Shown in pieces: positions 1 through 64,000 of a stretch of 64,000 nucleotides of DNA. Below the pieces are notes generated by a model. The model searched no databases. It saw nothing but the letters and a program-made list of their open reading frames with translations, and was not told where the DNA came from. Numbering within the stretch: the first letter of the stretch is position 1; each line of letters begins with the position of its first letter. The stretch spans positions 84,258,001-84,322,000 of the forward strand of contig CM097885.1 in assembly GCA_044892525.1 (NCBI GenBank), given 5' to 3'. Made by a program: the position numbers and the translations under genes. Source of the stretch: Schmidtea polychroa. Lineage: Eukaryota.

Positions 1-830
1 GGTCCTACATTGGCAACAGCGTCGGCTAAATCTGTTTCATTATCAGTTTTTATATTTACTGGTTTATAACATTTTGTAATAATTTTAGATTTATTATATA
101 AACATCTTCCTTTCTAAATTACCATAGATATGAGTTAATTCATCAATTCAACAAATATCAGACTTTTGCGGTATATGGATAACTTTCCTCAGATTCAATG
201 CCATAGGTTCTGATATAATTGAACGCAATATTCATCCATCCTCCTTGACAACCAAAATTTGCAGTATTACAATCAACCAATTGTTGTTCAGAGAAATTTC
301 CAAGCACTTTATATTTTCGAAAGTATTGTCCTTCCATAGCGCCAGTTGATGAAAATGCCCAACATGATCCACAATTACCCTAAATAGTAAAGAATTATCA
401 AATTCCTATTTTTACCGAATTACGTCACTTGGTCTTTCACATTTGTCACGTATCCTTTTTTTGTCCAATCAACTGTTTCCGGTAATTCTTTGATACTTAA
501 CGGTGGCTGGTATTCAACTTCCGGTTTTTGTTTGATGAAATTGGAAGACAAATACATTAATTTGAATTCGTCTTGTGTCATGTCTGCAAATTCATTTATT
601 CCGAGGGAAAAAGAAATTTGCCCCAAATCAAATTTTATGTTGTGTTCTTGAATATATTTCAGATTTTCCTCCCATATCAGTCTTCGTGATAAATCATTGA
701 GACCTTCGTATATCTTCCCAAATGTTGACTTGAATGACGCCCATTCTTTATTCAGGTCTTGATTTACAGTTATTCTCTTAGTAGAAACTAGTAGTAGTTT
801 TATAGCTATAATAAATATTAGTAATTTCAT
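1..830 (-). CDS. Cathepsin L-like papain-family (C1A) cysteine protease, 3' end outside the window. Exons 830-429, 379-164, 113-<1
   Basis: Signal peptide, I29 propeptide (ERFNIN-like [16 protein letters not shown]; GINEFAD), mature start LPETVDW. After a 49-nt GT-AG intron (428-380) the frame continues [10 protein letters not shown] (catalytic Cys), then SEQQLVDC and GCQGGWM. After a 50-nt intron (163-114) it reads KGRC...VANVGP. Confidence 0.95.
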
Positions 831-1545
831 TTTGACGAAAATGAAATTTCCGTTTGTAAATTACATTTTATTTATAATTTAAGGTCAAAGTTCATTTTAA
901 AATAATAATCAAATTGTGGTCGCATTCTATTAATAAAACTTGAATCGAAATATTTTTCACATCCGTACTTATCTTATCACTTATGGAAAGGTATAAATAA
1001 ATATTATTAATACTAATTTATTTAAACAAAACTTAAATATATTTAAAACAAATATTATATTGTTTATGTTATCTGATATCACAAGGTCCTTTAATTTAAT
1101 TCATATAAATTAATTTTTATTAAAATAATTTTGTCCAATCATATTTTGACGATTTTTAATGAATATTCTAAAAAGAAATCTGATTCGAACACAAATGCAC
1201 TACCGAGAAATGTTGTCATGTATATAATGTTAAATTATCCATGAAGACCCAAAGGCGGAAAATTAAAAGGAAATATGATTAATTTGATAAAAGGCTTCAA
1301 AGAAACCTTTGGAAATTAAAGACAAAATGAAGTTATCATAGAAGTTAAGATTTCTTTACTTTTCTATGACGAGAAGATTTCATTGATATTAGAAAGAAAT
1401 AAAACTTGGATGAGAAAATTAGACTTCGGAAGGTCAATATCGGTTATCACACATATACCATCTCCCCTTAAAAAGCTCCCGTGTAGCGATTTCGTGAAAT
1501 GAGTTTCCACGCGCTGGTCGAACATATTATCGCGTATTATTGGGT

Positions 1546-2170
1546 TGTACGACAATCCGCCAAACGACAATCCACCAAAGCGACAATCTGCCAAAAAGTC
1601 GATAAATTTTTGTTTTAACATACATACATTTTAAATTTATTATATTTTTAAAATTTTAATAATAAATTCTCCGCTGAAAGATAAGAATCAACTAGTAATT
1701 GTTTAATATAAAATTTTAATTAAATATTTAAACAATTTAACTGGCTGAGAGGTAAACAAGATTTTTTATCAAAATTTGTGATAATTTGACTGATTCAATG
1801 ATAAATTTGAATGAGTTAATTCGTTTTATTATATATACTCTGAGTTTATCCGACAAGATGTTTTGACCCACTATGGGTATTGCTCACAAGAGTACTACTC
1901 AGATTCAACATGTCGCAAAGGTACTGGTATTTGATTTTAATGCTTTTATTTGAATGATTATTTAGGCAAATTTGTTGTACAAGTACATGTGAATTAATTT
2001 TAATATGATGACCTACAAATATTTTTTTTATAAATGTTAGCGTTGGCCAATTTTTTAGTGTTGGTGGATTGTCGTGTTGGCAGATTGTCTGTTGGCGGAT
2101 TGTCATTTGGCGGATTGTCGTTTGGCAAATTGTCGTACTTGCTGGATTGTCGTGTTGGCGGATTGTCGGA
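1546..2170. mobile_element. Non-autonomous foldback/MITE-like element with modular inverted arms
   Basis: Three copies of about 15-bp GACAATC(C/T)GCCAA at 1550-1597 face about seven inverted copies TTGGC(G/A)GATTGTC at 2055-2167. The interior is non-coding. No TSD was verified. Confidence 0.6.
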
Positions 2171-3599
2171 ATACGTTATTATTGATGTAATTTCTGATTA
2201 TATTCAGATATATTTTTTGCTTTTTAGACTATAGTTATAAGCACTGAAATATCTTTCACCGGAAAAATGTAATTATTTATTTTTAAGAGTTAAATGCAAT
2301 TTCTGACTATCATCAAATGGGGTTTTTGGTTATTCTTAATATTGAAACCATATTTTGTCCAGACATCCTACATGAAAAAAATGTGTTCTTTGACGACAAA
2401 CAAGAACATTTACAAAAATCGAGGAAAAGATTTCTTTTCAATAGACTTTTTGCGTTGATTAAGGAACGTTTTTGGGAACATTGGGAACGCAACATAATTA
2501 GTCAAGACATTCTTCATGAAAAAGTTGTATCTTGATTCAACTAAATAAAATCTGGAATAAAACCATCTGTAGTGAGCAGTTAGACGGTTCCATTGTATTT
2601 TATAAAAATTTTATATGCAAAATAGAACGTTATTTTCCATTCACCGAAATTGGAAATTGTTCAGAATTATATGTTCGAAAACAACCAGATTACTATGAGC
2701 CAGTGATATTTTCCAATACTCTTCTACGGGTAATCTTTGCTATGCATATTCACCGCTGTGATTCAATAAGCATCAATGACTTTGAAAATGTATCCAACAA
2801 ATCGGTAAACAAGCATCCGTCAATTCTTCCGTCAATTGCCACCTACTTGACCGCGTTCGATCAAATAAACCTCGATGAAAATGTTTTCTTTTGTTTTTCA
2901 TTTCGTTGCCAGTCTCAAAGAGATAAACTATCAAACGATAAGCTGACATCGAACATCTCTCAATTTAACATCGATTATTTAGACTCTTTTTTTTTAAAAA
3001 TATTTTAATATAAAATAAAATATCATTTTTGACTTTATTATTTATAAACATTTTAATGTAAAATCGACCATCCTCCATTCTTTCGCGAGCGTGAAAAAGT
3101 GCTGCTATGGGTATCACTGATAAGAGTGCGATGCAGGCGATACAAATCATCGGGGCCCGAGATATAATCATATGTGGCATTTTTATATAATTAAATAATT
3201 TTAAAAATCTAAGTTTGCGATAATTTAAGCTTATATGTATCATGGAATTACATAAGTAATAAGTAGGATAACTAAAACAAATGTTTTTAAAAATATATAT
3301 CAGTTTGATTTTCCAAAAAGGGCCCGTACTGACGAATTATATCGGGGGCCCGGCCTGGCCCTCAACGGTCCTGTAATGGACCCCAGCACTCTTTAAAATT
3401 GGGTATCCAGTGGGACAGTGTAAATGGGAATGCAATAGCTGAGTCTTTGCGAGTTTGTTCAACGTTGAGTGGAAGCGGAGTGGTGGATTTTGAGGATTGT
3501 TTTTGTCGGATGGGGGAGAGTAGGAGGGAGATTAATTATATTATAGGAGAAAGGAAAGATAATGTGTTCCATTTGGCATTTATTGAGAGATTAACGAAA

Positions 3600-4036
3600 C
3601 GAGGATTTGAAGTATTGTTAAAGGTTGATCTAATTGATAAATATGTTGTGCAAATATTGAAAGAGTATGACGATAAGAAATTAGTATGGGTAACTAAAGA
3701 AGATGGTGAGATAGACCAGCAAAGGTTAATTGATTACAACAAGAATCTAATAGACACAGGAATATTATCTGATTATGATATACAAAACGATTCTGAACTC
3801 CATTTAGTTTTGTGATTTAGACGTAGCAAGAAAATATTTATCAAAACTCCTACTAGTAAGACAATTACTCTAGACGTTAAATTGAGTGACACGATTGAAA
3901 AATTAAAAAAAATAATTCCTGTAGATAATCAAAAGTTAGTCTACGCGGGAAAGAAATTGAAAAATAAAAGAATATTGACCGATTATAACATCAAAGTAAG
4001 ATCAGCAGTTCACTTGTTGCTCAGGCTGTGCGGTGG
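3600..4036 (+). pseudogene. Tandem ubiquitin-like domains (two units, one in-frame TGA at 3813-3815) fused to a Pao Gag
   Basis: Unit 1 ends DQQRLIDYNKNLIDTGILSDYDIQNDSELHLVL*. Unit 2 is [24 protein letters not shown]...[36 protein letters not shown]. Both align to ubiquitin and share one reading frame (66 nt between the TGA and ORF 3882). Confidence 0.85.
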
Positions 4037-4857
4037 AAACAAAGACGAGATTTTAGAAGAGGGATTATCGAAAAAGAAAATGCAAAAAGGAAAATTAACG
4101 AGATTGAGAAACAAGATTCTCAACGATATAAATGGGAAGAATGTCAGCGAATGGTTGGACGAATATGAAAATCAAAAGGAGAGTCTAGAGGAAGAAATGA
4201 GGCATCTGAGAAGTATCAGTAAAAAATTGCAAAGATTGGACATCATTGCTGTATTCGATAAAGATGTGTAATTGATCGAAGAAAAGCATCAAATGATTGG
4301 TGGCAAAAAAGGCAAATCAATCTTTTAAAGAATGAGAATGATGAAACAATCAAGAAAATAATGCAGTGCCTAAAAGAAGACTGGAAAGCCTACAAAAGAT
4401 TACAATACCTGTCTTTGAAGGTAAAATGAAAGAGTACGGACCATGTGAAGAAGCTTTTACTGTGTGTGTAGACGAAGTAAAATGGAGAAAATATAAAAAA
4501 GATATTTCACCTGCACAAGTACTTTTACGTAGATCCATTAAAATTAATAGAAAACTTAGAATATTCGGCAGAGACCTATCAAATGGCTAAAGAGAACCAG
4601 AATAGACTATATGGTAGGGATGAAAGAATATATATCTATCAATGTTAGAGAAGATGGACAAGTTCAGGCCAATTCGAGAAGGAGACATGAAGGATTTAGA
4701 TTTGTTTGTTGGACTATTAGAAACAGTCACTGTTCGCTTTAAATTCACTGGAAAAGAATCCGAGTTGAAGACTGGATGTCCTTTTCAAATATTTTTGGGA
4801 AGATTAACCACAAATATGTTTTACAAATGGAAGAAAGCCAAATGGAAAAGGTCTTGA
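4037..4857 (+). mobile_element. Degenerate BEL/Pao retrotransposon gag (DUF1759-type)
   Basis: [12 protein letters not shown], then LQKITIPVFEGKMKEYGPCEEAFTVCVDE, and after a frameshift FHLHKYFYVDPLKLIENLEYSAETYQMAKENQNRLYG...DKFRPIREGDMKDLD. These match Pao Gag motifs and are paralogous to the Gag piece at 52236-52418. Stops and frameshifts are present. Confidence 0.75.
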
Positions 4858-6189
4858 CTCTAGATAGCGTTAAGGTTAGTTTCACGAATTCTAACCATTT
4901 TCGCGGTGTTCCGTTGTCGTCTGTGAAATAGTTGGGGATATTTGTTTTTGGATTGATTATTGAATTAATGGTATTTGTGTTTTCTGTGCTGCTGTTTGGG
5001 TTGAAATAATAGTTGGTGCTTTACGATTTCTGAGTATTTTCGTAGTTGTTGGGTATTTGTAGAATATTTGTTGGGTTTATTTGGTTTGATGCCATTATTT
5101 TGTTTGTTGATGTTTCTTTTATTGATTGCTGTGCTAAAGAAAATTGAGTTTGTTCAAGGATATGGCTTACTGTGTTCAGTAAAAGAGTCACTATCCTTTA
5201 TACTTTACTTTTGTGTTTTACTTTACAGTGTGCTTTACTTCTGACACCAATTATATTATGTTGTCTTATTGTTATCAGTTATTTATTATTTATCGTGTTC
5301 TTGTTGTGATCTTATTATTATTAATTAATCATTAGTTCTTAGTAGGTTGTTCAAGGTTATAGGATATATTAATTTTATGAATTGTTTCCCGGCTATTTTG
5401 TAACTTTTTATGTGAAGAGAATGCGTAGAGCCCGGCAGAGTCTCTAGTAAAAATATGTGGTGGGACAGTCGGGGTACTTGTATATATTGCTTTATACAAC
5501 CTGAGTGGAAAAAATACTAAAATAATAACAAAATAATAACGAAATGTAACTAACGAATAATGTTTTAATAAAAATCAAAAAGAAAAAAAAATAATTAAGT
5601 ATTTTCGGTAATACTTTCGTATAGTTCGTCTAGAATACTTTCTTTTCCTCAGCTCGATAATTCGGGGTCGAATTCTTCGTTTAAATATACAGAAGATAGA
5701 CACGAAAAAAATATATTTGATTTTGATATCTTTTTCATTATAATAATATTTATTTTTACTTTCTTTGTCTTGAATGTTCTTTTACAATCACTTGTGATCT
5801 TTAGCTTAATATCTTGAATGATCTTTGCCAATGATTTGTAATCTTTGGTTTAATCTGTAGACTTTAATAGACTTTAATTTTTCTAATTTCTTTTTCTTGA
5901 TTGATTTTTTTCGTATTTTATATTTTTCGATTTTGTGAATTCTCTATAGTAAATTATTACTATGGAGAATTAATATATAGGTCTTTTAATTATATCGCGG
6001 GGTCCATGACTCGAATTAAGTTAGATCGAGTATTTTGTATTTGTATTAAAAAATATATATATATTAACCATTAACTTTATTTTACAAATACAAATTACAA
6101 ATATTTAAAAGGGTATGCATTACAAGCATATAATAATTTAGAGTGCAAGGGTAGAAAGCCGAGCCGAGTAACGAATTTAAAGCGATATC

Positions 6190-7727
6190 TACAACGTTAT
6201 CATCCAAATGTTTTCAAAACTGACGTGTGAACGTAAAGTTGAACGTACACCAAGTTCTTCATGCAAAGCATCTGTAACCAAATTTTTTAAGTCTGAATAT
6301 GTTACTGTGGCTATGACTGCAGGAAAAAAACTGCATCATCAAAATGGTGGTTTCAAATTCTTTACCGTTAGTATTTTTCTCTTCTCCTGCTTTTGTCTCT
6401 TTAAATGGCGAAATGGCTCGCAAATTTGGCATTTTTTTAGAAAGAAGTAATATTAGAAATTTTGTACTACAAGTGGCAAAACAGCAGAAGAATATGCTCA
6501 CGAATTTTTTAGGTGACCGGTTTCTTTTATGAAGATGGACGGATGTACCCATAACAGTGTTAATTATTTTGCAATTAACGTCCAGTTCCTCGATGACAAA
6601 AAAAGTTGTTACACGAACTTTGGCGGTATGGGATACTGAAGCGCGTCATACAAGCACCTATTTGCAAAAACTAGTTATGAATGTTCTTACAGAATTTTGT
6701 ATTAATAAGGAACAAATATTATGCATTGTGACCGATAATGCCACCAATATGCTCAGCACTGTAAAGAAGCTTAATGAAAATGTAGCAGCACTTAATTTAG
6801 ATGGATTTGTGGATGATGCTTTAGATATTTCCCAGATACATCACATGCGCTGCGCTTTGCATACATTGCAACTGACAATTCGTTAAGAATGGTGTAATCT
6901 TATTTTCCGTTTTTCTAATTCTAATTGTAAAATAGCTGATGGAATCAAAAATTCAATGATACGCAGAGAAAGTATCCTCCTAGACAATGACATATTACTA
7001 GCGGGTATCTACGTTGATCCTATGGTCCGAGTGTTACTTACCAGAGAACGTCAAATTAGAGCTAAAGATGCTTTGTATGAATTAGCCATTGGAATCAAAG
7101 GTATAGGTTTGCAAGATGAACAACTTATTGATATATTTTCATCTTCATCAAATCTAATTCCTGGGGCCGTTGTAGAAAATGATTTTGAAAAATATTTAGA
7201 TGATCAAGTGCAGTCCAAGTGTCGTTGTTTAGGGTTAGATAGAAGCGGAGAAACTACAACATTCTTAGGTAAATTTAAAATAGACTTTTACCAAGCTTTA
7301 AAAGAGGTAGAGAAATTTGAACGTTATTCAAATTTAATTCAAGAAGCTGCTCTGACCGCGATGGCATTGCCGCCGACACAAGTCTCCACAGAACGGTTAT
7401 TTTCTACACTCAGAATCATCAGATCCGATTTGAGAGCATCAATGAAGCCAGATATTATTGAAGCTACTTTATTTCTAAGGACAAATAATGCAGATTAATT
7501 TTTTAATTTTGTTATTTATAAAGTTTTGTTTATTATTAAAAGATTTAATAAAAATAAATAAATATTGATTCATTTCTATTAATTATTGTCACCATGTTGA
7601 TAAATATATCCATATTCGTTTAGCTTTGGAGTCGGAGTTGAAGTCGGAGTCAGCGTTGTACTCTGAAAATTTCAACGTTGGAGTCGGAGTCGGAGTTGGT
7701 ACTTTTTTTTATGACTCCACACCCCTG
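6190..7727 (+). mobile_element. hAT transposon remnant with right terminus
   Basis: Fragments carry IVTDNATNM, CALH (CxxH) and the hATC dimerisation motif PPTQVSTERLFS...LFLRTN. The right end has GGAGTCGGAGT subterminal repeats and terminates GACTCCACACCCCTG at 7727. The left TIR was not found. Confidence 0.85.
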
Positions 7728-8213
7728 ACCAAAACTCAACATGGATATCAGCAAAAGATCAAGTAAATTTCTATACTATTTTAAATTGCGAAAAAGTTGT
7801 TCACCAATTTATCCAAACAATGAAGCCAACAAATTCATAATCGATCTTCAAAACCATATAAGAGAAGTTAATTTTGACTCAAATTTTTTTAGAATACAAT
7901 CGTAGAGTTAAAGTAATTGAAAAATTAATTGAACCTTTAAAATACAAAAATTTAATGAACTAAACTTGTGCTATTTCATTTTAATTTAGATTTTTTGCAC
8001 TTCCTCATTTAAATATCAATTTAAAGTCTCAAGCATTTAGTTTAAATTTTAGGTTTTTAAAAATCATAATCCCAAATATTTTTTGTAGAATTTATCGCAA
8101 CATATCTTAATCAAAAAGTTCCAAACTCTAAATATGAAACTATATTTCTCACCAATGTTTTAAAGAATTTTGTTTTAATATTACTTTATAAATTAATGAT
8201 TTATGCATAATTG

Positions 8214-11476
<3,263 letters not shown>

Positions 11477-12549
11477 AACAATAAAATTGCTAACTTGACT
11501 TTGACTATAATTAATTTTGTTGATTTTTTGATATTTTTCTTCAATCTTTCTGAAGTAATTTTCTTTTTTCATTTCTTTATTATTTTTATCCTTAATTGAT
11601 TTTTATATAAATATTTTAGAGTCTTAAAAAAAACTTGAAGCGCGATTGTTAATAAAAATTTTTGCGATTATTGAATTTTATTTTTAATCGATTTTCTAGT
11701 GCAATTATTGATTTTAAAATGTAATGGTTTTATTGCGCTATAGTGCGAGGGTTCGGCTCAGGACAATTCGTAGTAGAAATTTCTAATACATGAAAACAAT
11801 AAAATAAATCAAACCTATACTATTATAAATATTATGCTTTAAGTTTAGATTTAATAATTATAATTTATACCATTACTAAATTAGAATAAGTCAGTCTTAA
11901 TTATTTGTTATTTTTATAAATTTTGCCATTTTTTATCGATTTGAACGCAATTCAATTACAAGAGAAATAAATTTAAAAAATTAAAATTTATTATATTTTA
12001 ATATTCAATTAATTTATAAAAAATCAATAGAACGATAATTTTTCCAATATTTATGTTGTCTTTGAAATTAATTGTCCGCGACAAATTGCCTTAGAACCAC
12101 TTTTTAGTATCTTCAAAATTTTTCTGGCGAAAATTTTTAATTTTTAAAAAAAACTTTTCTGATCACGACTTGTTAAAATTTTCATTGGAATGTGGTCAAA
12201 AATACCAAAGAGCTCACAAGGTTTCGGAACCTTATAGCGCGGAGGTCTCTAAAGTTTTCAAGATATTTCTTTGTAAAACATATTAAAGTTTCACTAGAAG
12301 TACATTTTTGCTGAAGGAAACTTTCGTAACGTTTGAAAAGACAGTAAAAATCACGTTTTAAACTTAATCTAAATTTACAAATTTTTTTAATTCCCGCCGT
12401 GAGTTATCGAGCCTCAAGGTCAAATTTTCTGGCAGTATTTTTTATTTTTTATCTAAGCGAACTTTTTTATGGTTCCCTTTTTATCCATAGAAATATTTAA
12501 TAGAAAATTTGTAAATTAAACAATAAAATGCAATTTAACATAATCCTCA

Positions 12550-12722
12550 ACCACTGTCTTAGAAGAGTTTTAAAATATTTTTCCTATCTGAAAAAAGGCT
12601 TTGAATGGCTTATTAAAAATAAGTGGCATAGCAAAGGCTTAAATAAAATAAACCACTTTTTACTTTTATTAAATGTTTTTCAGATGAAAAAAGTATTTTA
12701 AAATTCTCCTAAGAGTGTGGCT
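12550..12722. mobile_element. Small palindromic MITE-like element
   Basis: About 45-bp imperfect inverted arms (AACCACTGTCTTAGAAGAGTTTTAAAATATTTTTCCTATCTGAAAA versus TTTTCAGATGAAAAAAGTATTTTAAAATTCTCCTAAGAGTGTGGCTT). Confidence 0.5.
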
Positions 12723-12849
12723 TATAACGCTAAAACAAGTTATAAAACAAAATATAAATAAACCAAATTATGTTTTTAAACAATCATACAAAATTCAACA
12801 ATTAAAAATTAAAAGAAAATTTAAAAAAAATTTTTTTCATTAAATTTAA

Positions 12850-13720
12850 TATTTGTCTACATTCCTACATAGCATCATATGGCATATTAATTTTCCATGC
12901 AACACTTCAAAAAAGGCAATATAAATACAACACGTCATTCTTTACATTCACACTACATTTCTTATTGTGTTCACAAATATTAATCAACCCTTTGAGTAAA
13001 CAGTGACAAAGAACTTGAGTACATAAATGGCGATAGTCCTATGTATGTGGCTTTGCATCCATAACATTTAAATCGATAAACAAGAAACGAACATGATTAA
13101 ATCGAGATTTGAAATCCACTAATAAACATTATTTGCAATTTTTAGTTATTTTTCAATTCTCTAAAACTACAGGGCTCTTTTGATACTTATTTGAGGGGAA
13201 CGTGTGACAGTTAATGTTATTGGTATGTTACGTGTTTCAGGGAGATTTATAGCCTGCTTGCTTACTGATAAATAACCACTATATTCTGGACCAAAACTTT
13301 CAAGTACAGTTTGTGATGTGTTTTTTGAATAGTTCTATATAGGATAGATTTATCCAAATTCTATTAGTATCCATTCCATCTATATTCTAGAACTAATCAT
13401 CCACGTGGTTCAGTACATAAATTCCTTTTGTTGAGTTATATTAAAAATTTGTTTGTAATTTATTATTATTTTTTTTTGTATATTTCATAATCATGGTGTA
13501 ATGTTGATGACAAAATAATAGTATAAATAAAAGAAATATAAATTTAGGATTATGATAAATTTATACTTGTTTCACATCTTTCTTGATTTGAAACAGTTTC
13601 GTTTCATCTATTTTCTTAATTGCGTTTTTGTTTCTTTCAATACATTAGATAATAATTTCTCCCGAAAACGTTCTTCTTGGATTGTATTTTAAAAATAATG
13701 GCTATTAGGTACTTTCATCT
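12850..13720 (-). mobile_element. Degenerate Penelope-like retroelement (RT + GIY-YIG)
   Basis: Minus-strand frames give NHVDD (RT YxDD-like), FKKTHHKLYL (resembling YRKPTHTGLYL) and LVYRFKCYGCKATYIG (GIY-YIG N-terminus), in the expected order. Many stops. Confidence 0.65.
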
Positions 13721-13865
13721 CTTTTTTATAGTTGGAGAATCAAGTGCATAACCGTTCAAATTAATTACAAACATTATACCTGTGTGAATCATTAACGTTT
13801 GTTGTCGTCGGCCTGTTGTTAGTAGTGACTACCCGATTGTAGCTTCGATCGCCCAGGAATAAAAC

Positions 13866-13950
13866 CATCAATACCGGGATCCGGGCTTTTTCTGGCACCG
13901 TAATCTCGGCGATGAGATTTCCACAATCCCGGTTCCCGGTACTGACATCA
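13866..13950. mobile_element. Tiny hAT-type MITE
   Basis: Inverted termini CATCAATACCGGGATCCGGG and CCCGGTTCCCGGTACTGACATC. Confidence 0.45.
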
Positions 13951-14320
13951 AATTTTCATTATTCGCACCCAATTGCTCAGAATAACACTTTCTCAAGTCA
14001 AAACCATTCTAACGTTGCCTCTTAAACCTTTAATGTGTCTCCGCCAACTTCCAAGCGATGACTAAGCTTGGTTTTTGCCCCAATAGATGGCGCTCGAAAG
14101 CGCATAACATTTACAGCAGTTCAGAAGCTTGCAAAGACATATAAAGTGCCGACGACCCGACAACGAGGTAAGTCTGTTATTTTTTTTATATAGAGAACAG
14201 CAAATATTTGTGACAAAGTGATATATTGTAATAATTTAATCAATCAAAAACATATTTAGACTATATGTGTGGCAGTTAGGAGTTAAGAGCATATATTTCG
14301 ACTGAAAAGTTCTATCCTAT

Positions 14321-15908
14321 TGTTGGTTACTTAGGGGTGTGTCATTTTGAATTTTAAATAAGTTAGGGGTAATCATAGGTATTCACTCGACTCTTTCCTA
14401 ATCACCTCCATGACTATTGTACTTTAAACCATTTGTATACCCATGGCGACGACCATGTTGGTACTGTACACAAAGGCGAAAAAACAATGAGCAGGTGAGC
14501 TATATTGCTAAAACTAGTCCCCATTGTATTTTCTCTTCGGGTTCTAGACGGCCGATAGAAGGTCTTACGTCATCGATCATTTTCTATTTCTACTTTTTTA
14601 TCTCAGTCGGCTATGGTCCTCATTTCTAGATGTTTTCTATTGTTTCTTTTCAAAATTTTGTGCAGGGATGCGCCCTTATTTTTCTATTAATAAAGGTTGC
14701 TAGGTATTTTTCTTGATATTTATGAATATTTAACCTATCTCGCAAAAAAATTGAGCAGGGATTAGCCCTAATTTCCAAGTTAATCCAATCTTGCCATAAT
14801 ATCTAAATTGTCCTTCAAAAAATTTGAGCAGGGATCTGCCTGTATTCTTAGTCCTAACCTATTTCCGACTAGAAAATACTTACGGAGACGGACCAGGGGA
14901 GAAGCCTCCTCGTTATGGTCCGATCAATCCGTGTGAATCTGAAAAGCCAAATGACCTACTCGCAATAGGAACAACTAGTGTCATTTAATGCTGTGGCCTA
15001 CTGGATTCCAGTTCCACTATAACTATTATTCAAAATTTATTAACGCAAAAGTTGAACCGAATAAAAATTATTATTTAAAACTTAAAGCTAAATGAAATTA
15101 AACAATTAAAAAGGACAACAAAAAAAAATTTAACTAAAAAATTAATTGCATGTAAGATTTATTAAAATAAATCATTTCGTAAAAATTACAATAAAAATAA
15201 AAAATAAATTACCAAATCCACGCTGGCATAAAATCGAAAACTGAGAGCTTTACTGTCTGCAAATTAAGTTGTGATGTTGAAAAAAAGTTTTTTTTCAAAT
15301 GAATTTGTAATCAGTATTTATACTGATTTTGAATGCGCATTCATGCATTCTCTGCCACTCTATCCAATCAGAGTGCGAGAAATTTTGAATTAATTTTGCA
15401 CACATGCATGAATGTGTGCAATTATTTATTTATTTTCATTTTATAAATTTAATTAATTAATTATTTATTAATTTTAATAATGTAATTTTATAAATTTTAT
15501 AATTTAAATAATTCGAGTTATTTAATTTTTATTAATTTAAACACTTTTATTCTTAAATTTAATAAGTTACATAAATCTAACCATTTAATTCTATAAACTT
15601 TACAATTTACCTAATGCTAACTAATTTTATTATTTTGACGATTTAATTTTTATATCGTTCAAATAATTTTCAAATAATTCTATTTTACATTTTATTATTT
15701 TTCTATCGAAAATTTTTTAAGTGTTGAATTTTTCTGTTAAATTTATTTATCTCTTTATTCTACTATACGGGGTTTATTGATTCTTAATGTGTGATGTGAC
15801 TTATTTTATATTAAACCTTGATCATAAATTTTTTCAACTTTGCGGTTTTTGTGTTAGGTATTTTCGATCGATTAAAACAAACTCTCAGTTCTCGGTTTCA
15901 GCCCAACA
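14321..15908 (-). mobile_element. Copy of the unclassified TGTTGG/CCAACA element family (solo-LTR-like)
   Basis: Begins TGTTGG at 14321 and ends GCCCAACA at 15908, with an exact CTAT duplication at 14317-14320 and 15909-15912. Segments 14890-14990 and 14440-14575 are reverse-complement homologues of 59720-59830 and 62305-62440. Confidence 0.8.
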
Positions 15909-16101
15909 CTATCGAGTGTCCAAAATATTAGACAATGCACCAAGGGAGTAATCAAAATGCATGTATGCATCTTATTTTTAAGTGCTAAAAGGTATAACAA
16001 TTAAAAAACACCTTAGGAATTCAAATTATTTGACAATCAATTACGTTAATAATAAGGGTATCTGAAATTTGAAAATCTAAACCTGCAAAAACGTAGGCCT
16101 A

Positions 16102-17117
16102 TGTTTATAACGCCTATAAATGAACAAGTATTCGTTCTATTTCTACAGCTTGAAATAAAAAACAAACGATTCTTTACAAGTTACATCCATCGCCATGACA
16201 AACGGGACGATCTATGGAGACTCAGAAAAGAGATCGGAGGTAAAAAGAAATTAAAAATGAGAAAGAAAAAGAAAATAAAAATTATCAAACAAGAAAATAA
16301 AATCAAGGTCAGTACTAATTAATTAGTACAAAAAGGAAAAGGAATTTTGGAAAAAAAAGAAAACAACAATATCCTTATCTCGACACCTTGCGAGTGATAA
16401 CAGATTTACTGGGAGAAGGCGGTCAAAATAAAAAGGGAAAAAGCAAAATATCTCGACATCTGTCAGAGATAAGGCTGACATAGCGGGGAACGCAAAAAAT
16501 GGGAAAACGAAAGCTGTCGCCAGTGCCATAAATAAAATAACTATATAAGGGAAAACTGGTGAACATGAAATTAGAACCAAAGGAGAACAAAAAGGGGAAT
16601 AAAAAGAGACGACAAATTTAGAAGGAAAATTAGAGACGATTTGGAAGACGATTTGAGAAAATAATTATTGGAGAAAATCAGACGTTGAACGAAACGTTGT
16701 TGGACAAACGATTGTCAAGATAATTATAAAGGAAATAATTGTGGAAAATAATTATTGGAGAAAAGTTGAAGAGAAAAATTAGTTGAATATTAAAATGAAA
16801 AGAAGTTATTGATTATTTGAATAAAGTTTGAAAGAAAGTCAAAGAAAACAACCAGCTCAAAATCCCAGTTTAGAAACCAATCAGTAATTTGTGATCTTTT
16901 AATCCGGTGTTATACGAAAGTGCTATTCCTCACCGAGTGTTGCAATAAGCACTGTAGTCACCCAGCAGAGTGTTGAATTTATTGTCAGTATCAAGTGAAA
17001 GTTTATTTGTGATTATCAATAAAGATTTCTATTGTCAAGTGTTATTTGTGAATTATATAAAGAAACGCTTGGAGTCAGAGTAACATTAAATTTTATCACC
17101 AACTCAATAACCCAACA
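16102..17117 (+). repeat. Gypsy-like LTR sequence (repeat family also at 20690-21190 and 32124-32670, both inverted)
   Basis: TG...CA ends, AATAAA near the 3' end, terminus CAATAACCCAACA. Long alignable stretches are shared with the two inverted copies. No TSD confirmed. Confidence 0.6.
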
Positions 17118-17402
17118 AATTTTTATGTGTGTTTGTGGTATGTGCACACTAATTTATAACTGCAAACAAATTATTGTCAAGAACATATATATAAAATTAT
17201 GGAAATTTTACCGTTTAAATTATTTATCCGAATTTTAATAGCGAATTTATGTAAAATTAATGGCAGAAAATCCAAGTTATTTTTAATTTTTAAATTTATT
17301 AAATAAATATCAAAAAATAATTAAATAAATGACAAAAAATAATAAAATATGAAAAATGGACGCATATTTTTTAGGTGGTGTATTTTTATCGCTAATTTGT
17401 AA

Positions 17403-18360
17403 TGTTGGGTCGTACTAAGAACAAGATCACTTAAGTGTCTAAGGGAAAAGCAGAATTATCGTTAGATAGATGACATCATGACTATCGAATATAATCACCT
17501 GCAAACTCGTGGAGACGGTCATGTTGGTACTGTATGCAATAGTTGGAGATAAACAGATAGTTGATCTTCATCGCCAAGACTAATCTCTGCTTGACATTCA
17601 CCTGGAGATTAAGACTGCCGGTAGAAGATCTTATGTCTCTTAAAAAATCGATTACTGATAATTATTAATAGTCTCTTCGGAACGTGGACTAATATTAAAG
17701 CTATTGATAGTAATGTGTATAATCATCGATATTTCTCGTGAACTAGCTGAATTAGGGCGAATTTATAAAATATCCAAGTCAAATACCGCATTTTGGATGC
17801 ACTACCTTTTATTCCGGAGCGTTCGACGTTGATGTTCAAGCTCAGCTTTTGGAGCTGGAACAGATGAAGGGGTGGCTACCATGCTGACATTGATAAATAG
17901 CAGAGGGCCACTAGGCACTATAGAGGAGGATGGAATACCGGAGGAATGACCACTGTCCAAAAGATGGTTGGAACAGGATGTTCACGGAGTGCTTCTTTGG
18001 TCATGTTGACTCCATGTCGGCGAAATGATAAATCGGAATCACGTTTGCTAACTCCTACAGGAAAAGATTTGGGAACCTGTATCGCAACTCGGCTTTTGTG
18101 TAAATTCGATGGAGAGCGATAGCCTGCTCTTGGATTAAGTTCCTCTGAGCCGGACTTTCGTCGATTAAATTGTCTCTACGAGTCGGAGTTTTTGTTGTAT
18201 CTATTTCATCTTTGATGACGTGAAACACGTAACTCGAGACGTTCGATTTTTTGCGTCCAAAAGAACAAACCTTTGTTTAACCACTTCTTGTATAATCATT
18301 TCATTTTTGTTGGAGCACGAGAAACAAGGCTATAGGACTGCCTTCGAGTTTAGCATTTTC
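17403..18360 (-). mobile_element. Partial copy of the TGTTGG/CCAACA family with a degenerate PCFSC ORF
   Basis: Starts TGTTGGGTCG at 17403 and carries the shared motif at 17510-17640. Minus-strand translation from about 18355 (MLNSKAVL*PCFSCSNKNEMII...FTSSKMK*IQQKLRLVE) aligns with ORF 61216. The second end was not found. Confidence 0.7.
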
Positions 18361-18959
18361 TTTATAGGTAATTTGAAGGAAATTATTTAATTCAATGGCA
18401 CACAGAGCTGATAATTTCAAGGCTGTTGGATAACTGGAAATAATATCTGTTTTAGATAATATTATTGCATGTTGAATTTGTACGTCTGATTATTACATAA
18501 TCTGTCTAAATGTCCAAGGTGTAATATAGATGCATGTGTACTTTGCTCAAGATACTTACAGTTATTATTAGTATTAATAAATCTAATGTCTTAAGTCTTC
18601 TAACATAGCGAACACGACAAATAACTCACTAACTTCTTTCACTCCAACGCCGAAAATCTTTACCGCCGGACACTGCCTAGAAACTTTCTTAGAATAAATT
18701 AGAAGATTTAACTCCAATTACAAAAACATTCATAAGAGTATTCATGTTAACCAAAGCGGCTAAATTATATGAAGTTGACAGTTATGAAAAAAGATGCAGA
18801 AAAAACTTTGATGAACCAAACGTTATCCCTTGGGTTAGGTTGACCCGTAACGAAGGAAGCTTATGATAATTAAAAATAATAATGTAAAATGTTGAGTAGA
18901 ATAACTGAAAATAGAAATAATATGAAATCAAATAAAAACTCGGGGTTGTATTTATTTTC

Positions 18960-19330
18960 AATCCGTTTTAACCAATTCTCGATATTCAGCAGTTATCACT
19001 GCTAATTTATCCTCTAATTCTTTGACCTTTGAACTTTGCTCCAATATGGTACCGGAGAGTGATAACTGTTTCTCATTGGCCAACACAATTCTCGTCACAG
19101 TTGCACTACAGAATAATGACGACAACTAAAGTTCACATTTGCATAATCGATACTCACTCGATTTCAGCCTTCAAATTTCTCACTGTCCAAATAGCTGGGA
19201 ACATGCTGGAATCGTTCGATCTGGCGATTATTTCCTCAAGCAATTCAGATAAGCTTTCTAGTGGCATTTCTTCAATCGACCTTATCAATAGAATTTATTT
19301 CAATTAATTCACTCTACCCAATAGGTGTTT
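18960..19330 (-). mobile_element. Possible LTR-retrotransposon gag remnant
   Basis: Frameshifted helical, coiled-coil-like coding fragments (EMPLESLSELLEEIIAR; SIDYAN; RIVLANEKQLSL). Only a weak Gag resemblance. Confidence 0.25.
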
Positions 19331-19685
19331 ACTTTTCACTTTTCTTTCTTCGATTTATCAATTCCTAAATTATAGGGAATATTCAGGGCCAATCAAATGA
19401 TAATCAATCAAATGTATAATTGTATGGAACCAAGGGGAATCATATATTACAACATTTTACAGATATTTGGCGTTTCACAATACATATTTTTAATTAATTA
19501 GTCCATTTGGACATAGAATTATTTTCGAAAGTTATCGATTAATTTCTTTTCTCCTTGGATTCGTAGCGAAAGAATATTTTTTTCATGGATTAAACTGAGC
19601 GTCTTTATATAATATAATAATACGCAGCTTTTATATCTTTGGTAACCAAGACAAATTTCGACTCCTTCCCATAGTTACACAAATT

Positions 19686-20427
19686 TTATATATATATATA
19701 TATATGTTTCAATTTAACAAGCATCAGATCATTTTTATTGAAACTAAAAACATCCAAACTGTTTTTCAGAAGGCAACATTTGATTACAACTACGAAGCCA
19801 CTGGGATCAGTTTTGAATAATAACGGTTTGTCCATTTCAATATCATAAGATAATGCCATCATTGAACAACTTAATAATCGCATCTCAGCCGACTGGGTGT
19901 TAAGCTGATTAATATCCGCAATACAACGACATATTACATCACAAGGCATTTCATATCCATTTTTATATTTAAATCGAGCTGCTTCCATTTGTGCACGACA
20001 TACTTGAGATCGATAATCAGGGATCATACCAGTCATAACACCTCCAGTACTTTCAGTGATATTAAACAATCTTGTAGCTGAACTCTTTTCAATCATTTTA
20101 TCTGGAACTTTTCTTTTTGCAACAATATGCACCACACAACTAATTTTCCTAGCAATGAATATCTCTAATATAACGCTATCTGAGTGCTTTTCCAAAAAGC
20201 ATTCCAAACTCCCAATCCAAATTTTATGTTTATCGTTAAATCTGAAACGCTTCATTTTATCATTTCGAATAATATTTTGGTAAATCATTTGAAAATAGAA
20301 AACACCAATTGTGCTTATGTAACTTTCAGTATAAGTATCATCTGCAAATCTGAGTAATAAACAAGATTTTCCAACACCAGAATCTCCAATTAATAGAAGC
20401 TTGAATAAAGTCATACTCTGGATTCAT
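19686..20427 (-). pseudogene. Chimeric Rab1 N-terminus + proteasome alpha-6 core ORF
   Basis: 20427-20300 encodes [42 protein letters not shown] (Rab1, 2-nt deletion after EYD). 20160-19780 encodes [56 protein letters not shown]...TQSAEMR...DPSG (PSMA6). One open frame 20414-19686. Confidence 0.85.
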
Positions 20428-20435
20428 TTAATTAT

Positions 20436-21455
20436 TGTCAACGTTCCGGTTTCGATAAACAATTATAATCGTACAAAAAATTCACAATTCCAGAAAATTC
20501 GAAAAAACTGACTCAGCTAAACAAAACTCTAAAAATTCTCTAAATCCAATTAAAATCCAAAATCTAATTAAAAAACATTACAACCATGCGCGTACGCAGA
20601 GGGGGGGGGGTTACTGGGGGTTTAACCCCCCATGATTCCAACAACAATATAAAAAACTATAATTAATAAATATATAAACTTAAAACAATTTAAGAAATAT
20701 TCCGAATGCCGATATATATTTTTACTCTACTTTTGCCTCTAATTTCGTTTTGTTTTGCTCTCAACTTCGTTCTACTTTTCGTTCTGTTTTTGTTTCTCAA
20801 TCTGTTCTTTTTTCTCGTCCACCAGTTCTCTTTATATAGTTGTTTTGCTTGTGGCACTCCAGATAATTGAGTGTTTTTCCACTTTCCATCCCCTGCTTTC
20901 CCCGACTGTCCCATTTTTATCTCTGACAGCTTGTCAAGTTGTTTTTCCCTTTTTCCTTTTTTGTTCGACCGCCTTCTCCCATCAATTCTATCATCACCGG
21001 CAAGCTGTCGAGATAAGGATAAGGATGATTTCAAAATTCCTTTTTCCTTTTTGTACTAATTAATTAGTACTGACCTTGATTTTTATTTTCCTGTTTGATA
21101 ACTTTTATTTTCTTTCTCATTTTTGATTTCTTTTCACTTTCGTTTTCTTTTCAGAGTCTCTATAGATTGTCTTGTTTGTCATGGCGATCTTCCCCCAGGT
21201 AATTTTACTTATTTCTTTATTAATTATTATTTAGGTATCCTCAACATTATATATAAAAATAATATATGTACCCCCCCCCCCCCATGGATTCATCCTGCGT
21301 ACGCGCCTGATTACAACAACCTACTTCTCGCATCTGTGTGCGCACCCCAACAATATTCGATCAAATCATACCGCGCACACAGACGCGAAACAAAGGGAAA
21401 CGTCAAACAAACTGCCAGTCAGAGGTGAGTGACATTCCCCATCTGACTGGTCGAA
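20436..21455 (-). mobile_element. BEL/Pao polypurine tract + 3' LTR (interrupted by a hAT MITE)
   Basis: The reverse complement GTTTCGACCAGTCAGATGGGGAA|TGTCACTCACCTCTGACTGGC...TCGCGTCTGTGTGCGC matches the Pao 3' end at 52762-52860. The LTR ends ...GTTGACA at 20436. Confidence 0.7.
20585..21309. mobile_element. hAT MITE with exact 8-bp TSD, containing an LTR fragment
   Basis: TIRs CATGCGCGTACGCAG and CTGCGTACGCGCCTG. TSD ATTACAAC at 20577-20584 and 21310-21317. Interior 20690-21190 is homologous to the 16.1-kb LTR-like repeat. Confidence 0.9.
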
Positions 21456-21479
21456 ACATATATATATATATATATATTT

Positions 21480-24400
21480 TTATATATTGATTTATTTTTA
21501 GAAAATTATCGTGATAACGGGACAAGGGGCTCGAAAGCTGCAAATTATTGATCAATAGCCTAAAAATGAAATAGACCTTATATATCAAATAATATATTAT
21601 CAAAACTAAGTTTATTATTATTATTAATAATAATAATTAATATAACCTTTTCAATTTTATTTCCAATATCATTTATTAGCATTTCAGCAACACCGATCCA
21701 TAGATTGTTTTCACTCTGGAATTATTTGCAATTTATCTCTTTTAATAGTAAATAATTTATCAATAACTAAAGCTACATTTACAATATCTATGACTATTAT
21801 TTTAATATTATTATTATTTATTAAAATTTATATTTATTTTAATTTTTTTTATAAATAATAATATTTAAATTAATTAAAATATTTTATGACTATTATTTAT
21901 AATTATTTATAATTTATAGTTATTATTTAAAATTTATATTTATTTTAATTTTTTTATAAATAATATTTAAATTAATTAAAATATTTTATATGACTATTAT
22001 TATTTATTATTAATTGCAATTATTTAAAAATTTTAATTATAGATTTTGCATGGTTTACTAGCAACGATTTAATTGATGGTCACATCTGAATAAATGGGGA
22101 AATGAAAAATTTATAATTTATTAATATAAGATAAGCAACTTATTTTTAATTCGATATTGGTTACTGATAAATATCCAAACCTTGCTTCTAGGTCCCGCCG
22201 AAGACAATTTATACAAATTTGAACCACATAGATTACTTACGATAGTAATCAGCTAATTGTAATGATTTATTGCTGAGACAGGAACAGTGAACTTTTATAG
22301 ATAATAAATCATATCATAACGCACTTATTTTTAATATTTTTATTAATTTTATTGTAATTTATTAATATTTTATATTTTTTCATTACTATTTATATTATTA
22401 TATTTTCTTTATAAAATTATTATTATTATAAACTATCACCTCATAATCGTCCATTTCAATTTTAATGTTTTCTCGATCAAAATCTGAACTGAATCTCTCA
22501 GTCCATCTAAAATAAAGACATTTATGTCATATAAATAAAATTTAAACTTACCCCATGGTATAATGAAATGTTTTATTATTTCCTGACACAATCGATTCAA
22601 AGTTTTCACTAAATTTTTTAAATTGCATTTCAATATTCTCAGCGTGGCTCATGTTGGAAAATAAGAAAAGTGCATCAATAATCCAGTTGGTAATTGTTGA
22701 CTGCTGATATATAATAGTTTCCATTAATTCAGAATCGTATCGATCGATTCTATTAGAGAATGACACCAATGCCATTTGTGTGGAATTATAGAACTTGTTA
22801 AATCTATTCAAAAAACAATGCATGAAGAATGCGGCTGACATATAAATGTTTCAACATTGATTTAATAAATTAGTGTGAAATAATAGATCATAACTTTTTT
22901 ATATATTTTTTATTTAATTCAATCCTTCTTTAAACTTTAAACTACAATAACATTTAACATAACCTTGGTTTAGTTAAAACTGTACACTGCAAAGGCAAAA
23001 CAAAGTAATTAGTAACTAATCCCAATAAAACAATTAATGTCAGTAAAAATTTCAAAACTAACTCAGTAAAATCTTCATTTTTTTCAATTGCTTTCAATTC
23101 TTCATTGTTAAACATTTCTAAGTATAAGTCATTAACCAGTGTAACGATAAATTCAATGTTCTCATTATTTTCGTTTTCATTATTTACTCTTAGATTTTCA
23201 ATTTGAAACTCAATTTTTGCAATACAAGATTTCATATCGTTAAAAAATGGATCGAAATTACTAATTATATTTAACCGAGAAGTAAATTCATCATTCCATG
23301 CTTCAATTTCCTATTAATTAATAATTAAACTTGAATACGAAAAATAAATGGAAGTACCTCAAATAATTCAGAAAAAATCACTGGTTGACTATTATTAGCT
23401 TCAAAATCATGTTGTATTCCAGTTCTAGTAGATATCTTGACAACATTGTCTCTCAACTGTATTACAAAATCATTGATAGATTGAATGATCAATCGATAAT
23501 TTGATATGCTGTCTGATGAAATATCAGTAAAAATATTTGTCAGTGAACTTTCAGCTAAAAACTAATTCATAATTTAAATATTTTCATAATTTAAACACAA
23601 CTAACGGATTTTAATGAATTCAAATGACTCTCAATAATATTCAAATGATTCTTAGATTCTTTTCTAATTTAAAATAATAAAATTTCTAAGTAAAATAAAT
23701 GCAATACAAATTTAACTTGGTAAATAAATCGAATTTATCATTTAGAAAATGAAATAAATCGTAAAAGTTATTCATTGTTTTGTTTGTTTCAGTGTGTAGT
23801 TTCGTGATTTGTTTAAGGCATTTACTAGATAAATCTTGTATTCTACTTGTCAACACTGTGTCACAGTCCGAAATATAAATTGCAAAATGTTGAGATAATT
23901 GAAATAATTTTTTAGTTACTAATCTCAATCTCTTGCTTGTGTTCAATAAAGATTCGTCAGATATCTATATCATAAGAAATTAAACTTTGTTTTAATCAAT
24001 TGTAAAAATGTAAATATTCACTTTTAACGATAGAGCAAATGCCAAAGAACTCCATTCTTCTTTTTCGTTGTTTACAGCTGACATGTGTCTATCGAGTCTT
24101 TGCTTTTGTAAGTCATACAATACGTGATATTCATTTAGAAGTTCTTTACTCCGTGTTGAATCTTGTAGTGCTCCTTCAAGCTGAAAAATACAATTTTTAA
24201 TTATTTACATGTTTATAGGTAGTTCAAATCAACTTCTTTGTGAATATATTCAGCATTTTCTGTTACTTTGATGTCTCGTTCTTTCACTTCCTTCAGTTGC
24301 CTATATTTTAATAAAAAATGATTATATCAAACAGCTAACTCTGTTAAGTATCGAATGGCCATCTGAAATTCTTCAATTTGAGTCGTAAGTTTTTTATCTT

Positions 24401-25725
24401 TAACGGTTTGATCTTTCACGTCTAATTTTAATCTACAACCAGAATTCAACAATGGATTAACTAATGAAAATGACAAAACTTTGATAGTTCTTTTGGTAAT
24501 TGACATACAAGGTCCATATATTTATTTCTCAATTCTAAAACAACGTCTCCTCTTGGTTTAGATGATGACATGATCTAAATAAATTTGAATGTTACGGATA
24601 TAAGTTCTATCTCATAAAATAAAAATAAATGAAGTTCAATGAAATTGTAAATGAAAACAAATCAAAAGTGAAATAAAACAATTTATTGATTTTAATAATA
24701 TTTAAAAATTATTTTAATTTTTTATCAATATTAGTCATAAATATTGAATTTTCAAAGAAATTGATTGGATCAAAATACATAAAAAAGAATATATAGTAAA
24801 GAAAAATCCATCAAGATTAATTTAAATTCTTTTTTGATTTTTAGAAAGTTTGTTGGAAATAAATAAATATTTGACTGTTTTATCATATTTTATTTTTTCT
24901 GAAACTACTAAATTAAACGATACCATAAGAAACAAAAGAAATAGGTGATATAAAATAAAAAAAATCGTTAACAAATTTGAGAATTACTTGTCGAGCCAAT
25001 TCATGAAAAATAATGTTATATATTCCATCTAACTGAATAATCAATTCAATCATTTCATCAATGTCATCGGTATCATTCACGGAATATTGATCGATCGCAT
25101 AATCAGGTTGATTCTGATTGGTCAGCATTTGATTGAGAGTTTTATGGAGATATTTCACTTCATGCCGTGATTCGGGAAATCTATCGAAACAATAAAAATC
25201 ACAAGATATTAATCAGTCAAATTTACTCGGTAGGAAATACTATCATTGCTCTATTCACTTCTTCTTTTGTTGTTGGCTCACTTAAATAAATTATTATAAT
25301 AATTCCTTATTGAAATCGTTTTACTGATCTTTATATTCTAAATATGACTTTGAATCATTTTTCATTACATGAAATTCATCAGGAATCATCGTTTTGATTG
25401 ATAACTGAGGTTTTATAATTATTTATTAATTATTTCTATTTTTAAATACTTTTTCAGGTTTTATATTGATCCTATTCAATTCATCACCCCTTATTTCTGT
25501 GATATCGAAGAATTTTGGAAGTTTTGGGGATTTTGTGTTTTTAAAATTCACTTTTGGGAAAAGTCTTGAAAGGATAATAAAAAATTATTTTCATGAAAGA
25601 CAATCAAACTTTGTTTGGTTAGGAAATAAATTTTCCATATTAGCTGTAGCTAATGGATTTTTTAGGCTGTTCATTATTTCCAAAGGAATGTAATCGTTAT
25701 CATTATTTTCGATTTTACTTTCCAT
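21480..25725 (-). CDS. AXDND1: Axonemal dynein light chain domain-containing protein 1-like, multi-exon; 3' end approximate
   Basis: ATG at 25725 (DYIPLEIMNSL). Exons read IYNIIFHELARQ, then ...RGDVVLELRNKYMDLVCQ, then NEYHVLYDLQKQRLDRHMSAVNNEKEEWSSLAFALSLK, then ...RLRLVTKKLFQLSQHFAIYISDCDT. These follow the recalled AXDND1 motif order, with short GT-AG introns. Confidence 0.75.
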
Positions 25726-26559
25726 GGCTAAATTATAAAAAAGGAAATTATAATTAATAGATAATTAATTTACAACTATCGTAATTATTAATTCTTGAAT
25801 ATCCACAAATATATTTATACAATTAATTAATTTTATATAAATATTAAAAATCATCCCTTAAATATTTCGTTTAAAATAATAATTTTTTTAATTATTATTA
25901 GAATTATCATATTACTATCTTTAAATTATAAAAATATTCAATATTAATATTAAAATTAACAAGATCAAATAATACTAATTTATTATATCTAAGTAAAGTA
26001 GGTTTTAAACAAAACTATAATTAAAAAATTGTGAGAATAGTTTTAATAGATTTTTTCAACTTTAACAATTTTGATCTAGTATCATAAAAGAAGTAAATGA
26101 CAATTTAAAGAATAAAAAAATCATTTTAAATTCCAACTTGTACGTGTTCAATGTTTGATACAAATAAAGCAAATAAAAGTAAACTGTAATTACCACATGC
26201 AAAAGAGGAGATCAAAAAGACATTTGGACCATGGATAAGTTCTATGCGAGTTAATCAGTTGTATAAGATGAATATTTGTATCAGATTACGATAAATTACG
26301 ATATATAATTGTTGGGGTTAGAGCAAAAACAAAATAAATTTCACATGGTACCAGAAAGCAGAACAAAAATTGGTAAAATCAATATAAGTACAAAATTAAT
26401 TAAAATTTATTGAAAATTAAAAATCAATATTGAACGGGGGTATCGGGTATGGTTGAATGCCAAATTGTTAGACGAGGTTAGAAAGCATAATAAAGATGTA
26501 ATAGGGTGATCATAGAAAAAGTTAATAAGGAAAAACAAATTAATTAAAATTAATTAATC

Positions 26560-27240
26560 TGTAATGGAAAGCCCAAGCCAATGGAAAGCCCGAGCCCATG
26601 GGAAACCCGAGCACTGAAGAAAACCCGATGCGCAGTGAGACCCGAGACACCAGATAAGGGAATAACAATTCGAATTATAATTGCAGGGTAAATAAATTAA
26701 AATAATTGTCGAACCGTTCAAAATTTACTTAGGGTGCCCGGGGAAACAATTAATTTCATTTTGCTAGATAATTGGCCTCTTAGACAGATTATAAAAGGAG
26801 AGCTTAGAAATGAGCAAGCCGCCATTTGGTCGAAGAGAAAAAGGAAAAAGCTAAACAGAAAATCCAGCAAGGACAAGTCAAAAGAGGAATTTGTGAATTA
26901 TAAAGAAGCTAGACTCGTAGAAGAAAAGGTAATTGCTCCTTAGGTTTCTTACCTTAACGAACCAAATTTAAATTGAGAGAAAGGTGCAAATAGTGACAAA
27001 TTGTAATTGTGATAAAAAGCGAATAAAGTTATTCTGTGTTGAGTTTTCATTGATTTGGTAAAATAAGGACACGAGGAGTCAGAGAAAGGACCGACTTACA
27101 AATAAAAACTCAACATAATTATTGAAATTAATTATACAAGTTGTTGAATGTAGCATAATTTCAAAAGAAATTTTTATTTGTTTTACTGTCGTAACTGAAG
27201 AAAAGTATTACATTGTTGATTATCTATCGGTAAACAACTG
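26560..27240 (+). repeat. LTR-like sequence with short internal tandem motif
   Basis: Starts TGTAATGG, has about five copies of an AA(A/G)CCC(A/G)AG motif, AATAAA and a U5-like tail. No TSD confirmed. Confidence 0.35.
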
Positions 27241-28249
27241 AAAAGGTTTTGCAAATAAGTACAAAAAAATTTAAACATACAAAAAATCGAGAGCAGATAA
27301 GTTAAAAATATTGTTAAATTATTTTTAAATTTTAAAAGCTATTAATTGTTAAATTATATTTAAATCAGCAAAATGATGACCTCGGTGATGAATTCAACAG
27401 TGTCGAGTCTGCAGTAAATGTGCGATGACGAAATTCAAGGAGATAATAAATTTTCCTATTCACAATCAGTCCCATAAGATAATGATGATGATATGGAAGT
27501 ATTCTATAGTAGAAGCGACTCTTTGTACTGTAGTGAAATCAGCTTAGAAGAAAATGATATGACTAGTGAATAAAACAAAAAAAGAAAATATTAATTACAA
27601 CAAAACACTATCCGTCACATAATTGAAATCGTAATATTACGATTCAAGGTGGTTCCAACGGGCATCAGAGGAACGGTTATATAAGTAGTTGTTACTGCCA
27701 ACGGTAATTGTGCCATAGTTGGTAAGGGCTGAGAGTTCTGGCGGACCAAGTGATTAAAGGTCATCACTTCCAGATTCATCGTTTCCGCTCTCTTTAGTAA
27801 TCGACTGTAGAGCTCCATTTTTGTATAGGTACTGATTAACAAGTCGTGTTGCCGTCTAAAGTGTACGCTTTGCGCACCGGCTTTAAGTGATTACTTTATT
27901 GTGAGCTTTTTCCAACTAAAAGATTTTCTGGTGGATTTCGTGGGCATTATCTGGAGCCAACCAAGAATATTCCACTTGGTGTACCTTCTTTTGTAACTTC
28001 CTCACTTTCTTTCGTAGGTGCTGCTAGGCAATATTATATTGGGTTTCTTCCTTACTAGATAGAGTTTGTGGCTTCATGAAGACCTAAATTTTCAAGAAAA
28101 CCTTTATGAAAAGCATAGGAAAATGAGCGATCTTACAATAGAAATTTGATATTTTTGAATTTAATTTACTTAGTGTAATAATTTAAAGAATTCCTAGGAA
28201 TTTCTAAAAATCAAATTAGATTCAAAATCAGTTCAGATTTCAGTGGGAA

Positions 28250-28760
28250 GTTTTGCCTATCTTCATTTCATTGAATATATCATCTTTTCGCATTTCAACA
28301 GTGCATTTGATTTATCAACTTTTCGCCTACCATCATTTTGACATTAAAAATCTAACAATATTCGGTGGGCATTTAACATTATTCCCTTTCCTTAATTATG
28401 AACCAAAGTGTTTGTTTAATTTTACTTTCTCCTTCCAGGTACTAGAATCCAGATCACACTCGCGACATAAAGATTCTAGCAGGGTTAACCGTGTGTTGTC
28501 CTCCGCCTGCCCCTCACGGGTTATCCACCTCCGCTTTTCGGGCGTCAGGTGGACAGACTTTTCCTCTATTTATTCTCCCCGTATTCCGAACACTGATATC
28601 TTCAAAACTTACTGCGAGTTTCAGATGAAGACCCAGCCTGCCAGAATTATGTTGCAACATGGCGTAAGAGCCGCTTGTTTTATTTTTTAATTAAGCGTTT
28701 GTTTGATTTATTGTTTATTTGGTGTCTTTTTTTAATTTTAAATAAACTTTTTGTGTTATA
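28250..28760 (+). mobile_element. Possible Penelope 3' end (GIY-YIG tail + degenerate hammerhead-like motif)
   Basis: HHFDIKNLTIF and LES...VNR resemble the Penelope endonuclease C-terminus. They are followed by CAGATGAAGAC...GTTGCAAC and AATAAA. Confidence 0.35.
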
Positions 28761-28849
28761 TATACACGCCCATTTTAATTATTTTTCCTTAATTAATTTA
28801 AATGTTAATTAATGGCCTTAGGCCCAACAAAATGAATATTACAGGAGAG

Positions 28850-28990
28850 TTCATAAATGTATACTCTGGCTGCTTTCATAGAATTTTTGTAATTCGTTTA
28901 TCTTCGATTAACAGTTGATGAGCACCTAGTAACATATCGTGGCAGAATACCTAGTAACAAGTATATACCGACCAAACCAAGAAAAACTGT
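28850..28990 (+). mobile_element. piggyBac transposase fragment
   Basis: LTVDEHLVTYRGRIPSNKYIPTKPRK matches the first catalytic Asp region (TVDEQL..FRGR..F.QYIP.KP.K). Confidence 0.7.
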
Positions 28991-29103
28991 GAATCCAACA
29001 GTGGATTTGCTCTCAATGTCATTATCTATGATCATAATTTTTGAGAACTGAAAAGAATGTGAGTTATCGCGCATATCTAATTTTAAGTTTAATCATTGAT
29101 TTA

Positions 29104-30108
29104 CAGAGTTATTCAAAACTATATATTCCTTTATTCAATACTATATATTCATTTATTCAAAACTATATATTCATCTATTCAAAACTATATATCCATTTAC
29201 TCAAAGGTATGATGAAATAATTAATATGCATGATATAATGACTATTACTGTTTGTTTGTTTAATTGGTTTTTAAAGAACGTTAAATATTAAAATTCAAAA
29301 GGCGTCCATGGCAAGGAAGAGTCGCAAAATGGTAACTGTTGAAATGGCGGAAACGATTATTAGAATGGCGCAAAATGATAATATGAAAATAAAAGATATT
29401 GCAACAAGCTTGGATTTCAACAGACAAACTATTCGAAAAGTTTTATCTGATAATAGGAATGGGAGGACATTTGTTGAGGCGAATACTAAATTCAAACGGA
29501 GTATTTTAGAGCGAAATCGAATATTTAATGAAAATGAGCAAGCGCTTTTCAACATAGTGGGTTTAAATAATAGCTTAATTCAAAGTGAGATGAAAGAAAA
29601 AATATCCGAGCAAACTGGAGCAGTAATTTCACAGCCAACAATATGCCGAAAATTGAAAAAACTGAAAATAAGCAGGAAACGACTCTGGTTAATTCCAAAT
29701 GAAAGGAATTCAACAGCAAATATTGAAAGGCGAGCACTATATTGCGCAGAAATTGTGAGAATCCCAAGGGAAAACTTAATATTTCTGGATGAGTCTGGGT
29801 TCAATCAACATCTCAGGCGTGCTTATGGATATTCGAATGTTAACACCCCCGCATTTATATCCGTGCCGGGGAACCGCGGAGTGAATAGGAGTTGCATGTG
29901 TGCCATTGGAAATATATATATATATATATATATATCATGCATATTAATTATTTCATCATACCTTTGAGTAAATGGATATATAGTTTTGAATAGATGAATA
30001 TATAGTTTTAAATAAATGAATATATAGTTTTGAATAAATGAATATATAGTATTGAATAAAGGAATATATAGTTTTGAATAAATGAATATATAGTTTTGAA
30101 TAACTCTG
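29104..30108 (+). mobile_element. Internally deleted IS630/Tc1-mariner element with long modular TIRs
   Basis: TA duplication at 29102-29103 and 30109-30110. TIRs begin CAGAGTTATTCAAAACTATAT and are built of about 21-bp subrepeats. ORF 29308-29967 has HTH regions and LIFLDESGF, then ends in (TA)n without the second Asp or the Glu. Confidence 0.9.
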
Positions 30109-30225
30109 TAAAAGTGATTGACAACCCATACAAAAGAATCCCATTAAAAATATTTATTTAACTTAGGAAATTATGTAATCGACACAAATAATTAATTATA
30201 ACAATGTATCATTTTGACGAATAAT

Positions 30226-30934
30226 TGTCGAACCCATATGTTACGCAAAAAGAAAAAAATTACTAATACAAATTTATTAAAAAATCGCTTATCTAGCAAA
30301 GTTCTTTTTTATATTCTTTTTCCTTATTTTAGTTTATGTCATGTCATTTAAATCTTAGGGGTAAAGTTTTATTTTGTTTTTATAGCTTTTGGCGGGAAAA
30401 TTTGGAGGGAATTTAAATCCCGAAAATGAAATACATTTTGACACTAGAAGAAATTGAAAAAATTAAAACTTGTCTAAATCAAGGAAGTAGTTGGATTACT
30501 GACATAGACATATAGACATTCAAAAAGAAATTTTATAAAGAAAGCTGAAAACTTTATTGAAGTGGAAAATAAGCTTTATCTAAAATCAGGAGAATGTAAC
30601 AAAGATATCATTGCAAATGATGATGAAGTTGGCCTGCTCAATTTATTTGAAAGATTGCATCTCCCTGACCACACTGGGATGAAAGCAATGTATGAAAACT
30701 CAATATAATTGTACGCGGGCTTCAAAAGGGAAAGAATAACGCGATATGTATCTTCTTGTTTAATATCCAAAATTTAGAAAAACAATAATTAAATTTCATT
30801 ATTTAATTGCTTTTTTTTATGTAATATTTTGATGTTTTTATTGCTTCTTATGCTTTTTTATCTAATTTGTTTCTTTGTGTAGAATAAAAAATTTTTGCGT
30901 AAGATTTGGGCGTGCGTAACATATGGGTTCGACA
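30226..30934 (+). mobile_element. Ginger2/TDD-like non-autonomous DNA transposon
   Basis: Perfect 22-bp TIR TGTCGAACCCATATGTTACGCA and 5-bp ATAAT duplication (30221-30225, 30935-30939). The interior encodes an integrase zinc-finger relic LHLPDHTGMKAMY...YVSSC. Confidence 0.75.
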
Positions 30935-31190
30935 ATAATTAATCTAAATAATCCAATAATATCTCACATAAATGTTTTATAAATAAAATATAATGCTGAA
31001 AAAATAATTTAATATTTATAATAATTACAACAAAATTTGGTTGAAATGAATAAACAAACAGCGTTATAGACATTGGACTAAAAATCCTAGAAAAACTGAA
31101 ATATTGCCATTGCCAGAAAAAAAAATCACAATAACAACAAAACATATATTTGAGCCTTTCAATACAAATAAATTATTTCTATCTGTTTTA

Positions 31191-34100
31191 CTAACATCTT
31201 TCAAAAACCGAATACAGATTTGGCAAACTAGTAAGTTTCACCAGAGTGCCGTCGTGCTCGAATGAAGTTGGAATTTGCAGAAAGGTCTTGTACATAGGAA
31301 GGATTGTATTTTCAAAAACCGCATCGAACTCAGCTTTGTCAGCAAACAGTGAGCTGCTGCTACCGATACCGAAAGCATAGAACTCTGCGATTTCACGACA
31401 TATGCCATGAATACACAACCCTTCGTCATTGTAATTGATCTTAGTGCATAGATTCACAATAAATTTAGGAAGCCTTCGCAAATCCGGTATAAATCTACAA
31501 TGTAATAAATTATTTAAAATTAGCCTAGCAATTATATAATTTTTAAACCACTGCAATAGAATTACGAGGAATTTTGTCGTAATAATTTACAGGCTTTACA
31601 AGCAAACCATGTGTTTGATCATGTTCAAACCTGCAAGTTGTGATGTGGAGTTTTACAGACGAAAAACGGTATTACTGGTTGGAAGGCGAAAATGTTTTGA
31701 TTTGAATTGAATGGAGTTTTTATGATGACCGTCTGTAAACGGTTTTAGTTGTTAAAAGGTTAATGACAAATTATCAATATTTTATTGACTAAGGAAAGAA
31801 ATCAATCTAAAAATTATTAAATGTAGTGTCGGCTACGGAGATAAACTACTATACGCAGTACTATTGAGGTTATGTGGGTGAGTGGACAAATAAATTCTCA
31901 AGTGCAAAATTGATTGAAATTTACAGAATATTATCAAATGTATGAGAGGGTAACAAATAAAAAGTTTAAAAAAATTATGGCGCCCATAGGTCATTATAAA
32001 AATAGAAACTAATTAATTGACATAAATCATTTTGGTAAAAAACCCAAATCATCGAATTTAAGAGACGCAATAGTGGCCTGTCAGGTTACTGCGTGGAGAA
32101 AGGTTAATATTTAACTTATATATTGTTGGGTTATTGGGTCGGTGATAATATTTGTAATGTTAAAATTCTTACTCTGACTCCAAGCTTGACTGACCCACAA
32201 ATAACACTTGACAACAGAAATCTTTATTGATAATCACAAAATAATTTTCACTTTACACTAAAAATCAATTCAACATTGCGCTCGGTGACTATACAATGCT
32301 TATTGCAACCTTCAGCGAGGATTAAAAGATCATTAACTACTGATTGGTTTATCAACTGGGACTTTGAATTGGTTGTTTTCTTTGACTTTCTTAGACAACT
32401 TTATTCAAATATTCAAATAACTTCTTTTCGTTTATTTCTCAACTAATTCTTTTCTGAACATTTTCTCCGACAATTATTCTCCAACAAATCGTTTTCCAAT
32501 AAATACTCGTCTCAATGACTTCTATCAAATTTCTCCGTTAGTTTATCTCCTTTCCGGTAGACTCTTGACTCGCCCATATAATTGTAGAAAATGTACGTCG
32601 CGAATTTCCAATCTCCAGTATAAGGACGTTAATGGAACGCGAGAAGTCATGATAAAATACAATCCCCAAAACTTCGAAAAATGTTTAATTTAAAACGAAT
32701 GGCCGCATGAAAGCAGATCAAATGAAACAAAAACTAAAATAATAAAACTAAAGGATTTTTCAAAAAGTACATTAAAAAAAAGAATTAATAAAATTAACCA
32801 CAAAAGTTAAATAAAATGTCAAAAATTAGATATAAATGTTATGATTAACCCTCAGTTGAGCAAATATATGGAAAGAAGTACTAATATCTGACCAAAGGCA
32901 CTTTCATTACCATTAATTATGTTAAATAAACCTTATAAATCCTATATAATTAACAATGAAAAATATTAGATTTTATAATTTGAATACCACATATCTGTAT
33001 AAATAAATACAAGCATGGTTCACATAATTTCCATAAAAAAGTTCACGGCAATAAACCGCAATGTAATATTATGAAAATATGAATATTTATGAAGATAATT
33101 ATGATGTTTTACATCATCAACTATTCTATATAATAATTCATAATAAAAATGCTTAAGTTTATACACCAAACTATTTTTTACACGGTAGATAAGATCCAAG
33201 GAAATACGTGTAAAAAATACATTAAGACATAGTAAAATTCAAAGTTTTAAATGACTCAGTTTTTTTTCAATTATAAAATTATTTTGAAATTGTGTTAGAT
33301 CGAATAAATCGTGCATAAAAAGAAAAATTGTATTTTTGTGGACCGTGTCATTTCGAAATCGTGTAAAAGAGTTGAGTGTACTTAAATTTTTATTAATATA
33401 TCAAATTTTATATAACTTCATGCCCAAAAATAATATTAGATATAGAAAAATATTTAGTTATTGAAGAGTTTTACATATTCAAATAAATCCTTTAATTTTC
33501 TTTTAAAAAATTCCGTGATATTTTCTAAAATTTTTCTAATAGAAATTTGGTACTTCCGTGTTATCTTACCCCCAAAAATTAAATTATAAAATACTATTAA
33601 AATAACAATATAAAAAATGAGAGAATACATTATTGATGACGTTATTGAACATGAATTTATTAAGGCTATCTGTGATTTATATGTGATTATGTGAGTTTAT
33701 GTGGCGCAAACGTGTTCTAAGCAACAGTGCTGATGTGTTCGACACTATTCTCAACGACATTGTGGTTTTCTGGCCACCTGGATGACCATTTACAAACTCT
33801 TTACAAACATTTGCTGAGTTTGTAACTGTGATTTAGAAAATAAATATATTAATTATGTGTTCTTTTTTAATTTAATTTTTGGGGGTAAGATAACACGGAA
33901 GTACCATAAATTTAATTTCAAATTACTATTTTATTATAAAATCATCGATAAAAAAATAAATTATAATCATACTTATTAAAATTTAATGCCAGAAACAATC
34001 CTATTAATTGCGAGTTGGTGTATTAATGTTAATAGGTAAATTTGTTTTTGTTCGAGAAACGAGTTAATAATATTTATTTTAATAATATTTTTTTGTATTA

Positions 34101-37100
34101 ATTGTTCGAATAAAATTTTTGAATTTTTCTTGTATATATTATTTTATTTATGTATAAATTTCAAAGTACTAAATTACTGGATTATTCTCTGGAGATACTT
34201 TTTTGCAAGTTGTTTTACCTATGTTTTTTAATGGTCATACATTGTTTCGGTTCAAGACTATTATTCGATTTTGATGCGTTACTATTTCCAAATACTGTAG
34301 CCATTTTGAATTGAATTACCAAATAAATTTAATCTTCCATAATATACCCCGGCTTACCAAAAGTCTCCAGTCAGACAGTTATTTACATATTGCAGTTTAT
34401 GATGAACGTCTGCAGTGCAAATATGAACAGCAATGGGAACAAAGGTCACCAACACATGCTACATGCGCACACATACACACGCATTCACACACATAATATG
34501 ACTACTCACACCAGACACACAAAGGTGATAGCAGTGAGTCATATTAATGAAGGATTGTCATTTTCTTAGAATATGGCTACTTGAATAGAGCTTACAGAGT
34601 TTTATAAAGGCATTATTTACGGATGTTACCTTTATGGAAAAGTCAGTGAAACTGTTACATTGACTGGCCATCCCAAAGGAACTATTAGGAACTTTCGGAG
34701 GAAGTACCGCCAGCACCAGACACATGTCAACAAGCAACGTTCAGGACACCCTAAACTTCTGAATATCCGTATACAACGGCAGCTAAAACGACTTGTGGTG
34801 GCTCATCGTCGGTTCCCCTGTCCAAGTTAGTGTCCACATTTAACACTGACCCTGTGCATGCCAGCATGTCTAGCATTCGTCGCGCATTACATTTCCATGG
34901 TTTCTATGGCAGATACTGCGCAAGAAAGCTTTTCATTACAGAAACAATTCGTCATCGTCGCATGAAGTGGTGCCAAGAGAGGAGTTGGAGAGCCGAACAA
35001 TGGCGCTCAGTCATTTGGAGTGATGAATCACGTTTTACTCAGTTCAAATCTGATGGACAGCAATTCTGCTGGCGTCGTGTAGGAGAACGATTTCACCCTG
35101 ACTGCATCCAGTCAATTGTGATATATGGATGAGGCTCTCTGATGTTTTGGAGTCTTTTCTCAGCTCGTGTAACTGGCCCTCTAGTGAAGTCCAGCAATCA
35201 CATGAAGTCAGTGCAATACCAAAATGAGCCTGTTCCCTTTCTCCCAGAATTTGAGGGGCTCATTTTCCAATATAATATTACACTAATCCATACCTCGTAC
35301 ATTATTAATGAATTATTTCTGCAGCACAGCACCAACGTTTGGATTGGGTTTCACAAAGCCCTGATCTGAATCCTATTGAGTTTCTGTGGGACGTCCTTGG
35401 TAGACGAGTTCACAAAAGGATTCCCAATGCCCGTAATGCATCCGAACTGGAAACGCATCTGCACAAGTAATGGTCACGCATCTCCCCTGATTTCCTGGCA
35501 AAATTGGTCGATACAATGCCTAAACGAGTGCGCCTTGTTATCCAAGTGAAAGGTAATATAACGAAGTACTAACTCTCTCTGCACTACAGACATTCAGTAT
35601 TTGTGAGTGTTTGTGACATTTGTTCCCACTACTATTCATTATAAACTGTCAATTATAGACTGCAATATGTAAATAACTGCCTGACTGTAGACTTCTGGTA
35701 GGCCGGGATATGTCATTTCTGCAATCAATATATGAAAGTGGACTGTCAAGAATCTATATTGGAGTATTTAGTATTATCTCATGATAATATATTATGTTGT
35801 CATTTGTGTTGGATTCAATTTGAAAATGAGCTTGATTTAATTGAGTATGTAAAGAATAATTTCTATTGCAATTTTGAAAACTGTTTCGTTGGGTCAACTA
35901 ATATAAATTAAATAATAATTTATAAAATAAATGCTGATGATGTTTTTATGATGAAATCGTTAATAGTTTACCTTAAATTAATGAAAATAGATTCAAATTT
36001 GACCACACAACAATAGGGAGTGCAAAAGTTAATTATTTAATTAGCAGTAAATGAGGACCTTTCATTTTAGTGTAGTTTATATTTGTATATATAATAAAAA
36101 AATAACAAAACTGACTTTTCAAGAACTAATGGAATGGTCAACAGAGTTCCGGCTGCCACGTCAATTTTAATAGAAAAGTAGTCTAACAATAAATCAGAAT
36201 GACTTATTAAGAGAGCAATCATTTCATCTGCATTCACTCCTTCATATAATTGATCAGTTCCTTGCAATCCATATACGAAAAGATCTTTTAGCAATGTTCT
36301 ATTACCATCATTTTCTGAGACATTTTGATCAATAAGATCGATTTCACCAAAATTACCAAAGTGATGAAGACATAGTTGATAGAAAAGATTGTAATTCACA
36401 ACTTGTGTGTTCAAAAGTAACAAATCTTTATCTCGTTGAACCAAAATCCTATCGTTATCAATCATACCAACATAGACAAGATTTTGCCAATCGCAAGCAT
36501 TAGTTATTTCTATCGATTTCCGTAGATTATCAAGTGTCGTTAGTCCAAATATCCGGTTTTTGTTCTTAGAAACTGGATCTGGAGTTGAATGAGATACCGA
36601 AATAGAATCTGGTTTAGACACTGACTGTGGTTTAACTGGTGTTTCAGATTTGATAAATTGAGGAAACTTAATGATTTCTTTCGGTTTACCAATTGAAATG
36701 ATTGACGTATTCTCCATTTTAAGAGATGGATCATTGCACAAATTCCTCTATAAAATTACACCGATAACACTGCCATTTTTAAAATTATCCAATCAAAATA
36801 TATCAAATCAATTTAACGTCAAAATTAGATTAAGACAATTTACATTGAAAAATATCGAATCAATTTATACTTAGAAATATATCAATATATCAATATAAGC
36901 TGGAAAATATAATAAAGAGTTGCCAAATCAATATTTAAAGTAAGATTGAGAAAATATTGAAAAACATACTTCTTTCAATACTGAGAGAGATCGGTCACAG
37001 TTTGTCGTTGTTGATTTAGTAAGGAATGCATTAATTTTCTGTAATTTTGGGTCGACCCTTATCTTTTCAGAGGGTCTTGTTGATATGGAAACACTGTTAT

Positions 37101-40100
37101 TCAAGGAAGAATTTGTTGATCTATTCAAAAACGATTGAGTGGGAAAACTTCGGGATTCGGATGATGAGGAAATTAATTTTTCGATTAAACTTTGGATACT
37201 GGCAACAATTAACTCTTGATGTAGAAAATGCACCTAATAAAATATTGAAATTCAACTATGTTATGTAATCATATATTAATTACATAACTGTTCCGTCGTT
37301 GTTACATTTTACTAAATGAACATGCGTTAGTGTAATACAGTAGCAATTTTAAGCAAAAAGAATATTTATTTATTTATACAAAACCTTTCTACGTATTTTC
37401 TAAAAACTGGCATATCGTTATAAAATAGCAACAATGTTCATAAATAAATTATTTTACTTATTACAAAAATATTGTTGGATGATGAGGGTGGACCCATCAT
37501 CACCACATTCACCCTAAACAAATACTACAGAATGGGGCCAGGAAAATATAGGGTTTAACTGTGTTCAGAGGAGCGACAATAACAAAGGCCGATTCCCCAT
37601 CAATTTAATTATCGATTCCCCTCGGTTGAACAATGACTCATATATATGATTTATTGACCTTATTCTTATCTTTATTTGATCGGAGCTTTATCTTTATTGC
37701 AAATAATTTTATAATTGAACTTTATATTTTTTTGGATTTTTATGTTGTATATCTCTGTATGAAGTTTATTTGTGTCTTATTTATTTGTAATATTATCATT
37801 ATGAAGAAAAAAAAATTATATAAGTGGGGAGAGAAAAATATCAAATCACTTTTTTTGGGGAACTTAATCGATATTTCCTAAAGCAAATAAAGAATTTCTT
37901 AGATATAAGAGTGCTTGGCACAAACAAAATAAAATATCTTTAAGAAATAAAATATTTTGAAAATATAAACTATGTTAGGTTCGTTGGGTAAATATTCGAA
38001 CTAACACAGTTTATTACTCTGACTCTAATTAAAATATACGCGTGTAGGTAATATAAAATAAATAACAAATATGATTTAAATATTTATTCTTTCAAAACAA
38101 ATGTGTTACAAGACTAAGTTACTTTTTACAAATAGACCCTGGCTGCCTACTGAAGAATAGATAACGGTTATTCAAACCGCCACAGAGTATTTCTACGAAT
38201 CAATGCTGGGCCTAAATGCGCCAACAGCCCGATATAGGTAACAAGAAACAAATGAGGGAGTATCCAAATTTTAACGGCGATAGTATTAACCCAGAAATTG
38301 GTTAGTACTTTAAGTAAAATTGAAGCGAGACAGCTACAAAAATCGTTTGCTGACGCTGTAACCAGTGGAATTTAATTAATTAAACTAAATCTATAAGTTT
38401 ACTAACTTAATTACTAAATCTTCTAAAGTCCAGAAATATCAGTGCAATTTCCAATGAGAAATATCCCGATATTATTTCCAAAATTAGATTGCTATAAACC
38501 CGAAATGGTTCTTAATAGCAAAACGTATTTAACAAAATCGATAATCCGCTAAAACCTGAGATCAATTGTCGGAGTAATTTTCAAAATATGTAGCTTGTAT
38601 GTTCTACTCAATTTTGTTTATAATCGATTATCACCAATTTTCAGAATGTAATTCGTGTGACTAAATCCGCCTATGTCTGACTTTGTATGTTTAATTTCTA
38701 CGTCCGAGTTTTTCTTCTATCTTTTTCGTTCCTCAACTGAAATTTCTAGCTGTATTTATATTATTCAAAATTAACTTATTCTATTCATAGTAGTTGTTTA
38801 ATTACTAAATATCTACTTATTAAAATACTATTTTTATTGATTTTCTGAATATAGTAATTTTTAATTACTATTTTTATTTATTTGTATTCTAGTTTTAGTA
38901 ATATTTTAATTTCATGTTTCTATAAATTTAATTACTATTCATAATTTATTATTCTTATTATCTAAAAAATCCTATTTTTATTATTTCTCATTTTCATGGT
39001 TCCTAATGAACCCCAACAAATATAAAACAATTATTTACAATAGCAAAACAATTATTTACTATAGTTCAAAATTTGGTATAAATAACGGGGCAAAATCAGT
39101 ATTATTCGCCCAAAAAATTCAGACTTAGCTCCGGAATTTCTTGAAGTCAATCTTCTCGAAGTTTAAAAATAAGACAGACAAAAACGTCTAACAGATCTTT
39201 CTGCACTCACGACATAACACGCTTTAAATAACAGATATCAACAAACACATAGCATTCACGATCTTTAATAATCTTATAACTGTAATATTTGAGAGTCATT
39301 ATATCCTTGAAATTAAATAAACTTAGAATCTAAAAATGTACATTTTAAAGATGAATTTTTGTTTTTAATAAATATTAAAGTCTTGTTTATTGATTTATAT
39401 ATAAGAACCAGGTAAGTTGAGTCCAATAGCGAGACCTCAACAATATATAACGTTGAAATTTTTCAAAGCCTAACTGTATTTCTTAAAATTATCATTTGTT
39501 TTGATTTATTGCATAACCATAATGGTAAATTACCATTGGTAATGTTTTTTAAAACTATTTGAATTACGACTAATATACAAAATTTGAAATTATTCTAAGT
39601 GGCAATTAAGGTTTGAAAAATATAGAAATAGTTGGGTTTCCTTTATTTCATTTGATAATTATAATTTATGTGGTTTGGATAGAGCTGGACTGACCAGCTG
39701 CCAAGCTTCTGGGAGTTTCCTGGTGGGCCATGCCAAATATTAAATCAAAATTTTTTCCTTAAATATTTTTTCTCATACAAAATAAAAATTTTTCCACACA
39801 AAAATGAAAACAAATTTTTTTTATAATTTTCCCCATAAAAACAATAGTGATTTCAAATTTTCTTAAAATTAATTAGTTTCAATACAAGGATTGTGGGGAA
39901 TTTTAAAAAATCTAAAATGTCAACTAAATAACGAGTTTGGGAAACAAAAAATTTTAAATACTCAAGTAAAAAAATGCACTAAGATATCAAATATATTTCG
40001 TATTTAACCCAGTGCCGGGGTTACAGAAACTGTAATTTAATCATGTTCATTAACTCCAAAAAATCAATTGGATATGTCAACAATACTATATGATAAAGAA

Positions 40101-42999
40101 GAACACGATATTGAAGAAATGGACCAAGAACAATGAATAGAAATATCACCAGAGGATTTTGCTAAATATGATGAAAACGAAATAGATGAAAAAAGTAATC
40201 ATTTTATTAAACCAGATATAGAAAACTTAGACAAATTTTTGAAAATTCATCCAATACTATCAAATTTGGAAGCAAAATATAATATAAACATAAAGCTATA
40301 TTTTCAGAAAGATAGAGTGCGTCGCTGCTGGTTATCTTTGAATGAAGACATCGGAAAACTGTATTGTGCATTTTATTTAACGTTTTGTAAGAATTCAGAT
40401 CAGTCGATATTTTTTAGCGGTTAAAACATGGTACATGTTAAGGACACATATGAACGAGTTACTGAACATAAGTATTGAAAATCAATAATAGAGATATTTA
40501 TACAATAAATATAAATATATACTAATTTTAGAGCGGGTGATTGAGACTATCAAAGTTAACGGAAAACGTGGTTTAAGTTATCGGAGCATGAACGAGTCAA
40601 CTTCCAAATTACTGAACGATAATTTGGATCATGGAAATTTCTTGGAATAGCAAAGAGGCAGTTTTGTAAACTACTTCGAATTCTGTAATAAGCTCTATTT
40701 CACAAATAATGAAAAAAATATATAGCAATGAAGTATAAAATGCGCACATGTAGAGTATTCAAATTGATACTTAAAAATTGTTATTTTATGAAAATTGAAT
40801 TTTTTTGGTGAATTTTTTTGTTTTGTGCATTTTATTTCATTTTACTTTTTGAACTGACTTCTGTTTACCTCAAAACGTATAGCTATTAAAGAAAAAATTA
40901 ATAACTTTTGAAAGCAAAAAATAACAATAATTGATTGTTAAAACAAAATGTATCTAATGTATCCTAAATTCATTCTCAGTCCAGTCCTGTTTGTATGTTC
41001 TTTGGATAGCTGTGTCAAATAAAAGTTTATTTGTCGTATCCTTATTTTATGAACTATAGTTAAGCTAATTATGTCGAGAAGTATGTAGGTAAAAATAGAA
41101 TCCTCTCCCCCTCTTAACATATAAGAAAATCAAATATTTTACTGGAAACATACATTTAACCGCTTCATGCTTTTGAACGAGTCACGCTCGCGCACTAAAT
41201 ACGTTCCAATTTGTGCTAGCCGGTAACGACTCGCAGCGTCCTATTTTTGCTAACACGAATAACGGTCGTGAAAGTTAGCGACGTATTTTACGCAGTTTGA
41301 ATTGGCCTATAGTTGAGATCGGTCGAGTTTTTGAGCTGCTTATTTCGTTTTTACTATATTGTTTTCACATTTTCGTGTATGTGGACGACCAAACACAAAT
41401 TCAAATACAAATCCATCGCGCATGACAGAACGTCACTTTTTAGAGCGGATACTATCAACAGAAAAAAAACAAAGATGCATCGTGTACTACTCGAAAAAAA
41501 CTACACTGGAAAACGCATACGCCGGGAAAGTCGATACTATTGTCCTGATTGTAATGCCAGTCTATGTTTAACACCACACTTTAAAATCTATTACACTAAA
41601 TTGAATTATTAATTCATCTTTATTTTTAAAAAATTAAATATGCTTAAATTGTTAAATTTTTATGGAAAAATGTATAAACTTTGAATAAAACATTTAAAAA
41701 ACCTGATTTTTTTAAAATACTTTTTATAAAAAAACCCGAGCATTAAGTGGTTAACTGTGTTTATATAAGAATATTCCCTGAAAAATCTTTTAATTAAAAA
41801 GCTTTTGAATTGAATTAAGATCTATTTTGAAAACAATAAAATTTGTGAATTTTTTGGGTCAGTTTTAACGGGTTATAGCTAATAATAATATTCATTTTTC
41901 CAGCATTGAGTTCAACTAAATGATTGAAAGAATCTAGATTCTAGACGATATCCAACATAATAATAATTCATAATAATTAAATTCAAAGGTTCACAATTTG
42001 CAAGTTTATAAAGAATTTAAAATGTTTTATTTTATTTATTATCATTTGTTATTAGTAACCAACTATTGTTTATTTACAATTTTAAACAACGCAATTAGAG
42101 GACTTCAAATCTCATCCACAGCTTTTAGAAATACATTTAAATATAATATTTATTTTATTCGAATGAATAATAATGAATAATAATTTATGAAAATGTAATA
42201 TTTAATGGACTTTAATGTTTTGAAAACAGTAAAATATTGGATTTTTCCTTATTTTATAGATTGTAAAAATAGACAAAAATCAAAAATATGAATATATAAG
42301 ACTAACTTCAAATTTCGTCGGATGAACATTAACATCGATATTTTTTGATGGTAATTGTAAATGCAGAAAAGCAAAAGGGTACGTATGCTTTGGAAGAAGA
42401 TTTCCATAGACATTTTCAATCGATTTTTTCAATAAGTCACAATGGACAAGCCTTTGATTGATAAATAAAATGAATCTGAATTTCCTATTGTTGTAATTGG
42501 GTTTTGAAATACGTCCCGATAAAGAGAAATCTAGTTTGTCATTCTTGAAGTCAATTGTTAATAATTGTTTTGAAAGTTCACCACCAAACAACTCTACTAC
42601 GCAATCTTCTATAGGAGTTTCTGCAACAATTCTCACATCGGGGCTCGAAGTGGCATTGTCATCGATTTTTTTCAGTGTTATCGAACATTTGTGAGCATTT
42701 AGAATTGCATAATTTGAAACAACCTCAACAATTTTTGAATATTCTTCACGAGCACTTTTTAGAGATGCCTTACGAACGGGAATATTGTAAAATAAATCTT
42801 CCACTCGAACAATTGTCCCAGTATTACCGGCACATGGTTTGGGTGGATTAAGCAATTTACTATTTGAAAATTCTGCCTTGTATGCGCATAGAGAATCACT
42901 AGTTTTTGAAGTTATTTGTACATGAGCAACATGGGTAACACTTGCTAACGCTTCACCACGAAACCCAAATGTCGATATTGTCAATAAATCATGAAATTC
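31191..42999 (-). CDS. MLH1: DNA mismatch repair protein MLH1. Exons found: 42999-42307, 37233-36970, 36747-36116, 31494-31191; 5' exons not located
   Basis: [33 protein letters not shown]|[25 protein letters not shown], and the diagnostic C-terminus [11 protein letters not shown]. Splice phases are consistent across the four exons. Confidence 0.93.
32124..32670 (-). repeat. Inverted copy of the gypsy-like LTR at 16102-17117
   Basis: Begins TGTTGGGTTATTGGGTCGG and aligns as reverse complement to about 16620-17117. Confidence 0.6.
33164..33378. mobile_element. Tc1/mariner-type MITE
   Basis: TA-flanked imperfect TIRs CACCAAACTATTTTTTACACG and CGTGTAAAAGAGTTGAGTG. Confidence 0.5.
33549..33905 (+). 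mobile_element. Merlin-derived MITE
   Basis: Perfect about 35-bp TIR GGTACTTCCGTGTTATCTTACCCCCAAAAATTAAA. Near-perfect 8-bp TSD AGAAATTT/ATAAATTT. The interior retains EFMWRKR...DVFDTIL, resembling the IS1595/Merlin C-terminus. Confidence 0.8.
34347..35708 (+). mobile_element. Full-length but inactivated Tc1-like element
   Basis: Long TIRs (CCCGGCTTACCAAAAGTCTCCAGTCAGACAGTTATTTACATATTGCAG) with TA flanks. The transposase relic has [12 protein letters not shown], and [11 protein letters not shown]...MPKRVRLVI. Stops and frameshifts are present. Confidence 0.9.
37973..39018 (-). mobile_element. Probable further, shorter copy of the TGTTGG/CCAACA family
   Basis: Starts TGTTAGG and ends CCCCAACA after a T-rich tract, like the 14321-15908 copy. 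Flanks ACTA/AATA are an imperfect TSD. Weak internal similarity near 38140-38230. Confidence 0.4.
39680..40660 (+). mobile_element. hAT (Tip100/ZMYM1-like) transposase remnant
   Basis: RRCWLS...KLYCAFY (TTF-type zinc finger) and VIETIK...GLSYR...DHGNFLE are characteristic of this hAT subgroup. Confidence 0.65.
41160..41750 (+). mobile_element. Non-autonomous piggyBac element
   Basis: TTAA on both sides (41156-41159, 41751-41754). TIRs CCGCTTCATGCT and AGCATTAAGTGG. Retains the C-terminal cysteine-rich domain (RHFL...RC..., [24 protein letters not shown]). Confidence 0.85.
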
Positions 43000-45169
43000 C
43001 TATAAGTTAAATGTTATTATAACCCTTTTAAGTGCATAAATTGAATTAATAATTTTTAATAAGAAATGTTATCCTTGTCGTAATTATTAACTCTATTTAT
43101 TAGCACAAAATGTAATGGTTTATAACTGATTATTCCAAAAACTAATAATATTTTTTATTCGTTTTTCTATTCTTCATCAATAATATTCTTTATATCTTGA
43201 TTAAATTGATTTGAATTTAAGTAGTTATAGTTGGTTAAATTTTGGTTAAATTTAGTCGATAATTTTTATTTTGATTAAATTTACTTCATTAAGCCAGTGA
43301 ATCACATTTATTTCTTTCACAGGGCACTTTTAATGATCTACAAATTTTACGGCAAACCAAGTGTCAAATTAAATTGTAATGTCAATAGATGTATAAAATA
43401 TAATCGCAATTTTATAAAATAAAGTTGAAAATACATGATTTCATTTACAAATTAGAGAAAATATTACACCATTTCCATATTCAATCTGATATAGACAAAC
43501 AAAAATGTACACAGCCCGATGAATGGACACATACTTATTAGTGACATGCAATGAGAACCACGGAACAAATGAAAAATACATCCGATTATATCCACAAACA
43601 TCAACATACAACTTTTAGTTAATTGTGTTTTAGTGTATTTTCTGTATAATCACAAAATATATCCAATGAGTTTGATGTACAAATTGTTAGCTTATAGTAT
43701 ATTCAATTTGGAAATGGTGTAATTAACATATTTGTTTTTGTTATTTATTATACTTTGTATCAGTAATAAGACATTCATTCGCAAAACCATGCAAAATACT
43801 ACGAAGCTTATCGTAGTACATTAAAGTGCTTTGGCATATTAGTTGAGAATCACCCCATTAAGCATTTCTATTAGAATTAAATGTGTGTAGGTGGTGTAAA
43901 AACGCAATCCAAAATATTCTTATTATATTTTATGTGACACCGAAGATATGAAATTAATTATTTCCTGTATATAATTAGGCACGCACATCATTTTCAATGT
44001 TTGTACATAATTTGCCAGATTTAATTTTTTCTTCAAAAACACCTTTAGGTCTCAATATGAATTGAAAATTTCGAATATCATCGATAATTTGAGAGAAATT
44101 GTTAGTTTTACAAAAGAATTTATGAATTGTATTAGGTTGTATTTTAAAAATATTTTTTAAATCTTCTTTCTCTATAGCACTCAATTTAGTTAAAAGAAAA
44201 TTATTCAATTTTCCAATTAACAGATTTTAATTTACTATGTTCCATTTTAATTCTTAAAAGATCATTATGATGGGCAAATTGTTTTCTAATTGAGTAAAAT
44301 TTTAGTTGTCTCTCGCAAGGACTCAATCTAAGCATTTTTTCACTTTTCACTTGAAAGACCAATATCATAATTCAGCGCAATATTATCAAGCCTTAAGCAA
44401 TATAGTCGATAAACAATGTCTAATGTTCACATCTTTCACATAAATATAACGAACCATTACAATGATTTAATCTATCGAAATTAGTTCCAAACATGGTATA
44501 AGACTTGGAATTTATAAACGTTCTAAATGCTACAACATATATTGCAAAATATATTGCATGAATAAATCTATCGAAAAATTTCTATATCTTTATAAACATT
44601 GATTAAAACTTAGGCAGATCAAATTCATGTGCAATTTGATTTCAGTGTTTTTTTGTAATGTCATTAAAATTGAGCAAAACTTTATTTTTAGCAAAACAAA
44701 GTTTATAAAAAAAATTCTATTAATGATATATAATAATATCTATGTTGAGGTTCCTTAATACGTGAATATTATTTCAACAGTTCTGTGGGGTTTAGAAAAT
44801 TAAGAAACTTAATTCTAGTGCAATGGTTTTTGTTTTAAATATTTAAAATTTGTTATTTAAAATTTTAATATTATTTAATGTTTTGTGAAAAATTTTGAAG
44901 TATATTTAATTTTAAGTGAAAATTTATTGTATGATTTATTTATGGTCTGGTTCAATTCAAATAAAATCATGTCTGTTTCCAAACAATTATATTTTAGCAG
45001 TTTTCAATTGTCACTTAATAGCTAAGTGCGTCGTATGCTTTGTACACACTCATCCAAACTCAATTCAAACCTTATATTTATTAAAGCAGTAGTTATCATT
45101 AGATGTGTTGCTGAATTGTTTGTGAATTACATTCTTTGTTTGATTTATATTTCGTTTTATACCTTTCTA

Positions 45170-46240
45170 AAAATGGATAAATTTTTACGAGGAAAAAGCC
45201 AAAGAAGATTGTGAAAAGGAAATACAACGAAGATTACATTCAATATAGATTATCTTGTTGTGGTGACGAAACAGCTCCAAAACCACAATGCATTATATGC
45301 GGTGAACAGCTATCAAACGAGGCAATGGGACCCAGTAAACTAATTCGCCATCTAAATGCAAACAATTCAAACCATTTCATTGTCTACTGATACTGTTAAA
45401 AGACGTATTCACGATATGTCAAGCGATATTTTAGAAAAAACTGATATTGGCCGAAAATTTTACACTAGAAATTGCCGATGAGGATTTTTATTCAAGAACA
45501 TTATTTATTCTGTATGGAAATTCCAAAACGAATTATTGGTGAAGAAATTTTCAAATTAACCTTTGATTTCTTTAAAAAATACAATATTCAATGGATCAAT
45601 CGCATTGTCATTTTCACAGATGAGGCTGCAGTAATGACGGGTAGTAAAAAGATTTTGTTTCATGTCTAAAACAAAAAAAATTCCGATAATACAATTTATA
45701 CACTGCAGCATACATCGAGAATCATTAATGGTCAACATTTTTCCTGGAGAACTTTTAAATACGATGAATGAATGCATTAAAATCATCAACATAATTAGAT
45801 CAAGAACATTAAATTCGCGAATCTTTGGAATACTCGGTGCAGAAATAGGAGTCGAATATGAATCCTTATTATTTTATAATCAATTTCGTTGTCTATATCG
45901 GGGCAAGGCTTTGGTTAGTTTATTTGAGCTTCACTATAAGGTACATCAGTTTCTTTTAGATCAACATATTCTTAAACTATACCAGCACCTCCATGATTAT
46001 TACTGGATACATGGCTGATATATTTGAAAATCCCAGTGAACTTCATAAAAAAATGCAAGATCTAAATGAGAATATATTGACTTGCTCCGACAAATTACAG
46101 GGGTTCAAAAAACTCGAACTTTGGCAAAAAGAGCTGCAAAACGGAAGTTTAGAAATATAACAAAGGCAAACCATATTATTGGAAACAAACAATTAATTGT
46201 GAACCTTGCCAAACATTTAATAATGTTACAGCAGAAATTT
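45170..46240 (+). mobile_element. hAT Buster/Charlie (ZBED5/8-like) transposase remnant
   Basis: RKYNEDYI...PKPQCIICGEQLSNEAMGPSKLIRHL, STDTVKRRIHDMSSDI, HCSIHRESL, and LCSDKLQGF. Confidence 0.85.
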
Positions 46241-46800
46241 GATGACTAAATCTCGAATTCAAAGCATTCTTATAGATAAAAGAATCAGGAAAGAACGAAT
46301 CAAATATATTTTAATATTCGATAAACATCGGTTAAAATCGAATTTTCTTAAAATTTACTTCAAATGGTCTATTGCTAAATTTCTTTTAATATCGAAGTAT
46401 ACATATTTTGTGATTATTTTTCAATGATTTCATCTTAGATTGTGTAGATAATTTAATTTAAAAGAAAAACAAAAAAAAGTCGATATAATTGCTTTAAAAG
46501 TTGGAGATCAGACAAGGAAATTAAAAGAAAAATATTCCCATGCAGTCACGATGGTCTGGGAATTGTTTATTTTGCCAATAATAACTATTACAGTTTTATT
46601 ATTCATTAATTTAGACTGTTTTTTAATTATCTCTTACAAGCGTCATGAATTTATACAATCTATTATTTACTTAAAACTCGTATTATGCAATAAATTTTAC
46701 AATTGTAATGGATATTTATTGCTCTTTCAAATACATTTCTGGCTCGATGTATTTCACTTTGCGAAATTTCGGATGAAGCATATTTCATTCAATTAATAAT
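46240..46800 (-). pseudogene. Possible HAT (half-a-TPR) repeat fragment, crooked-neck-like
   Basis: The minus strand at 46790-46700 reads N*MKYASSEISQSEIHRARNVFERAI, close to the HAT consensus W.KYA..E....EI.RAR.IFERAL. Downstream frames are broken. Confidence 0.35.
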
Positions 46801-48239
46801 TTTTTATTTATCTTTTTGGTGTGCCGACATTTAAACACGCGACAGATAATCACACGATACTTAAACACATGACATTTAAACATACTTCATTTAAACATAC
46901 GGACATATAGTCACAACAAAAATACCTCAAAAAACAAAGACGTATGATTAATTTTGAAGTAATTGAATCTATTTATTTGTGTATGTGCTGTCGTTACCAT
47001 ATTTATTAATCATACACGACTTGTGGTTCTAGGGCTAAATCCGTATTTATCCATATTTAGCTTAAACTACCTACTGTATTAGTCTTTCTAGGCAATAATT
47101 GCACTATAACTTATCCACCAAACACGTGTAAACTCATTTCGCGAGATCGTAACACTGATGCTGTTTGAGGTGGGTGAAAAGAGTTTTATGTGCGATAACT
47201 CATAGCGATTCAGCGGGCTAGTATCTACCTACTATTAAATATATTCATTTCTAAATTTACTCATTCATATTATGCAATGAATTTTACAATTGATTATTTG
47301 AATTTTCATTTTTTTTTGGTACAGGTGAGATAAAGTGTGTTAACCGAAATTGGAATCAGCAAGGATTATTTTACTGATTATGATTTAGTTGGTAGAAATC
47401 AGAGTGATTTTAACGTCTAGTGACATACGTTTATCTTTATCTGTCTCATTTAATTTATTTACAAACAATTTACTTATCTAAAATATGTCACAAGAATATG
47501 ACTTAAATTTTATCTGTGTATAGAAGATTCAATTTGGAAATGGTGTATCTATTGATTTAAATATTTAAGTTTGTTGCAATTTAATTACCTTTCAATACTT
47601 ATACCGAATCACCAACCGCTAGACGGCTTCGTGCGATGTATTAAATGCCTTAACAAAGCAAATAAATATGCTACATTATTTATTTAAATATGTGAAGAAA
47701 TATTCCCGTCTTCTTTGAATTTTAACACTTACTGTGAATTACGCATAATTTTAACATAATTTTTCACATATGCATTCTTCCAAAAGTTGACTTCTCATTT
47801 GTAATAAACGACCAGATTCATAATTTTAATTATATGTAAGATTTACAAAAATATTACCGTGGTTTTTTTAGATGAGCACAATTAGCGATGGTAGACAATT
47901 AAAGAATGATTGATTATTTAACCATAAACTTAAAAACGAAAGCATCAAGCTTTCGAAAGTTCCCAATCAAATATATAAAGAACAAAAGTATGTATTGCTG
48001 ATAAATTCACTCAGTCTGGAACACCTTTTGTATCATTGTATTACATATTTATGATGTATATTCATCTGTAAATTTAAATATTTAATAGAGATGATATTTT
48101 TCTGTATATTTTGAATATTTTGGTTATAAATATATTACGGTAATACATAAATATGCGCCAATTATACTATACGTCATCTTTCAATTGTTTAGAACATAGA
48201 ATTCGACGCAAGTTTACTGGAGCTTCCAAAGAAAAAGTG

Positions 48240-49010
48240 CGGAAACTCAATGAGAAATAGAAACTGCTTTAGATTGGTAGTGGCAATTTCCCTTTGATCT
48301 ATAGACAAGGGAAATCTTATTCACTGAAGATATGTCAGTTAGTGTCGTACATTGGTGCAAGTAATTCAAAACATATACCCAAACATAAATAAAATTTTGA
48401 GAAACTATGATTGGCTATGCTAGCCATCCTGGCACCAAAAAATGATAGCGTGAGTCAAATTAACGAACAAATACAGAACCAAATACTCAGAACCACCATC
48501 ACATACAAGTCATTTGATTTTGCAGTGAACACCGATGACGCTGTTAATTATCCGTTGGAATGTTTCTTGATGTACTCCCAGGAATGTATCCAAAATGCCT
48601 TATATATTGAAGTAAAAGAAAGGGTCACCAATAATGCTTCTGCGGAATCTGGAGCCACCAATACTGTTCAATGGAACACGGTTTTGTGTTGAAAATATTT
48701 TAGCAAATGTCATCTAACTCCCGGTATTAACGAGAAAAGTTAAAGGGAGAGGACTCATTTATACCCCACATACTGTTGATATCAACCGACCTACCATTCA
48801 GCCTCAAACAAGTCCAGTTCCCAATTAAACTGGCATTTGCAATGACTATCAACAAAGCTCAATTTTAGAAAGTCCTCGCTTTTCTCATGACCAATTGTAT
48901 GTGGCATTCTCAGGAATGGGAACTTCAATAATAAAATATATTTTAATTTGTATGTTTTAACTCCGGGACGAAAACCAAAAAAATTGTGTCCAAGCAAGCA
49001 TTGCAGGAAA
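48240..49010 (+). mobile_element. Helitron PIF1-type helicase C-terminal remnant
   Basis: AILAPKNDSV..INEQIQ...VNYP.E, PP.LFNGTR, QFPIKLAFAMTINKAQ, FSH.QLYVA.S. Frameshifted. Confidence 0.88.
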
Positions 49011-50050
49011 ACCTAACAAATTAGGATAAAGTGATTTAATTTCTTAACATCTACATTGGCGGCTAAGAATTATTATTAATTTTGGTTGTCTTTTCAAACT
49101 TTACATATTTTTGTCTTGATTTTTTTAATTATCTTGAGAGGAGAAAAAGGTATCCTCAAATGCGTGAAACTATATTTCTATATATAAATATATTGATTAC
49201 TTCAAAAAGTATAAGGAATAAAAGGATAGGATTTAAAATAATAAAAAATTAGTTTTTCAAATTTTATTAAATTAGTTTCGATATTTTTAAATATGAATTC
49301 AAATTTAAATTGGCAATGAAAGTTTTCACCGATATCAGGTGAATATTTAAACAATTTTTCCAAATTCAATAAAGTTTTCAACATAAATATAAACAACAGC
49401 AATCATCATTAATGGAACCCAAATTAAATTAAATTTTTAGGTTCCATTGTTATCATCACAACAAATGGAAACCAGACGGTGCAAACTGGTCAAACCTCCA
49501 AAACATACCCCTCTCCTTGACATTTTATCAATTTGAAGCATTTATCATCATTTGTTTTACATTAATATGTTCTTATGAAATGCCAAATTGTGTTTGAGGT
49601 GAAACTTCTTCATAGATGATATTGAAAATTTACAACTGATACGAAAAGCGAAAGGTTTTGAGTGGAACGCGTTCTTCGAATGTTGAAAGATGGGGGTAAA
49701 TAATAGGTGGTGAGATACAGGATAGCTACACAGCGAGCAATATAAATTTACAGAACGACACGAAAAATGAAACGCTGTTAGTCTATGGACTGGTGCAGGA
49801 GATGACTGAGGGGCAACAAAATTCGGTAACGTCGGAGGGAGTTTTAATTTTATATTTGCATCTTTTGTGTCTATGTATTTTGATTTTATATTTCAATAAA
49901 GTTATCAACCTAAAAACTCTAAGTTTCATTTCAGTCACACAAGAGTTCCAAACGCTCTTTATGCCCAGACAAAGCCGGGTAGGGGAGCTAATAATAAATA
50001 AAGAGAAGTTCATTATAAAAATACAATATTGCGACTGTAACTGAATTATG

Positions 50051-51063
50051 GGATCAACTGCAGTATTTCCACCCATAATTAAAATAAATTATAAGTTTAA
50101 TCACTTGTATTTAACAAATCAGATTTAGAAGCAATAATAATAAGAAAAAATGCCGATGAAATTATACAGTGGTGCCTGGAACAGAATTTTCTTAGAAAAA
50201 GAATTCTTCTGCCCGGAGTGCAGTGTCTGCAAAGTATATACCTGACTGAGAGTCGATGAGATAAAAAGGATAGCAATGCCTTACAACACGTTCTAAGAAT
50301 TATAAGAAATACAGTAGTATTAGAAGTCTTTTTTGAAGGAATTAAATTAGATAAATCAAAAATACTAGGAATTAGAAGAAACAGACAGCATCTATATAGC
50401 ATTGTTAGCTCTCTTGGAATTCCAGAAAGAACGGTAATGAATTTTTTTTAAAAATTGAAGTTGAAAATCCCTCCACCAGATTTTAATGGCAACAAGTTAT
50501 ATTATAAATATATTATATATTATAAATGTAAATTATAAATGTAAGTCTCATCGTGGACGACGCGCAGAAAACAGAACCGATTCACTTTGTATTGTTGAAG
50601 TTGGAGTCTTTGCAAAGGTAATACCTGATAAAACAGCTGCAACAATAGTTCCAATAATTCTAGATCAAGTAGCGGCAAACAGTGTCATTCATATTGATGA
50701 GCATAGGTCTTATTCAAGATTGGCTACACATGGATTTCAAAATTGTACTGTTTGTCATAAGTACGAATTCATAAATCATCAAAATAATGTAAACACTCAA
50801 GCCATTGAATAATCTTTCCATAATGAAATGAAATTGGAAATAAAAAGAAAGGGTGTGAATACTGATTTAAGGACGTTGTTCTTAATTGAATTTTGTTATT
50901 ATTTTAACAATAACTCTCATTATGTCGAAGCATTAATGAATTTAATAAAAATAAATTAATTTAAGTCTAAATTATTTTATTTTTTAAATTTTACATATTT
51001 TATTTATTTATTTATTTAATTATTAAATTAATTTTATTTATTTTCCTCAACTGCAGTTGATCC
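50051..51063 (+). mobile_element. Merlin (IS1595/ISXO2-like) transposon, degenerate
   Basis: 14-bp TIR GGATCAACTGCAGT. Exact 8-bp TSD GAATTATG (50043-50050, 51064-51071). The relic reads K.HRGR...DKTAATIVPII...SVIHIDEHRSY...VCHK.EF...VNTQAIE. Confidence 0.92.
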
Positions 51064-51348
51064 GAATTATGTTCCGAATTTGAAACCAAAATGAGATTAT
51101 TAGTTTATCTACAAATTTTGAATGTCTTTCATTAGTATTAGAGGACGGTGAGTGGTGAATTCTGTGTGCATGTTGGAGACTTGTTGTGTCATTAACTTGG
51201 TCTTATTTTTTTGAAATTAAATTTATTTATTTTTTGAAGTTAAATATAGTTTTTGTTTTAAGTGGTAGAATTTTTAAAAGTAATAAAATTTTGTAGTTTC
51301 TGACTTTGTTATCCTTTTGAATTTAATTTGATTAGTGATGATATATGG

Positions 51349-51627
51349 CAGGGGTGGCCAACTTGTTTTAACTTGCTATCGACTTAAGCATTATAAAATT
51401 AAATACTGATCTACCAAGTAAAAAAAGTACGAGTAAATAAATAAAATATTAAAATAAAATAATTGATTTACAGAAAGAACTTATTAAATACATTTTATTA
51501 AATATTAAATACATTCTTATTAAATACATTTTTTTGACAAATTAAGAAATTTTAAGAAATGGCATAACTTTCAAATACTTTGAGATGGACCAAAATAACT
51601 CGGCGATAGACTTGTTGGCCATCCCTG
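51349..51627. mobile_element. hAT MITE
   Basis: TIRs CAGGGGTGGCCAAC and GTTGGCCATCCCTG. The 8-bp flanks ATATATGG/ATATACAG are a degenerate TSD. Confidence 0.75.
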
Positions 51628-52099
51628 ATATACAGGATTTTACATAATTGATAAGAACTTTTGTGTAACAGAGAACTACCCGCTGTAAAGGTTTTATGAA
51701 AAACCCATCAATTGCTAATATTTGATTGAGTTTTCTTACAAATAATATATTGATTTTTGAAAATTTTTATTATTACTAATAATTTTTTATCAATTGTATA
51801 TTTCTGGAAATCCTATTGACAAATGTTATTCTTTTTGATCAGGTTTTACATAGTAACATTTATGAATTCTCATTTTTTAACTTCCAAACATGTAATATCA
51901 AGAATTGTACATAGTGGTAAAGAGACAAATAAAATATACAATATATGTGATACAATTTTATTGGGATATTTGATTGCCATGACTATATTATGTTACCTAA
52001 ACACATATAATTAATATATATTGTAGTGTAGTGTTATATTATTTTTTTTTATTTATGATTAGAGTTTGTAGTGAGTTTTTATTTTTTGTTGTCACGTGT

Positions 52100-52870
52100 T
52101 GCGTGCGAGGATAAAATTAAAAAAACTATATAGCGATAATTTAGCAAATTATTATTATTATAGACAAAAGCATTGCCTTACAGCTTCCGATATTTAATGG
52201 AAGGGTAATGGAGTCATCCTGGATGGCGAGCAATTGTGAGAGTCTACACCGAGGACACAGGTGAACCCAGCGAAAGGAAATACTTGTACTTGAGACAGTA
52301 TTTGGAAGGGAAGCCACTGCAATTGATTGCCTATATTGGATATGGCTCACAGGTTTTTGAAGCTGCAATGAAACTATTGGATGAGAGATATGGAGATCAG
52401 GACGATCATACTCAATGATGCTAGACGCGTTGCAGAGGTTCTGTCCAGTGAGACTCAATGTATTGGAGGACCTAGGGCGGTTTAAAGAGCTACTGGGAAA
52501 TATCATCCTGAATTTCAAGGACCAAAAGAGAGAAGAGGAATTAAACAACGGAATTTGAATGGCTATTGGATGATGGATTGTGTAAGAAGATGTGGAAGCT
52601 TGGGCGAGTAGTGGAAGTCTGTCCCGGTAAACATGGACACGTCCGAGTGTTAAAAATATTTAGTAAAGGTAAAGAGTTATTGAGACCAATAACTAAGGTT
52701 TGTCCCCTAGAGTTAAATAGGGTTGTTTATCCTCTGGAAGAGATCAAGGAGGGGAGAAAAGTTTCGACCAGTCAGAGGAGGGAATGACTTCTCACTCTGG
52801 CTGGCTATGTGCGCATTGTTATTTCGTTTTTGTCGCGTCTGTTTGCGCGTCACTGTTAAACTTCTGTCAT
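52100..52870 (+). mobile_element. Internally deleted BEL/Pao retrotransposon
   Basis: Gag YLRQYLEGKPLQLI...FEAAMKLLDERYG, integrase C-terminus WKLGRVVEV.PG.HGHVRV...LLRPITKVCPLE, then PPT GAGGAGGGAA and an LTR start. Confidence 0.8.
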
Positions 52871-53292
52871 ATTGGTATGGGAACGGAACTTTAATGTTAT
52901 GGAATTTATCTGAAGAAAGACATTTATGCGCTTTAGAAATATGTGAAATTACTAACAAATTTATCTTATCATCAAACATATGCCAATTTCCGCCTAATTT
53001 TTACAAAATCATATTCGCCTCTGGAGACACTGTTTACAAGTGCATCTGTTTTTCAAACTCCATGTTTACAAGTTTGCAGATATTTTTTTCTGTGATTTAG
53101 CTAATTTTGAAGTGATGTGATTTTCAGTGTAGCAGGTAAAGTCTGCAATAGAGTTATAGAGCATAGTACTGATGAGAGCCAAAAGCTAGAAACTAGTCTA
53201 CTATTGGGATTTGCACTGGGTTTCACAAAGCTTTTAATGTTTATATAATTTTTATGTTAGACATCCGTAAAAAATATTTTACAACATTACAA

Positions 53293-53325
<33 letters not shown>

Positions 53326-53880
53326 AGTATTATCATTATTAATAATTTTTATTATTATTAATATTATTATTTTTATTAACCTTTATATGGTATTGTGGAC
53401 ATCTTTGTCAAAATTATTTTTTAAATGTAAATAACGCCTGAATACAAACTTAAGTTTGAAAAAATTTTCAATGTAAATTCTATTTTTTAAATTAATAATT
53501 TGCCGCTTAATTTATTTTATGGTGTCATACAGATTTCTAGGTATAAAAATATGCAAGTTGACCGTAATGTGGACAAAAATGTCTATAATGAAATTCCTGT
53601 TCAAACATGATTTGTTTTTACCTGTTTACAACAAACATATGATTTTTGATATGACATATGTTTGCAACAAACATGTTATTTGTTCTAAATTATTATTTTG
53701 TGGGTTTTTTTTGTGCATTTATTTGCTATTCGTCAAGTAACTTGTACTGACCTTTGCTGCGTCTAATTAGAATTTGTTATTTACACATTACATTGAAACG
53801 ATTACGAAGTTTGAGTCTAATATATAATAATATTTCTTCAAAAAAAAAATCAAAATTATGACACATCAAAATGATTAAAA

Positions 53881-54353
53881 ATGATTAGTTTGATAAAACC
53901 TCAAATGCTAAGCCGACAACATTTACCTAGAGGACTTGCCGCGAGAAATATTATTCAGGAAGCTCAAAGCAACCAAGATGATGCTGGCGGATCTTCGAAG
54001 CCTACAGCTTCGCAAAGAGGCATGTGTTCTACTTGTCCTATCAGAACGGGGAAAACCACAATAAAATGTAATAAATGTAAAAATTATGTATGCAAAAACC
54101 ATGTAAAATATATTTGTCCTGCTTGTCATAATAATTGAAAAATTAAAGAAATTTATTATGTTAAGTTCATTTTATATTATTTTGGATAAAATTTTGAATA
54201 GTTTTTGAATTTTTATTTTTGTTTGAATGTAAATAAAAAACTAATGAACTTAAAAAAATTTTTGTTTTTGATACATTTCGATACAAAAATATATGGTAGA
54301 CATTTTTGTCCTTAACGCGGTTAGCGTTGGTACAAATGAATACCATTTGAAGG
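53881..54353 (+). mobile_element. piggyBac 3' end
   Basis: Cys-rich tail RGMCSTC...TTIKCNKCKNYVCKNH...CPAC. The terminus ...CATTTGAAGG is followed by TTAA at 54354-54357. Confidence 0.7.
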
Positions 54354-54369
54354 TTAATATTATTTTTAA

Positions 54370-54447
<78 letters not shown>
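54370..54447. repeat. (ATT)n microsatellite
   Basis: A directly visible trinucleotide run that produces the spurious poly-N and poly-I ORFs. Confidence 0.95.
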
Positions 54448-56344
54448 ATGGTGAATCAATAAGGAACAATGTACAGTGTAACAAACAGATGTGTTCGAGT
54501 GGTTGAACAGAGATAGCAACCTGAGATAAAGACTCATTATTAATTTCCCCTTGTTCGAGGAAACCACCTGGAGATATAGCTTATAAATTGTTTGAAATTT
54601 CTCCATTATTGCTATTTTCAATTAGTTATCACTATTTCAGGTAAGTGCTTTTTAATTCAAATTAATATATTATTTGCAGATTTGTTTATGAATAGAAATT
54701 TAGAAAGAGGACTAATATTGAGATTTTATATTTCGAAGTTTTCTTTACATTTCCAAGGAATATTTGGAAAAATATAAAGATATTAGCCAATTATGCAAAA
54801 AAATAAACCGATACATTTATTTGACGGCAGGTTATTTACAAATTCCAAATGGCACTCTAGAGAAGATATAGAAGACATGTTGGCTGATGATATTCAAATT
54901 ACAACATTTTCAAAGAATACAATTGAATATCAACAAATGATGATTGTAAAGGAAAGAAATCAGTTATTGGATGGTTAATTTAGGTAAATGAGAACAAACA
55001 ATCGGCCCTCTTTAGGGCCACCATCATGATTGTGATTTAATTAGTAAATATTTGGTTTATTGGATTTTACTGTCTACCCTTTAGTCTACCCGTGTAATAT
55101 TTAGATGAAATGAGAATAAATAATAGATTGAATATTCGTTTATAGATAATAATAGTTTTTTGTTTTGGGTGATTGTCTACATTTCTCTAAAAGTTGATAA
55201 ATAGGAAAGAGTGAAAATACTTGATAATAAAGAAAGAAATTAACTCTTATTTAATAAGTTAATGTGGCCTAATTCAAGACTAAGCAGGATCAGGGGTGCT
55301 CACTTTTGTTTTCTACTACCGCGCAACATCAACGTCGCGAAGGGTGTGGTTTGGTAATATCGTGTTTATAGAAGGATTACCTCTGTTGAGATAGAAGCCA
55401 TGACAATAACTGATTTACAGCTTTTCATTAGAAACCAACAAAACAGGGGTAGGTCAACGGACACAACCCAATGCAAAAATAAAGTACATTCTTTTAGGAA
55501 GATAAATTGAAGATAAAATGATGTCAAAAAATTTAATTGCAATCATGCTTTAACTTCATTGTCGGGCTAAAAGAAACACCATTTACCGATTTAGTTCGAA
55601 CACCAGAAGCAAAGCAATAGATGTTGAAGAATTTCTCTAGCTGAGGTGACAAATTTCAATGTGAATATTTCAAATTAGTGAGGGAGTACATGTGTAATGG
55701 TCCACTGTAAAAATCACACTGTAGTAAGGCCTATTTTGGTCTTAGGCATTTTTAAATACGATGCAGTGAGTGTTAAATCTATCTGAACAGAAAAGCAAAA
55801 ATTTGAGAAACAAGGAATAGCAAAGCAAAAGAATTAGGCAGAGTTACACATTGACTTAAAACCCTGTAAAATTCCAATGTTTTAAGTGAGATAAAAATAT
55901 TGTAAAAAATCCCTGAAACTGAATCCAAAAAAAGCCTCACTATAGTGTGCTCCTGCTCATTCAAAAATCCTGAGATCCTAATCTATTTCAAAAATCCCTG
56001 AGACAAGAATACTTAATTATCTTCACATTGACTTAACATAGTGGCATCCTATATAAAATAGCCTAAGCATCAGATAGATTTAACGCAGTGGTCTCCTGCG
56101 ACATAAGAAAGGCTTGAGATCAAAATAGGCCAATCAGTGCTAGACCTGTCTAAACTGTGGATGTATCAACTGCAATATAATGAATTAGCAAAATATAGAT
56201 CTGAATTCCTATGTGATATAAATATCGTTGCCAGCGATACTGATTCGTTTTTTCTTGAGGTTAAGCACTGTAAGCTAGACACTCTTTTGCCGGTAATGAT
56301 ACGAGATAATCTTCTAGATACCTCTAATTATGAACCCGCACACC

Positions 56345-58744
56345 TAGTGTTTCCAATTCAGGTACCTAATAATTTGAGTGTTTATTCGACTATTTTATTA
56401 CCCGGGTAATTGAATCGGGTATCCGGATAACAAATTTTTGATGCTCAAATAATTTTCACATCAGATTTCTCATTTGAAATTGTTCATAATTTCAAACACT
56501 TACAATACAATACTCTTGCAGATGGTACTATTAGCCATCCCAGTTGGTTTGAATATGAATTTATAGTAAAATAAGTTTATTTCTACTAATTTTATATAAG
56601 TAGGCTTTGTGAGTGGTTACTATAATGTATATGTAAAAACTTTATAATTTAATTTTCTTTTTGTCATTAAAATTTTTTATGTAGACAAACTTTAAGCCAT
56701 TAAATAAGTGATAAGTAAAATAAGTAAAATTTTAGGTGTTGAATATTTTTTTGTTTTATTTATCAAAACATTCAGCATTGTTAAACTAAGAAACTTAAAT
56801 AAGACATTATGTAAGTAGCGTAATATATAAAATTTACGCAATATATTTGTATTTTTAACTTATGATTTTTTAGTCCATAAAATTAAAATGTCGTCAAACA
56901 ATCGAGAGTCTGGAACTATTTCAAGAAAATAACATCAAATGAATCGAAGTGCCAAGTAGGTGGATGTGCAAGGGAAATTTCAATTAAAGGTGGAAACACG
57001 ACTGCAATGAAAAACCACTTGAAAATCCATGATATTAATATTGAATCATTAACATGCGGCAGTTCTACGGAAATTAGTGGAGCATCACCAAATAAGCGAA
57101 AAACTAATTTTTAAATAATGTCTTTTGTATACAGACAATCATTGGCAGAAATAATTGCAATGTGTTTTGCAAAAAATGGAATTTCATTTAATACGATTGT
57201 AAAGTGTGAAGCTATTCCAGGTTTTGTTACTAATCAAAATTACAACAACATCTGTAACTACTGTCCAAAATTGTGTAATGAAATTTTTCAATGAAAAAAA
57301 AGTGGATACTATACTATTGTTGAAAAAAAAATTGAAAATGATTCAAAATTTACAATTACAGTAGATGAGTGGACAGATATAGCAATGCGACGATATCTAA
57401 ATGTTACTCTACAATCAGTTAATACGCAATTTGCACTTGGTTTGGTGTCTATTATTGAAAGTTGTACGTCCGAAAAAAAAGAATTAGTATTTCAACGACT
57501 TCTGGAATATGATGTTAATTTTAAGCGAGATATTATTGCATCAACACATGATGGAGCAAGTGTCATGGTTAAATATGGAAAAATAATCTCGCTGAAAGTC
57601 AATTGTGCTTTAATCATGCAGTCGTTGAAATATTTTACATTACATTCTGATAGTGAAGATGAGGAACATGATGACATAAATAATAAAGTTCTTCCGAAAA
57701 TCATCACTGCGATCAGAAATATTGATGAAATATGTCATAATAAAAGAAAATAAACCACAAAAACTGTTGTTGGATATTAAACCACTATGGAGCAGCCTCG
57801 TTATTTCAATTGAAAGGTTTTTAAAAAAAATTGATTCGATTAACAGCGCCTTGGATGAACTCGGTGTTGAAAATTTTAATGAAGAGTACGTAAAGCTGCT
57901 AACAAAAGATTTTATGATTTTGGAGTCAGTGAAACTGGCGTACTCGAACTAAGCAAACAAAGTTCTAATTTATTAACATCCGAAGGCGCGCTGACCTACG
58001 TATTTCACCAATTGAAAAAAGTGAACACACTTTTAGCAGGAGTTGAAAAATTCGTTAAAAATACGTGTTGATCAACGCAGAAATAAGGATTTGACGTCAT
58101 TGTTAATGCTATTGCACAATGGAGTGTACCCAAAATGTAACTAATTCTTTTGCTACGCCTCGAAAGCTGTAATCAAGCAATTGGCAGCTTCGTTAATCGC
58201 ACGTTTGTTTCCAAGCAATACAACAGCTTTGCGGAACAATACTGATGAATTAGATAGACTAAAATTACAATCCGACGAATATTTAGATACAGGTAGTGAA
58301 TATTTAGTATTACAAAAATGTATTGCTACGTTCACAAATCCAACTCCTGAAAATAGTTTTACACTAACAGTTGAGAAAGAGTTAAAGCTATTAGAAGCAA
58401 ATAATGGATCTAGAACAGAGAGATTAGAAAAATTATATCAAGCTTTACTGACGGTGAAACCAACATCTACTGCATCGGAACGTGTATTTTCCATTGCTGG
58501 GGTATGAGTCCTGCAACATTAAATGCACTAGTTTTTTTTAAATACTATTTCTTAAATAAAGAATAACTATAGTAATTTATTTACATATTTGTATTGTAAT
58601 TTATTATTTCCAAATTTTTTAATATAGTTTTTACAAATTTATGAATTTTTAAAATTACCCGGCTAACCCGGATTACCCGGATAGTTTGAAAAATTACTAC
58701 TCGAATACCCGGGTAATTGTAATTTGGGTAATTTGGAGACACTA
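56345..58744 (+). mobile_element. Full-length degenerate hAT element inserted in polB
   Basis: TIRs TAGTGTTTCCAA and TTGGAGACACTA. Exact 8-bp TSD CGCACACC (56337-56344, 58745-58752). BED finger relic, TVDEWT, THDGASVM, DIKPLWSS, KPTSTASERVFSIAG. Confidence 0.93.
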
Positions 58745-58879
58745 CGCACACCCCTTATACTCGAGAAACCTTGATTCTGTGATAGGAAAATTTAAAGATG
58801 TAAGCAAAAGTCACGGGTATAAGAAATGGGTTTTTGTAAGACCTAACTGCTATAGTTTATTATATGTCAATGATACTAT

Positions 58880-61800
58880 TGTTGGGCTGGAAAGTAAAAT
58901 CATAATTTAAAAAGCTTAGGAAGAAAACAATAAGAAATAAAATAAGAAATTGGAAACAGATCAAAAATAAATAAAAATCAAGACAAATAAACAATAAGAA
59001 TAAATAATAACAAATTAGCCAAAGAGAATTAAAACAAAACATAAAAAATGAAAAATTAAGATAAGAAAACCGGAAAAAACAGTAAGATAATGGAAATTAA
59101 ATAATAAATAAGAAAATAAATAAAAAATAAAAGAAAACAATAAGGAAACACTAAGAAAACCACGAAAAACAAAGAAAACAAATTAAATTAAAAATTTACA
59201 CCACGCTCAATTTTGATTGACTCGCATAAAAACAAAATTAGGTATATAAGGGGAACACTGAATCAGAATATTCAGTGTTAACCCAACGATTCTTAAGGTA
59301 CACAGAGCATTCTAGGATCAATCAACAGGACTAAATCAGAATCAATTATTAATTTCCGACGACAAATCACTCGTGGACTTCAATTTGGAACTTTAGCGAA
59401 ACAGTAGTTAGTGAGATAAAAAGTAAATTTTTTTTTACTGTATCTAAAGTTTTTAAGTTACTATGAATGAATTAAAATAAATTTATGCTTGGAAAAGGGT
59501 TCCGTTTCTTTTGTTCATCAGTAATTAATGGTATTAGTAAAATTTTCAGTTATTTAATGCCTCGAATACTTGTAATTATCTATTTAGAATAAAATTTTGA
59601 TACAAGTCGGATTCTATTTAATAATTTAGTATCTTGTATACATTTTGTAGAAAAGTTCAATAAAGTAACATTTTGAATTTCATTATAATGATGATAGTGC
59701 ATGATGCGAATCTGAGGTTCGGCTGGCCACCGCTCGAGGGACGCTGGTTGTTCCTCTTGCAAGAAGGTCGGATGTGACTTCAGAGGCGCAGTGGTTGAAA
59801 TGGGTCATCGTGGGGGCTTCCTCACTGATCTATCACCACAGGAAGGAGAAGTGTGGTTTTAGGATCATAAAACCGAAAATAAAATGACGAAAATGAATAG
59901 AGAGTAACACAGTTGTGCAGCATGAGGAAATCACCAACTTTCGCAATGAGTAAGGTAGCCGGGATATCTTTCGTTTAGTACCGATTCAAAAAGCGAGCAT
60001 CCAGTAGTCATCGTAGTTTGAGCCATCTGAAAGTCCAATCTGACGTTAGTTTCTTTCTGGTGAAAATTCTGATCTATATATCGTAATCGGCAAGACTATC
60101 GTAAAGTAGCAAGAATCATAAATCGAGTACAATCTTTTACGCTCATGGTGAATGGTCATCGATATCTAAATTGTCTTAGAATTGTTGAAAATTTCGAATT
60201 TAGACCTCGTCGAACTATCAAACTTGTCTTGAGGAACATTCTTAGTGAAATGAAGCAAAGATCCGAATCTCGATATAGACAATTCCATAGTTTCAGATAA
60301 TCAGACATCCATCGATCGGTGATGTACTTTGAAGAAAATATACAATATTAAAATCCAACTGTGTAGGTTCTTGCGTACCGTGGTCGATAATTCCGTCACT
60401 TAGATAATTTGATAAGGCACTACTGAATCGTGGTATGAACCAAATACACCTTGGTAAGGATATACAATATAATGCTCCTCAGTTGTTGAAATCGCACGTA
60501 TAATCGCACCTGGATAATCAAGTAAACACCATCACTCACACCGACTGCTGCTATCGATTTATCTATCGCGTGAAATAATTACATATGGAGATTCTACTAA
60601 GCGAGTAACCGAGTGGTCATTATATGATAAAAACCGACAGCTAACTACGGGATATCGATAATCATTGCAAACGGCGACCGTACAGTAGAGAGTGAATTTT
60701 TGTCATAGAATTAACTCATAAAATGTACTTCGGTGAAAAGTTAACTAAAGATTTTAATAATAAAAATTTTACTTGTAACGTAATGGATATTGTTTTAATT
60801 CATAATTTAATAACCAAAGATTGAACTAAGCAATTACCGTTATTGAATCTCCAGGGGAATATCTCGTTCGATAATAATAATCAAGGGCTCATAAACGTCG
60901 TAGGGGTTAACTCTAGACTTATGGTTATTGTCTACTTGGAGGAATCCATTGAATCTTAGTAAAAATTCTGAGTGGCCGATCTAGCCCAGCGGATAATGAT
61001 TTGATATTTTTTATTATTATTACAATTATTTATTTAAATTTATCCAGGTTCCGATGTTTTCTGGTTTGTGTTCAGGATGATATGTGTGTGTTGATTTCCT
61101 TTCACGTTAATATGATCTTCCTTTCTAATAAAACGATGGTTGATTTAGTATGATGGCAGTCATGAGATGGTTAAATATAACTCATTCTTAATAGAATTTT
61201 ATTCAGCTTTTCAAAATGTCCAAGGTTTCAACCACCACAGTCATACGTCCCTGTTTCTCTTGCACGGACAAAAATCAATTAATACAGACGCTCCAGACCC
61301 AAAATGGCCTCCTGAAAAAGAAATCCGACCATTTAGAAGGGACGTACTTTTCCCCAAGTCAAATGAAGGAGGTGCGAATAAGGCTTACCCGAGTAGAAAA
61401 GTGTAGGGACGATGTGCTAGAAGAGAATCGCGCTTTACGCACCCTTATTAAAGAGCAGTCGGAAGCGTTACATAGGGTGTTCGTACAAGCTTCCATCACA
61501 CGCAAAATCGTCAATATTCCACTCGCGGAAGAAGATATCTGTTCCCGTCCCACCACCTTTCCGGGATCTCGTCAATGAAGCCATTAAATCAGGCCAACTT
61601 AAATCAATCGAGCATTCCTCAGCCGACAATTCCAGCCAAAATCGTCTATACCGGCACAAGTCGCGCTGACCCCAGGGTAGTGGATTTAACCGCCCCGGTC
61701 ACCCTTCCGGAGGTGAAAAAGATCAAGAAACGCCGGCAGCCATCTGGGGCCGAGCGTACCAAAAGAAGAAGGGCCCTTCAGGCCGAAAGAGAAGCGGCGC

Positions 61801-62575
61801 TGATCGCACCTGTTCAACTATCAGCTACACTACCTCCTGCGGAGTCCACCTCGCATTCCCTTCCCATCTTCCGGGTAGTCCCGCCCGTCGATTCCTCATG
61901 GGAAGAAAACGCTAAAGACTTTTTCGATCTCGGTGAGATCTTTGCCAGAGCTTCTCCGAATACATTATGATCTACATCCCTGTTCATTCTCAAAAATTGT
62001 GTAATTCTATAAATGTAATTTCTTGTAATAGTTCGTCAATAAATTTTTCTGTTGTGACTTGACAAATTAAATAATTTTGAATGTTCGATGGATGATGAAT
62101 GTTTGAACATGAAGTTGAGTAATGAATGATGAGAACAATGGGTAGGAAGGATTGGATAAAGCTGAATTTAGGGAGAATGGAAGTGATGATCATGGGTTGG
62201 AACTTGCTGTTGAATGCGAAATAAAGACAAAATTAGTGAGTTGAGTGTTGTGGTGGAGGTTGATTTCAAAGCGGAATGTTACATGAAATCTTAGAATGAT
62301 GTGTATGACGTAAGTCCTTCTATCGGCAGTCGAGTGTTTGTTAAGTCGAGTTACGATGGGGGAGCAGTGCTAAGGCAGGGGCTCACCTGCTCCATCGTAG
62401 CTCGCCGACGTGGCACAGTACCAACATGATGTAAATCATGGGTGTCATGTTCGGAGTATGATCGTGTGGGTTTTGGTTAAGGGTCCCGTGGAATGATGAC
62501 ATACTATGTGCGCGGTTAGGACTATCAACCCCTAGAGCAAATAGATCATTTTCTGATCCGACCCAAGACCCAGCA
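58880..62575 (+). mobile_element. 3.7-kb unclassified element with TG...CA ends and CTAT TSD
   Basis: Starts TGTTGGGCTGG and ends GACCCAAGACCCAGCA. CTAT at 58876-58879 and 62576-62579. Excision restores polB ...AAT GAT ACT ATG AGG GCT AAG GGG GTA (NDTMRAKGV). No internal direct LTR pair and no long TIRs. Confidence 0.88.
61216..61970 (+). CDS. Element-encoded protein of unknown function (two overlapping ORFs 61216-61578 and 61575-61970): CxxC + coiled coil + basic and Pro-rich segments
   Basis: GC-elevated open frames. PCFSC motif and following residues are conserved with the copy at 18355-18170. Basic NLS-like KKIKKRR...KRRR. ATGA overlap at 61575-61578. Confidence 0.55.
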
Positions 62576-63025
62576 CTATGAGGGCTAAGGGGGTAAAATT
62601 AACGGGGACAGAGATTGGGTACCAGTCATATTTAGACTGCTACAATAACGTAGAATTTTGAGTGCCGCAAACTAGGATAGGGACGCGAACCACCAGCTAC
62701 ATACAATCAAAAATAGTAAAATCGCATTGACAAATAACGATGACAAGCGATTACGGGTAGGGAAAATACTAGTATCGCATTTGGGCATTATTTTTGGGGT
62801 TGATGCTGTAGATAGTGATCAAGTATTGGAGGAAGTTCGACCGCTTTGTGGAGGTTTTAGCCCAGATTTCGATGATAGTATCGATATAGATGATATATTA
62901 TTAACAGATGATGATGATGATGAATATTATTAAATATATCTTCTTTAAAAACTAGACTTTTAATATGTTCATTTTTATTTTTTATTGGTATATTGAAAAC
63001 TTTGATAGTTTTCAAGTTTAAACAT

Positions 63026-63029
<4 letters not shown>

Positions 63030-63100
<71 letters not shown>
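63030..63100. repeat. (AAT)n microsatellite between inverted repeats
   Basis: An AAT run flanked by TTTTCAAGTTTAAACA and TGTTTAAACTTGGAAA. Confidence 0.85.
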
Positions 63101-63101
<1 letters not shown>

Positions 63102-63851
63102 TGTGTTTAAACTTGGAAATAATAAATTGAGTATATTTGAAAACTTGTTTCAGTTTTTTATTAAAATTTTCTTTGCTTAAAATTTGACTTTGAATAAAAA
63201 TTAAAATGGTGAGAAGAGGGGAGGTTGGTATGTCTTTGTCCCAGATGGCCGGTGGTTTAGTGGGCCGCTATCCCTCTACTACTATAAATAGACAGAATTT
63301 AATTCCCTATAAAATGGATGAATTCAAAATTTAAAATGTTGCGTTGCTTATCCTATATACGTGTCTTGTTGGAAATAGTGTTAAATAACAAATATCTTCC
63401 TATGCATTGTTTGAGTAAAAATATTTCAAGAATTTTCAAAAGTAATAAAAGATAAACATAATATTTAACTTTAAGTAACGGAAGAAAGGAAAATTGAAAT
63501 TAGAAAATAAAAGAAATAGAGGGAAATTATTCAGTTTAACTAAGATTCAGTCTAAATTAAAAAGAATTCTCTTTTAAGAATATTAATAGCAAAAGCTTAC
63601 AATTGCTGCTCATTTATTATACAGCCAACATTTGATTTAAGCTACCTCGATTATAGCAACAAATTCGATTTTGAAAATTCTATTTAAGCAACCTTTTAAT
63701 TTTTTATTCTATTTGTGTTTTCGGTTTTGGATGTGGGTTTTCCTGAATATTTCACTTAAATAAAAAGTAATTTTATTACAAAGGTAAAAATTTATTTACA
63801 ATGATTATATTATTGTTTTCTTTATTTACATCATATCTCTAGGTTAAGAGT

Positions 63852-64000
63852 ATGGCTGAATACGGTAAAAGAAAAAACTTAACCCTGCAAGAAAAAATCA
63901 TCTAAAACGTGATAAATCGATCAAAGAAGTTAAACTAAAATACAGTATTGATAAATATACATGGTCGCGAATAAAAGCCAATTCAATCGGTACACATAAA
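63852..64000 (+). mobile_element. Tigger/pogo-like CENP-B N-terminal HTH relic, running off the window
   Basis: MAEYGKRKNLTLQEKI...KYSIDKYTWSRIK resembles the psq-type HTH. Contains a stop or frameshift. Confidence 0.5.

Follow-up and report, generated by a model that had tools for sequence, protein, structure and literature searches.

A diverged ubiquitin precedes Gag in planarian BEL/Pao retrotransposons whose LTRs carry host coding fragments

Two BEL/Pao families of Schmidtea polychroa carry a diverged ubiquitin directly before Gag and in its reading frame, and the pattern of its changes indicates that host ubiquitin has become a selected part of Gag across lineages that are only 29–47% alike. 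Both LTRs of these elements carry exchangeable fragments of host coding sequence, also in frame with Gag. The usual view is that a retrotransposon cleaves Gag-Pol with a protease of its own and admits no host sequence to the capsid frame. We favour, by a modest degree, a reading in which the ubiquitin would be a cut site for host deubiquitinases (DUBs) that frees Gag from a variable host-derived leader.

The window, i.e. the whole 64,000-nt stretch of DNA analysed here, is AT-rich (30% GC) in a genome of 781 Mb and holds what its sequence identifies as a decayed, truncated copy of a BEL/Pao LTR-retrotransposon family. The copy extends over approximately 3023–4851 on the forward strand and is split by a 260-bp insertion. 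It begins with a remnant of the leader that runs from the primer site to a piece of HSP90 (3023–3110, +), which matches siblings L164, L165 and L167 at 80–89% and 5' of which the copy is cut off. The insertion of ~260 bp (3111–3367) has no counterpart in three aligned siblings, in which the flanking parts adjoin, and its GGGCCC-rich ends suggest that it is likely a small DNA-transposon derivative. A single reading frame with a lone internal TGA at 3813 runs from 3333 to 4271. It contains a captured fragment of the middle domain of host HSP90 in the Gag frame (3368–3701, +; PF00183 at 3387–3722, E 8.4e-25), which shares 74% nucleotide identity over 307 nt with the host gene L149; a partial ubiquitin comprising residues 33–76 (3696–3827, +), placed by alignment and sibling codons, in which the TGA (3813–3815) occupies the position of Arg72 and the Gly-Gly is replaced; and a Gag-proximal ubiquitin in which Met1 is changed to Lys (3828–4037, +; PF00240, E 5.4e-15). 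HSP90 and ubiquitin are joined at a site where both proteins read K-E-G. A deletion of six codons around residues 29–35 of the Gag-proximal unit is found in the window copy alone among eight aligned rows. The LRLCGG end of this unit passes in the same frame into a Pao-type Gag (4038–4851, +), where the next stop lies at 4269. This Gag has ~80% nucleotide identity to the copies with long frames described below and comprises an N-terminal region predicted to be helical and a DUF1759 region, the domain having been scored in sibling copies.

The first-pass annotation had described 3600–4857 as a tandem di-ubiquitin fused in frame to Gag. This holds for the second unit, with its LRLCGG end running into Gag. 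The first unit is partial and lies behind the HSP90 fragment, whose end occupies 3600–3700; it aligns locally to host residues 33–74 only and leaves a weak Pfam ubiquitin trace before the TGA (E 0.0095), so that Pfam and alignment together rule out a full di-ubiquitin in the window copy. The Gly-Gly of unit 1 is missing in all seven copies that retain this unit, and Met1 of the Gag-proximal unit is likewise missing in all seven copies compared (the window and six siblings). The suggestion that the TGA was once CGA is borne out by the siblings, five of six of which read CGA at this codon, while the sixth reads CTA.

The copy was also called dead, which agrees with its state. It has two in-frame stops, ~three frame changes between 4300 and 4650 (the positions of the breaks being approximate, with a tblastn query that was off-frame) and a cut-off at 4851, and its Pol domains are absent with the truncation. 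Neither an LTR nor a primer site belonging to it was found in the 10 kb upstream of the window or in window positions 1–9000. The window copy belongs to an older subfamily that retains the HSP90 piece (L002 and L164–L167), and in younger copies of the same family, family A, the HSP90 piece and unit 1 are reduced to a short leader. The donor of its ubiquitin units is left unfixed by best matches of 77/114 and 55/72 nt to units of the host gene L052, values barely above those of other units.

Further pieces of the same system occur in and near the window, among them a lone, interrupted LTR with Rab1 and proteasome-alpha pieces (19778–21459, −), the 246-codon frame at 19686–20423 being LTR cargo and not a gene. 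A fragment of the Gag of family B, described below, is followed by the start of an LTR at 52176–52849 (+), and another family B fragment (L163) lies ~350–1,100 nt before the window. The window also contains Radical SAM, Radical_SAM_C and GNAT matches in three overlapping frames (10094–11476, +), presumably an ELP3-like sequence present as a frameshifted intronless copy or through an assembly error; two MLH1 domain matches 5.5 kb apart (36067–36747 and 42280–42999, −), which are probably exons of a host gene; an element with 129-nt inverted arms, 97% alike, built of 22-nt repeats around an HTH frame (29100–30112); and a hAT dimerisation domain (6887–7498).

Genome-wide searches showed that the fusion is a feature of the element, as had been proposed from the window alone. 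All 40 scored DNA matches (of 368 candidates) cover the ubiquitin-Gag junction, the other 39 being 78–85% identical to the window. Among the 150 scored matches to Peptidase_A17 (the Pao domain), 11 sit in frames of 1,900–2,238 codons that remain open through ubiquitin and Gag into Pol, and most of these frames start inside the 5' LTR. Each of the 11 copies has a single ubiquitin before Gag (ending GG in 10 and GS in one) and LTRs that are 99–100% alike, and the family is abundant and recently mobile. The genome-wide check of the junction thus returned repeated insertions that share it, and the family-wide junction and the 11 long frames rule out a chance insertion beside a polyubiquitin pseudogene. 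A functional tandem in family A did not survive the same comparison, since unit 1 is partial and has lost its Gly-Gly, the long-frame copies carry one unit, and a true tandem occurs only in family B.

Family A has the BEL/Pao domain order: Gag, RT (RVT_1), Peptidase_A17 (PF05380), Integrase_H2C2 and DUF5641 (PF18701). DUF1759 (PF03564) is present in the Gag of families A and B, and Cys/His zinc-knuckle motifs are visible in the Gag translations. The elements have direct LTRs with TG..CA ends, and 22 of 49 copies passed an automatic check for a 5-bp target duplication, although two of these are probably mis-called and several lie within ATT repeats. The duplication reads ATTAT or ATAAT in eight of the 22 listed, and insertions are found in ATT microsatellites (L033/L034, L041/L042, L064 and others), which are a possible target preference. 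The primer site is complementary to host tRNA-Met, which we take to be the initiator tRNA; a long tandem array of tRNA-Met genes with a 454-bp period (L183–L186) matches it. No sister family lacking ubiquitin was found among 40 Pao-domain loci (~nine without a Gag anchor), in which all readable Gag starts belonged to A or B. Ubiquitin and Gag are covered by contigs from runs whose RNA nature is a guess, and one of these contigs spans the Gly-Gly junction; a transcript, its start and its splicing are beyond what such contigs can demonstrate.

A genome-wide ubiquitin search returned 1,240 candidates, many of them tandem within long frames, and these tandem-ubiquitin long frames belong to family B. 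Compared with family A, family B is 29% identical in Gag and 43–52% in Pol, and it shares the primer site and the LTR cargo. The young family B copies that were fetched have Gag and protease and lack RT, and these copies are probably mobilised in trans. Family B carries a true di-ubiquitin. Its unit 1 is 93% identical to host ubiquitin and keeps an LRLRGG end in 24 of 29 copies. At 0.89–0.99 of third positions, unit 1 and the opening 26–31 codons of unit 2 agree with units 2 and 3 of the host tri-ubiquitin gene L052, a value that falls to 0.38–0.70 after codon 27, whereas the other 11 of the 13 host units compared mostly match at 0.2–0.7; one block of unit 1 also reaches 0.91 against L052 unit 3. 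The remainder of unit 2 is old and ends LGLAGG. Because unit 1 and the start of unit 2 match L052 while the rest of unit 2 is old, the alignments show that the tandem arose by a crossover inside the resident ubiquitin, which imported the preceding host unit of L052. In one family B locus (L105:3113–3264), a deletion has brought the primer site into one frame with the final third of ubiquitin, LGLAGG being kept; this form, without two-thirds of the unit, is known only from a local tandem duplication.

The Gag-proximal ubiquitin is conserved in a specific manner. Gly-Gly is present at 58 of 72 family A junctions (eight of the remainder have point changes and six are frameshifted or replaced) and at 30 of 32 family B junctions, compared with none of the seven upstream units in family A. 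Eight aligned rows from both families and the host share, without exception, the core residues and Leu73, Gly75 and Gly76, despite Gags that are only 29% identical between A and B. The unit is 62–64% identical to host ubiquitin in its C-terminal half and is not a canonical ubiquitin: Ile44, Val70, Arg42, Lys63 and Arg74 are changed in family A, position 74 being Cys in family A and Ala in family B, and Arg72 is Gly in family B. An AlphaFold model from the eight-row alignment, made without a folded host-ubiquitin control, has pLDDT <50 over residues 45–75, and Foldseek matches this model to ubiquitin with rmsd of 3.8–5.6 for most top matches.

Changes shared by at least two copies have an N/S of 0.32 in family A ubiquitin (28 synonymous, 31 non-synonymous, p 2e-5), 0.17 in the old half of family B unit 2 (9 and 4, p 0.002), 0.41 in family B unit 1 (p 0.04) and 0.18 in both Gags. 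In the SNF8 fragment carried by LTRs the ratio is 0.99 (5 and 17); the lack of stops among these 22 shared changes is not significant, with about one expected. Singletons give 1.0–1.2 in ubiquitin, the exception being codons 1–31 of unit 2 at 0.28 (eight changes), and 0.68–0.74 in Gag. Each change was counted once in stop-free units, uncorrected for transitions and in copies that share ancestry. Pairwise dN/dS, calculated from non-independent pairs, was 0.31 for A ubiquitin, 0.25 for B unit 2, 0.62 for B unit 1 and 0.22–0.25 for Gag. The value for the HSP90 piece (0.43) was set aside, as its donor gene has drifted too, and an exon-B piece has too few changes for a ratio (3 synonymous, 4 non-synonymous). 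The contrast of shared changes with singletons indicates that the Gag-proximal ubiquitin is kept at the protein level and that SNF8, the sole well-sampled cargo piece, is not. The changes in ubiquitin are thus inherited under purifying selection, in keeping with the long residence in the element that the first-pass annotation had suggested and at odds with the neutral decay that it had offered as an alternative. In L096, L097, L102 and L111, ubiquitin has clustered K>R, I>V, N>D, Y>C, M>V and Q>R changes within ~20 codons; read at the protein level, this is the pattern expected of A-to-G editing, and it is inherited, with Gly-Gly or Gly-Ser retained.

Upstream of the ubiquitin, the Gag frame continues into LTR sequence of host origin, a context that the first-pass annotation had overlooked. 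Pfam searches of the Gag frame gave a match in eight of 15 LTR frames scanned, to pieces of Rab, proteasome alpha, SNF8, DUSP, TCP-1, SUI1 and LIM; the other frames were gauged by stop-free length only. When the final 660 nt of the 5' LTR were compared by frame, the Gag frame held the longest run without a stop in 81 of 97 copies, many of them picked for long frames and all sharing ancestry, with a median of 193 codons in the Gag frame versus 41–60. The same openness was found in 17 of 24 copies selected for resemblance to the window alone, and for 23 of 29 LTR-end types it holds in more than half of the copies. Of the distinct leader lengths, 12 of 17 in family B are in frame (p 0.002) and, in family A, whose older copies are frameshifted, 13 of 29 (p 0.13). 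Leaders of up to several hundred AT-rich codons are open from an ATG 228–399 nt into the LTR in nine of 15 LTRs examined. A shared motif lies within the first 200 nt of the LTRs and an AATAAA poly(A)-type signal 26–41 nt from the end of 14 of 15, which suggests that the promoter head is short, the cargo-bearing R long and U5 very short.

The L084-type LTR joins three host exons at 97–100% identity across gaps of ~1.5 and 1.7 kb in the donor, the second of which reads GT..AG. Because these two donor introns are absent, at least this piece came from spliced mRNA; the evidence of intron loss comes from one donor, those of SNF8 and HSP90 being uninterrupted over the captured piece. The SNF8 piece, 93–98% identical to the host gene, begins with what is an internal Met in the host protein. 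No donor of the proteasome-alpha piece was present among the loci fetched, and none of the TCP-1 piece above 64% identity in the assembly; the latter piece occurs in ~16 LTR copies (for example L067:1–388). Since an eIF4A-like DEAD-box piece lies in frame between the primer site and the ubiquitins in L071 (9525–9900), capture is not confined to the LTR. With 1,240 ubiquitin, 328 SNF8-family and 232 proteasome-alpha candidates in this genome, hundreds of element fragments will be mis-annotated as paralogues of host genes.

Similar fusions occur outside this genome. Among 156 outside Gag relatives, six have a ubiquitin match immediately ahead of Gag, and the N-terminus of a seventh is a ubiquitin-like tail; named relatives without ubiquitin are from clam and jellyfish. 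LxGG is kept in six of these seven proteins, followed by Ser, Gly or Met, and Gly-Gly is absent from P0129; over all seven the next residue is Ser, Ser, Ser, Ser, Gly, Met and Asn. P0177 has the order HSP90-ubiquitin-Gag, and its HSP90 ends at profile position 348, as in the window. A quick Gag tree places the seven ubiquitin rows in two long-branch groups (87 and 91 support), mixed only with rows cut short at the N-terminus. This tree, which omits P0222 and P0129 for short alignment and in which long branches meet, neither shows nor clearly excludes a single origin of the fusions. A homolog search with ubiquitin and Gag as the query was swamped by polyubiquitins, and Gag-only word searches gave six and three matches, with a ubiquitin domain listed in P0251 only. 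The ESM Atlas returned DUF1759 clusters only (0.80–0.81), which serve as leads.

These observations could be joined as follows, with the DUB processing site that the first-pass annotation had put forward still the best reading. Template switching during reverse transcription would bring fragments of host mRNA into the R part of the LTR, translation would start at the first captured ATG, and only variants in frame with Gag would keep transposing. Cleavage after Gly-Gly would give Gag a constant N-terminus whatever lies upstream, and because a cleavable ubiquitin would make everything upstream of Gag disposable, cargo would be tolerated provided that the frame stays open. Tandem ubiquitin would be a by-product of this process: the resident unit offers homology to host polyubiquitin mRNA, and a template switch there would bring in the preceding host unit, which in the older subfamily of the window copy would later have lost its Gly-Gly and shrunk. 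Applied to the whole lineage, the proposal becomes more tentative, and we place it a little below an even chance: both start codon and N-terminus would be disposable, with host mRNAs sampled into R, in-frame cargo translated and the resulting junk cut off by DUBs at a non-conjugatable ubiquitin that is periodically refreshed from host polyubiquitin mRNA.

The main doubt about a cleavable linker concerns the diverged tail, in which Arg74 and Arg72 are changed, set against the preference of UCH-L3. For this enzyme a narrow, Arg-favouring P3 preference is described in excerpts of bioRxiv 2020.01.30.926881, the same excerpts judging DUBs broad at P3–P4. Moreover, Gly-Gly could persist merely as part of a constrained domain. 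The low confidence of the structural model in the second half of the unit, the leader lengths of family A and the lack of Gly-Gly in P0129 also speak against the linker. The ubiquitin might accordingly be a folded spacer or solubility tag that insulates Gag, uncut by DUBs and either staying on or removed by the element protease, a rather unlikely alternative that nevertheless has to be taken seriously. The changes at Arg72, Arg74 and Arg42 would weaken DUB recognition, purifying selection spans the whole domain core and not the tail alone, and P0129 does without Gly-Gly. On the other hand, Leu73-x-Gly-Gly is kept in eight of nine lineages while positions 72 and 74 vary, the upstream Gly-Gly of family A, which has no Gag behind it, was lost, and the residue after Gly-Gly is never Pro, which blocks cleavage. 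An uncut spacer is further opposed by the fact that an uncleaved N-terminal ubiquitin usually marks its protein for degradation (UFD pathway).

Translation may also begin at an internal ATG just before or at the ubiquitin, giving a simple ubiquitin-Gag fusion like those of ribosomal proteins, with the open LTR frame as a by-product of in-frame capture at microhomologies or of avoiding nonsense-mediated decay. In its favour, a Met stands ~8–12 codons before the unit in many family A copies, unit 2 of family B carries a Met itself, HSP90 and ubiquitin are joined at a motif that both share in frame, and family A leader lengths are not significantly in frame. We consider this start improbable but, like the spacer, worth taking seriously. 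Against it, AT-rich leaders of up to several hundred codons stay open from the LTR ATG in nine of 15 LTRs, and the position of the poly(A)-type signal would put the cargo in transcribed R; it can, in any case, be combined with cleavage at Gly-Gly.

A role of the ubiquitin as decoy or recruiter for ubiquitin-binding host factors (ESCRT, proteasome receptors) or as an N-degron switch, two ideas raised in the first-pass annotation, is very improbable. The host-like unit 1 of family B, with its LRLRGG end in 24 of 29 copies and weak constraint (shared N/S 0.41, p 0.04), would suit a decoy, but family A lost unit 1, and in neither family does the Gag-proximal unit keep the Ile44 patch intact (family A also has changes at Val70, Arg42, Lys63 and Arg74; in family B Ile44 is Asn). 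The Asn after ubiquitin that had suggested an N-degron is not conserved, being Ser in family B and varied in the outside proteins. Least credible of all is neutral cargo fixed by hitch-hiking: the element captures many host fragments, the one examined (SNF8) is neutral, and L105 lost two-thirds of the unit, though only in a local tandem duplication, but shared changes in ubiquitin have N/S of 0.17–0.32 versus ~1 on singletons, and the unit is retained across Gags only 29–47% alike.

If host DUBs do cut after the Gly-Gly, the transposon depends on them, the arrangement is a heritable counterpart of the sporadic ubiquitin signal of pestiviruses, and a cleavable ubiquitin explains how constant gene capture is tolerated. 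The crossover with one host polyubiquitin gene (L052) is a clear instance of homologous mRNA recombination renewing a part of a transposon protein. Should the N-terminus be disposable throughout the lineage, the element would be a standing exon-shuffling machine, its copies would release chimeric host peptides, and host-gene sequence could feed transposon-silencing small RNAs.

No published description of this architecture of ubiquitin-Gag and LTR cargo was found in a search that left Repbase and most subscription journals outside its scope; reference B38 of PMC3118150, an entry in Repbase Reports on a BEL family of planarians, may bear on novelty. The elements resemble BEL/Pao (Belpaoviridae) in having DUF1759 Gag, protease, RT, Peptidase_A17, integrase and DUF5641 in one frame, TG..CA LTRs and a 5-bp duplication, and differ in that the frame starts inside the LTR and passes through ubiquitin. 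They possibly belong to the Flow superfamily of BEL/Pao, for which two planarian families are reported in the survey that defines it, the main text of which does not contain the word 'ubiquitin' (PMC3118150, in excerpt). Neither 'ubiquitin' nor 'Pao' appears in the main text of PMC11410931. The giant gypsy-like Burro/GYPSM1 elements of planarians similarly have a polyprotein with an added Ubi2/SUMO-like motif and other captured domains. However, they belong to another superfamily, their Gag is N-terminal and the ubiquitin-like motif internal, and LTR cargo is unmentioned in the excerpts of their description (PMC6431247).

The type of arrangement known from cytopathogenic pestiviruses, an in-frame ubiquitin with Gly-Gly directly before the next protein, here Gag, occurs in 58 of the 72 junctions of family A and in 30 of the 32 of family B. 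According to excerpts of PMC8310069, host ubiquitin mRNA is inserted in frame ahead of a viral protein, N-terminally truncated and preceded by a scrap of another host sequence, and serves as a processing signal for host hydrolases, which cut the N-terminally truncated ubiquitin of BVDV Osloss, CP1 and CP Rit. Those insertions are sporadic variants of an RNA virus, and their ubiquitin is close in sequence to that of the host, whereas the ubiquitin described here is a fixed, old and selected feature of a retrotransposon, with a diverged tail and putative cleavage. The cargo, in turn, resembles the products of LTR-mediated retroposition, in which, as excerpts of PMC5131818 describe, LTR elements capture mRNA pieces at microhomologies by template switching (a chimera of the Pao element BATUMI included), and maize Bs1 (PMC13317346, in excerpt): all involve partial mRNA fragments of multiple genes, joints at short homologies and renewed mobilisation. 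In those cases, as far as the excerpts go, the retrocopies replace internal frames of the element, whereas here the fragments lie in both LTRs, even of copies with complete frames, and are read into Gag.

Follow-up and report, generated by a model that had tools for sequence, protein, structure and literature searches.

A few retroviruses and yeast elements are known to have structured leaders, and structured U5-PBS leaders are already known as a kind. Among the closest described systems, the A-rich loop of HIV-1 pairs with the anticodon of tRNA-Lys3 (PMC11181671), and HTLV-1 selects a single UGG isodecoder although several tRNAs have the same 3' end (PMC11251516). Like the HIV-1 PBS segment, the present motif has an unpaired conserved loop upstream of the PBS that is complementary to the primer anticodon, as recognised from sequence and predicted structure; unlike the segment portrayed in the passages of PMC11181671 and PMC11251516 that were available, this loop lies within a covarying domain of 150 nt and three stems, 110–175 nt from the PBS, with a T-loop-like hairpin and no sequence relation, and the pairing is putative. 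The second comparison is stem I of the T-box riboswitch (PMC4574755, PMC6197855, both available in part); in the motif as in stem I, an internal loop of 8 nt holds a codon with a purine after it (for the motif CCA and then A, in 48 of 53 rows), and a T-loop-like element lies nearby. It differs from the T-box in lacking a conserved loop E or K-turn (AGUA-like bases vary) and an antiterminator, in having no Rfam match and in residing in a eukaryotic retroelement; as to the interdigitated double T-loop, one T-loop-like loop is present and no second is evident. In plant retrozymes, too, each LTR bears a conserved RNA motif, which is retained by non-autonomous elements that depend on Ty3/gypsy (excerpts of PMC4918200), but the motif described here has no hammerhead core, and its host elements measure 15–36 kb and include autonomous ones.

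The window, a stretch of 64,000 nt from Schmidtea polychroa (assembly GCA_044892525.1, contig CM097885.1, positions 84,258,001 to 84,322,000), was described in the initial annotation as holding three divergent copies of a module with two shared islands. Both island patterns match exactly at all three sites (3/3 each) and occur exactly three times in the window, and none of 100 shuffles gave three matches. The count of three stands, but the copies are members of three LTR families, for which the searches gave approximately 1,327, 2,150 and 19 candidates, respectively (Table 1). Both ends of the LTR carrying copy 1 are common to 11 other copies, and one copy is preceded by sequence found before the 3' LTRs of full elements. 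The family of copy 2 includes full elements with a PBS, and their LTR pairs are 99.3–99.9% identical; for the family of copy 3, a genome search for a full-length element or a PBS found none. When folded singly, the copies gave weak results (sense z of −2.1, −1.4 and −0.06 for copies 1, 2 and 3), so that the case for a structure rests on the comparison of families. The solo LTRs in the window probably carry the motif as a passive remnant.

Table 1. Positions of the motif copies, their parts and their host LTRs within the window.
Feature	Position	Strand	Basis or remark
Solo LTR, 3,696 bp, Burro-type family, carries copy 1	58880..62575	+	TG...CA ends, 4-bp target duplication
Hairpin P1/P2 of copy 1, T-loop-like loop UUCUA(UC) at 62318-62324	62307..62331	+	loop bases 94-100% conserved in 53 non-redundant rows
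Long hairpin P3 of copy 1, invariant AGU:GCU helix, CAC bulge at 62384-62386	62348..62403	+	covariation, MFE
Hairpin P4/P5 of copy 1, internal loop of 8 nt (62417-62424) facing a single G, with CCAA at 62421-62424	62405..62454	+	two-sided changes
Terminal hairpin P6 of copy 1, closes at LTR end	62466..62574	+	predicted fold, z −3.35 for 62340-62575
Context region: motif, LTR end and flank	62217..62699	+	element boundary at 62575
Broken accessory ORF within copy 1 LTR, two frames here	61216..61970	+	AATAAA follows at 62038
Solo LTR, 1,588 bp, 15.5-kb non-autonomous family, carries copy 2	14321..15908	-	TG...CA ends, 4-bp target duplication
Copy 2 of RNA motif, CCAA at 14458-14461	14419..14577	-	covariance-model match of 124.5 bits; close relative in training set
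3' fragment (~380 bp) of old LTR family, carries copy 3	17403..17783	-	~70% identity to other genomic copies
Copy 3 of RNA motif, decayed, CCAA at 17524-17527	17485..17643	-	model match of 105.8 bits, many broken pairs; itself in training set

In the 781-Mb AT-rich genome (four large contigs), the strict pattern of the first island gave at least 2,501 exact matches and a pattern for the second clade gave 353. Of the fetched loci in which two motifs lie on the same strand at a distance of 14 or 26 kb, five of seven turned out to be two-LTR elements with a PBS, as did two of two more. This PBS is an 18-nt complement of the 3' end of tRNA-Pro; it was missed when a gap of 0–3 nt was assumed because the spacer after the 5' LTR is 7–8 nt long. 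The host elements are Ty3/gypsy LTR elements by their TG...CA ends, short target duplication, direct repeats around gag-pol and PBS after the 5' copy, and the two-LTR elements with a PBS rule out a Penelope-like or DNA-transposon origin. The large ones reach approximately 30–36 kb, and the one scanned against Pfam contains, in order, gag, fusion glycoprotein, protease, reverse transcriptase (RT), RNase H, integrase and ankyrin repeats. The Burro/GYPSM1 giant Ty3/gypsy elements of planarians share this domain layout, the likeness comprising giant size, a fusion glycoprotein between gag and protease, and ankyrin repeats (PMC6431247); the large elements are accordingly Burro-type, an assignment made by size and domain layout. 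The published passages of that source cover proteins and sizes and no LTR RNA structure, and those of PMC8532177 mention Burro expression only. RT homologues in the prokaryote and viral collections searched had 60% identity at best.

Several other features of these elements were recorded. The young 15.5-kb non-autonomous family has one ORF of 877 codons with a zinc knuckle and no pol; within the element interior (4181-4870), some stretches match contigs of high depth that show loose ends and a GT..AG-like joint, which suggests captured pieces of host genes. Across clades, the sequence that precedes the 3' LTR is conserved but not purine-rich, so plus-strand priming looks atypical. Young copies of the large LTRs contain an accessory ORF of about 250–260 codons (one at 9133-9924), which follows a splice-acceptor-like site and has a poly(A) signal of its own; it matched no Pfam family above the cut-off.

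The motif, of approximately 150 nt and three stem-loops, lies near the 3' end of the LTR at a nearly constant distance, the interval from T-loop to end being 238–261 nt in six LTRs and about 200 nt in the second clade. It was found ahead of the tRNA-Pro PBS in 59 of 60 PBS-anchored LTRs (30/30 and 29/30), a count judged from printed sequences with most of the variant ones confirmed by the covariance model; the single miss is interrupted. TATA-like and AATAAA signals lie upstream, and from these signal sequences, as opposed to mapped RNA ends, the motif appears to be placed in U5, downstream of the LTR poly(A) signals. Contigs of presumed-RNA runs span it, a type of contig that cannot show strand or ends. 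When six LTRs were compared pairwise, several families, among them that of copy 1 and that of the non-autonomous LTR, matched one another in the motif segments and nowhere else; the second-clade LTR matched no other at E 1e-4, yet its motif scores highly with the covariance model. A search of viral contigs for the motif gave no match, and a metagenome search gave one, which carries no covariance-model score. A target preference for the motif was considered and rejected, as a second copy lay within 1.5 kb in 8 of 100 loci, not clearly above the local density; around an older LTR family, motif copies of other families lay within that distance in about 10 of 28 loci, more than the 8 of 100 for young families.

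For the analysis of covariation, 287 raw instances (195 distinct, some spurious) were reduced to 39 hand-picked natural representatives, false hits and most decayed copies being left out, and these were aligned without structure information. In this structure-blind alignment, 88.1% of the 885 cells of 23 proposed pairs can pair, compared with 69.4% after shuffling and 36–43% when slid, a result favoured by the pairs having been derived from the same 39 sequences. Changes on both sides were seen in 20 of the 23 pairs and in 12 of 13 pairs of P4/P5, and the top covarying column pair out of 11,803 is a pair of P3 (z 11.4, four pair types). When 89 matches were realigned to the covariance model, two-sided changes appeared in 36 of 38 pairs, the alignment in this case being fitted to the structure. 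On a tree of 53 rows, each under 92% identity and with a mean of 54%, structure pairs underwent 108 co-changes against 42±5 (maximum 57) for matched column pairs. P3, P4 and P5 are well supported, and P1/P2 is the weakest helix with 0–2 co-changes per pair. The covariation that the initial annotation had proposed to look for in many copies is thus strong, and its proposal that a functional RNA structure lies close to the end of the element is supported across families, with the end being the 3' end of the LTR, followed in full-length elements by the tRNA-Pro PBS. The motif is very probably a selected RNA structure of the Burro leader.

The details of the fold depart in part from those first proposed. 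The spacer between the islands, described as poorly alignable, can be aligned and holds YAGU and GCUCAC as two further conserved islands, while a hairpin makes up the first island. The long stem in the spacer was confirmed for copies 1 and 2 and in the comparison of families. Copy 3 is decayed: its TAGT/ACTA pairing is specific to that copy, and its short second stem is broken. Among single-sequence folds of 12 families (z −0.8 to −4.1), nine showed the 8-nt loop and ten the terminal hairpin at the LTR end. Of this last hairpin, P6, the predicted structure is kept and the sequence is not. The P6-like hairpin also pairs the 7–8-nt pre-PBS spacer in 10 of the 12 family folds, so that in the predicted folds the spacer between LTR end and PBS pairs back with U5. 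The invariant unpaired parts are the UUCUA loop, which we take to be T-loop-like, the CAC bulge and the A...CCAA loop, in which CCAA itself is present in 48 of 53 rows and the three bases before it vary. In an old family outside the model (18 decayed copies), RNAalifold recovered the AGU:GCU hairpin and P5, not P1–P4, and proposed another long-range pairing; by eye, P3, P4 and mostly CCAA are kept. Three further candidates were discarded: a splice donor at GTAAG, which the second clade lacks; loop-loop pseudoknots of CUA:UAG and CC:GG, whose variants do not compensate; and a GAG:CUC register in P3, which the second clade does not keep and in place of which AGU:GCU was adopted. Rfam gave no hit at E 5 in the window and none at E 10 in eight family loci. 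In the literature searched, which excluded subscription papers, Repbase, supplements and the primary Burro paper, neither a description of the motif nor one of Burro with an RNA structure was found, and a search within the same limits for a retrotransposon together with primer tRNA, anticodon loop and T-box found none. A covarying fold of 150 nt across many animal Ty3/gypsy families with otherwise unalignable LTRs is a rare and well-defined test object, and its covariance model can also be used to flag, in planarian genomes, thousands of LTR copies together with the non-autonomous elements that depend on them.

The reading we favour, to which we assign a probability of roughly 0.45, is that the fold, within the genomic RNA of the element, serves as a platform for choosing and loading the primer, tRNA-Pro(UGG), the binding being predicted. 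With the motif in U5, only full-length genomic RNA would bear it beside a PBS, and folding of the terminal hairpin P6 would place the two near each other. The CCAA loop, a codon CCA plus purine, would pair with U33–G36 of the anticodon loop of tRNA-Pro(UGG), the T-loop and the CAC bulge would make tertiary or Gag contacts, and non-autonomous elements would keep the motif since they would need the same machinery in trans. CCAA is complementary to U33–G36; of the eight conserved 4-mers, it is the one that finds a single Watson-Crick match in the UGG tRNA, within the anticodon loop. Two of the eight match somewhere in the tRNA, which is about chance level, and the exact register has a chance of approximately 2% for a match that amounts to 4 bp and was noticed after the fact; two of the three invariant loops have no tRNA partner in these data. 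Alternatively, CCAA could pair with UUGG at the PBS start.

The genes for tRNA-Pro(UGG) and tRNA-Pro(CGG) (9 and 11 copies read) have the same acceptor end but not the same base at the site whose copy is PBS position 18. Among 1,063 PBSs, this last base is of the UGG type in 1,044 and of the CGG type in 19, against gene matches of 1,057 for UGG and 616 for CGG, with about 590 of 2,269 acceptor-end matches assigned to neither. The bias could follow tRNA abundance, or the 18th base pair could make it reinforce itself. CCAA is kept in 18 of the 19 elements with a CGG-type PBS, and CCGA loops are sporadic. The 13 LTR-end junctions with a non-standard PBS comprised eight point mutants of the same PBS and five without a recognisable one, and no family using another primer was found, so that no switch of the loop with the primer was seen. 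Both kinds of tRNA-Pro gene occur in tandem arrays of hundreds of copies, with periods of 475 bp (UGG) and 442 bp (CGG); two patterns for tRNA-Pro(AGG) genes matched none in the genome.

A bolder version of primer recruitment would make the motif a T-box-like RNA in which CCA plus A grips the anticodon of tRNA-Pro(UGG), in the register of the T-box specifier (as given in passages of PMC4574755), and the T-loop docks on the tRNA body, giving a protein-independent receptor that discriminates between isoacceptors with identical acceptor ends. We regard it as unlikely; if true, a eukaryotic retroelement would have evolved a dedicated tRNA receptor. The motif opens primer selection among tRNAs with identical 3' ends to a direct test that needs only a short RNA.

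That Gag, independently of the tRNA, reads the fold as a signal for packaging or dimerisation is possible, if on the unlikely side, and fits nearly as well as primer recruitment. The invariant loops would then make intramolecular tertiary or protein contacts, and the position and conservation data fit equally; retention of the motif in the non-autonomous family agrees with this role, and the invariant AGU:GCU base pairs suggest a docking surface. On the other hand, there is no conserved self-complementary loop, as the middle of the 8-nt loop varies, and the isoacceptor bias is left unexplained. Retroviral packaging cores lie mostly downstream of the PBS, a location that also argues against such a signal here. 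The initial annotation, which had listed a packaging or priming signal among its options, was right as to the class.

The poly(A) signals that precede the motif in four large LTRs would accord with a regulator of 3'-end formation, termination or export, acting 100–280 nt past AATAAA/ATTAAA and controlling read-through into full-length RNA. We consider this improbable, because the motif is identical in both LTRs (pairs 99.3–99.97% identical) and alone cannot distinguish them, the nearest signal is approximately 500–600 nt off in the non-autonomous LTR, and the distance from motif to LTR end, with its range of 238–261 nt, is far more constant. Still less probable is a new self-cleaving ribozyme that would cut both LTR transcripts in the manner of the hammerheads in plant retrozymes, for which PMC4918200 gives the LTR precedent. 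Its size and its pattern of covarying stems and invariant loops fit, and GCUCA opposite YAG, with equal tolerance of U/C, resembles 8 of the 11 bases of the twister-sister-like core as given in parts of PMC11620745; in contrast to that core, the motif lacks the G and C opening the 5-nt strand, has a 1x3 loop inside a helix where the core has 5x6, and pairs the would-be triple G with U in the helix. Moreover, a cut between the inferred R region and the PBS would lose the terminal repeat for first-strand transfer unless an RNA of 15–35 kb were circularised. Rfam gave no match to hammerhead, HDV-like, hairpin, twister, pistol or hatchet ribozymes in the window or the eight family loci, in line with the initial annotation's statement on the first three; none of the six cores fits the motif. 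Cleavage, which that annotation had also proposed, has gained no positive evidence.

Action as DNA, by a fold of the minus strong-stop strand or as a protein site in the LTR, is very improbable. The minus strand is single-stranded during reverse transcription and the antisense fold is lower in energy in 3 of 12 families, but wobble pairs number 94 in the sense against 30 in the antisense orientation (60 against 30 without the invariant pair) and include one nearly invariant U·G pair, a bias that favours sense RNA as the folding strand and disfavours the ssDNA structure put forward earlier, and a plain double-stranded site is incompatible with the covariation. The idea that the islands are what is left of an antisense reading frame (CWYC...LPIE), with a register kept in copies 2 and 3 and copy 2 open between the islands, can practically be dismissed: at the sequence level this coding is refuted by frame variation among young families, as the island distances fall in all three frames (25, 18 and 8 of 51 rows), the tetrapeptide takes 17 forms, stops occur in 13 rows and copy 3 has internal stops. 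A count of 2 open rows out of 51 is unreliable, since the frame used for it started upstream of the tetrapeptide and copy 2 is in fact open.

Other features of the window and its LTRs lie apart from the motif. A histone 3' stem-loop-like match at 54999-55044 (E 0.0026) scored below the Rfam gathering score, and a Tc1/mariner-like element at 29100-30112 has long inverted ends of 22-nt repeats that flank a transposase-like ORF. Two Burro families and the non-autonomous family have a second conserved LTR segment in common (positions 865-1015, 82–93% identity), and a hairpin-rich stretch is found at the corresponding place of the window LTR, at about 59690-59810.
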